This document shows positions 1 to 64,000 of a DNA stretch of 64,000 nucleotides, in pieces. Origin of the DNA: Botryllus schlosseri (taxonomy: Eukaryota). Made by a program: the position numbers and the translations under genes. The notes beneath the pieces were generated by a model. The model did no database searches and was not told where the DNA came from. It saw only the letters and a program-made list of their open reading frames with translations. Positions within the stretch are counted from its first letter, which is position 1, and each line of letters starts with the position of its first letter. The stretch covers positions 28,086,001 to 28,150,000 of the forward strand of contig CM119374.1 of assembly GCA_051294905.1 (NCBI GenBank). Direction: 5' to 3'.

Positions 1-232
1 ATATGCAGCCATTTTGTAAAATCTAATGGTCGATGCCGATATTTCTTTCAATGTGTGCCATTGAGCCGAGATTATTGGAGAACAGGTATTATGACGGGCT
101 CTAGTCCTTATTACTGTTGTAACAGTGCTGGGGGATATAGTTACCCGCGTACAACAGCCCTAGTCTCACGTGCTGTCGTGTTTTAGAACAAAGCGCAATA
201 AAAATCAGTCACACAAGCCCAGAAGATATGTT

Positions 233-3200
233 CTATTTCAAGTTATGTATCATCTCTTCCTTGGATATGAGATGCGTTGTCTTGTTAACCAGCGACATGA
301 GCTGGTTGACGTTGTGCGACCATTCCGTGAGCACGTCGCTCGGGTCTTTCGGCCGGCAGAATGTGATCACGCCGTCGAGACGGTCAATTTTCGCGTACAC
401 TGTCTTGTTCACAACCAGCTTCGAGAGGTAGTCTTCTGCTTCCTGGAAATTTGAAGAAAATCTTGGAGGTACAGAACATCAATGTACAATTGTATAATAT
501 ATTCATATTGAAATAAATCCGCATCTTTTAGGCTGACACTCGTCAGGGGAAACCATCAGCAATTAGTTGATATTTCAAAAGAACATATGCCTTGAGCTCA
601 AAATTAGTTGGCGAGTCCTGGAAAGATTTCTGATGTTTCGTAGCAAGCTACAAAATTTCGAAATGATATCGATGCCCATACAAATAATGACGATGCAACT
701 CAAGAATCATTAGCGGCATCATTACATAAAAAGAACTCACGACATAGGACAGGGTGCAAACGACTTCAAAAGATGAAAAGCACACCGTACCTGGATGCTC
801 AGGTCCAAGAGCTCACTCATTCTTTTGGTGGTGATCCTGGTGTAGTATTTCGCCATGATTCTGATGTTCTGTGTAGGAAAAGTAGGAAGTAGATACAGTA
901 CAACCAGACCTGTACAAACTACTCATTGAGTTAGTTGACAGTTAACTAACTAATATGTTTTTTGAATAGTTCTAGTTGCGGATTTTGAAATGTGAGTAGT
1001 TCTAGTTCTGGTCGCGCTCCAGTTTTCAAAGTAGGCCCGTAAGTCTTATCTAGCCTACAGCAAACCGAGAATACACAAAACTCACATGTTCCACAACCCG
1101 GTTCGCAAAATCCTTCCACCTGGCGTTTCCCTCGTCCGTGGACGGAAAGACGTCTGTGCAGGGGCTGTCCGGGGTTCCGTGCCGCAATTCTTGCATGTAA
1201 ATCTCCTTCACCTTTTGCAGCTGCATTACTTCCTGACTCACGAAAGACTGAAGCAGAGACCTGTCGACCGAAGCATTGTCAGAGGCAGGTAGAAGTCAAG
1301 TAGAAGTAGAAGAAGGGTTCTATTCAAGTACAGTACAAGTAGATATTTCGGAAAATAAGTAAATAGTAATTATACCAGGCCCAGTTTTGCTTGAAAAATT
1401 GGAACTCGTCTTCAAGTACAGATTCAACTAACAAGTTTCACAATTACAATTGAATAGCATATTGATATTGAAATAAACTCGAATATTTTCGGCTGGTCAG
1501 GGGTAATCGTCAGCGACTAGCAGAGAATTGAAAAGAACATTGCATATCAACAATCGTATCACGGAATTTGGTGACGACAATTTCAATATGGATGTATTGT
1601 GCAATTGTATATTAAAGTTCTGTAACTCCAAGAAGGTCTTGAAATAGTAAATAGCTGGTTAGTTGTCTAAAAGACTGTTCAGATCAAAATGTTGGAACTG
1701 CACAAAAACACTCACTTGTATAGCGGCATGTCCTCCAGTTTTTTTTCTTGGCGTATTCTCTCAAGAGTATCGGACTGTTCATTATCGTACGGGGCCAGAA
1801 TCACGTAAAGCACAACGCTTTTCAACGCCTGTTGCCATTTCGTGACGTCACTCTGTATCATTGGCGTGTCGAAAACCGCTTTGAAATGTTTGCAGGTGGA
1901 AAGGTACGAATTCTCAGACAGGTCGAGTTCGATCATCATTTGATAATAACGCAATTTCAATTTCTGCAAAATGAAAACAATCGGAAAATTAACATTGTGA
2001 ATGATTTTTTGAATCGTTTTCTTCTTCCACTATTTGGACATAGATCTTTCGTTTGAACCGGGTTCCAAGCTCCAAAGTAGCATGAACTTCTAGTGAAGTG
2101 GACATATGAACTTGAATTTTACAGGCAAATTGAAAACAAAACTGACTCGTGTCCAAATTATATGTTCAAAGTCAAAATTTCCCAAAACGGGACATAACAC
2201 AGTTTGGTTTTACAGCGGCGAATTATGAATGCGAGCCACTCTATAGGCTTATCACTGGAGCAGAGTTGAACAAAAAAGTGGGTTGAACTATTAAACTTAA
2301 AACTGAACAGCGACTTGCGGCTCAGACTGGAGTCAAAACACTATGACTCGGACTCGACCCTCTATTAGCGGACTTGGACTCGGTCTCAACTCGGTGATGA
2401 ATTGAAAATGACTCGACTTGACTCGAGTCAAAACTAGAAAGTGAGATTGACTCGTGACTCGGTAACAACATACCTGAATCTCCTCGTCTTCGGAAACGAA
2501 AAATTTAATGCTAATCTTCTTGCTGATAATCTGACAGCGGATGTAGTCCTTCTTGGCGAGACACAGCCGCATCTGTTCCAGGATAAATTCCACTTTTTCC
2601 TTACGCTCCATGCTGCCGAACGTCTCCACCTGGAAGATATTTATTCAAATAGTAAACAAGCCAAGCACGAGTAGTGGGCTTGCTGGAAAAAGATTAGCTG
2701 TGCTGATAACGGAGATATTAAACTCAGAGCACGAGTAGATAATTGCCATAGGTGGTTATTATAAAAGTACTGCTACTTTTCAAATACTACTTGCAGTGCG
2801 TAACCTACTCAAGTCATTGCATTTATTGCAAAACTATATATTTTTCAGACTTTGGGTTCTGTTAAGTAGTAATTAGTTTTTAGAAGTTTCCATCGAAATT
2901 GTCATAGCAACTGTTTGAAATAGCCTCCCCCCCAGTAATGATGGTAACCGAATTTATATTTTGAAAATTGTATAACTTTTAATGCTATAGTAATATTGCA
3001 TTAGTCAAGAATTTTAAAAAGTAGCCACTTCTGGTGGAGTACTGAAAGTATACGTCTCTACCAAATCTCATTGTAGAAACTACTCGAGTACTTTTCTAAA
3101 CTTTTATTTTCTAACACCTCTTGAAGTAGTTTTGATCCATTTTTACCGCTAATGTCCAATTGTGCATTCGACATTAGACACGGCAAGTTTTTTTTATTGA

Positions 3201-6027
3201 AATCTGGGACATGTCATCCTAAACTAATTGAAGCGAGGTCCTCACAATCACAGCATAATTCCATCTACTAAGTCAGTGTTTTTGTGTCCTAGGCCAGAAA
3301 GCTTTCACTCGCCTGAAGTTCCTGCAAGATGGACGCGGCCTCCGAAACCTCGCCCTGGTCCTCTTTGATCTTTGCAAGAATCATTGTTAGTCTTGCCCGC
3401 TCGATTTCCACGTAGATCTGAAAATTACATCGATAAACACAGATTGAGAGCAGATATTTTTAGAGAGCAAGTTTCAAAATGTATGCTGCCTGTAGGAAGC
3501 AAGCAACTTTCAAGTGGTACGTTATTATTACTTTAAGAGCTTTTTCGGGGTACAGAACTTCAAGATACAATTGAATGCAATATCCATATTGCAATGAACC
3601 TCAATATTTTCGGCTGACACTCGGCAGGGGTAATCATCAGCAACTAGTAGAGGATTAGAAAGAACATTGTATATCAGATCAACAATCGCATCACTAAATA
3701 CGACGTCACCAGCATGCAATTTGAATAATCAAGGCTGACAGATGGCTGAAGCTTTATATTTACAAAATGCACAAACTCTTTCTGTTGGCGGATTTTGATA
3801 AAAGTCAATTCCAAGGTCCACGAATGAAAGAATATGTTGTCTTGAACTATTTTGGCACAATTTTTGACTGCTTCAAGTAATTTCAACAGGTCATATACCT
3901 TGCCTTCCGTTACTATTCTGAGAGTGTCGATAAGCTTGAGTTTGGTATCCATGTCGGGAGTCTGATCCACATATTTATAGCATTCCTGTACCATTTTTGC
4001 AACAGCCTGTAACAAAAACAAACAACAGGGTTTGACAGAGAAAATATGCAGCTTTTCCAAATTAGAATAGAATTGAATTACCAAATTGGAAAAACTTGGA
4101 TAGTCAACTGAATTCCCAATTAAAAAGAAATTTAACAAAAATCATGTATGGTTCATACCAACTCATAGTTCATTCTTATCAGCATGAAAATGCAAAATGT
4201 ATTTACATCAAGTTAGGCTTGTTTTGCACTATACAGCTCTCCTGTAGTATTTTCAGGAAGAGCAGAAATTAGATAACCATTAAAATAAGACCATGGAAAC
4301 ATTTCGCGAATTAGCTCGGCCTTATACTCTAATTAGTGTAATTTAACAACTGGAATTATCTAGTTGTGTAAGTTTGATTACAGCAGAGCGTCCGAAATGT
4401 GAGAGTATCCCTATACCCCGAGACATGTACACATTACAGTAAGGTCACAATCTCTTGTGACAGACTGACCTGTTTCAACTGGCTGCGTTTCTTTGTGATC
4501 ACCACAATATTGTCATTGAGCATGTCCCATTCTTTGGCTTCAAAACAAAGCTTCACGATCGCGACCAGAAGTTTGCCCGTTGAAATCATATCTCCGGCCT
4601 GAAAGAGGAAAGATCATTTATTATGAATTGTTTTCCATGCAGTAGACCTTTGTGATCAGATTTTATATTGGTTTGAAATGGATCAGAAGTGGGAAATGAT
4701 CCCAAAGTTTCAGCAAAGTTGATTTTGACAGTAAAATGTGGGGTAGACCACAAAATAACCAAAGTTATCGCTATATACACTTGCCAGATCGAATTTAGAC
4801 TTCAATAAATGTCACTTACCAGTCTGGTCTGCTTCTCAAGACTCATTAGCTGTTGAACGGCATCATTCAGCTTGCCATCCTGTGATTAATAAGAAGAATG
4901 TAGGGTGAATTTGAACAATGATCTGCGGTACAGAGCCTAAATAAGACGACGCAACAAATTTTGTTGTTTTTCTCAATTCTCTGCTAGTTACCTTCATCGG
5001 ATTTATTTCAATATGAATATATTATTGAATTGTACATTGCAGTTTTGTACCGTCTAGAATCTTGAAACACCATTTTGTGTGGCTCTCTACCGTTATATTC
5101 AGGCATGAGGTAACAAATAGCAATGTTTTTATAAGTTTTGTTACATTCTATTTTCTGAATAGTATATTCAATTCATATTGAAATAAACTCGAATATTTGC
5201 GGCTGACACTTGTCAATAGTAATCGACAGCAAGTAGTTGACAATTTGAAAGAACGTTGTATATCAACAATCGTATCAACAAATATAATATATACAATGTT
5301 GCCGGCAATATTTTATTTTAAAAATTTACATACTGACATAAAATTTGATAATCAGAGTCACAAAAAATTCTCCAGGCTTCAAATATAATTGCAATGGGGT
5401 TTTTGTAAAGTGTATTCGTAATATAGAACATCGATGACAGAATATTAACTTTCCCTGGACTCCAGAAATTAACGGGATGATTCCAATCATGACTTGACTC
5501 ATAAACGAATGACTTGACCTCTATGTCTGCGAAATCACCTGTGACCTAGAGACAACTTTTTGAGTCAATTTCCAAGTCATCACGTTTTCATCATTACGAT
5601 GTACATGCAATGTCAAGACAAGGCTGGCACAGTCTATGGCCCATACGCATATGCCTCTTAATGCGCACATCAAATCAAACGACACAAAATGTAAATATTT
5701 TATGACTTGAAATTGACTCGAATCTGAAATATTTTAGATGACTCGTCTCGAGTCAATTTGAAAATATGCCGTATTCAAGTCAAATGTTGTGATGTTTTAG
5801 ATGTTGTGGGTCGGTATATCATTTGACAGAGGTTTGAAGTACATTGAGTAACCGTGGGTGTAGATTAGATCATGACAGAAAATGAACATGCAATAAAATA
5901 AAAAATCAAGTTAAATACCGGTATATAATAGCCTTACCAAAGCAGTTTGCTGACATTCCGGAATGATTCTGTCAACGGTTTCTGTATAGTCCACCTCCAT
6001 TTTCTCTAATTTCCCTTCGATAGTCAT
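233..6027 (-). CDS. PSMD12: 26S proteasome non-ATPase regulatory subunit 12 (RPN5), 10 coding exons, 452 aa
   Basis: Exons on minus strand: 6027-5938, 4879-4820, 4598-4470, 4006-3899, 3417-3313, 2629-2474, 1963-1716, 1260-1086, 868-791, 442-233. They join in frame to [19 protein letters not shown]...LEKQTR...[15 protein letters not shown]...[24 protein letters not shown]...[24 protein letters not shown]...[19 protein letters not shown]...[19 protein letters not shown], which matches PSMD12/Rpn5. All introns are GT-AG except intron 5 (GC-AG). Confidence 0.97.
3535..3715 (+). repeat. Representative copy of a high-copy unclassified repeat of about 190 bp (family A)
   Basis: Core ATTGAAATAAACTCGAATATTTTCGGCTGACACTCGTCAGGGGTAATCGTCAGCAACTAGTAGAGAATTGGAAAGAAC seen at about 450, 1445, 3535, 5155, 21790, 21960, 28085, 33550, 36040, 40325, 41425, 46170 and 61730, on both strands. 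Confidence 0.8.
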
Positions 6028-6489
6028 AATTTTTGTTCTTTTCTGCGGTCCAGTATTACATCCAGAATAGAAACCAACTACGAGATACGATTCCGCTCAT
6101 GGACAATATTGAAAACACAGACCCGGAAATCTGCACACTCAGCATTAAAACCATGACGACGCAGAATATCTGGTCCTTCTTTTCCATCTGGTGATCGTAT
6201 CGAATGCAAATAAAAAAGTAAAAGATGCGATTCCATAACATTCAAAGTAACCGATTAGTTGAAAAGTGGTTTGAAAAAATTAAGATTTCAACAATTATAT
6301 GTTAGCAACTGACGAAACCTTCCCATCGCACTTGCGATGCACAGGACAAAATCCCCTCAGAAATACCAGTCCCGTAGCTACTTTGTATGCTATGCTTGTC
6401 GGAAAATATATAACTTGACATCGAGTACATATATTGTTACGTCATCATTGTCATAAATTTGTGACATGTCATTCATGCCATCAACGTCC

Positions 6490-6900
6490 GGTTTAGTTCT
6501 GTTCAATTTCATCAGATCAATACACCACAAGATTGTGATACAATGAAAAGTAAGGAGGCTGTTGAAACGACTTGGAGTAGTCTTTGAACGTCATGAATTC
6601 TTCATGGAATCCTGCCTATGCCTCAGATAAATAAATCGAGGACAAAAATATGCAGTAACACACATATATTATTATGTCCGTGCTTCATTCTTTTTCCTTT
6701 TGAGGAGTCGTTGCATAACAATCACTGTAACTTGTAATGATCATCGTATTCATTCTCTTTTGTTTGCCTCATTAGCTTGGTCTTGACATCGCCTGTCTGA
6801 TTTCAAAGACTACTCCAAGTCGTTTCGACATCTTCCTATCTTTTCATTGCATCGCAATTTTTGTGGTGTATTGAACTGATAAATTGCTATTAAACCGAAC
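6490..6900. repeat. Inverted pair of a repeat (family G) just upstream of PSMD12
   Basis: CAATACACCACAAGA..GCGATACAATGAAAAG..GAAACGACTTGGAGTAGTCTTTGAA forward at about 6520-6590 and inverted at about 6800-6880; single copies at about 19020, 27720, 39655 and 48790. Confidence 0.72.
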
Positions 6901-7478
6901 CGAAATAGTATAGATAACCATCATCCGGTTTATTTGTAGGTTGGTTATCTTTTTATATAGCTCAGTGGTTATCTATAGTTTTAGTTATTTTGATTTGTGC
7001 CACAGTTGGCGACAACACCATAGCGTTTATAAGACTTATAAAGGCTATGAAAACACTACTACCATAGCAATTTACAACGTAGCTAGGGGTTGGTATACCA
7101 TTTCTGAGTTGAAAACACAAGAACGCGGCGCATCTCTGTTCATTTAGCGCAAGAGAGGCAGAAATGGTAGATATGGTGCTGACTTTAATTTTGCAACTGC
7201 TATAGTGCAGGCAATGACAGGTTTATACAAGATTCCGTCCCAACTGCAAGCATAACAAGAATGGTTTTAGCCTTTTAGGGATGCTGACTAAACATTGGTC
7301 GCGGAAATATTTTAATAGAATGTTTTGTAGGCCTATGTGCTGAGTGACGTAGTGAAGATTAGTTATGGTAGTAGGAAGGTACTGTTGCATTCACCCTAAC
7401 CGCTAACCCTAGGGTACCGTATCCTAACATTACGGGCTCACCCTAACCCTAATATTACGGTACCCTACCCACCTTCAA

Positions 7479-8037
7479 AAGGGCAAGCTTTTGCAACTTT
7501 TTTTACAGCATCTGGTAGCTTCGTAAATACTCATAATGTATGAAGTATGGTGTTTTAAACTGTTTGGAGGAGTTTTTATGTTGCAACTTTTGTCTATATT
7601 TTTCATGCAACTTTCATCAAGTATTGCGCAAAATATGCTATAAAACTAGAATAAAGACTAAATTAATGGATTTCAAGTGACAATGCGGCCCACCATACGC
7701 GCCTGACGCAGGTATACTTGGTATGCCGTGCTTACCTAGCAATTTTTTTGGGGTATGCGGCATACCCACCATTCCGTTAGTCATGAAACTCCCTGAACTA
7801 ACTGGTAAATTGTGCGAACCCTATGTAAATAAAAATGTAACCATGATCGATTGAATAGGGAAGGTAGAAACGGAACAAGCAGACACCATGCAAATTTTAA
7901 ACTGCTGGAACCTTTCGAGTATCTCATACCCTCATGACTTCAAAAAATTGTATAAATGCAACTTCTGCAACTTTTTTTATAATTAAAAAAATAAATGCAA
8001 CTTTCTCAGGTTTTTAGTGCATCAAAAACTTGCCCAT
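7479..8037. mobile_element. MITE, (T)AGGGCAAG family with TGCAACTTT sub-repeats, nested in a CCCTAA-rich repeat
   Basis: Ends GGGCAAG...CTTGCCC; closely similar to 25617-26185; flanked by CCCTAA-rich sequence at 7390-7470 and 8040-8150. Confidence 0.6.
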
Positions 8038-8639
8038 ATAACCATCTCCCCAAACGCTAATCTTACGTTACCCTAACCACAGCCCTCTCCCTAACGCACC
8101 TACAAGCCCAATCTTACGATTCCCTAACCCGCCTCCAACCTAACCAGACGCGAAAAATAATTTATTTTGATGATTATGAATTTCGACATGTTTAAGGGAA
8201 TCATTTATTGTTGATTATGGTGATTATTGTTCGATGTGTGGCCACTAACAAAGAAGCGCCGTTATTTTCAATAAAAGTCATTTTCTCGCCGTTTATCACT
8301 AGCCTACAGTTAATAATTATAGATGACGATGACGGAGCTTAATTTGAACTGGTGGCAGGACGGTCTAAAAGTGGTTCACGAAGACAAAAAGGTTGAGAAA
8401 CACTGCTCCAGACAGTTCAAGGATTCTGCTTTTTTTAAAATGACTCTCAGAGTTGTCTGAAATTTGGATACAATGATGCAGATGGCCATACGAAATTCGA
8501 CATTGCACAATTTTGCATCTTCGCGTATAACGTGACATTTTCTACATATCTATAGTTGGATCTGTTTGTTTTGTGAAGAAGCTTCGCTCATGTACCTGGC
8601 TGAATTGGTAAGCATTAAAACGAAATTATTTCTTTCAAT

Positions 8640-8817
8640 TTCCAGCTTCTTCAGTGTGTCGTCAATCTACGTGCTGGATCACTGTCTCCACTATGCTGGT
8701 CTGGTGTCCAAGATGTAGGACTATACGTCTTTTCATGCACAGAGATGTCGCCAATGAGTATAGAAGTAGTTTTCCCTCTCTTCAACTACGAGAAATGTGC
8801 TTGCCATAGAGCAGCTC
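8640..8817 (-). mobile_element. Possible decayed RTE-type LINE 3' coding remnant
   Basis: Minus-strand translation ELLYG...REGKLLLY followed by a DxxxWR-like stretch, with stops and frameshifts; resembles the LLYG..GR..LRY..D R..WR tail of RTE ORF2 (by eye only). Confidence 0.3.
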
Positions 8818-8839
8818 CTATACGACACCAACGAAATGC

Positions 8840-8990
8840 AGTTTGCAAAAAAACTCAAACTCCGACTCCAGTCAGTATTTTCCCACCGACTCCGACTCCA
8901 GCTATTATAGTTTTCACGACTCCGACTCCATCAAGCAAAAATTACTCCGACTCCACCGACTCCGACTCCACAGCCCTGCACACTGGTAAC
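8840..8990 (-). mobile_element. One end of a CAGGGCTGTGGAGTCGG-type MITE ((ACTCCG)n array)
   Basis: Repeated CTCCGACTCC motifs ending in CACAGCCCTG at about 8990. Confidence 0.55.
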
Positions 8991-10727
8991 AAATTTGACA
9001 AAAGGTCAACGCAACAATTTTGATAAAAATTTTGACTCTTTTGACATGCCAAAAAATATTCGCCCTAGTCATCAGTAACAGTGTAATATTTACATATTCT
9101 CCAGTGAAAATTGTTACGTAGATTTGTAATGCGAAACAAGTATTTATACTTCCTGTATGGCCTTGCATGTGAAATGCATTGATAACCTTGAACGAAAATT
9201 GAAAAGGAAGGAACATACACATAATTTGCCCTTTTTATTGCTGAGAAATTGCATCATTTATATTATATAAATATCACCAGAGCAACAATAATGACTTGTG
9301 CAAATCCTAAATCAGACTTTGATTTGTGTAGGAAAGCAGATTTGCGATTTGGAATTTCTGCTGTCCTTAAGTGCATATGTAATCATGCACGAATGAAATG
9401 GATGTTCAGTAATTGCATGGTGAGTTTCAACTGTCAATATTGTACATTGATAATTTGCTGTTTGTTGACAGATTTGGAAGTCATAGGTCCTCGAAGTAGG
9501 GATTCTGTCCCAACCATCAGCCAGAAGAACGACTCTTTGGGCGCAAGCAAATATCTTCTGTCTATTCTTGAGGATTCGTGAAGATCTATTGGAGGATATG
9601 TCCGATTGAATTCAATTTACATATATAGTCGTACTAATCTGCGATCTGCATGTTAATAGTGAACCAGTCATGTACATTAGAATCTTTCGTCATCATTGGT
9701 AATAAAAATACCTCCACTCCTGAAGGATCTTGAAGGAATGAATCTTTTGATTTTTTCATACGTAGCTGGAGGGAGGTGGTTCCACAATATGATTAGCGGG
9801 CATTCAGTATTATCATCGCGACATTTCCAATTTTAGCCCATAAAAACTTGATTGAAGTCTTGTAGTATTTCCTCCTGGATGCAATTCACTATTGATAAGC
9901 ACAGGTAGATAATGCTGGTCGCCGAAATGTTCGTGATTTCTGAAATTTTAGTGTCTCCGGGACACCAAAACCATAGCCCACAGCCCTGCATGGTGAGCGC
10001 TGTTTTTTCCCCTGGAAACTTTCAAAACAGCAGGCTCTTGATGTGCAGTGAGTTTATCATCAATCCAGGAATATATAAATCCATGTCAAGAGTTTGTAAG
10101 CGTAATATTCGTATCAGACTAAATTCACCGTAGAGAACTGGATGTCAAACTTCACTTGAAATGTCTGCTGGAAATATCCCAATATCACTGCATAGACGTT
10201 CTACGAAGCGATAGAAAATACTTTCCGTGAGGGAGATACTACAGTTGTCTAAAATTCTTAGCAATTACTCTTCATTGAATACCATATCCAAGAACTATCC
10301 GAACTCCAAATGAGTTCAATTTACGGCAAATACCAGCACAATCCGCACTACAGCAACGGCATCGTCATATTGGGTTACCTACCCACTAGGGGGGAGCTGC
10401 AAACCACAAGTTACCAGATCGAGTCTCCATGCCAGCTACGTTGTAAATTGCTATGCTACTACGATAGATGCACCAGCTTTTATTAGTTGTTTGGTTGGTC
10501 GGTATTTTATCGAAATAATATATAACCGTTTTTGCATTGTTTAACACTTTCTCAAAACCAGTCAAAGTTCTCAAGCTGATGCCTGATTTTGCTGCACTAC
10601 GAATTTTTTTGCAGTACCGCCATCTCGCGGACCCTAGAGGAAAAGACACACGTTGACAACAACTGGGCATCTTCGGTTGCATCATTTATTTTTGGCACTG
10701 AATTTACTGTCGTGAACGCGAAATAAT

Positions 10728-12215
10728 ATGGCCGAGAAAGAAGCTGATTTGGTAACCGATTTGCTACAGCATTTGAGTATTTCGGACCGCGTAAATTCCG
10801 TCGAATATGCTGCCGAAAAGAATGTAGACCATCAGAAGATCGTGGGTGTTATCAAGAGTATTCAGACACACGTAGGTGTTGTCGATGCAAAACAGCAATC
10901 TTCTTCGACATGGAATTTAACAACGGAAGGCAAGTCTTTGGAGGAAAATGGTAGCTACGAATTTGTAATATACCAACGGGTGCCAGAGGAAGGTATTGCT
11001 CAATCGGAACTAGTTAAAGACAAGAAGGATAAGATTGGATTCAGTAAAGCAATGTCGAATAAATGGATCAAAATGGATAAATCAGGAGAAAAACCTAAAA
11101 TTGTTCGAATGGACGGAATCAATCCTGTTGATAAAGTCAAAGAATGCTTGAAACTAGTGAAAAATGGTGAATCCATCCCGGACAAAGATCGTTCTGATTT
11201 GAAAAAGCGGAAATTAATCGAAGAAATCATAGTGAAAAGCTACGAAATCTCGAAGGGCGAAAATTTCACTACAAAATTACAAAAAGCAGCCACAGACCTG
11301 ACCGCCCAAATGATTCAAGATGGTTCGTGGAAGAACACAGATTTCAAAGATTATAATTACTTAGCGATGGGAATTAAGCCACAAGCCGGTCATCTACATC
11401 CGTTATTGAAAGTGCGTTCCGTGTACCGTCAAATATTTTTGGAAATGGGGTTTACAGAAATGCCGACGAATAACTACGTTGAGAGTTCGTTTTGGAATTT
11501 TGACGCTCTGTTTCAACCACAACAACATCCGGCACGTGATGCGCATGACACTTTTTTCATCGCAGACCCAGCCGAGTGTAACACTTTTCCTGCAGATTAC
11601 GCTGAGCGTGTCAAAAAAGTACATTCGGAAGGCGGATATGGCTCACAAGGCTATCGATATGATTGGAAATACTCGGAGGCTAAAAAGAATTTGCTACGTA
11701 CTCATACGACAGCTGTGAGTTCGCGAATGTTGTACAAAGCAGCACAAGAAGGATTTAAACCTTGCAAATTTTTCTCTATCGACCGTGTTTTCCGAAATGA
11801 AACGCTAGATGCTACGCATTTGGCAGAATTTCACCAAGTCGAAGGGGTAGTCGCAGATTACAGCGTTACTTTGGGAGACCTAATGGGTGTTCTGCAAGCA
11901 TTTTTTCATAAGTTAGGCATCAGAAAGCTTCGCTTCAAGCCTGCTTACAACCCATACACTGAGCCTTCCATGGAAGTATTCAGTTACCACGAGGGTTTGA
12001 AGAAATGGGTCGAAATCGGCAATTCCGGCGTTTTCAGACCGGAAATGCTTAGACCAATGGGATTGCCGGAAGGCGTCAATGTCATCGCGTGGGGGTTATC
12101 GCTGGAAAGACCTACTATGATCAAATACGGCATCGATAATATCAGGGATTTGGTGGGGCACAAAATTAATCTGCAGATGGTTCACGATAATCCTGTTTGC
12201 AGAATGGACTTTTGA
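10728..12215 (+). CDS. FARSA: Phenylalanine--tRNA ligase alpha subunit (cytosolic), single exon, 495 aa
   Basis: Uninterrupted ORF with class II PheRS-alpha motifs [91 protein letters not shown]. Confidence 0.98.
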
Positions 12216-12251
12216 GAGTCGTGCCATGCATATATAATTGTTTTAAAAATC

Positions 12252-12257
12252 AATAAA
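12252..12257 (+). promoter_or_regulatory. Likely polyadenylation signal of FARSA
   Basis: AATAAA 37 nt after the FARSA stop codon. Confidence 0.55.
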
Positions 12258-13175
12258 CTTGATTTACTGGTACCTCTGTCGCATATAGAGCTGGGCAAAG
12301 TCTAGGACACGAGGGATTCGATTCTGAGTCGAGTATTAAGGCTTCGAGTCAGTGGAGTAAACGAATATCACTTGTGACATCATAACAGTATGAATGATGA
12401 GGAAAGTTCAAACATGTACATTTTATGCGACCACAAAGAATATTAATACCTGTTCTACATCACATTAAAAATTAATCGGTATATTTTACCACTATGCGTA
12501 TTTCATCGGCCGATCACAGATATGTATTTCCACTAACGTGCATGGCTTTGTACTACATGTTTCGTATGATGTGATACAACCAATCGGGATTTAAAGCTTG
12601 CCACAGTGGAAACAGTATCGAATCATTATGCCCAGCCACATTCACACATAACCTTACCGAATATCGTGATTTGGCTGTGTTCCGGATTACTGCTCGTATA
12701 CTGGTGACCCGCAAATGTGTAGTAAAAGTTTCTGTGTATTTATTCCAAATATAAAAAAAATTGAGGCATTTGCGTGCGCTGTTTACTCGTTGACGATATT
12801 TATGAGCAGTTGCTATGTGAAACATGAACTTTCTATTGGATATTGGATCACCATTTATTGGGTTATCAAGTTACGTGTCGTAAGTGGAGTTGGTCAGAAG
12901 TATTTTGTCTCTGGATACTCAGGCAGTTCGCCTCAGATTATATAATGACCTCAGCTAGTATATGCAACTCATGAAATTTTTGTCAAGTACGAAATATCGT
13001 GTCAATGAATTTGTGAGGTATCGTCGAATCGCCAGATGTTCTTACTCAGTAACGAAGTACGGTACTTCTACTGTTCCGGAGTGCTGAAATATAGCCTACT
13101 TACTCGAGTGTTCGTGTTTTTAACTCGTTTCATTGATTCGTTTAAAGTTGTTTTGGGGTTGTTGTTGTTGAGGTG

Positions 13176-14446
13176 CACAGGTAGTCTAGAAGGCTACTCA
13201 AGTAGAAGTAGCGACGAAAAAATCTACTCAAGTACGAGTAGCAGTACTTACATAAGCAAAATAAAACTACTTGAAGTAGAAGTAGAATTGACTGACTCTA
13301 AATCTACTCAAGTAAGTAAGTAGTTGTGAAAACGATTGCAATTCGTTCGCATGGACTGTCAAAAGCTGCAAATGGAGCTATGCGGAAGGTATAGAGAGCT
13401 TGATTCATAGGCCTATTGATGCATCCCAGGAGGTGTCAATTTTTGACATAATAAGCAGTCGTCCACATCATGGGATGAAAATTACAGCATTGATATGGAA
13501 ATGCGATACTAATCCTTTGTTTACTCGAACACCCCATCTAGAGAATATCGTGGCATGGCACCCTCCCCCATATTATAAGGCCCCTAGTTCAGTCGAAGAG
13601 TAATACAGAGAAGTTGTTTCGGACACGGCTTCAACTCTTTGCGCGATTAGTATACGTTAATTAAAAATATGTCAGACCGTAAAAATGTCATATAGTGTAC
13701 AACTTTATTTTCAAAAATATATTGCATTACTACACTTTCTTTTATATTTCAATATGTATGTTCTCCAGACAAAAGAACTGAAACTATAATTAGAACTCAA
13801 CGTATAACGCTCGCAATTGAAATAAAAATAGTAATACTACTTTCAAAAAGCGGGAAATATATTTCATCTCTTTTGAGCAGAATGTCTCAACGGTGGTCTG
13901 CTAAAACAGGTCTAACGCAGTTGAAAAAAGTCATAGTCCAATTTTCCAGATTAGGACACGTCATGGGCTGCTAGGTTTATCAGGTAATTGCTAGATTGCG
14001 AAACGGTAGTTTCAGACGTTATGGGGGCGGTACTTACTGTGATTAAATTTTCGTATGGGCGACAATGCGGTGTGAACGGAACCACGCAACCCGGTATCTA
14101 AATCATATTCAGCGATGCTTTCGTTGAAACATATTTGCCACTCCAAATCTACTGTGCGCGAAGCGCAACTAAAATTCTGGGTATTGCATGACTTTTATGA
14201 AAATTAAATGTTGGTACTACGTGAAAACAGCCCCGAAAATCCTTCGCCTGTCTTTCTTATCCCGGGATTAAACTACTTCTACTTGACAAACTGAAAATAG
14301 CGAAAAGTAAGTAAGTAGTTCCCAGAATATTACGAAGTAGAAATAGAAGTAGTGAAAAAAGATCTACTCGAGTAAGTACCAGAAGTAGATGAAAACTACC
14401 TGAGTACTTCGAAAAAGTAGAAGTACTTCGTTACTGACCACCTCTG
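13176..14446. mobile_element. hAT-type non-autonomous element with AGTAG/CTACT-rich subterminal repeats
   Basis: Termini CACAGGTAGTC / GACCACCTCTG; perfect 8-bp TSD TTGAGGTG at 13168-13175 and 14447-14454. Related fragments at about 1280-1380, 2670-3110, 13033-13130 and 40190-40270. Confidence 0.75.
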
Positions 14447-14464
14447 TTGAGGTGTATTTTCGAC

Positions 14465-15060
14465 TACATAGTCATTTACACCAGGCCGATATTCATTATT
14501 ATGTTACGTATCTGTAGCACGGCCCACTTCTAGACATCGCTCACGCAGATAAGATGGCGATCCCCTTCAGAAGGATTTGGCCTTCTTTTTCAAGAGACTG
14601 AAAATGTCCTCAGAGTAGCCTACGCCCAAATGTCCCCCTTTTTGGCAATTCGGTCTCCTTTATAGCTTTGACTCCAGGCGAACTGAAAAACGCAATAAAT
14701 GACGCGAAATCTGGATTACGACGTCAGTGACGGTAAGGACGAGTACAAAATGACCTTAAGGGGAGACTGTCGCGAGTCGAGTTGGTAAAATGACCCTTTT
14801 TTAGTCAACACAACGGTATTTCCAGTTAAAATTTCCAAGTTGCCCGTATTTTCGCCCGATTTTATAAGTCTTGCGATTTGCAAAAAGTATTCCAGGTCCC
14901 AAAACATGGTAATCTTAGCGAGGAGCCTAGATAAACCACCAACTGTCCATCACATGGAAAGGCGTTCTGGAGGTAGCGTATGTGGTGAGCGTCGTGGCGC
15001 CATCCACGCAGGCGGCCCGTGCTTATAAGTCCGGCCGTTATGCTAAGCTACTCGTCCCTC
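14465..15060 (+). repeat. Interspersed repeat (CTATGGTCATTTACACCAGGCCGA...GAGCCTAGATAAACC), split by a TAGGGTTACCAT-family MITE at about 14550-14910
   Basis: Similar copies at about 41725-41840 and 55520-55680; the 55520 copy joins the two halves that are separated here. Confidence 0.55.
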
Positions 15061-15254
15061 GTCCCCCGTGCCGCTTGTTCTTGCGGCGACAAAAAAAAAC
15101 AGAAAAAAACAAGAAATAGCTTCTAAAAGAACCGACGAAGAAAAATTAAAAGGAAATAGCAAAAATGTCATCAACCAACGTCATGTTATTGTTTCGCCCT
15201 TGGCTCTGATGGGAAAATGGTCAACATACTGTCGGCCAAATTTCGACATCAGGG

Positions 15255-17330
15255 TAGGGATTAGGGATGGTGTGAACCTCTGAAAGGTTCAGGTTCGTGT
15301 GAACGCGAACCTTTTTGAAAGGTTCTGTGTGAACGCGAACGTGAACCTCATGACGTCACGTGACGTCATATTGCTAATTCCAACCCTATCTTTTAATGAA
15401 ATGATAACCTAAATTAATGTACACGACACCTATAGCGACGACTCTGGCCACATAATGCCACAATGCTGAAGTACATATTGGCGTTTCAAACGTCGCTGAA
15501 TGTATCAACCGCGGTAATCAAAGGATATAATAATCCCATAAAATCAATACATTCCGTCGCTTTGCCAACAATTTCGACGAGGACTTACCGGGCAATATAA
15601 GCTTACTCCTTAACGGTCTTGGCCAGACCGGACAATGTATTCGGACTTCGGAGTCTGAGTATTGCTGCATTGACATTCAGCAGAGTGCAAAACGGGTTTC
15701 TATACTGTTTGTCGATACCACAAACAACAACAAGTTATACATCAGTAGCCAACACCTTAATCGCACGGATTTGGTTTTAATGATTCAGTAAAGATATGAA
15801 GTCAAGATTGACCCCGTACGCCTGCTAGATTTTTTACATCAGAAAACGATATCAATGTCCTTGATTGGTTGAATAAGCATCATTCGCTGACTACGCATTT
15901 CGCTCGTGATGTAGTGTGATTGCGGGTAGGGATGGTGTGAACGTGAGGTTCACGTTCGTGTTCTGTGTGTGAACTGCAGAAATTTAGAGGTTCACGTTCA
16001 CAAACGAACCGTGGTAGGTTCTGGACTGTGAACCTTTTTCATAGATTATCATTTTACACGTCATTATAACATCTTTCGTTGAAATTCTTTGCATTTCAAC
16101 TTCGCACCATTCTATGCATGGCGATGACAGGATAAAAATAAACATCACCAAACGGGCATGTACCCGCCAATCTCAAACATTTTACTTGTTATGTTACAAA
16201 AGTTTGCTCGAAATATCCAGCTTTCCGTTTGTAAGTATTTAGTGATTCCCTGCTGTGAGTTTGACCCGCAATCACACAACATCAAGAGCGAAATACAGTA
16301 CTTGAAGCGTGTATATAGGTAATTGGCGAATGATGCTTATTCAACCAATCAATGAAATTGATGTCGTTGTATGATATAAAAATCTAACAGGCCTATCGGG
16401 TCAATCTTGATTTCATATGTTTATTGTATCATAAAAAAAAACAAATCCGTGCGATTGGGGTGTTGGCTACTGCTGTATAAATTTTTAATAGGGTAATGTC
16501 GGTAGCAAGTACAGAAACCCGTTTTACATTCCGCTCAATATCAAGCAATAGCAATACTCAGACGCCGAATACATTGTACGGTCTGGCCTATACCGTTGGG
16601 GCGTATATTTTAGGCTTACCATATTTTGGAAATCTAAAAAGAGGACGCAAAACCGGAGGAGAATTCTCAAAGATCGGTAAATTTTTCCCACTTCGTGATC
16701 GGTTGACTAAAAAAAGGGCAACTTTCCGCTCAGATCTCAAAATACCGTTTTCTTCGCCACATTGCTAGGTGGAGGACTAAAAATAAAAATAAAAAAAAAA
16801 GGTCAACTTTTCGCTCAGGGCTCAAATCATCGCTTTACACTCCGAAATACCCACCGGAGCGTCACTTCTGTGCTAATTTACGGCATATCACTCGCATTTT
16901 GCTCTAAATGTGACCTCAATTTTCAAAAAAGAGGACAAAAGGCCGTCCTCCGAGGACACTTTCAAAAAAGTCAAAAAAGAGGACAAATCCTCTTAAAAGA
17001 GGACGTATGGTAACCCTAGTATATTCTCTCTTAAGTCGTCGTCTAAATTGTTGGCAAAGCGACGAATGATATTGATTTCATGGGACTATTATATCATTTG
17101 ATTGCCCCAGTTGATACATTTGGCATCTTTTAAAACGTCAAAATGTACTTCAGCATTGTGGCATTATGTGGTCAATAATATAAGCTATCACTTCACTGAA
17201 ATGTAGGGATGGAATCAGCAATATGACGTCACGTGACGTCATGAGGTTCACGTTCGCGTTCACACAGAACCTTTCAAAAAGGTTCGCGTTCACACGAACC
17301 TGAACCTTTCAGAGGTTCACACCATCCCTA
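15255..17330. mobile_element. Large foldback hAT-type element (TAGGGATGGTGTGAAC termini)
   Basis: Near-identical TIRs of about 120 bp; perfect TSD CATCAGGG (15247-15254, 17331-17338); inner arms 15380-15925 and 16265-17200 are diverged inverted copies. Confidence 0.85.
16611..17018. mobile_element. TAGGGTTACCAT-family hAT MITE nested in the right arm of the 15255-17330 foldback
   Basis: TAGGCTTACCAT...ATGGTAACCCTA termini; TSD GTATATTT/GTATATTC. Confidence 0.8.
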
Positions 17331-20201
17331 CATCAGGGTCGAATTGCCCGAGTCACGACCTTTTGTTTAGTTTTCGTGTTCCCAAATGCTGTTATACGTG
17401 GGCAAGTTAGCGTTCCACGGCCATTGACCGTTGAGGCCCCTCCCTTAGCCTACGTCGCTGTGCTCACAGTCCCGTTACAAGAGAGTCCAAAAAAGACCGG
17501 AACAAGGACTAATTCGAGGAAGATCATGGAAAAATCGAGGGACCCTAAAAAAGAAAGATAAAGATCGAACTGTTCTACATCGAGCATTAAGCTGAGGTGG
17601 ATGCTAGGTCGTTTCGAAATTCTCCTATCTGTTAATTACATTGCATTGTATATTTTGTGCCCTGAGGGTGTACAAATAATAGAACCACCGACAATGCCAC
17701 AGCCAAAGTTTGGATTACTTTTCCACATTTTCAAGCGCGATGCGCGGCACCCTAGAGCACTGAGCAGTCTTATCGGCACACCGGTTGAGAACCACTGGAT
17801 TAGTGCAACGTGGTCCCGCATATCTACGCGCTGCCCCTCGCTGAAGTATTATGATCGAAAACATAGTTTTCGGGTCAACATTGCGACTCTCAGATGCATC
17901 AATGGCTAAATATACGTTCAAATATCATATGTTCCCTTGTATAATTTAATTATACATGGACAATTGGACAAATAGAACTAACAACGTGACTAACTCACGC
18001 ACTAGCTGTGCTTGGTCCTCTAGAGTTGCACCAACTATATTTGTAGACATGAATCATTAATAGACGACTTATATTAAATCGTATATGCGCTCAAGTCTCG
18101 TCGCTCCAAGTAAACATTGAGTCTACACTTTTTCTGCAAAGTCCCGAGAATAGCACAGTAAGCTAATTAGGGCTACTTCGTGGGGTTGAATGATTGTTTG
18201 GGTTGCATTGCGGGACAGCTAGAGCCTGCATACCACAGATTTTGGTAGTTTTGTATATTTGTCTTGATGCATTTAGCAGGTTGTCTCTGATAACTGCAAC
18301 TTGGGAACTCAGTTCAGCGTGCAACTGCAGCAACGTACCGTAGCCTACGGTATACAATACACTTTATACAGCAGTGTACCGAATCTCCCGCCGTCTGAAA
18401 TGTATAGTTCAGGTGTTCCAAAATGCTGGTTTGAATATGGAGCGATCGAAGCGGAAATAAAATCATGATATATACTGAAACGTGGCTAACGTGCAACTGT
18501 TCGTCCATTATCGCTCACGGGAAATTGAGTTTAGGTATATAGTACTCCGTTATTGTGAAATTATTCTCCAAAACCTCGATATCGTCCGCGGATTGTTTGG
18601 ACATCTAGGCTATATTATGAAGAAATCGCTTGGTCTGCAATCAACGAGGTTTGCTACAGCTGAACGGTTACGTTATGCAAACACTGATTCAAACCGGCGA
18701 GATATTGCACGACTTCGCGACATAGTCTGCCGATAATTCAGTCGTCACCTGTTCTGTTCCACGACAGGTTGAGTGGCAGTGTGCAATGTGCATAGCACAG
18801 GCTAATAACTTATTACTGGTGATCGAGCATGACTTTAGTCGGATATAGCCTAAACTGGTCAGTCAGCGTTTTCCCTCCATAGATTCAATGAAGGTTATCA
18901 CTTCCTGAGCAGCTATAAGCGAAGATACAGGCGAAACAAGTTTATATATGCCGGTTTGATCGAATACGATGGTATCAGTATCAGTTCTATTAAGAATTCT
19001 ATAATTTCAAAACAACACCCACAAGACTGCGATACAATGAAAAGATAGGAAGGTGTCGAAACGACTTGGAGTAGCCTTTGAAATCAGTCCCCCTCCTGGG
19101 CTTGGCGATATAAATAATCAATTAATCATACACACCGGACGGAAAGAAATAAGGGATAACATAAAATGACTAGTGAGGAAAATGACTGACGCATTTGTCG
19201 ATATGTCGGATCAAGGTCCGGTAATCTTAATGGGTGATTTTGATTAGTATTAATTCATTCGCTTATGCAGTCGCTGAGATTAAAAAGTAGGGTAAGGCTA
19301 CATCTGAATAACTTGATTCGAAAGTGGCAATATTCTGGTGTAAGCGACTGAAATGAATTGGGAATAGGGCCTGCACAGTTGTACTTTTGGCTACGATTGG
19401 CTGGTAATGGAAAATTTGGGTACCAGGCATATATCTTGAAATCATCTGTCAGTATATCTATCCTGGAACCTGTCACAAATATCTTTACTGCCCGCGTCTG
19501 TTATGAATGGGATTGTAGGGCTACGTCGTATCAAATCGCCAACACAGGAAGAGCTCTACGATGAATTAGGATTGATGAGGCGGAACGCTTATGGTACAAA
19601 GTGACGTTCACGTTACTTTCGCAAAACTGATTGCCATAGTAGCTTGGTGATCACGAAGTCATCGGCGTTGCTTATCAGCTAGAAGTAGAAGCAAGGCCGT
19701 GAATTTCTACTCAATTGCAAGTAAATGTATCCGTTTTCGATATCTGTCAAAACTGCTTTAAGTGGAAGTACAAAATTATTTCAAAAAGTAAATTTGGTCG
19801 ATGGGTCACATGCTTTCTACAGTTAATCTGAGGTGGCCGATTTCGAAACAGTCGACTTATCTCTGCCACTAACGCAAAATGACCAACGAAACTACAAATA
19901 TGTGCAGGTGCAAGTGTCCGTGGTTGTTCTGACTCGAGTCGCAATTTGTCGTTGACTCGACTTGTACTCTCGAGTCATTGATCATGACTCGACACATACT
20001 ATACGACGTATTCAAGTCTCGTATATCAGGACCGATAATATGAAAAATTGGCCCAGAAACTGTTGGACTAAACATGCTTAGAGTGAAAAAATGAGTAGGC
20101 CTATATATTATGAAACCGATGCCTTCGATATCACCCAAGAGTTTCACGGAGTGCTGAGTTGAACCTGACTTGATCTCGATACTTGATAGCAAATACTATG
20201 A

Positions 20202-20885
20202 AAGTGGCTCTCAACCTTTTTGTCTTCTCGGACCCCTTTTGGTGCGTCACGGACCCCCAAAGATTTAGTTAAAATTTATCTCTATTATTGTGCAACCGGC
20301 ATCGGTCCTGTGCAAATACCTGCTGTATAGACTATAGTGATAAACATCAACAGAATGACGATTCTCGAAAATAACATCATAACCTACTATTTATGTAGAA
20401 ATTTGGAAGACTTTTATTAATTCAAAGCGAATTCTGCAGCTAAATTTCTTGAGATGCGCGCCGTCTAGTTGATATTAACGAGTGGCGAAAATTCATTTCC
20501 ACAAAGATAATAGGTAGGTGGCGGCGACTGTAATAATTACGCGTAACGCTTCCGACGACACCTTTTGGTATGTTCGCAACATATGTGGAACCAAAATTGA
20601 GAAACATTTTTTTTGTGAACATAACGTCCACTTTAGTCATTTCTATCCATCCAGCAGCTCATCTTATTGTTATACTGGAATAGCGGTTATGATATCTCAG
20701 GAGAAATGGATTTTTGCAAACAAATTTTATCCAAAAGCCCAACAAAACATCTCTAAACAGCGATATGTTTGTATTAACAGGATATATCCAAAAGAATACA
20801 AGTTAGGTTATCAACCATTTTGCAAATTTGGAGGTTTCGCGGACCCCCTGAAAATGTTTCGCGGACCCCTGGTTGAGAACCACGG
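20202..20885. mobile_element. CAGTGGTTCTCAAC-type (Buster/Charlie-like) MITE inserted into a GACTC-family repeat (about 19900-21240)
   Basis: Ends (c)AGTGGCTCTCAACC / GGTTGAGAACCACGG; TSD TACTATGA/CACTATGA. Confidence 0.7.
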
Positions 20886-21579
20886 CACTATGACTTGGAC
20901 TCGGCCCCGTTACTCCCTGACGAGGACTTGACTCGGTGGTGAATTGAAAATGACTTGACTTAACTCGAGTCACAACTATAAAAGTAGAATTGACTTGTGA
21001 CTTGGTTTCAACTCTGCAATTTCCCGTAACTGTAACGTAACTGTAATGTCAATTTCACTCATTATATAATGATGCAAGCATATCCCAAACAACGTTCGAC
21101 TTTGCAAAATCCGAACTGCATAATTTAAGTAGTTTTTACTCTTACTGTTTAGAGTCCGAGTCAATTCGAGTCATTGTCAACTCACCACCGAGTCAAGTAC
21201 AAGTCACAGTCTTAAGAGTCCGAGTCCAAGTCATAGCGTTCACTATTACTTATCGAATTCAAGTCAGGTTCAAATCATTTTTTTACTCGCTTGGAGGGGG
21301 GGGCATCGAAGGCCCCGCATTTATAATATACTAATTTTTCTCACTGTTCAATGAACAAGAACAGTGTTCATTCAAACTGATAAAAGACATTTTCTGTGCC
21401 TATTTTTCAAGTATCGGTTCTGATACACGAGACTTCAATCCAGTCACGGAGAATGTCTCGAGCCACGTGACTTGAGTACTTGAATAAGGTGGAAGTATAC
21501 GTCGTTGCTGACAACCTCTGACTTATTGGTTACTGTTAGCTTTCTGACTTGGTGACTATTCGTAACTTTAACCGACAAG

Positions 21580-24500
21580 ATGCCTGCTCAAGCGCGACTG
21601 GGCGATAACCCGGTCGTCGAAACAAAATGCGGGAAACTGCGAGGATTTGTCAGCAGGATCGAAGATGATTCGGCAAAACCTGTGTATAATTTCCTGAACG
21701 TTCCCTTTGGAAAACCTCCCACGGGCAACAGGCGTTTTCTGCCACCAGAAAGGTACGTACGCGCGAATACATTTGCCAGCAGCTGCAATTGAATGGTATA
21801 TTCACATTGAAATAAACTCGAATATTTCCGGCTGACACTCATCAGGGGTGTATCAACAGTCGTATCACCAAATATGACGTCACCGGCTTGAAAGTTGGTG
21901 TAATCGAATACGTCATTCTGTAATTTATTCTTTTACTGTTCTTTTAAATTCTGTCCTATTGCTGACGATTATCCATGTGTACGAGTGTCAGCCGAAGATA
22001 TTCGGGTATATTTCACTGGGATATCTACCCCTGACATTTCAATATCAATATTTATATGAAGTTCTGTAGCCTACATCCAAGAGTCTTCGAATATTGTTTA
22101 GAATCGACGCGTGGGATGGAGTCAGAGACGCGACAAGAAACATGCTTCACCCGATTCAGGACGCTGCTGTGGCGAAGCGTTTCGATGACGTCCTCCCGAT
22201 GAAGTTTTTCATGGGCTGCTCCTATGAGAATCAGGACGAAGACTGCTTAAACTTGAACCTATTCACTCCGTCGATAGAGAAGACGTCAAAATTACCAGTA
22301 AGTGTTGTCGTACAATGTACATGTAGAATTGTACAACTAGAAAAGTTTCAGCTTTTCCAAATTAGATTAGTATTTGAATTATTGAATTCGAAAAAAATTG
22401 GAAATTGAATCCAATTCCGAATCATAAAGAATAAAGCTCAGTTCATATCAAATCAGATTTCATTGTCATAATCATGAGAATAGAGAATGCCTGCACACCA
22501 AGCTTGGCTCGTTTCGCACATTTCACAAATTAGATTACCGGCGTTTCACTCTGATTAGTCTAATTGGACGACTGAAATTATCTATGATTGTCCAAGATGC
22601 ATATGTGATATTTTCGTAACAATCTCATAAACTCGCAGGTACTGCTATGGATTGTTGGCGGAGGCTTTATGCGCGGCAGCGCGTGCGCGTTCGACGGCGG
22701 GCCTTTATGTGGGCTCAATGACGTCATAGTGGTGTCGCCCAACTACAGAGTGAATGCGTTCGGATTTTTATCGCTTGGGAAAGGAACAAAATGTCCGGGC
22801 AACAACGGTGTTTTAGATGTGATACTTGCTCTCAAGTAAGTATTCGTGAGGGGATGGTCAAAGTATTCAGCGATTCTATCTGCGTATAAGTATAAGTGCT
22901 GCTTTACATTTATGCATTCATATGGGCACAATGATTCGAGTAAGCCCATCCTAATAGAATATTAATTGTTAATAACAATTTGTTATGTTTCGAGTCGAGT
23001 TTTTTCGAGAATTGAAACTATACGTCCCCTTTCACTAAGAGTTATATTCAACTGGAATTATAGTTTCGATACATTTTCACGAGGAAGATTTGAGACCTCG
23101 ATTAGTCGTAAAACAACATCCAAAATATGTAATACAAAGCTATATAGTGTCCATCCTCCTCTCCTATCTGTTCATGACATCGCATTGTGTCTTATCGCAT
23201 TGTATATTGTGTGTGACTTGTTCAGATGAAAAATATAACCCAACGATATTATTATTATTATAGTTTATTAATCCATTTGGAAATAGCGTTTGCCAATAAT
23301 TTTTCAGATGGGTTCAAGATAACATATCAGATTTCGGCGGAGATCCAGACAACGTTACAATATTTGGCGAAAGTGCGGGTGGGGTGATGGTTGAGCTGCT
23401 TATGATGTCTCCGCTGGCCGAGGGTTTGTTTCACAAGGGAATAGCCTTAAGCGGTAGCATACTTGCTACAGGTGAGTGCCTGGTTGGCTGTACCTACGTT
23501 TGGAAAATGCTATGAACTCTAGCTTGTACCTTGTGAGGTTGTGAAATCTAATTACGTAGACAATGTATTTGATGTATGAATATAAAGACACCTTGCCATT
23601 GCTATTAGATTATAGTTTCTCAAGCTGGGGGTAAGTTTCCTTTCATTTTGGGGCAACTGAAAACAATGGAAAACTTAACAAAAACAATCTGAAAGCAGTT
23701 AGGATTAGAAATACTGAATCAGGAATTCAGAATTCGAAAGAAATGCAACAAAAACAAGTTCAGTTCATACCAAACCGAAGTTCACACCAAGCTTGGCACG
23801 TTTCGGACTATATAGGTCTCTTGTTCTGTAGCTTTTTCAGGAAAACCGGAAATCGGAATAGAATCAAAATTAGAGCATAGAAACATTTCACAAATTAGAT
23901 TAGAATAGGAATTAAAGCAAATAAGCATTTCACAAAGTAATTTAAATTGGATTCCTTGCATTTTGCTTCAATTAGACAACTAGAATTGTCTAGCTGTCTC
24001 AGTCTGGCAATGTTGTATGATCCACAGCTACAACGACAATAGGTTGCGGTTTTTCTAAGCTTCTCTTCGCCATCTGACAGGGTTGTAACCAAGTCACAAG
24101 GCTTCGAGTCACAAGTCAATCTCACTTTTATATTTTTGACTCGAGTCAAGTCGAGTCATTTTCAATTCCCACCGAGTCAAGTCCGAGTCCAAGTCAGCGA
24201 ACAGAGGATCGAGTCCGAGTCATGGTATTATGACTCGAGTCCGAGTCCAAGTCATTGTGTTGACTGCTCAGTTTCCAGTTAAAGTATTCCTAAACCCACT
24301 TTTTTAACTCTGTTTGGTGATATTGAATGGTTCGCATTTATAATATATCAATTTTCCTCACTTTTAGCAGTTTCTGGTCGCATTTTCAAGCACCAGTACC
24401 AACAAACGAAATCCCAATAGTGTTATGGCTTCCAAATTACACTGAAATGTCGGTCTTGGCCGTCTGAATCTCGAGTCAATGACTTGCTTCGAGTCATGCG

Positions 24501-25179
24501 CAATGACTCGAGTCCAAGTCGAGTCAATACACAGATTGACTCGAGTCGAGTCGAGTCATTTCCGTATTTTGAGAAAATGACTCGAGTCGAGTCGAGTCAT
24601 CTGAAAATCGTGACTCGAGTCTGACTCGAGTCGAGTCATGACTCGAGTCATTACAACCCTGCCATCTGATCGTACAAGTCTGCCTTTATCGTGACAGCTC
24701 TTTTCGACGAGGGCAGGGTCTTGAGCGAGAAATTTCTGTTAGACCTGAACATACCGCTCGACGAAGATCCTGACGTAATACTGAAGAAATTGCAAGCGCT
24801 GTCTACCGACGAAATCGTACAGGTTCAACGACGCTACGACGTAAGACAAAGTATAAAACATATTTCATATGGTCACAAAATGCGGTACAAAACAAATGTC
24901 TTATAGCCTATTCAATAAAGATGGCTCTGAATCCAGAGTAATATGTCGATTACCACGATTTTGACATAAGTCAACGCGACTAATTGACACTGCATATAGG
25001 GCGGTAGGCCTACTGTGAATTCATGTGCGGGAAAGCGGTACGCGAAAGCAGGACTGACAGCACACGCCTGTTATATATCTCCATAAAAATCGGTATATTT
25101 GGTTCTTTTTCATCCACTGAAATAAGCGGGAAAGCTTTATCTGGTACCAAAAATGCAGTTTCATTGATTTGCACCCGAT

Positions 25180-25210
<31 letters not shown>

Positions 25211-28200
25211 TAGGGTATTCTTTTTCGCCTGCACCATCGAGATGCTTTGACGACAGAGATGCGATACGGCCCTTATAGTAAGGTCATCTAGTCTGCACCC
25301 CCGGTTTTTTCTCATCCATGCTATCCGTGATTGCTGAGCGCCTAGCAGGATAGCCGCGGATACCATTTTTCGAGTCTTTGGTCTGACCCGGCCGGGGATC
25401 GAACCCACGACCTACCGACCGAGAAGCCGGACGCACAACCATTACACTATCTCGCTCGATAGGCCAGCGATCCTCAAACTTTTTTAGACACGCCCCCTCG
25501 GAGATAGTGGATAAATTCGTGCCCCCCTAATCACCATATCAGAAAACTATTAAAAAGAGACACAAGAATGTTTCCAACCCCAACGCATATACTTTGATGG
25601 CATTTAAGGTTATGACTAGGGCAAGTTATTGCAACTTTTGCAACTTTTTTTACAGCTTCCGGCAGCTTCCTAAATACTCGGGAGATATGTAGAATGCTGT
25701 TTTAAGCTGTTTGAGTAAATCTAATAGTGCAACTTTTTGCAACTTTTGTACATTTTTTTTCATGCAACTTTTTGCAACTTTTTCGATTTTTCATGACAGT
25801 TTTTTCGATATATCATGCAACTCACTTTTTACTGGAAATATTTGGCAGTCTATGTCACTGTTTTTTGAGAATTTTGGTGAAAAACATGGCTAAATTCGAC
25901 TGAAATACCGTAAATTAGCACTGAAGTAACGCTCTTACGCCCTTACGGGTCATTTCGGGAGCTGAGCCGGATAGTTGACCTCTTTTTAGTCAACCAATGG
26001 AGAATGTGGATGGAAACTGCATCTCGGGAGTGGAAATGGGAAGTTGACCTTTTTTTAGTCAACCGAGCAAAAGGAAATCTTTTAGTGCAACTTTTGTGAA
26101 CAAATAAATGCAACTTTTTACTGCAACTTTTGTCAAAAATAAATGCAACTTTCCATGTATTTAACTGCAACAAAAACTTGCCCTAGTTATTACTGATGAG
26201 AGACCTCTCAAGCGAACTATACACAGAGTATTAGCTATCAGTTGAAGGTAAATCGCGCGGAGCGAAATATTTTTTTTTAGTTGAATAATTTGTCAAAAAT
26301 CATGTGCTGTGATATAGCACGTAGTATATACATATTTTAACGATTTTGGTGTCTAATACCTTCTGTTTCCTGAGTTGGGCTTGGCTCAAGCGTACTGGCC
26401 ATAAGCTAAATGAAAAACCGATGGTCCGGTCCCGTTCTAAGCCACTTCGACCTAAATCCTCATTTATAAGATTGAAAAGGCATGTTACACGTGTACACCC
26501 TTTCATTTCCCCATAATGTTGTAACTTACTATGCGCTCTGCACAGATCCTTGACAGACAGACAGACCGTAAAAGCCTAACTAACACCTAAACGCATTCAT
26601 TTGTTTGTCCTATTTCAGATACATATTCTGATTTGTGCAAGGTCCGGAATCAGTCGCAACCCAGCGTCGGTGAATGGATGGCGCGACGTAGCTCTGACAT
26701 TCAAAATCGTATTATAATTCGGATTATTGCCGTTGTTTAAACTTAGAAGTTTCACCACATATTAAACTCATTCCGACTTCACGAAACTTAATTTCTCTCA
26801 GGCGGCTTCGCGCCCCCATTCAGATGCATTTACGCCTCCTAGTTTGAGAACTAAGTGTAATTGGAAAAATGCACTATTTTTATTTACAGTGTGATTAGCA
26901 TAGTTTACCGCTATAAATTCACAATTGAAATCTCTTGTTGCCAGGGTTTAGACACGTTCAAACCCTGCATCGACGGCCGCGTGATGGTGGACCATCCTCG
27001 GAATATTCTGAAAGCTGGAAAAGTGCATAGGGTCCCGTTCATGAGCGGAGTGTGCGACTGCGAAGGCGGCGGGCTGCTCTGCTTGTCCGAGCCTGAAAAC
27101 TTCTTCACGGGCTGCAGCGTGGAAGCTATTTTGAAGATATTTGAAAAAGTCGTCAGCATTCATTTTCCGGTAAAGTTGTAAATTTTCTAGTTGTTCAGTC
27201 GACCACCGCCAGAACGTATTCCGCGTTAGATTGCGATCGGCTATATAATATCTGGAAGTGTTTTGGTGGGGTCTGGACGATATATTTTCACATTTTTCAG
27301 GAGGCAGACAAATCGAAAGCGGCCAAAATGCTCGTGGCTGCCTACTCCCCCATTGCGGACGACAGCGATAAAATGAAGTATTCAAAGATATATAGTCAGG
27401 TTTTAGCGGACACCATCTTCATCGTTCCGGCCGTAATGTCGATAACGGCATTGTCAAGTGAGTGTGAAGTTATATCGGTTAGTGCTTTTTTCTATAAATG
27501 CAAATTTTCACTCTTTCGAGATCAAACTCGAATTAGGTAGCATAAGATTATACTGGTAGTCAACGTGCACCATAACCATAAACCATAGTTTGCACAATGC
27601 ACATACTTTAAATATATTCGTTGACCAAGTCAAGGCTCATAAACTTTTCGTAGTTGTGGTGGAATGCGCAAGCTTCATCTTTACATCGCCTAGCTAGGCC
27701 CAGCTGGGTGTCTGATGTCACACACTGCTCCAAGGCGTTTCGACACTTCCTATCTTTCATTGCGTCGCAGTCTTGTGGTGTATTGATCTGATAAAATTAT
27801 TAATAGACTGATACTGCAACACTTAGTTGCAGACTCGAAATGGTAACAGTATTTCCTTACCGATCGCCTCTGCTTTCAAATCATTACGATGTTTGTGTCC
27901 TAAGTGTGCAGGTGCACTTGAATATTTTAAGCATACGATATTACCGCCTACTCACTGCATTGCGAGTCATGGGAAAATGACTGGCTCGTAAGTGATACGT
28001 AACATAAGGTTGAACCGAGTATTGATAAAGCCAAGGGCCGCAAGGTGGAGACTAAACTGCATTTTGCAACTGCATCCAATTCTCCATTAGTTGCTGACGA
28101 TTACCCCTGACGAGTGTCAGCCGAACACATTTGGTTTCATTTCAGCATCAATATACTAACCCTAACTAACTGTATATTGAAAGTCTGTACCTATAACAAG

Positions 28201-31200
28201 CTCTTGATCAATGATAATAATCCCCATGTACATTATGCACTTGTGGAAAATAGGTGTATTTACGGAATTTCCACCGAAGCTTATAGGTTTTAGGGTTACC
28301 ATATCTTGGAATACGGGAAGGAGGAGACTTTTTACAAATCATAAAAAGTATGATTGCCGGACTAGAAAACTGCTGAATTCTCAAATCTGCTGGAAACCGT
28401 TGTGATGACTAAAAAAGGTCATCATTCCGGCACGACTCCCGAATTACCCACATTTTCTCGATACTGGTATGGTAGGGGGTAGGGTTACCATATATTGGAA
28501 TCGGAAAGGAGGGCCCTTTGACCATATCATAGAAGTTACTTGATCAAAACTGAAATCAGTCGATTTCGCGCTAAAAAATGGTCATCACTTTCGTTCGGCT
28601 CCCGATTTACACACTTTTTACTTGAAATTAGTGGTGTTGACTAAAAAAAAGGTCGTCACTTCCGATCGAACCGCGAATTTCCTATTTGGCTTCATATATG
28701 CCCATTTTCGCTCGAATCTATTCATTATCTTAGCTGTAGAAGCTGTAAAGGAGGACGAATTGCTAAAAATGAGGACATTTAGGCGTCCTCAGAGGACATT
28801 TTCTATTTCCTGAAAAAGGAGATCAAATTCTCCCAAAGGAGGGCATATGCTAAACCTATTATAGGTGCTGTAAACGAAAGGCATGTATTTTGCCGATTTT
28901 AACCCTAGCGCAGGTTGTAAATCAGGCCGTAGGCACTTTCTGTAACCAAATTCTGTTTTTACACCCGTTCCAAAGGGAGTCAAAAACAATCCATATGGAG
29001 ATCTCCATGGCAATTGGTATATAGTCGACTCCGCTTAATTCAGACACCGGATAACCCGGGCAACCGTTTTATTCGGCCAAAATGCTCGGAAACGGAACAG
29101 AAGTAAAATTGCATGCAAAAAACTCCGATTTATTCGGACAATTCGACGCATGATTCGGCACTTCGTTTGTTTCGACACAAATTGAGTGATTATGACAAAA
29201 CAAAGTCGGTCCATCCATAAAAAATCGACATTGAATTCATAAGACCGTGTCAGCATTATAGTCGCTTTTACTACTTTACAGTTGAGTCCGTCTTGTAGAA
29301 CAGAATGGTACAGAAAGGTTTTCTGCAGTAGCTAAAAGCTTTTTTGTTTTTAATTTTCTACTGTTTTGTGGAGTACTTTCATCAGGTGAAAATAGTCTTT
29401 CAGCCATAAAGAATTACTGTACTATCATAGCCCTATATGTGTGTTTTACACAGTAATATTGTGATTGTGAATGGTATGGAATTCGGCCCACCGATTCATT
29501 ATAAAATGTCCTATTCGGTTGCTCAAAGACTTCAATTCTAATGCCAGGTATGCAGATACCCACTTATTTCTACGTGTTGGCGAAGCGCCTCCAGTACAAC
29601 CACTCGACCACCAACGGCCCGGGCATCAAAAACAAGGCAGACTACGTCAATTGCGATCACGGCGACACCTGTCATTACGTTTGGGGTGTGCCGTTCGTGA
29701 AAGCGGATTTGCCGGGAGGCGCCTGGTTCACGAAGGAAGAAACGGAATGTAGCCGCGTTGTCATGAAGTATTTAACCAACTTCGCAAAATCGGGGTGAGC
29801 TTATGTGGTGTGCTTTTTTCAGAGTTGGTCAAAGTACTTGGCGTTGATGCTTAAAGGGGCACTGCACTCTAAATATGATGTGGTATCCAATTAATCGGGA
29901 AAAATATTTTTGCTGCAGCCGTTTTCTTCAGAAATCCACCGTAAAGGAACTGCAGCTAAACGAAAATTCCAAATATCCCCATTCCAGACCAGTTGAATAC
30001 ACGCATTTCTATGTGGCGCGGTTGCGAGTCTTCGCTGCTTTACCAGTTGCGAAAGTGCTGACGTGATATATTCAGTTGCACTTGCACGATCCAGTATCTC
30101 GACGCGACTCTCATATTCTATAGTCCAGGGGTTCTCAACTTCTCTTGTATAATGGGCCGCATTTTAGCAGCAAAAGATGCTGCGGGCCGCAGAAAATTAT
30201 TACCATGTATTTGTGGCCTACTATTAAATTTAGGCTACTGTAGTCTATTTTGCAGTCGTAGGGGCATTTAGTACATTTTTATGCATTTAAAGCAATATTG
30301 GACAGCGTTCGAAAGTTTGCAGTTGCTGTTTTTTAATATAAATCTTCCAGCAGCGCAAGTAAATCCCTTCATGGGGCGTTCATTGCATTCGTTGCCATGC
30401 ACCGTCAAACCCTTTCACCAAATAACCAAACTCCCCACGTTTTCCCTGACAGTATTTACTTTGAAAATATGTCTGCTCTGTAAAGGTGTACAATATGTCG
30501 CGGGGTTCTCTCGAACCGGAGTCCACCCGAATTCCGATTCAAAACAATAACAATCTAACAGGGCTGTAATGACTCGAGTCACGATTTTCTGATGACTCGA
30601 CTTGAGTCAAATCATTTTCTCAAAATACGGAAATGACACGATTTGCACTCGATTCATTGCACATGACTCAAACCAAGCCATATGATTCGAGTCTCAGACG
30701 ACCAAGACCGACATTTCATTGCAATTTTGAAGAATAGTAAAGTTACCACTCTTTTGGGATTTTGTCTATGGTACTAACACTTGAAAAGGCGACCAGAAAC
30801 TGCTAAAAGTGAGGAGAATTGGTATATTATAAATGCGAACCATACGATATCACCAAACAAAGTTATAAAAAGAGGGGTCAACAAGACTTCAACTGGAAAC
30901 GGAGCCTTCAGCACAATGACTTGGACTCGGAGTCGAGTCATAATACCATATGACTCGGACATGAATCGGTGGTAAATTGAAAATCACTCGACTTGACTCG
31001 AGTCAATACTAAAAAAGTGGGATTGACTTGACTCGGAGCCTTGTGACTGGGTTACAACCCTGCAATCTAAAATCGACCATATATCAAGAAACCAGAACAC
31101 ATCAAAGAATGAGTAATCAAACGACACAGAGGCCTCGCGACAAGAGAGCAAATAAGTAGCTAAATTAATATGTAACAACACAGGTGTCAGTAGTAATTGC

Positions 31201-33462
31201 TTTCACAGTGAAAGATGTCGCGGGTTGAGAGCCCCTGTTCTAGTCATATCATTTCTTTGTACGTAGACATGACCAATGTTCCCACTACGCTGCGCGAGCG
31301 CCGCCGCGCACTGCTGACATAGGCTGCCTGCAAAGAAAAATTAGTGCCGCGCACAAAATAAATTATCACTGTATCTTTCGCAGAAGGCACTGATCTGATC
31401 AGTTCAAACTGACGACCATTTCCGATATATAAATGTAGAGAATGTAGTAAAATGCGATGAAAAACTCGACTCACATTGTCCTCTGTTTTGGACCTCAAAA
31501 TGTTACGCACTGTTGTCCAAGGGACCGAGCATTGAGTTGGTGAGTGCACGCAGACTCGTGAAAAATTAGAGGGGCCATTGGACATTAGGGTGGAGTGAAA
31601 ATGACTTTTTTTTTCAAATCAAAAAAAGGGCTTCCTCAATCCTGACAAATGACCTAAAACTTCAATAAAAGTGACTTCAGGGTATTACCCCCATTTTCCA
31701 GCCGGCAACCCCCCAATTTCTGCGCATGGGGGGGTAAAATGGCCCATCTCGGCAACCGCTGGTCGTAGAGTCATGATATATAGCTCAAAATCTGCGGAAG
31801 CATCATGTTTCTATTTGTCTTAAGAAGAAAGTTTTCTCTATTGTGAACACAAAATGAGTTATAGCCAAAAAACAATATATACGCACATTTTTGTTGAAAT
31901 TCAGCATTTATTCTGACGAATTGTGATCTGTCATCGGTTTTTTTTTAATCTAAAAGTAACACACTGACAATACCGAATATTGGGCCCATAATACAAATAT
32001 ATTCACAACACAGTCCTTATAAAATCGGCTCAAAGCATCATAATGAAACACTCACATTTAACGACTTATTCAAAATGCATTTTTGCGTCAAATTTTTTCA
32101 TCAGTTTACGAGACTTATTTTTTGGGCAATCGAGAGGCCATCTCGTCTTTTAAATCCCGAAACTTGTGCTGATGCTTCTGTTACGAGCTTTACATGTCGT
32201 TCCACTGTTTGATTGTGGCATGGATGAAACAAAATCAGAGGCTTCTCGCGGCATTCTTCCAACAAAATTCACTTATGGACATTGAGAGTCATAGCAGTTC
32301 CAACCAATTGAACTGCGGTCCTATTCGTTTATTCTGTGTCCCAAAGTTGAATTTGGAAGCAAAGGCATACCACGAGTTGGTTGATATTGAACCTTATCAA
32401 CAACTTCCTCCAGCGATTGAGCACTTGACTGATGCAGAGTTGGAAGAATGCCGCGAGAAGCCTCTGATTTTGTTTCATCCATGCCACAATCAAACAGTGG
32501 AACAGTGGAACAGTGTAAAGCTCGTAACAGAAGCATCAGCACAAGTTTCGGGATTTCAAAGACGAGATGGCCTCATTCGCCAAAAAATTAAGTCTCGTAA
32601 ACTGATGAAAAAACTTGACACAAGAATGCATTTTCAATAAGTCGTTAAATGTGAGTGTTTCATTATGATGTTTTGAACCGATTTTAAAAGGACTGTGTTG
32701 TGAATATATTTGTATTATGGGCCCAATATTCGGTATTGTCAGTGTGTTACTTTTAGATTAAAAAAAAACTGATGACAGATCACAATTCGTCAGAACAAAT
32801 GCTGAATTTCAACAAAAATGTGCGTATATATTGTTTTTTGGCTATAACTCATTTTGTGTTCACAATAGAGAAAACTTTCTTCTTAAGACAGATAGAATCA
32901 TGATGCTTCCGCAGATTTTGAGCTATATATCATGACTCTACGACCAGCGGTTGCCGAGATGGGCCATTTTACCCCCCCACGCGCAGAAATTGGGGGGTTG
33001 CCGGCTAGAAAATGGGGGCAATACCCTGAAGTCACTTTTTATTGAAGTTTTAGGTCATTTGTCAGGATTGAGGAAGCCCTTTTTTCGATTTGAAAAAAAA
33101 GTCATTTTCACTCCACCCTATTGGACATGACCATTGACCAAGAGATGTAGTAAGACAGGCGCCATCTAGCGTATACAAATATGGCTCTTAATAATTAATA
33201 ATTGAACCTCGTTACTTCAATAGCAAGACGGACTGCTGTGAACATTTCTTAGTAGACGCATAGCCAACCGATTCACTATTGTTACAGAGATCCCAATAAA
33301 GGAGTCGACATTCCAACACCGTGGCCTCACTACGAACCGCAAACGAGGAAGAATATAGTTCTGGATGAAACAGTCACCGTAGCGGAAAACTACGGAATGC
33401 AAGGAGTCAAACTACACACGGTAGACATCCCGCAAATGATGAAGACATTATCAAATAGCTAG
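21580..33462 (+). CDS. Type-B carboxylesterase (carboxyl/cholinesterase family), 9 exons, 558 aa, no signal peptide
   Basis: Exons 21580-21752, 22102-22297, 22639-22835, 23308-23471, 24698-24840, 26945-27169, 27301-27457, 29548-29794, 33288-33462, all GT-AG, total 1677 nt. Motifs: [63 protein letters not shown] (catalytic Ser), GVCDCEG (Glu), CDHGD (His), NFAKSGDPN...WPHY. Confidence 0.93.
24078..24661 (+). mobile_element. hAT MITE, CAGGGTTGTAA termini, GACTCGAGTC-rich
   Basis: TIR CAGGGTTGTAA/TTACAACCCTG; perfect TSD CCATCTGA. Family fragments also at about 2310-2460, 5480-5770, 19900-21240, 34265-34770, 44120-44540, 47430-47520 and 62960-63060. Confidence 0.88.
25180..25456 (-). mobile_element. 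tRNA-derived SINE with (CT)n tail
   Basis: Minus strand: A-box TAGTGTAATGG, B-box GGTTCGATCCC, then CCAAAGACTCGAAAAATGGTA...CCTGCTAGGCGCTCAGC, ending in a (TC)n run (GA repeat at about 25180-25205 on the plus strand). Confidence 0.75.
25617..26185. mobile_element. hAT MITE, TAGGGCAAGTT termini
   Basis: TAGGGCAAGTT...AACTTGCCCTA; TSD GTTATGAC/GTTATTAC; many TGCAACTTT sub-repeats. Confidence 0.82.
28291..28858. mobile_element. TAGGGTTACCAT-family MITE with a duplicated left end
   Basis: Two TAGGGTTACCATAT starts (28291 and 28480) and one decayed right end (ATGCTAAACCTA); TTATAGGT lies near both outer boundaries (28281-28288, 28859-28866). Confidence 0.6.
30126..31237. mobile_element. CAGGGGTTCTCAAC (Buster/Charlie-like) MITE containing a nested GACTC MITE
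   Basis: CAGGGGTTCTCAAC...GTTGAGAGCCCCTG; TSD CTATAGTC/TTCTAGTC (6 of 8 match, central TA). Confidence 0.68.
30559..31062 (-). mobile_element. GACTCGAGTC-rich hAT MITE, opposite orientation to 24078-24661
   Basis: CAGGGCTGTAA...TTACAACCCTG; perfect TSD CAATCTAA. Confidence 0.88.
31274..31580. mobile_element. CAATGTTCCC-family MITE
   Basis: CAATGTTCCCACTA...TTAGAGGGGCCATTG; TSD GACATGAC (31266-31273, with the right copy displaced to 33124-33131 by a later insertion). Related copy at 37636-37819. Confidence 0.75.
31586..33120. mobile_element. Palindromic (foldback) hAT-derived element made of two transposase 3' ends
   Basis: TAGGGTGG...CCACCCTA termini; perfect TSD TTGGACAT; inverted arms 31586-32263 and 32439-33120 (about 680 bp each) around a 175-bp spacer. 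Confidence 0.92.
32280..32640 (+). pseudogene. C-terminal fragment of a DNA transposase (hATm-like family)
   Basis: [21 protein letters not shown]...PCHNQTVE(RH)[31 protein letters not shown] resembles the [18 protein letters not shown]...RDGxIR tail of a widespread invertebrate transposase family. The first part of the listed ORF (32194-32263) is only the inverted arm read on the antisense strand. Confidence 0.75.
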
Positions 33463-35520
33463 CAGAAATAGAAAGACCGACAGATCTGTAGCCTAACTTA
33501 AGATATCGCAATAATTTTGATTGAATATCGTGAATAATGGTTGCTATTGGATACTATATTCATATTGAAATAAACCCACATATTATGTCACTAATGGATA
33601 ATACTGTACCGCATATTATCTATAATGTTCTCTTCCGTTGATATACAATGTCCTTTCCAGTTCTCTACTTGTTGCTGAAGATTACCCCTGAATAGTGTCA
33701 GCCGAATAGATTTGGGTTTATTTCAATATGGATATGTCATTCAATTGTATATTGAAGTTCTGCAACTCCAAGAAGCTCTTCAAATAATGGTTACTGTCAT
33801 GGAACAGGTACATGGTCATCGCCAGTGTTTACTGTAAACTGCGGCCACCCGGCCGCATATCGACAAGTACCGATAACACCCATTCCCATTATATCGATAC
33901 TATTTATTAATCATACACTTTGTAATATTTGATATGAAATCCATACGAATTACTTGTTGTTGATGTAATTGAAATGAAAATTGCCACTATGGGTTGGAGT
34001 CTTGTTCTATGCAACTACGTATTATTTATGTACTCTTGTCACTACATGAACTGCGACATTACGGAGGAGTAATATCGCTAGTTGTTCCGTACAGAATCCG
34101 AGTGTGATGTCACACAATCATGATCACAGTACAGCGAACGCGTTATTTGGATTCTGATCTGAGATCAACTCTAACTTGTGCAAAGTACTACGATTCATAT
34201 CGCCACCCGTATACAATTAAAAAATTTTACCATCGACGTATATGAATGAAGGTGTTCAAAATCAGCGTCGCAACCTAGTCGCAAGGTGCCGAGTCACAAG
34301 TCGATTATACTTTTATAGTTTGAACTATTGCCCAGTCGAGTCATTTTCAATTCAGCACTTGGTCAAGTCCGAATCCAAGTCTGGATTCAAAGGTTCGAGT
34401 CCGAGTTACAATGTTGAGACTCGAGTCATTGTGTTCAATGTTCATTTTCGAGTGCAATCCTGTTCCAACTCCCTTTTAAGACTCTGTTTGGGTGATATTG
34501 AATGCCCCGCATTCATAATTTTCCGCACATTACACAGCTCCTGGCCGTATTTTACAAACACCGCTACCGACAAATGAAATACCAATAATGTGAGAACTTA
34601 GTATTCTTAGAAGTGACAACGAAATGCCTGTCTTGACCATCCGAGTCTCGAGTCATATGGCTTGGTCGAGGCATGAACAATGACTCGAGTACCAGTCGAG
34701 TCAATAGGCTTACACAAATCGCCTCAAATCGAGTCGAGTCATTTTCCACCAAAACAAATCATTACAATCCTGCTCTAACTAGTGTGACTCAATGGAAAAG
34801 ATAATAAATCTCGCGCGGAGCAAAGGCATCGCACGTTACGTGTTTAGAAGTTTCCAACAGGCAAGAACGGATTAAGGGAAAGATATATAGTAAAGATGTA
34901 TTTGACAGACATCAAGTAACGGCGAGGAAATGAAAAAGAAAACAACCCATTCGGAAGTTTTTAGCAGAGAAAGCGCAAACGTTCTCGGATTACCAGTAAA
35001 TCCTCTTAACGATCGCTAATTTCTACAAGCCAGGTGCCCGACTGACTTTGAATCAACACCCCTTCCCAGATCCGGATCAGTTCAATCCAGTCAACAATCC
35101 GAGACATCGAAAACGTCCACGTTTCAACTAGCGGTACGTGTCAAGCTTCCCGCACACTTCATTTAGCCTTGGTGGCAACAAGATCGTGATGGGTGTTACG
35201 TTGATATCGTTCGGAACACGTTAATATCGTTGAAAATTGTACCGTTAGGTCAAAAAGTTGTCAAAATTGTTTACAAAGTCAAAATATTTTTGCAACCTGC
35301 ATTTCGTTTGTATCGTAGATGTTTGCACTGTCGGTGATCATTTGACATTGGACGGACATTTTGTAGCCTACTCTATCGCGGTCTGCCGTTGTAGACGGCC
35401 CATTGTCTGCTCATTGTGAATCATAAACATTCAAATGAAACAGGTTGACATGGTGTTATGCTCAACGTACCACAATATACTAACTCCTAAGGTCCTAACT
35501 GAAGCAAGATCGCGTGGGCA

Positions 35521-35757
35521 TTGGTTCTTATATCTTATCAAGAAGCGCATGATGAAAATTGCTATATAGACAACATTGTCAGAATGAAGCAATACAGTGT
35601 GTCACCAGCAGTGTACGGACAACTTCAGTCTTGCCAGCCAACGACTGCTGCTGTTAAACGTTCTTTCTCCATTCTTGGCAAGCTACTTAATACGGACAGG
35701 CACTTTCTACCCGATAATGTTGGAGAGTATCTTTCGTTGTACTACAACAAATTTTAA
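35521..35757 (+). pseudogene. hAT transposase C-terminal (dimerisation-region) remnant
   Basis: CQPTTAAVKRSFSILGKLLNTDRHFLPDNV matches the hAT P(T/S)SxxxERxFS motif (E changed to K); no upstream ORF seen. Confidence 0.6.
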
Positions 35758-36857
35758 TTATTACTCCCATAATGCGTGATGTAAGTACTGGAATTCTTCA
35801 TCGGTACAGATTGCGTTAAATTAAGTTTTTTTCATGTAAAAATTTGTCAGTTTTTTAGTCAACAAAGTTTTTTCAGGTCAAACTACTTCGTAAGGACAGA
35901 GCTCCAACGAGAAATGAAGACTGGTTGTACAATTTTAACATTATGTGCGACAACACGTAATTTACGTAGATGAGGGCAAAACTTTGTCAAACTTAAGTTT
36001 TTCAAGTCAAAAATCGCCTAGTTTATATGTTATAACAACTAGATATACAACGTTCTTTCCAATTCTCTACTAGTTGCCGGCGAATAACCCTGACGAGTGT
36101 CAGTCGAAAATATTCGGGTTCATTTCAATATGAATATACTATACAATTGTATATTGAAGTTCTGTATCCAACAACATGCTTTATGAATAAAGCATTTGAC
36201 GACCAGCGATATATCGGCAGAAAGATGACCAAATGTCGCGCAGAAACACATTTGCAGTAGCCGTATATGGTTTTCTTTATCGCGCGAAAGAATAAATTTC
36301 AGTTCATCCAAGGCCAAACGCCGAGCTCATCAATCTAATCAACGTGGATACGCTCTTACGAGCGCGCGTAACATTATCAGTCGGGCACATGACCTTCCAC
36401 TTACAAGAGCCCGTGTCTTGTCTAAAATCGGGGAAACCGAAACGGCCGAAGTCACACGCTTCTCGCCTAAGACGTGATGTGTCTGAGTCGACACGCCCCT
36501 TGGAGATGGGTCGTCGCTAAAGGGGCCTTCAAACAGCGAAAGGTCATGTCTGCATCCGAATGGCCTTCAATTGTGATGTCTTGAATCGATTGAGTCACTT
36601 TTAGTAGATCGGAAATTGTCGTGATAGTCTGGACTAGGTAATGAAGTGTCGTTCTGGATTGTTTTAGGAATGCCTGTCGGAAAGTCGCTGTCGCAAGTTT
36701 TCAACGTTGACACTCGACAGATTGTGACGATACCTGCATCTACCAGACTTTTGGGGGAAAATAGGTACCTGCTTGACCATGAATCTGCTGTTCGAAACTA
36801 CATGCTGGAGCTCTTCTCGGATATCCAATTTTACTGACACATGAAGTAGTTTTAGCG

Positions 36858-38388
36858 CAGTGGTTCTTAACCTTTTTTCGTCCAGCGCCCCCTTTCAAAA
36901 ATTATCGTGCTCCAGCGCCCCCCTCAACTTCATATTGTAAGGAATGAAATAAAGACAATGAGTAAGAGGGAGGGCCGTAACAGCACTTCGTCAACCCCCC
37001 TAAAAACGATTGCCTTTCGCACCCATAGCGTGATAAACCGAACTTCTGAGGGCTTCGCCCCCACGAACCCCATATCGTGATTTTGATGGTCAGCAAAGTT
37101 TGTGTGGGTTGGTCGCCCTAGGTACCAAAATTTGCTATAATGCATGGTAATTACATTTATAAGTCGCTATAAACTTTTTATCCTCTCAGCCCACGTAATC
37201 AGATTTACCAGTAGCACTGAGTGAGCTGTTGTATAGGAAAATAAGGGGCACGTAATTAATAATTAAACATATTCGGGCGTTCCCGCAGGTACTATTAATC
37301 GTTACCAGGGCCGTAACAGCACTTCGTCAGCCCCCCTCCCCCAACATAAAACGTTGGTCCTCGGCCCCCATCGGGTGATAAACCAAACTTCCGGGGGACT
37401 TCGCTCCCAGACCCCCATTAGGCTGTCCGCTATTTGCTGATAGCCTATTAGGTATCTACATTGGGTGTACATTCACTGAGGGAGCTATTCTCGCCTAGTC
37501 GTGCGAAGTGCGAAAAATTTCACTAATTAATGATTGAATTTGTCAATATCATCGGAAATTGCATGTAAATTGAGATCAATTTTTATCCTCTCTCTGCTCA
37601 CGTAAACACATTTACCGGTAGAGCTGAGTTAGGTGCAATGTTCCCTCTAAGCTGCGCACGTGCGCAGTGCTGACACGGTCTCTGCGCACAGAAAATCTAC
37701 GTTGCGCACAACAAATCCGGAGTTATTACCTTTTTTTAGTCGTTACGCACTGTTGTCAAGGGTCAGCGCAGTGAGTTGTTGAGTGTGCGCAGACTCATCA
37801 AAACTTAAAGCGAACATTGTGAGGTTTCTTGGAAACTGTAGGGCCCGTTACCAATAATTAAACATATTCGGGCAGGCGAACCCGTGGATATGACCTCGTT
37901 GTATGATGTTATTTCGTGACCCCCTGTCTGCAATATCAAAAAATATAGAATCGCTCAACGGTGATATCGCCCAACAGGAATATCCCTGTCGCCCAATCGT
38001 ACTAAACTAAAACACCCACACGATTTCAGATTGGTATTTCTTCACTGACATATAATTTTTCCCTGCCAGATGGAATTCGTCTTCTGGGGTTCAGATTTCC
38101 AAGACAGGAACATTCGGTGTCAGTCATTTAGGCACCCATGGACAATTAAACCTATATGTATTTTGAAGGCTATATGTAACGAAGTTTTCGGTGTTAATTT
38201 GCTCTGAATACTCATTAAGGATATGTCCTATCACCACATCATCTACTGCGAAGCCATTTTTCTCCAGCGCCCCCCATACCGCCCCCCTGAGCCCAGCGCC
38301 CCCCATATCGCCCCCTGAGCGTTTCCGCCCCCCTTCAACATCGCCAGCGCCCCCTGGGGGGCGCTGGGGGCAAGGTTAAGAACCACTG
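36858..38388. mobile_element. Buster/Charlie-like element with nested repeats
   Basis: CAGTGGTTCTTAACC...GGTTAAGAACCACTG; perfect TSD TTTTAGCG; contains two tandem units of about 300 bp starting AGGGCCGTAACAGCACTTCGTCA (about 36970 and 37305) and a CAATG MITE (37636-37819). Confidence 0.88.
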
Positions 38389-38538
38389 TTTTAGCGTGTC
38401 ATTCCAAGCATATTGTGTTGGTAGTAGAGATGTAAATCCGGCAAGTTTTTCACTAACAGGATCGGATACGGACTCATATTTTTGCCCGACTTTCGGATCC
38501 GGACGTGGACAGAATTCAAAATTTCTAGTGCATGAAAG

Positions 38539-38960
38539 TAGGGTTATCATATTTTAAAATCCTAAAAAGTAGACACCTTTCAAAAATACTGAAACATCCA
38601 TCACCGGACAAGAAAACAGGGGATTTTGAAAATTTTTCGACCGATAGAACTGTGTTGACTATATAAAAAAAGGTCATCACTTCGGCTCGACTCACTAAAT
38701 ACACACTTTTTCGCGATAATATCTGGTGCTGACTAAGAAAATGTCGTCTCTTTGACTCGACTCCCGATTTACCCGTTTGTTTTTACGAAACTCTGACGTT
38801 CGTTGCGTCGGAGTCGAGTTTGTGGTTGAATTTTAATCCTTTTTATAGAATATGAGGACAAATTCCCCAAAAAAGAGGACATTTGGGCGTACTCTGAGGA
38901 CACTTTCAATTTAAAAAAATGAGGACAAATCCTCTTGAAAGAGGACGTATGGTATCTCTA
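38539..38960. mobile_element. TAGGGTTACCAT-family MITE
   Basis: TAGGGTTATCAT...ATGGTATCTCTA; ATGAAAG on both flanks. Confidence 0.75.
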
Positions 38961-39881
38961 ATGAAAGTGACTTTCTGTCTCTTTACTCGGATATTTTGTA
39001 TGAACTTGGACTCAGCTGGCTTCAGCACTGCACCACTATGTCGAGGTGTAATTAGAAAGAGTTCGCCGACAGAGGCAAATATAGATGCTCAATGCTCAAC
39101 CTTGTGGAGGATATTTTGTATCCGAATCCGTAATTTCGTAATCAAGCAATCGATATTTTCATTTGGTTAGCCTTCCATTGCACAGTTTACTGTTGGCTTA
39201 TCATTACCGTGTCAATCTATTCTATTATGTTGTGCTGTCGGCTGTATTGTATGTTGCTTAAAGCCACATTAACTACCATGACTTTACTAAAGCGATACTC
39301 ATTTACTAAAATGCAATAATCAGTCTACGACACATATACTTAATTTAAATCCCGGATGTTGATTACCACCATGGCCATCGTAAATATGAAATAGATCTTC
39401 CATGAAATTACCGGAACGATTCTAACAGTCGTCGAGCATGTCCGTCCAGTCCACATTCAAATTGAAATACAAGCAATTTCTACTGAATGCATACTAGTCA
39501 GCCCTCAAGTTTATCGGACCTCGACCTGAAATATTAATCTCGCCTTCCGTCACATGCCACCTCATTTTGTCGCTTGTCATTTTCGGTTTTCAACTTTGAC
39601 TTTTCATTCAGTGGGCATCATGCCTCCTTTTTACATCACTTAGGCCAGGTGAGTGTCTGATTTCAAAGACTACTCCAAGTTGTTTTTCATTGTATTGCAG
39701 TCTTGTGGGGTTTTGAAATGCTGAAATCGTTAATAACAAACTGATACTGATATTCCGAAGTCTCAATCAAAACAATAATTACATCGAATTCAAGAGTTTA
39801 TTCAGCAGTAAAATCTAGGAAACATCATAGGCAATCAAGAGTGTTTCCAGCATATGTGGTCAAACTAGTCATCTTTTATAC

Positions 39882-40177
39882 CAGTGGTTCTCAAACTGGG
39901 GGGCGTGAAAGCATCTTAAAGGGGGCACGAAGCTGAGGTAAACAGATATTTTTCGCGCTCCGCGCGATTTACCCCCAATCCCTAGTTATTTCTCGGTGTA
40001 TAGTCCGAATTTCATATGTGAGAATTCTCTGATCAACAGTCATAACCTTCCATACAATCAAAATATCCGTTGGGATTGCTAGCATTTTGGTTGCATTCTG
40101 TGATATGCCGATAAGGGGGGCGCGAAATTTTCACTACCATAAAGGGGGACGCGTCTAAAAAAGTTTGAGGACCACTG
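39882..40177. mobile_element. Buster/Charlie-like MITE
   Basis: CAGTGGTTCTCAAACT...AGTTTGAGGACCACTG; TSD TTTTATAC/GTTTATAC. Confidence 0.82.
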
Positions 40178-43100
40178 GTTTATACTCGAGTAGAAGTATA
40201 ATCAGCAACTTTTTAAGTAACTACAAGTGCAAGTATCGATTACCAAGCAAGTAAATAAGTAGCCAAGTATTGCATGCCGGGTTTTTCCTAAAACACGGAA
40301 CAATATCATGTATCAAAGTAAATGATTGAATAGTATATTCATATTGAAGTCCCCTGATTACCCCTGACGAATGTCAGCCGAAAATATTCGGGTTCATTTC
40401 AATATGAATGTATTATTTAATTGTGTATTGAAGCTCTGTACCTCCAAGAAGCTCTTCAAAAGTAAATCAATTCTAAAATTATAACCATTTGAGTAAAAAG
40501 TGCATGCAGGCAAAACCTCTTTGATGTATAGTTCGCAAAGTAAAAGTACTTCGTTCCTGACCACATTCAGTTTCCAGCTCATGTTAATATACTCACTGAT
40601 GTCAATTTTCCAGCTAACCAGCTGACATTCTAATACGTTGTGTAATCGGAAACGCGCTTCTTCACATTACCATCATATTTCGCTTTCAATCGCTCAAGCA
40701 CATTGAAACGAGACTTTTCACAGAATTCCACACCAGGAAATGACCATCGACATCGCGCGGCTTGTTTGTTCATACCTCGGAAAAACAACAGTATCTCGCG
40801 AGTGGATCTTCATAAGTCGGAATCGGGTATTGCTAACGAGCGCACCGGGCTCTTGAACGGCGCTTTTTATGATATTTCACTTTCTACTCGACAAGACTTT
40901 CGAGGATATTGTAATAATTCGCGACCCTTGGAGCTCTCTCTTCCGGAATTAGAGGCGTGTTTCAGCTGCTTTGATGGCGCGAATGTCATATTTACAACTA
41001 TCGGGTGATATTGAGTTCATTTGATTGATGCGATTTCCGTTACAGCGGATATGTGGTGAAGTGAACAAGAATGGTATGCATAATTTCAGTTCTCTTTCAT
41101 CCAGCGATGTAAATATAGTCAGCATTGCTACTCTAGTACAGTAGAAGACAAAGTCACGACATGAATGTCTTCTCAACTACATGCGAATCTGCCATTCTCA
41201 GGACTATTGACAATATCATTCAACACGCGATGGAAACATATCCCTAAACTATTTTAGGTTTTATAATATACAAGGTCTAAAATGATTAGTGTTATTTAAA
41301 AACTGTCCAGTTGAAGCGTAAATGGTCTAATCACGTAACCACATGAGTAAGTGATGAAAGTAGAGAAACTTAACTTGATTACTCTTAAAAAGTAGACTTG
41401 CTTCATTACTGATGAATGCCTTCTCTGAGTTGCAGAGCTTCAATATATAATTGAATAATATGTGCGATTACTCGAAATTTCATGGCGGTGAAGTCATGTT
41501 TTGTGATACGATTGTTGATGTTGATATACGATGTTTTGTCCAATTCTCTGCTATTTGCTGACTATTACCCCTGACGACTGTCAGCCGAAAATATTCGGCT
41601 TTATTTCAAGATGAAAATATCATTCAATTACACTGAAAAAATGTCATCAACCAATACACGCTAATTGATTGATTTTATACCAGGGGTTTGTTTGTTTGTG
41701 TGTTTGTTAGGTATTGATGTTGTTTGTCGACTACTATGGTCATTTACACCAGGCCGATATCCTTCATTTTTATTCCGTAACTGCCGACTTATAGCACGAA
41801 CCACTTCTAGGCTTTTTGTAAGACACCGATTACGCCGATTATCAGGGGTAGCCAACTCAGAACGACTCGCGGATCACTTTCCAAATTTCGCCGAGGCTGC
41901 GGGCCGCACGAATTCGATATCGATGTAAAATGGCCAAAGATTAACAACCACGTTCATGGAACTTTACGCCAGTACGACGCTGTGCTCTCCAACGTGGGCG
42001 ACGGGCATAGTTACCACAAAAGAAATAGTATTTTATTAAAGAAATACAAATACTACAAAAATATCCTGATCTTCGCTTTCATTCTATTCTGAACTATGAG
42101 CTGCGTACGATACAACTCAACACCTTTCAGAGACTAAAGAATCGCTACTGGGGTTAGCTGGTATTTGCAAGAAGTCTATCTCCTCGCAAAGGTTGATCAT
42201 GTGGGAAAGCCCCAAGTCGAGTTTTATAAGCGTCTTGGTCTAGCTAGGTATAGTGTCTGGGCCATTGCACGCCAAGAAAATACGCCCATTCATATCAGCT
42301 AATCCTTCCTCCGTGGAATGCTATTACCATCGCCGAAGCCATACCAGCTAGTGAGGAATAGTAATGTTGGACACAGGGGAATGACTTATTTTGAACAACG
42401 ACAACAATATTTTTAAAGTACGAATTCAATTTCAGCATTTCAAAATGGGTTTCCAAGCGTTCTTCCGTAATCTCAAATCAGGTCGCGAGTCGCAAAATAT
42501 GACCTTGCAGGCCGCGTGTTGGTGACCCCTGTTCATATTACTTGGCATGCACAATATTAAACTAATTTTCATGAAATATTCGAGGTCTTGATGCAACTAC
42601 AAAATCGATTACATGATCTAAAAGTCTAAAATATTGGACTCGGTCAATAGGTCATCCCAGTTAACCCGTTATTCTTTCGTTGTGCAATATTCCTCAGAGT
42701 GCGGAGGACGAAAATTGGTGTCTTGCTGCTTGGTACATCCTGTCGTGTGCACCGTATCGCCCGCCTCCAACAACAGACGGATTAGATGGATTGACCGTGA
42801 CGACATGGTCGGAGAAACCACGACCCCGAAACTTCGATTCATATCGCCACACCGTGCAGTGCGTTACAAGTCCCGAAAATCCCGTGGCGGCACTTGAACA
42901 TCGTCACGGTCAAGCAGTGGACGCTGGCACAAGGAGAGACTGGGAAATGTGTAAATGAAATGGAATTCGGAAGGCGTCATGCCTTTCGTACTTGGCGTAT
43001 CTAACGCAGACGTGGACAAATCGATGATTTTGGTAGTCTAATTAGACTAATTAAAGCGAAATACTGGTCATTTAATTATATTCCAATTCGTGAAATGTTT

Positions 43101-44788
43101 CTATGATATAATTATAATATATTTTCTGGTTTTCCTGGGAATTCTACAGGGCAACTGCGGCATAGTGCGGTATAACGCTTGTGAGCGTCAATTCTGATTT
43201 GGTATGAACTGAACGTGATTTTAGATGTTTTCTTTTTAATTCGGGTGTTTTAGGAATTTTAAGTTTTTGGGAATTCGGTATTTCTAATTCTAATCTAGTT
43301 TGTAAAGAACTGTGTAGCTATGATTCTAACGCCACTACAATTTGGAATAGATTAACATATTTTTATTGTCCGACTCTGATCTATACTGGCTTACGATATC
43401 ATGAGAACTATGTGGTCATTTTGCTAATCCGTTAACGTACAGAACTGTAAAATCGCGGCACTTCTATGTATAAACGTGTCTGCTAAGTTGCTATGGAGCT
43501 CTATACGCTGGGAAGTTTCTGCGTTTGCAGCCCGTGCCGACCTTCGTGATTAAGTTCGCTGAGTTGATGCTAAAGCAAGCGCGGTGCTTTGTATGATAAT
43601 ATAGATTATCCTAAATACAGCATTTTACGCTATTTTCGGCACCACTCAACCCACGATTGTACTTTAAAAACCCATCATTCGGCAGACTTTCTGCCAATAA
43701 TTTTAAAGTGAAATCTTATTACTCCACGGCGCGCCGTGTAGTTCGTAATAAAAAATACAGGAATCTTTTAGAGTAAACAAACGAGTCGAAAGAGGGGCGT
43801 GATTTGTATTTAATATTATACCCTTCTGACCACTTCACATGCCAGCGGCCGCTGTGTAACGGGTAATGAGCATACTGAAATAGAACAAGGGAAAACAATA
43901 AGATATGTACTCAGCGAGTATTGAAATGACTCTCAAACACGAGGTTGTAATAATATGCCGCATGGAAGTAATATAAATGAAATGATGTAATATAAATGAA
44001 GAGAAAATCAGGATCTCCATTCTTTCCGTATACCCTGTAATAATGATGATATAATATGGTGAAGATTAGAGAGAAATTTTAAATTAGACATAAAAATTAA
44101 AATGAAACGATCTTGTGTATTGATTCGACTTCTATTCGAGTCATTGCACATGACAAGTCATAGTATACTAGACATATTCTATTTGACATATTCAAGTCCC
44201 GTATATCAGGACCGATAATTAAAAAAATAGGCCCAGAAACTGTATTTTTCTGTTTGAATAAACATGTTTATATTGAGAAAACGGGTGTATTATTAATCCG
44301 AGGTCTTCGATAGCACCCAAACGCTTCACGAAAGTGAGTTGAATCTGGCTTAAACACGATAGTGAACAGCAAACACTATGACTAGGACCCGGACTCGAGT
44401 CCCAACATTATGGCTCGGACTCGACCGTTGCTTCCTGAATTGGACTCGGAATTGATTCGGCCATTAACAGAGAACGACTTGCCTTGACTCGAGTCAAAAC
44501 TACAAAATTCCAATTGACTTGTGTCTAGGAACCGTGTGACTTGATTTTGTTATTCTTTTCGATACGGTACATGAAATCCGAAAAGTGCAGTTACTACGGA
44601 ATTTTGGAATGGATTTCAAAGGATTCCCAAGGAATCAGCGATGCCAATAAATATTTGAATTGTTTTTAGATCTCTCATATTTCGATCCCACAATGTAGGG
44701 TTGCATTTAAAACAAAAATCAATTAAAAACAAACATCTTTAAAACAAGGGCCTAATTTAAAACATTTTTTAAAATTATCATATCTATG

Positions 44789-45215
44789 CAGGGTAGCATT
44801 TAAAACAAAAATCCATTAAAAGCAAACATCTTTAAAACAAGGCCCTAATTTAAAACATTTTTAAAAATTATTTTATTTCAAGTCATGACGTCACGAATAT
44901 TCAATTGTGACGTCATAATGGATTGACATTGACACTTGAAAATATAGGGTAAATATAGCTCCTTTGACAAAATATCTGTTCTATAACTGTCGAACCGACA
45001 ATTTTGAGGGTTCTAACCATGCCATATCGATATAAGTCGGCTAAATCGGGTGGCAATTGTCCGTAGGCTCATACAACACGTTTTTGGGAAAGTATTTACA
45101 CAATAATGGCATAATTCTACAACTTAAAAAACACAATTTTTTTTTAAAGGCTTCTGTGTAAAACATCTTTTAAACAAAGTTTCTTTAAACACCGTTTGTT
45201 TTAAATTCAACCCTA
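44789..45215. mobile_element. hAT-type MITE (AGGGTTGCATTTAAAACAAA termini), preceded by a duplicated end of about 90 bp at 44696-44780
   Basis: CAGGGTAGCATTTAAAACAAA...TTTGTTTTAAATTCAACCCTA; TSD TATCTATG/AATCTATG. Confidence 0.65.
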
Positions 45216-46515
45216 AATCTATGTGAGACCGAGATGTCTTACAACCGTCGTATAAAGTTTGTGGGAACTGACTGGTAATTACAAGGGTGAAACATTTCAC
45301 AATTTTATCAGAATTAGATTACCGAAATTTTGCTCGAATTAGAAGTAGAATTAACTAGTTGTGTTATCTAGTTAGGGCGACGCAAAACTACTCAAATCTC
45401 GACCGATGCTTGGTCGCGTTGATAGCGAAATACCTGAATTTCAGATGATTTTAATGCGGAACATGTGATTGATACTTCGGAACTAGTAACGCCCTTTAAT
45501 TTCGATCAGTGTTGACGTTGTGCAATGTCAAATTTATTTATTCACGGTCACGTTGAGGCAATATTCTTGGCAACAGTATTGTTTCATCCAGCTGCGCCAG
45601 TCTCGAATAATACTCCGTCAATACAAGCTCTTTCTGTCGATTCTCGACCCGTAACTAAGGATGAAAGGACTTAGGCCCCTATGCGGTCGTCTTTGAAGGT
45701 ATGCTATCTGTGGGTTGTCAAATAGACTCGTCATAATACGAACGAAGATGCTATCACTATACAAACATGCCTGAAAGGACGAGAGAGCATGTAATGGTCG
45801 GTTAACTCCGTCGTATAAGCCAGCATAGGCCGAAATCGCAAGCAGCTCGTGGCTTATTATTGATCTGTACTAATAATGCTAGATAGCTGACAGGGATATC
45901 AAATTTATCAGTTCATCACTATGTACTTATTTAGAAGAAGCTCTGTGATCGGTTAGACCAGGCTTTCGATCATACATAGGACACCTGAACAGAACGAATA
46001 GATATGTCATAGATATTTTAGGTTGGCCAGCAGGTTCGCTTTAATCTTCACGTTTCAATTTTGCAGGGGTTGATATTGCTGATCGGTCAGTTTCACTCAT
46101 GGCGTACATAGCAATACCTAGATACGGCAATCTCAACTTTATGTCGTAGAATGTTGATCTTTGAGTTACAGAACTTATATATAATTGAAAGGTATGTTCA
46201 TGTTGAAGTAATCACCACTATTTTTGACTGGCACCCATCAGGGGTAATCGTCTGCAACTAGCAGAGAATTGGAGATAACATTGTATATACGATCGAAATT
46301 GTGACCATGACCTGACCATAGTGGCTCATCTAGTGTTACAGCTGTAAATTTGTACGAGAATACGTGCTGAGAAACGTGTCTTCCAAGTATACCTTTGCTA
46401 TTTAAGCGAGAGTGGAGCTTGATGCTTTCGAAGCGTTCTATAGTAGGATGTCATGTGGATTTGTGTTCACTGAGAGCATGGCACAAGCTTCACAATCTAA
46501 ACATATCGAATTAGG

Positions 46516-46908
46516 TAGGGTTACCATACGTCCTTCTTGCGGAGGATTTGTCGTCCTTTCTAAAGAAATGACCTCCCTTCGCCCAAATGTCCTCTTTTTG
46601 ACACGTTGCCATCCATTTTAGCCTAAAATGCCCCAAAAGACCACGAAATACGTATAATTTGGTCTAAAAGATAGACGTCAGGTTATGCAGGAGTCAAATC
46701 TGAAAAATGGCAACGCGAACACTACATAACGACAGGTAAAAGTGGGTAATTCGGGAGTCGAGACAGACTGGTGACCTTTTCATTTTTTTAGTGAACGCAA
46801 CAAGATTTCCAGTAATTATTGCAAAATTCACCGTTTTCTATTTCGGTAATGTAACTTTTATGATTTCATAAAAGTGTCCTTCCCGGATTCCAAAATATGG
46901 TAACCCTA
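46516..46908. mobile_element. TAGGGTTACCAT-family MITE
   Basis: Perfect 12-bp TIR TAGGGTTACCAT; TSD GAATTAGG/CAATTAGG. A partial copy lies at about 53820-54060. Confidence 0.85.
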
Positions 46909-49000
46909 CAATTAGGGATGTAGCAATTTAAGGGTATAACAATTTTGAAGTTAATTGACTAAGTATTACAAGGAACTAGATTCGGAATGCCATCTACGAT
47001 AACTTGTAATTGCAATAGACACTCTGTTTACTGTTCGGCGACCTTGTATACCTATTGCGTTATGCTATAGAGGCAGTGTAAACATAAGATGTTGCTTGCC
47101 ATTTATGGTAATCGCTGTGGACGACCTTGCTTTAATACTATATTCGACGGACTAGTTATTGCAATATGGCGATGGTTTATTTTCGCTCGACGCGATATAC
47201 ACTGTCATCGTAAAATTGCTTAGCACTTGATTGCCGAGCAATCCTCTAACGATGTACTGTACATCATAAATCGTGTTTTTAAATACGAAAATCGCAGGTT
47301 CATTAGTCTTGTGTTTTTATACGAAGTATACGCTGGGCATCAAATATGCCGATAGAATAGTTTGCGTGATAAATGATTGCTTCTTTATTCATCTCAGTGT
47401 AGTAATGACTCTATCCTAGTCGCAGTATTTTGTTGACTCGAGTCCCTTTCTTAAAAATGTGTGTTGAGTTGAAAATGACTCGACCTGACCCAAGTCAAAA
47501 CTATAAAAGTGACTGGTGACTCGGATACAATGCTGGTTCATGTTACGCGGAATGATTTTAAACATGAGCGGTTGCAATTATCATATATCAATTCCGATCA
47601 CGCGGAGTTTAGTATCATGTATTCCGGTAATTGACAGCAGTAGTATCAAATCGCTAACCAAGGACGCGTTTTGCACAGGCTCGCCCCTGTGCTGTTGATG
47701 TGGTGATTTGTCATGTCTACCGTTACAATTCAACACCGATGCATGACAGAGCCTGTCGTTTTATGATACTGCTATCTATTTTGCAAACGAATGCTGTGAC
47801 AAATGATGGGCTTGAGAACTGACGGTTTATCTCTAGGTGTTTGTTGACCCGAGCGATTACCTGCTGTCACCTAAAAGCGACAAGGGATCTTTGGTGTTCC
47901 GATTACTGTATACTACATGCCTAAGTTTTAGTAGTCGCGTATCGGGGTAGGGGCTGCTGCATTTAAAACAATATTTCATAACCGAAAAATCTTGCGACCC
48001 AAACAAAGGACGGTAATATTCCTAGTGATGAAATTGTAACTCAATTCCCACTCAAAATGAGTTTGAACACTGAGTAACGTTTCTTAAATACGGGTCATGG
48101 TGTATAATGTTCAAGTTTTATGATCACTTTATGTTTTCAATTATATTTAATGTTATTTTTTCGCCTCATATACATTATGCCTGAAAACAAGCGAGCCAAA
48201 AAATAATAGTGTGCGTTAGGAACCGTGAGTTAAAGGTATATGTCTTGCTGGAGAACTATCTCTAACATTAAAAAACAAAAACTAAAGAAATTTGTCGTAA
48301 CAGAACAGGTGCATAACTGCATATGCCTTCACGCATCAACATACCGAGATACTCCTACAAAAATACGTTAGACAATCGATAAGAATTAGGAATATTATAC
48401 TGTCGGTCGCTGATATTTATGTTCTGGATTCGGTGACCAACAAAATGGCAATGTATCCATATTCTGATACTGCTGATCCCCAATCCAACCCAGAGAGTCG
48501 TTTCAGCGAACTAAGATTTATGAACGTTGACAGGAGGATGTATTCATTAATTTGATACACGCATTCCATATGGTATACGTTGACAACGGGACCAGAATGG
48601 CTTCAGTGCGGTTGTGTTTCTTCGGGGTAACAAAATTGACATGGTTATCGCCATTTGTAGTATATGTTTATCGTTGTGCACGGCTTCTTGTGGATCGTAG
48701 TCCATTAGCTTTTGACAGTTTTGTAATATTTCACGTCCTACTACCGGTGTATTATTAGTTCAGTTTATTGCTAAATTTTTATCCAATCAATACACCACAA
48801 GAATGCGATACAATGAAAAGATGGGAAGGTGCCGAAACGACTTTGAGTAGTCCTTAAATCAGAAACCCACCTGGGCTCAGGCGAGGTAAAGAGGAGGAAT
48901 GCACATTGAATGAAAAGTAATAGAGGGTAACATAGAAAGATAAAACGAGGTGGCATGTTTGGCAATTTCCTTCCCTCACTCAAGACTTGGTCAACTAGAT

Positions 49001-49857
49001 CAGTGGTTCTCAACCGGGGTCCGCGAAGCATTTTCAGGGGGTCCGTCATGCCTCTAAATTTACAAAATGATTGACAACTTTACTATATTTTTTAAAGTAA
49101 AGAAATTACGAGGCAGTTTCGCGTCATTACTGCTACAATTTCATGATTCACATCAACAGAATGACCATCTGGGATGAAATATCGTACTGTGCGAAGCCAT
49201 TTTAATTACCAAATTGGCAATAGTCTACTGATACAAACATACTGCTGTTTAGAGATGTTTTGTTGAAGTTTGCGGAAAAAATAATAAAGTAGGATTAGTA
49301 AGGTCAATCAGCGTGACTTCAAATGTAGGCCAAAATCCATTTTTTCCTGTGATATACATAACTACTGTTCCAGAACAACTTCGAGATGAGCTGCTAGATA
49401 GAAATGATTAGGATGGACGCTATATGTTCAATAAAAAATCTGTGTCTCTATTTTGGCGGCATATATATATTGCGATCATACCCAAATGGGTCGTCGGAAG
49501 CGTTGCGCATTATTATAGCATTCGCCACCGCCTATCTTTGTGGAAATAAATCTTCGGCACTCATTCATATCAAATCGAAGGCGCTGATTTTCAAGACACT
49601 ATAGGCCTACCACGTATTTCAAGAAATGCAGCTGCAGATTTCGCTACCGTCTATCCAATTTTCACATGAACAGTTCGATGTTATTTTCGAAAATAGTCAT
49701 TTTGTTGCTGTTTGTCACTAGCATACAGTTAATATACGCCAAACGCAGATGACGGTTGCACGATAATTGAGCTAAATGTTAACAAAACTTAGGGGTACGC
49801 GGGTGTCGTTGACGGGCCAAACGGGGTCCGCGAATACAAAGAGGTTGAGAACCACTG
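49001..49857. mobile_element. Buster/Charlie-like MITE
   Basis: CAGTGGTTCTCAACC...GGTTGAGAACCACTG; perfect TSD AACTAGAT. Confidence 0.9.
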
Positions 49858-51599
49858 AACTAGATATTTCTAGTTGACTAATTAGATTAGACTTATTAAA
49901 ACGAAAGGCCGGTAATCTAATTCTAATCTAATACTTAAAAATCGTTTCAGCTATAATTCTCATTTTGGTGTATGTACCTCTGCATTCCCCCACCCTTTTT
50001 CTTGATACCTGGAAGTATTACTACGAATCAAACAATACGCAAACACACTGTAATGTGCGGACTCCCTTCTCTTTGCAGTGTAATACTCCCATGTTATGGT
50101 CGGTGATTAGTCAGTCATGCATTCGCCCGTGTATACTAGCTTGTATCTCCAAGTTTTCAGTCCAACGATCAAACGGCTGTTTGTATTTATTGAGATCTCG
50201 CCTTGTGTTGTAAAGTATTCGCGCGAAATCGCCGACATTTGTTTGTGAGCGCCTATCAACAGAATATCGGCCTTATGTCAACTCTCCGTCGCATCGCGTG
50301 AGAGGCCATGATACGGCGCTTGGCTTATGCAGCATAAAGACGCGTTGGTATTTCACACATTACCACGTCCATTCATCAACAGACCCCGGGTTGCTCAATG
50401 AAATATAGCTTTTATTCATATCGCGGAGAGGCAGCTGTCACGATTTGATTGATGTGTGCTAGGAATGTGACGTGCTGATGACACGTGCCCTCGTATATAA
50501 GCGCGCTAATAATAGAGATCGCCTCGGCGCTAAATATGCAATAAACCTATACTTAGAGCTACTTGCCATACCGTTGTTATCAATATTGCTCATCGTGGAT
50601 TCTCAGCTGCGCGCTTATGCTATCCTGTTATTGTATCGAATCAGCAGTGCATACCAACTAATAGCCTTATACATAAACCATAATCCATAAACCGGATTCA
50701 ATAATTTCACTGACCATCACTAGACTATACCATTTTGATCAGCGGACCTCTATTACACCACAACGAACCCCGACGGACCCGCGAAGCTTAATTATCGTGC
50801 AACCGTAATCTGCCGTGTGCAAATATTACCTGTATGCTAGTGGTAAATGGCAATAAAATGAATTTTCGTGAAAATAACATCATACTATTTATGATGAAGT
50901 TGGTAACACGTTTATTATTTCAAAGCGAAATCTGTATAATAAAATTTTTGGATTTCCTGAAAATGCTACAGGATTGTGCGAAGCGAGCCAAGTTTGGTGA
51001 ACGGACATTTGCAATTCTCACGCTTATGATAATGAACTATGTTTTGATATGAACTCAGCTTGATTGTTGTTGTGTTTCAATGAATGTAATTCAATTTTCA
51101 GTCAATCATTCTAATTCTAATCCATTACAAACAACCGATACCATGGCTACATCGATCGTTGCGTTATTTTCCTCGATACTGTACGATTCCCAATCACCCG
51201 TAACGGTACTCGGGTGAATCAATATCTCCGCGTCAAAGCCAAGTCCGCAAGCGGCGGGGTGAATCCAGCAACCGTGTCAACCCGTTTTAAGCACGGTCCC
51301 GCCACACTCCAGCTACATTCAGTAATCCATGACCGATTCCGCGCCTTGCAGCTTCCTTATCTGTCATTTCGCGATACCTGCAAATTCACCGCATCTGAAC
51401 CATGCCGGAACTTCAACAGCGTACGCTTTTCTGTCATGGTACTGCCGTTTTATTGCTACGTGACTCATGTCCTTCCCATAACTGACGAATACCTAAGCCT
51501 TTAATGGCTTAATTAACTGAAAGTCGCAAACCGGCGCGAGATATGTTACAATACTGATTCACCAGACCCTCTACCAGGCTTGAACAACTAGATAGTTCT

Positions 51600-51760
51600 G
51601 GTTGTCTAATTTAGCGAAACGCAGGTATTCTGATTCTAATATAATTTGTGAAATGTGTCTTTGCTCTAGTTTTAATTATTATCTAATTTCTGGTTTTCCT
51701 GAAAATGCTACAAGAGAACTGTGTAGTGCGAAACGAGCCAAGCGTGGTGTACACTGTACA
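51600..51760 (-). repeat. Representative copy of an unclassified repeat (family H)
   Basis: Core GCTTGGCTCGTTTCGCACTACACAGTTCTCTTGTAGCATTTTCAGGAAAACCAGAAATTAGAT seen at about 4070-4340, 22400-22570, 23700-23900, 43060-43330, 50930-51125 and 61980-62060. Confidence 0.72.
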
Positions 51761-54455
51761 GTAGGGCTCTTCAAAAATGACTTTTTTTTTCTCAAATCGT
51801 ACTGGCTATACTTGATAAAATTGTTAGGTTACCTAATGTAAGCCTACACACAAAATTTGGTTCAATTCCAGCCAGTTACCATTACCACCGGATATAGCCG
51901 ACGTATATCGATATGGAGGAGGGGGGAGGGGCTGGAACCATCAAAATAGTCGGTTCAACTGCAATAGCACAGAGATTTCATCAGGGAGCTATATTTACCC
52001 TATATGTTATCATCTAGTTCACTAAAGTACGCACAGTTTCACTGCGGATCGCATTGGTAATATAATTCTATGGCCCACGATTCTTCAAAGCATTGTTGAT
52101 TGAAGCAGCCCAATTTGATAACTAGTCGATTCGTCAACATGACTGACAGTTCGAGGTTAATAAATCACTAATCTCGCAATGCGCTGTTAATAGATCAACT
52201 CCCAATAGGATATGGATACAGTCGTAATTTAACATCCGCCATTTAAGATAATGCTACACTGGATATTGAGGCGATAAGCTTTGTAACATCTGGTTCTTTA
52301 CAAGCTGCTACGCACAATAGAATCTCATATTGTAAATTTTGACTTCCCTCCGCTGGCGTACTGTATCGAATCGAGTTATTCGGGTTAGCCGCTTCGCAGA
52401 TAACACCGATTGTTATTGATACCATTATGCTTTGGCACGATTGTTGTGTCAATACGTGTTGGTGTTATAGCAGAATGCAATGATTGTATATAATTTATCT
52501 GGTCATTCGGGTTTACATCGATTTCCAGAAGAGATTTATAACGGTGATATGGACCTTTTGTTGATAAAATTAAACGACATTTACCGTACCAATCATATTT
52601 ACGATGTAGGTACTTGGTGGTAGCAGATGCGTATCGGCGACCATTTTGAGTTAATTAGTATCTGTATCGTAGACAGTTTCACGATACTGGATTTCCTAAC
52701 CTGGGGACTAAAATTCATCATCTCTATGTCTGCTCCACTATATAACAAAATAAATATAGTAAAATATATTAAAGATACAAGTACAGCAATAAGGTATTTC
52801 TAGATCCTGAGTCTACTTTTCCTCACCACCATCAAACCAGCCAGTAAGACGTCACAGCAAAAATAAGCCCAATCACCACCTTAACTGCATATGTAATAAG
52901 GATAGCTAATTCATGTACTATCATGTTTATTGCGTGTTGTATTTCTATTATTTCAGCATATGGCAGTATATCATGTTTAATTTGGGTTGTATTTATATAA
53001 TTTTATCATTCTAACTGCCGGTTACTGTATGATTTTTCAAGATTTTCAAAGTGGCTCACAGTGTAAAATAGGTTGCGAACCCCGGATTTAAGCAATCGCG
53101 ATATCGGCGTCCGATCGTAATTATGTTTATTGGTGAGATTAGTCAAAAACGTCTGCGTCCTCTCTTTGTCTATATTTTCGCCTCGATCCGGATCACAGGA
53201 GTTGTCCTGGTCACATCAACTTTTATTGCTGATTTCCTGCGCCCGGACTCCAGTTATACATGCGCCAGAATAGCACTTTTATTACTCGACAGCTTACGGT
53301 ACTCCCATTGATCGTAGCGGTGTACGCCTCGTTGTATTTATGAATGCGTTAGTTAAGTTCATATTAGGCCAGAAAACTAAGCGCAGATCTAGTCTGGAAG
53401 GCGGCCTGTGGATTACTATTTCTAGACTTGGTATAATCGCGATAGCTTTTGATAGCAGTCAGCCGGGGCCTACGAATATCGAGTCAGCTATGCCAGCTCA
53501 GTGTATGAATATCTTAATCAATACGCCAAAAGATTGCGATAGAATCAAGTTATATACAAGGAGTAATGGGTATGATTTAGCAATGCATTCGTTTGAATTC
53601 GTTTAATAATTACTATCAATTGGCTACGCTGTCCCTCAAATTCTGATTGTATAATTTTCAAAAAATAGGACACATAGAAAATAGCAGGGTCAGGTAATTT
53701 TATCAACGTGTGGAAGTTGACATAATGACTTAATTTGGGTTCTATATTTCTGTAATTTGTTAAGTCAGAAATCAGGAAGATATGAAAATGTAGAATGGTT
53801 TTCATAATTTATTACATAATATGGTTACCACGCGTCCTCCTTTAGGAAGATTTGACCTCCTTTTTCAAGTGATCGAAAATGTCCTCCGAGGACGCCCAAA
53901 TGTCCTGCGTTTTTTGCAATTGGTCCTCCTCCATAGCTATGAGAGCCTGGGTATATTAAACGGGGGCAGATAAAAACAGCATAAATGACGCGAAATCCGG
54001 ATTTCGTCGGCAGTTGCGGCAAGGTTGTCTAAAAAATAATTCATCCTGTAACTTACGCCAGACCCACCATGATTGTGTAGAAAATACACGAAATCTCTTT
54101 TCTCACAAGCTTTGCGAGCTATGCCGGTGACATGTATACTTACTAAACGCAGGATTAACTCCACCACATGCACCACAACAACTTGCACGAATACAGCAAT
54201 GCTTGAAAGGTTTTTTATTGCGCTATAGCTACACGTAATTGCGAAAAAAACGCAGCAGAATCGTGCTTCCGGGTGGTCGTCGACCAGAAGCTGCATTGCC
54301 GCACACAGCATCAATATAATACCGCCGTAAACCAAACTTGACGCTGATTGGTGGAGAGACAATGACCTTGACGACGTCGTATAGCAACGGTTAACGCTGA
54401 ATTTATGTAAGCCTAAGCCAAGCTACCAATCATGGGCATATTGTATATGCATATG

Positions 54456-54694
54456 CAGTGGTGACTTTTGGGGTGGGCGAGGTGGGCGGTCGCCCGGGGC
54501 CCCCCTGGTCGAAGGGCCCCCCTCTTTGGCTTTAGCGCTTATGTCAAGGGTTGTAGCGAATAGACGTGGAAATACTTGTACCACTCAAGAAGATGATTCC
54601 GTTCAGATGAGTCAATCATAAAATCTCCGCATTTGTTATAGCCCCCCCCCCCGGAAGTCTCACCCAGGGCCCCCCAATCGTAGGGCCACCAATG
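54456..54694. mobile_element. GC-rich CAGTGG hAT MITE
   Basis: CAGTGGTG...CACCAATG; perfect TSD TGCATATG. Confidence 0.78.
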
Positions 54695-56510
54695 TGCATA
54701 TGCAATATGCATATTGACGTATAATATATAGAATTAAACTGACACCGATAATTTAACTGATCAATCGGGGCCTACGATTAATACGCAGCGTTCCTGAAGT
54801 ATAATACATACACTGACATCGGCCTCTGTGCAAAGAATTACAGTTGTTTATCGCAAACGCACTCGTTACCCTAAATACCTTGTGAGCGACGATGCGCGTG
54901 TTAGAATGCCGTGCGTTAACGGATGAAGTTCCTGTAAGTCAATAACTCTCCGTGATATACACAATGTACTAATTTAGAGGGTGGCATGGTGTGAAATGAA
55001 TGTGATATTTGTTGGATTTCGTACAACAACAAAAATCTTCGCGCGATTCCTTGCAGATAGCTTGTATAATGTACAATAATGTACATAATTATCCGAGTTC
55101 AGTGTGTAGGCTTCTGTGTTGGGTACTATAACCAATAAAAGAGATACGTAGAGATGTCGTTACTTAAACATGACTTCATCATTAAAATTTATCAACCTTT
55201 GTATTGCAAAAATTGGTTTGAGTTCATGATAAGATTTGTCCGACATTTTGGTTTCTCCTGAAAACACCGCCGGGGGCCGTTGGGATGCTTTAGTGCAGGG
55301 ATGTGCAACGAGCGGGCGCGGGACTATGAGACCCGGGTATTTCGAGGCCAACCCCTTCCGCGCCGGAACATTTGAAGAAATGAAGTTTGGACCATATACG
55401 GCTAGGCACAATGTAATGCCAGAACGATCGGTGGCATAAAAGCTATCCAAAATTGACCGTCGCTGATTCGCCAGAATCTTCGATATTAATATGTTTGTTT
55501 GTGCTATTCATGGTGTTTGTCGACTGCTATGGTCATTTACACTAGGCCAACTTTCTTCCATTATTATTCCGTAGCTGCCGACTTGTAGCAAGGCCCACTT
55601 ATAGGCTTTTTTGAGACGCCGCTTACACGGATGAGCCTAGATAAACCTCCAACACTTAGGTAGGGATTCTGGAGTCGGTCTCGGTCAGACTCGATCCATT
55701 GGTCCATTGGTGTTGCAGATGTGGATTATACCATTAACGCTATCTCGCCACCCTGATATTAATATGTCCGACCGTCGAAATTGTCGGCACCGACTAGTCC
55801 CGTCCTTGCAATCTGAGTAGACAGTATTACAAATGTAGTACAACACTGCAAATGCGACCCACAATGAAAAATAATGCACCCCTATTTGAAATCACGTGCG
55901 TCAGACATGTCTAATATGCGTTGCGAAACTGTTGTCAACGCGTCCTCACGCCCGTAAAAACGTAGCATTCTTACATATACGCATTCTTTCTACTAAAATC
56001 ACATTTGGGTCGCGGTCTAAAAAGTTTTAGGACCACTGTCTTAGGGAATATTGAAACAGTGTATATAACATTCATAGGTAATGTTACGTTCCAAGTGGCC
56101 AACGTATCAATGACGAAAGACTCGCCCACAGTGTTAAACAATCCCGACGTAATTTGGCTCACGCGTATCTGACTGCTGATACCGTAATAAATTGGACAGG
56201 CGAAGCGATTTCCTCCATTACTGCATGACAATCTGCAAACAACCGCTGCGCGGCTTAATCCGGCATGTGTTTAACGCCGATATGGTTACCTAAATCTGAT
56301 TTATCGAGCATGTATAAATGATGTACTTACGTCATTCAAATATTTCAAATTGATGATAACTAATGCGGGCGTATAGAATGTCGTCATATGTCAGATACAG
56401 TGCATTTATGTGAACTTTGTTCGTCGGTTGAATACGAGTGTAGACTTGTTCATGAGTGGAAACTGAGAATGGGTAAATCGGTGTGCTTGATCCAAGTGAT
56501 GGCTGCAGAA

Positions 56511-57104
56511 TAAGGTTGTTCAAAAATAACCTTTTTTCAGATTTTTCAAGGCTATTAACTAAAAAGTTTCAGGTTGGCTGATAAAAAGTTGCGCACCAAA
56601 TTTGCCTCAATTCCAACGAGTAGAAAGCGAAGCTGTTAGAGTTTGAAAAATTTGAATTTATTATAAAACAATTAAAAAAAATGTATTCAAATTTTACTGG
56701 CTAACCTATGCTAGACAAATTTGACTCAATTCCATCTCATAGAAGTGAAGTTATTTCGTCTTTTTATACAAAATTCTTGGATTACCCATTACTATGTTTT
56801 CAAATCCATGATTTTCAACTCCAATAACTTCGCTTCTACCAGTGGGAATTGAGCCAAATTTGGTGTGTATCGTTTTATTTGACTACTTGACAATTCCATG
56901 GGGCAGACAGTAAATTTGAAAAAAAAAAATATTCATTTTTTATAATGAATTCAAAATTTCCCAATCTGATGGCTTCACTTCTACTGGTCAGAATCGAGTC
57001 AAATTTGACGTGCAACGTTTTTCTAGCCAACCTAACAATTGTAGCTAAATTTTAGCTAGTTATCCGCGAATATCTGAAAAAAAAGTTCTTTTTGAACAAT
57101 CCTA
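56511..57104. mobile_element. Palindromic MITE (TAAGGTTGTTCAAAAA termini)
   Basis: TAAGGTTGTTCAAAAA...TTTTTGAACAATCCTA; the arms pair over most of the length; decayed TSD CTGCAGAA/CCGCACAA. Confidence 0.72.
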
Positions 57105-57177
57105 CCGCACAATAAGATATCAACAGTCAACATTTTCAAGACTTCGTAAAATATGCCAATGGCTCGAATACCAAGTC

Positions 57178-57620
57178 CAGACTTGTACAAACTGACAATC
57201 TAGTTAATTGACGGTCAACAGACTACCGTGTTTTCTGAGTAATGTTAGTCCTAGTTCTAGTTGCGATTTTTGGAAAGAGATCAGTTCTAGCTCTAGTCCT
57301 AGTTGCACACTCAAAAAAAAATAGTTTAGGAGCAGCTAGAAAACACATGCCGTCGTTCGGCGCAAATCGTAAAACTGGTGTTGTGTTCACTAGTCACAGT
57401 GGTGTAGCCGGAGAGTAGGTTTGGGGGGTCGAAACCTTTCCCATTTCGGACTTGTGCTGATATTCACGTGGTAAACCGATCCGATAAAATAAAATTAATG
57501 AGTTGTCTCGATATCGAATCTAGTTATTTGCGTTTCAGTTAGTTAGTTGTGGGTTTTTTAAGGTCTTGAGTTCTAGTTCTAGTAACGAATTTTGAAAATC
57601 CAGTAGTTTGTACAAGTCTG
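57178..57620. mobile_element. MITE with CAGACTTGTACAAACT TIRs and TAGTTC sub-repeats
   Basis: CAGACTTGTACAAACT / AGTTTGTACAAGTCTG; related fragment at about 905-1020; no clear TSD. Confidence 0.62.
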
Positions 57621-59719
57621 GCAACATCGTGCAATTTCGTTACCGGTACTGTTGTTTTGAGCAGTGTACCGATAAAGAGGTCAATTGCAGTGGTGCTCAA
57701 ACTGCTCATGCTCACTATTCTTTATCAGTAATACGTGACACGTTCATTGGCAAACGTGATCAATATCTGCTCCGCCGGTATAATTATGCTCGCCCGCTTA
57801 AAACGAGGTCACGTGTTGCCAAAACGGAGTTTTCAAATCTGTTAATCGGTCTCAACTTCCTCAGGTAAGCTACACTACCTTACTGCATGAGCTAGGGCGG
57901 GGCCTACGATAAGTTATCGTAGGCCCCGGCTAGGGTCACTATTGATTTTGCTCATTGAACTGCGGTATGTATGTCTTGACAAACAATATCCATAGATGGC
58001 TATGGCAAATATTGAGTCATTGTATGTTTGAATCCGATGTGAAATCCGACGTGATTAAATCTTATTATTGCGTCTAACGTCCCAAAATGGGACTTCAATT
58101 GTATATATCTCGACAATGAACACTGAACAGTGATACTGAGGATGGCGTGGATTTTATTGTGGCTTTATTGTATTTACCGTAAAGGTGTATGACCTAGCGA
58201 GTGACGTGGTATAAATCGATTACAACAACCCACAGAACTGTAAAATATTCAGTTGAAACGGATTCGCTTACGAGCGCTAAGCAAGTTATACCCCTAACAA
58301 AACCCGACGCACTTTCATGTTACAGTTTTGTTCCGAATCGTGAAATATAACGACATCTCTATAAACAAGGTCGGGCGCAATTAATTTCGCTGAGTAAACT
58401 TCCCGACATTGTATTTCATAATGTAATGAAAGAATTTTCAAACGGAACGGCGAGGTCTTTTTTCCTGTCTGACAGCAATGAATTATGACTTACTTGTGCA
58501 AATATTGTTGGATTGTCACGAACAATACAACACATTACTAATGTGGGCAGTGAGCAAATACACGCGGAAATGTTTCCAAAGACAGTGCCGGATGCGAAAC
58601 TTATACAGCATGCGATCGGAGCGGGCAAATCCAAATTATGAGCGCGTAAAACATGCTTTGGTATAAATGATCCAAATCTTAGCTTGATTCGGACTTGAGA
58701 CCAATGTTGAGGTTAACGTTTTGCATTCAGCAGTATCATGACGTGATTTATTGCTGTTGGAATTGTTATCATAAACTTCATGGACTATGACAGTTGTTCC
58801 TAAACTTGTTAGACCGCCCAAGCCTCACGCATCGAAATGAACGCATTTTACTCTTGGTATGCTACGATTTATTGGTATGCATGAAATACAGAATGTGCGG
58901 ACAACAAGATAATCGCAAGCGAGTTCTATGAAACATGCATGAGTGCAAATAACGTGATTTCATATTGGGCTGCATTATATTCTGGTGCCGACAATTTCAA
59001 CAACATGCCAATATTGAAGGTTTGGCCAACCAGCGACAGTCATTATATTTTCGGCACCGCCATTTGCCCAGCCGCATTTTGACCAAAAGTTTATGTCTTC
59101 CAGTGTTCCGGCGCGCATAGGTCGGCCCCGAAACTCCAGAGTCACAAATGTAAGTAAATGTCACATCGAACCAATCTGTCCAATACAAAAGTCGGCGCAT
59201 TTTCATGATCATTTATAATTTTATATTGCATACAGATTTATAGTGACCAATGGATGCCATGCATGTACTTATACTAAGGTAATATGTATGCGTTTGAAAG
59301 CTGCTCAGTTGGATAACTATGACGTTGTATTTCAGGGACTCGTATTGTGAAATCCAATTGCGACAGCATCTTCCCAAACCTAATTTTTCGCCGCCATATG
59401 TCTCGCATCCGGCGAAATCCGATTACTGGCTCGCTCGGATTTCACTTAAATTGATTTCTACCTAGATGTTTCCGTTGAGCTTCTGCGCTTCTAATCTACA
59501 TGACACACTAAACCGTATTGATCCGGAAGATTGTTTCCTAATATTGATACCTATCACATTAGTAGGGTATGGCGTGGGACGGCGGGCTGGGCAATATCGG
59601 GTACTTGAGTGATTTGATTCTAAATTTAGAATTAGGCTTAAGTCAAGTATTCAAGTATCACTAATTACAACGTCACAGCAGTATCAATGACGCGGAAAGT
59701 TCACATTGTTACTATATAC

Positions 59720-60326
59720 GAGTGGTTCTCAATCTTTATGTCGCGGACCGGTGAACCCTCAAAAACTAAAATTCACGCAAAATTGAATTACGACAATTTG
59801 AATTTAGTATTGGAAACTCCATTTCACGGTGCCTTTTTGATGCTGTATATTCATTCGTGGTTCTATTGAAGTTTCTGCAAGGCGAAGTTCGCGAAGTCGT
59901 GTTGTAGACCACTTGCTTGCTTGTGATTGTTCGGTGTCCTTTGAAAGAAATGTGAATTTGTTATTTGCTGTAGTGTCTATATACTGCAAAGAGTTGCTTG
60001 ATTGAAGTTTCTTTAAAAGTTTCCATAGTTTTCATATATAACTTGTCCGAAACGAGTTCTAGGCTACTTCTTGACAGTTTCTTAAGTCACATGTACCATT
60101 GTGAAGATCGCCTAAAGTAGACCATGCTGACCTGTGTGTATTGCGACGCCATGGAAAAAAAACGCTACACACTTCAAGATAAATTCAAAATTTGATGTTT
60201 ATTTCTCCGAGCAATGGGCAAGCACCCAACTTCTTGCATTTTCGGATTGAGATAGAAAATTCTAATATATCTGGCGGACTGGCCGAAAATTTGTTACGGA
60301 CCGGCACCTGCGGTTGAGAACCACTG
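59720..60326. mobile_element. Buster/Charlie-like MITE
   Basis: GAGTGGTTCTCAA...TTGAGAACCACTG; TSD CTATATAC/ATTTATAC. Confidence 0.72.
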
Positions 60327-62069
60327 ATTTATACGACCACAAAGAACATAACGCCAGTTCGATATCACATTATTGATCATTTGGTATTTTTTTAGACCAT
60401 AATTATTTCACTGCTTTTAGTGACGTAGTGTGGATTCATCACGACTGCACAAATATGCCATTTATGCAAAAGTGCGTAGCCTGTATTAACGAGAAATCCC
60501 AATATTCCATACTCGACCAACTCTGTCCATACCGTACCGCACCATACCAATCTATTCATTTATAAATAGTTCGTATACTTACAATACTTTTTATTCGTAT
60601 GGGATAAATAGCATGCATCTCCTGCAGTATATTCAACTCAGCACCAACAAAAGTACCGGTAGTCAATTATTCAAGTATATAGTTTCCCTTCCACACCATA
60701 CTACCGCTACCTCATATCCATTTTTAATACCGAAACATCGTATCATACCATACTCTGCATTGCATTTCAGAATGGCATAGCGTCGATTTCCTAACGTGTG
60801 CTGTATAAAATTAATATCATCAGCCCAAGCGGATACGCTGTTGGTGCATATTTCAAAGGCCGCCCGAATACAGAGCTGTATGTCCGCGGCCTAAGGGATT
60901 GGGATCGCGTCCCTGTGGATCGCTTGATTACCTGCTGTATTTAATCACTTCTAAACATTGGCTAGTGTAATATCAGAGTCGGAATCGCGCTGGATACTTC
61001 TCAAGGTCGTGCCGCCCAGTTATTCAGTGCTAATTGAAGGCTTCTTGTGTTGTATTTATATGGTAAACTACAGGGCGCGTTCTGTGAAGTTAATTTGTGT
61101 GATGTATCGATCTTTCGTGCTTACAAATCAAGTTACTTGACAGCTAAAATAGGCTTAATTACCGGCTATCGCAACACGACGGATTGGCTGAAATTATAAT
61201 TTATCGAACGTGGAGGTTGTTTAATACGGTAGCACAGATCAGAACTTTTGCCATCGTATTTGCTCAGGTCAGGTAGGGTCACGAAAATGCCCGGTCGGGA
61301 AGTATCATTCGAAAAATTGCGTTGCAAACCGTTGATTATAGCGCTGACGCTAACCTTGAGATTATAACCCGCATTGCAAATTAAGGACTAAAGGCAGTTA
61401 TTACAAATACATTCAAGGCGCTGTGCCGTAACGACGTATGGAATTGACATTCGGTTTCGTGCAATGTAGGCGATTCGTGGTGCGATGTTGAAACTGCGGA
61501 ATCAGTACTAGCAGTTCGTAATAATTTTTTCAGATTTTAAGAAACGCATAGAATGATGCACTTTTGAAAGCGTGGAATACGCTCAACAGCATTGTGATTT
61601 CTGAAGGGTCGTATATCTAGTTGTCGCAATATTGTCTAAAGATGACAGAATGTCCAATTCGTTTATCGCTTCAATTAGCAGTAACAAAGTATATAGAAAA
61701 TACTCATTTTAACAGACATGCACTGTTTAAATGTTCTTTCCAATTCTCTACTAACGATTGCCACTGACGAGTGTCATGTCAGCCGAATATATTCTGGTTC
61801 ATTTAATATGAAAATACTATTCAATAGTATATTGAAGTCCTGTATCTCAAGGAAGCTCTTCTTTTTGAAAACATGGAAAATTGCAGGCAACTCTTTCATA
61901 TCTATATCTAAATGTATTGTCCCAGAAATTAATGTATAATATTTTAGATGTGCATGCACCTGTCTGTCGACATATGCTCTAATTTTAATTCTAATGTAAT
62001 CTCTGGTTTTCTTGAAAATGCTTCAAGACAACCGTATCGTGCCAAACGAGCCGAGCATACTGTATAGAC

Positions 62070-62921
62070 CAGTGGTTCCCAAACGGTGGGGAATTCCCCA
62101 CTGGTGGGGAATTTCGGGATTTCTGGCGGGGAATAGACTCACTTTTGAAAATATCTTTACAGTAATATCCTCCTCCAATAAATGTCGTTTTGAAATGGCA
62201 ACCGAATATTTCATAGCTCATCTGCAATTTAGCGATTCATATTATCAGTGCCTCCAATTAGCAAAATCGCCTGGATAGCGACACGCGATCTCCAGAAATG
62301 TTTTTATTCATTTGTACACCATCATCGGTCACAAATCGCAGTGATAGAAAAATTCTGATTCGTTGTAATAAGAGCTCATATTGCTGAACATCTATTCAAG
62401 GGAGATCATGGACTCGCTAATTGATAGCACATCCGGTCTCGTTACAAATGAAATTACATATTTATATTCTTTCAAGTTCTTCTAGTATTGTGCGAAAGTG
62501 TAGTTGACGGCGGCTTATATATATATCGCACGCATGAGTTCGTCAACATCAGGAAGTTTATCTGACCCATGTATTATTCGATATTCACGTATGTAAATTG
62601 ATGCTACCCCGCTACATTTGGAAAATTTTCGAACCCCTCCTATTTTTCTGTTGGATGCGCGCCGGGGTGGATACATATATTTACGGAGGTACGTCTACGG
62701 TTACCAGTTCACCGCTGCGTTAATTTTATTGTGTGTTGATCAAATCCGGGGATTTTAACAATCACCAATAGCACGTACTATTTACTAAGCAAAGTCTTGC
62801 AAAATTTTATTGGAGGTAGCTCTTTAAAGGGTAGATATGGATATAGAGATTTTAGGTGGGGAATGAAGGCTCGGAATAAATCGGAAGTGGGGAATTATGA
62901 TTAAAAGGTTGGGAACCACTG
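62070..62921. mobile_element. Buster/Charlie-like MITE
   Basis: CAGTGGTTCCCAA...TTGGGAACCACTG; perfect TSD GTATAGAC. Confidence 0.9.
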
Positions 62922-63829
62922 GTATAGACATTTGCCTTTCTCATACTTATGAGAATAAACTATGGGTTGTAGTGACTCGAGTCTTCGTTGATTCGACTTG
63001 ACTTGACTTGTGTATTGACTCGACTTGTACTAGAGTCAGTGCGCGTGACTCGACCACGTTATATGATTCGATACATTCTACGTATACAATTGAAAAAATA
63101 GGCATAGAAACTTTTTGAACAAACAAGCGCAGCATTCTCACAAAGTGCAACGAAATAGGCATGGTCCAAAGATGCCAAATTATCTTTAATGTGACGTAGA
63201 AGTTGCACTTAACGGTGCGTGAGAAGTGTAGGTTGCTTCATGAACGTACAAGCCTTATGCAACCTGTACGCACAAGTGTAAAACTTGATTCGATATCCAC
63301 CTCGCATTGACAACAAACAGCCATTGTGCGTACCGAAAAAGCAACTACTGCCAACGCCAGAGCCATCACGTAGCCTTGTATTTTCGATGACTTTGATGGC
63401 TGTATCTTTAATGACTGTATCCTCAAGTGGTGAAATCGAAAACTCGAAAGGTTCTTCTGAGTGCGAAATTGCATGCTTTGAAATATTGGTCGCTGCGGTA
63501 CTGCTTCAGTCTTACTTTTCTATCAGGTAACTAGCCAGTGTAAATCATAATTATACCTTGACGCACTTGTAGTTGTGCGTGTGAAAGATGTCATTTCGTG
63601 TGTTCTGCTACATTTATTAACTATAAATGTATTGATCAAGTCAAGCGTCGTGCAATTGTTATCGTGATTAACGAATATTCTCGTCATGATTACTAGTGGT
63701 AAGTGCGCTGTTGCGTACAATAACTCTATTGAAAGTGACATCTTATACTTTCGGTTGTAGTTGCAAGATATTTTGGAGTTTTATATGTCACATCAGGGGC
63801 TTATACACAGCGTTTGACAAATGGAATTT

Positions 63830-64000
63830 TTTATAGCTTTTCCAAATTGGATTATAATTAGAATTATAGATACACCGCATTTTCCAAATTTGATTGAAAT
63901 GAGAATTATAGCTACACAATTTTTTTTTTCAAAATTACACTAGATATGAATTATAGCTACAGTTGTTTTTCCAAATTAGATGAGAATTAGAATTATAGCT
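63830..64000 (+). repeat. Degenerate tandem array (CCAAATT.GAT..GAATTATAGCTAC units) running off the window end
   Basis: At least four similar units of roughly 45-55 bp; motifs related to family H. Confidence 0.5.

What the first reader, a model, noticed from the sequence alone, without database searches (positions are those of the whole stretch)
31586..33120. Foldback transposon built from two 3' ends of one transposase gene, inside a host intron
Seen: arms of about 680 bp are inverted copies, each running from TAGGGTGG through the 3' UTR into the last ~65 codons of a transposase. The 175-bp spacer carries further transposase codons on one strand only. The whole unit has a perfect 8-bp TSD (TTGGACAT), so it moved as one piece with no 5' end. 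The arms differ at the core motif: the left arm keeps TVERHVKLV, while the right arm has a small duplication giving [11 protein letters not shown]. Known: hAT elements make 8-bp TSDs and normally use distinct left and right ends; from memory, TAGGGTG termini and the PCHxQAVER motif belong to the hATm-type group. Inference: a right-end/right-end derivative is mobile here. Lying in carboxylesterase intron 8, it would be transcribed as a hairpin of about 680 bp covering transposase coding sequence, a possible built-in source of silencing small RNA against its own family and a substrate for ADAR editing.
Basis: partly seen in the sequence, partly recalled or inferred. Interest (0 to 1): 0.78.

Follow-up and report, generated by a model that had tools for sequence, protein, structure and literature searches.

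The report
Deleted copy of foldback hAT transposon
This is a decaying, internally deleted copy of an abundant non-autonomous hAT-type transposon whose long inverted arms are two copies of the transposase gene's 3' end. It sits harmlessly in a spliced intron, and nothing shows that it does anything for the host.

Summary
Window 31586-33120 is a 1535-bp element with TAGGGTGG/CCACCCTA termini and a perfect 8-bp TSD (TTGGACAT). Its inverted arms are 678 and 682 bp long and 95.6% alike. A 175-bp spacer codes on one strand only.

It is not a primary foldback. It is a unique 796-bp deletion, joined at a 4-bp CAAC microhomology, of a ~2.3-kb family with ~0.9-kb arms and a ~0.54-kb centre. That family sits at 31 or more genomic places sharing one founding junction, and 14 copies have different perfect TSDs. 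So the double-3'-end architecture arose once and moved as a unit.

Spliced RNA reads confirm the host intron (29794-33286). Reads on the arms come from paralogues, and A>G changes are not in excess. The siRNA/ADAR idea has no support here, and small RNAs could not be tested.

Two other first-reader notes on this genome describe the same 2.3-kb architecture on other DNA.

The parts
31578..31585 (.). left target-site duplication TTGGACAT
31586..32263 (-). left arm, 678 bp: 3' end of the transposon (transposase sense is on the minus strand), truncated on its inner side by the deletion
   Evidence: 98.4% identical to the left arm of copy L002.
31586..31892 (.). outer ~307 bp that correspond to the TIR of the 3.2-kb parent type
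   Evidence: window element 1-307 against parent 1-307 and 3212-2899
32101..32263 (-). left-arm remnant of the last ~54 transposase codons, with the VER (putative catalytic E) motif intact but the frame broken further on
   Evidence: Invariant E713 in alignment A1.
32260..32263 (.). CAAC microhomology at the 796-bp deletion junction, which is unique to this copy
32264..32438 (+). 'spacer': the inner 175 bp of the family's long right arm. Its left-arm partner was lost in the deletion.
32260..32640 (+). right-arm remnant of the last ~125 transposase codons plus the stop
   Evidence: Collinear with parent ORF L051:5233-7146.
32439..33120 (+). right arm, 682 bp, the inverted copy of the left arm
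32493..32515 (+). copy-specific slippage duplication (AACAGTGG x2.9) that turns TVERHVKLV into [11 protein letters not shown]
32814..33120 (.). outer ~307 bp that correspond to the parent TIR (right end)
33121..33128 (.). right target-site duplication TTGGACAT
29505..29793 (+). host carboxylesterase-family exon (Pfam COesterase positions 404-472) that ends at the splice donor
29794..33286 (+). host intron (GT..AG) that contains the element. The element ends 166 bp before the acceptor.
   Evidence: joint 29793->33287
33287..33459 (+). next host exon ([17 protein letters not shown]...), open to a stop at about 33460
   Evidence: No Pfam hit when searched alone.

Best explanation
The element is a dead, non-autonomous DNA transposon of the hAT superfamily, of the hATm type by its termini, TSD and long TIRs. 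Its history has three steps. (1) A 3.2-kb element with 307-bp TIRs and one transposase gene of about 750 aa gave rise once to a 2.3-kb 'foldback'. In this foldback the 3'-terminal 1.43 kb is followed by an inverted copy of the 3'-terminal 0.9 kb, joined at a 2-bp microhomology (inferred: strand switch during repair or replication). (2) Both ends of that foldback carry the full TIR, so transposase supplied in trans cut and pasted it as a unit. It spread to dozens of sites, each with an 8-bp TSD at nTnnnnAn-like targets. (3) The copy in this intron, or its immediate progenitor, lost 796 bp (the inner left arm, the centre and the founding junction) by a CAAC microhomology deletion. That left 680-bp arms and a 175-bp one-sided 'spacer'. 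It now decays neutrally inside an intron that is spliced normally. Shown here: the structure, the family, the single origin, mobility of the architecture, the hAT fold, and the intron. Inferred: how the inverted duplication and the deletion arose, and trans-mobilisation by the 3.2-kb type.
Against: No Pfam hAT dimerisation domain (PF05699) is detected in the parent ORF or in any of 24 homologues. The published hATm-6 is reported to have it. Placement of the transposase within the hATm clade could not be tested because no Repbase or Dfam library was available. The copy census is a lower bound, since the tools score only part of the candidates. No DNA reads were laid across the unique deletion junction, so it rests on the assembly alone. 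Whether the deletion happened before or after this insertion cannot be told from a single copy.
Confidence: 0.85

Rival explanations
1. One reading: the copy, transcribed within the host pre-mRNA, folds into a ~680-bp dsRNA. That dsRNA would feed siRNA or piRNA production against the family (a Mu killer-like built-in silencer) and would be edited by ADAR.
For: The transcript would form an almost perfect hairpin (MFE -1155 kcal/mol for 1499 nt). The intron is transcribed and spliced. There are plant precedents of inverted transposon duplications giving dsRNA and siRNA: Mu killer (PMC3440606), Ac composite insertions (10.1101/2020.01.07.897926) and Tam3 NSt (10.1101/2024.06.24.600476). All known 3.2-kb copies look inactive.
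Against: In four RNA-seq runs, depth over the outer arms is about 0-3 and host expression is low. Reads on 32205-32765 carry differences fixed in all reads (for example 32342 C>T in 39 of 39 reads), so they come from other copies. Changes are spread over all classes (X13: A>G 6, T>C 7, C>T 11, G>A 7), so there is no editing signature. The arms decay neutrally. Dozens of other copies offer the same hairpin, so nothing singles this one out. No small-RNA library could be examined.
Confidence: 0.1
2. Assembly artefact: a foldback chimera or a collapsed palindrome created by long-read assembly.
For: The deletion junction is unique in the genome. No DNA reads were laid on it.
Against: A perfect TSD flanks the whole unit. 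The same architecture occurs at 31 or more other places, each with its own TSD. The arms differ by 4.4% and each is closest to the matching arm of L002, which a chimeric read would not produce. The junction shows an ordinary 4-bp microhomology.
Confidence: 0.03
3. It belongs to another superfamily with foldback-like long TIRs and 7-8-bp TSDs (P/Galileo type), not to hAT.
Confidence: 0.04

Closest known systems
hATm family of hAT transposons (Zhang et al. 2018, Mob DNA 9:19, PMC6004678)
   Same: 5'-TAGGGTG...CACCCTA-3' termini, an 8-bp TSD, unusually long TIRs (307 bp here; 417 and 575 bp published), and occurrence in insects.
   Different: The transposase here and its 24 sampled homologues give no Pfam PF05699 hit, whereas hATm-6 is reported to have one. 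Clade membership of the protein was not testable. The derivative described here has 0.9-kb arms that include 138 codons.
Galileo (P superfamily) TIR extension by recruitment of the ORF 3' end (Goncalves et al. 2014, PMC4168063)
   Same: [quoted passage not shown] Structural heterogeneity comes from deletions.
   Different: The superfamily differs (hAT fold, TAGGG termini, 8-bp nTnnnnAn targets). Here the duplicated form lost the whole 5' half of the gene and became an amplified non-autonomous family with a single founding junction. That paper called the trait unique to Galileo.
Mu killer, Ac composite insertions and Tam3 NSt (inverted duplications of DNA transposons that yield hairpin RNA and siRNA in plants)
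   Same: An inverted duplication that covers transposase coding sequence and TIRs, placed where a flanking gene can transcribe through it.
   Different: Those are single loci with genetically demonstrated silencing and detected small RNAs. Here there is no small-RNA, dsRNA or silencing evidence. The structure is itself a multi-copy mobile family, and the host is an animal.
Classical Drosophila Foldback (FB) elements
   Same: Long inverted arms with little between them.
   Different: FB arms are built of tandem subrepeats. These arms contain none apart from one 23-bp slippage and are plain copies of a transposon 3' end.

Membership tests
hAT superfamily | 8-bp target-site duplication | tested here: met
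   The window copy and 16 other copies have perfect 8-bp TSDs.
hAT superfamily | Target consensus nTnnnnAn (Ac/hobo-type; established knowledge, Arensburger et al. 2011) | tested here: met
   T at position 2 in 16 of 17 TSDs and A at position 7 in 15 of 17, counted.
hAT superfamily | Termini of the form (C/T)A(G/A)NG | tested here: met
   TAGGGTGG / CCACCCTA.
hAT superfamily | DDE RNase-H-like catalytic domain interrupted by an all-alpha insertion domain, as in Hermes | tested here: met
hAT superfamily | Pfam hAT C-terminal dimerisation domain (PF05699) | tested here: not met
   No hit at E<=10 for the parent ORF and none at E<=0.1 in 24 homologues. The C-terminus does align structurally to the Hermes C-terminus.
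hATm family | [quoted passage not shown] | tested here: met
   definition from PMC6004678.
hATm family | 8- or 9-bp TSD and TIRs of hundreds of bp | tested here: met
   8-bp TSD. The parent TIR is 307 bp.
hATm family | Transposase falls in the hATm clade of the hAT tree | not testable with these tools
   No Repbase or Dfam reference proteins were available. The closest named homologues are only 'uncharacterized protein' of insects.
Drosophila FB-type foldback elements | Arms composed of tandem subrepeats | tested here: not met
   Tandem Repeats Finder finds only one 8-bp x2.9 array.
Mu killer-type hairpin silencer | Inverted duplication that covers transposase sequence and lies in a transcribed position | tested here: met
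Mu killer-type hairpin silencer | Hairpin transcript and derived small RNAs that silence the family | not testable with these tools
   No small-RNA runs were offered. Poly(A)/cDNA RNA-seq shows no copy-specific signal and no A>G bias.

The most novel reading that the evidence does not exclude
hATm-type elements of this animal genome repeatedly turn into foldbacks that still transpose. One family is built from two 3' ends (0.9-kb arms). A second, only 38% related, is built from two 5' ends (1.5-kb arms). In this reading the many resulting hairpin-forming copies, several of them in transcribed introns, were the dsRNA source that shut down the autonomous copies. That would be a self-generated, multi-copy analogue of maize Mu killer in an animal.
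Probability: 0.15. Interest if true: 0.6.

Novelty: new variant of a known kind. Interest (0 to 1): 0.3.

Why it matters
For genome annotation, this is a non-autonomous hAT (hATm-like) insertion in an intron and has no visible effect on splicing.

For transposon biology the modest point is that recruitment of the transposase 3' end into very long TIRs also occurs in the hAT superfamily. A 2014 paper described this as unique to Galileo (P superfamily). Here it produced a family that amplified to dozens of copies.

It also shows in vivo that a hAT-type transposase can mobilise an element with two identical 'right' ends. That is unsurprising, given that the parent's TIRs are 307 bp long.

A second family made from two 5' ends suggests the process is recurrent in this genome. 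The attractive idea that such copies seed RNA silencing remains untested.

Tried and rejected
- **Pfam scans.** Scans of the arm peptides, of the 2.3-kb centre ORF, of the 638-aa parent ORF and of 24 homologues found no transposase domain.
- **Profile search against PDB sequences.** It found only chance coiled-coil matches such as TRIM25. The link to hAT came only from the fold search.
- **ESM Atlas search.** It gave one unnamed arthropod cluster at 0.84, which is uninformative.
- **Arm-specific diagnostic columns at a 75% threshold.** Only 5 were found, so I used a tree instead.
- **L054 as a possible intermediate between parent and foldback.** Rejected: it is a foldback copy with a 2.5-kb nested insertion.
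- **The 65-bp perfectly matching inner stretch of the arms as a sign of gene conversion.** At 4.4% divergence such a run has about a 5% chance (my own arithmetic, 0.956^65), so I draw no conclusion from it.
- **RNA reads.** They could not be assigned to this copy, so expression of this copy is unresolved rather than excluded.
- **Host gene model.** I searched the host gene only exon by exon, by reference. I did not build or search a joined spliced model, and I did not verify the intron number.
- **Broken ORFs.** I did not read any broken ORF through its stops. The pieces were searched separately.

Full report
**Observation.**
TTGGACAT flanks a 1535-bp unit (31586-33120) that begins TAGGGTGG and ends CCACCCTA.
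- The left arm (31586-32263) and the reverse complement of the right arm (32439-33120) match at 656 of 686 aligned columns (95.6%), with a few small indels.
- The right arm and the 175-bp spacer together carry the last ~125 codons and the stop of an ORF on the plus strand. The left arm carries the last ~54 codons on the minus strand.
- The right-arm '[11 protein letters not shown]' variant is a slippage of an 8-bp unit and is found nowhere else in the genome.

**What the copy derives from.**
- Searching the window's own 495-Mb genome with the element returned one full-length hit, the element itself. Dozens of other hits all break at query position ~676-678 and occur as inverted pairs about 2.3 kb apart.
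- These are elements of ~2.31-2.34 kb with ~900-bp inverted arms and a ~537-bp unique centre.
- The window copy aligns to one of them (L002 element) at positions 10-684 (98.4%) and 1481-2332 (97.4%). So it lacks 796 bp: the inner left arm, the centre, and the first 40 bp of the right arm.
- Both breakpoints carry CAAC, and the window retains one CAAC. This is a microhomology deletion. A 101-bp probe across this junction matched in full only at the window copy.

**The parent and the founding event.**
- The centre peptide led to copies with long open frames. L051 4723-7934 is a 3212-bp element with TSD ATGGATAA and 307-bp TIRs (92.7% alike). Its ORF is 638 aa, preceded by ~110 further codons in another frame. 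L053 is a second such copy.
- The 2.3-kb form equals the parent's 3'-terminal ~1.43 kb followed by an inverted copy of its 3'-terminal ~0.9 kb. The two parts are joined at ...CAATTGG|GTGTGACC..., a 2-bp overlap.
- I infer a strand switch during repair or replication. This was not shown.
- The same junction is present at 31 distinct genomic places among the loci fetched (I removed overlapping loci by hand from the coordinates).
- In a tree of 15 copies' arms, most left arms form one clade and most right arms another. The window copy is sister to L002 in both.
- The double-3'-end architecture therefore arose once and spread as a unit.
- Fourteen 2.3-kb-type copies carry different perfect 8-bp TSDs, which shows transposition of the foldback.
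- About 100 copies of the centre were scored at 77% amino-acid identity or more. Only about 7 high-identity copies carry the N-terminal half, none with a complete frame. All counts are lower bounds.
- Substitutions among copies show no third-position excess, so the coding remnants drift neutrally.

**Superfamily.**
- Pfam finds nothing in the ORF or in 24 homologues of ~750 aa from other (mostly insect) assemblies. A profile search of PDB sequences found nothing real either.
- Invariant D304, D378, C407-x2-H410 and E713 sit where a hAT DDE triad and CxxH motif would be expected in the model's secondary structure. This placement is my inference.
- TSDs fit the hAT nTnnnnAn preference: 16 of 17 at position 2 and 15 of 17 at position 7. 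The consensus is established knowledge (Arensburger et al. 2011).
- The published definition of the hATm family is TAGGGTG/CACCCTA termini, 8-9-bp TSD, and TIRs of 417 and 575 bp in two members (PMC6004678).
- Two caveats remain. PF05699, reported for hATm-6, is not detected here. Clade membership of the protein could not be tested.

- The parent's two ends are already inverted copies of each other over 307 bp. A two-right-ends element therefore keeps everything terminal that a left end would offer. Only the unique 5' subterminal ~480 bp is missing.
- Mobility of this architecture is real, but less surprising than for a hAT element with short TIRs.
- The particular 1.5-kb form in the window is a single copy. 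Nothing shows that it moved after its deletion.

**Host context and RNA.**
- Pfam COesterase matches exons on the plus strand at window 22636-22842, 23306-23590, ~26.9 kb and 29505-29793.
- RNA-seq reads of the same species join 29793 to 33287 with GT..AG ends: 24 reads in X17 and 2 each in X13 and X18. The element thus lies in a normally spliced 3493-bp intron, 166 bp upstream of the acceptor.
- Reads on the element are few. They concentrate on the coding part (32205-32765) and carry differences present in all reads (for example 32342 C>T in 39 of 39, and 32352 T>C in 35 of 35). Nearly all run on into unlike sequence. They come from other copies.
- The kinds of change are spread evenly, with no A>G or T>C excess.
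- As RNA, the element would form an almost perfect hairpin (-1155 kcal/mol).
- The silencer idea has plant precedents: Mu killer, Ac composite insertions and Tam3 NSt. Here it remains a conjecture.

**Comparison with known systems.** The closest parallel for the structure is Galileo (P superfamily). Its long TIRs recruit the last part of the ORF, more than 500 bp in some copies, and the authors called that trait unique to Galileo (PMC4168063). The present family shows the same outcome in a hAT-type element. Unlike classical FB elements, the arms have no tandem subrepeats.

**Seen in passing.** A second hATm-like lineage (~38% amino-acid identity) forms ~3.2-kb foldbacks with ~1.49-kb arms and a 194-bp loop, built from two 5' ends. 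Each arm runs from TAGGGTGG through the N-terminal ~430 codons to the CLLHGNELPL motif. These copies carry perfect TSDs (ATGAACAG, CCCCGCAT, CTGACTAT). Foldback formation therefore seems recurrent in this genome. Two other first-reader notes on this genome (s1-234267, s1-274189) describe ~2.46-2.49-kb foldback hAT elements with two 3' ends, in agreement with the family described here.

**Limits.** I built no joined spliced host model and read no ORF through stops. The organism is coded and not named.

**Verdict.** This is an ordinary decaying non-autonomous transposon copy of an unusual but explicable architecture. Interest 0.3.

Noticed in passing
L055:1542-4709, L056:1870-5037, L057:2036-4764, L058:~1925-5090 (G000 C9:12.90 Mb, C8:16.67 Mb, C1:35.00 Mb, C11:13.60 Mb): A second hATm-like family (~38% aa identity to the first) forms ~3.2-kb foldbacks with ~1.49-kb arms and a 194-bp loop, made of two 5' ends (TIR plus the N-terminal ~430 codons up to CLLHGNELPL). 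Three of the four copies have perfect 8-bp TSDs. About ten such inverted pairs appear.
   Followed up: partly
window 30559-31062: Another repeat lies in the same intron. It has short inverted repeats (30566-30581 / 30994-31009) and a direct repeat. RNA reads pile up here with many different loose ends and 'opposite strands' joints, so they come from many loci (a MITE-like element).
   Followed up: no
window 35521-35757 (+): An ORF fragment gives a weak match to the Pfam hAT dimerisation domain (PF05699, E 0.015, below cut-off). It is probably the remnant of a different, canonical hAT element downstream of the host gene.
   Followed up: no
window 32311 (reads of run X13): Nineteen RNA reads match from 32311 rightwards but share a different upstream sequence (consensus agreement 0.87). 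This suggests a transcribed family copy or a chimeric transcript elsewhere in the genome with a breakpoint at this position.
   Followed up: no
L054:4113-8875 (G000 C12:16.37 Mb): A foldback copy with TSD GTGGTTAG carries a ~2.5-kb nested insertion of unrelated sequence in its right arm.
   Followed up: partly
G000 C2:20839411-20841141 and L013:494-2355: Other deletion derivatives of the same family. One has two full long arms only 17 bp apart (~1.73 kb). Another is 1862 bp with TSD ATAATCAA. Internal deletions of the foldback are therefore recurrent.
   Followed up: partly
window 29561, 29585, 29639, 29699, 33348: Host-exon positions where all reads of run X17 differ from the assembly (C>G, G>A, A>G, G>A, G>A). 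These are most simply strain polymorphisms, not editing.
   Followed up: no
L002:~1215-1226 and the same position in most 2.3-kb copies: An internal 12-mer within 2 mismatches of the terminal CACTCCACCCTA lies in the unique centre and is followed by AAGTTAGC. It may be chance (about 0.16 such matches expected per element, my own estimate).
   Followed up: no
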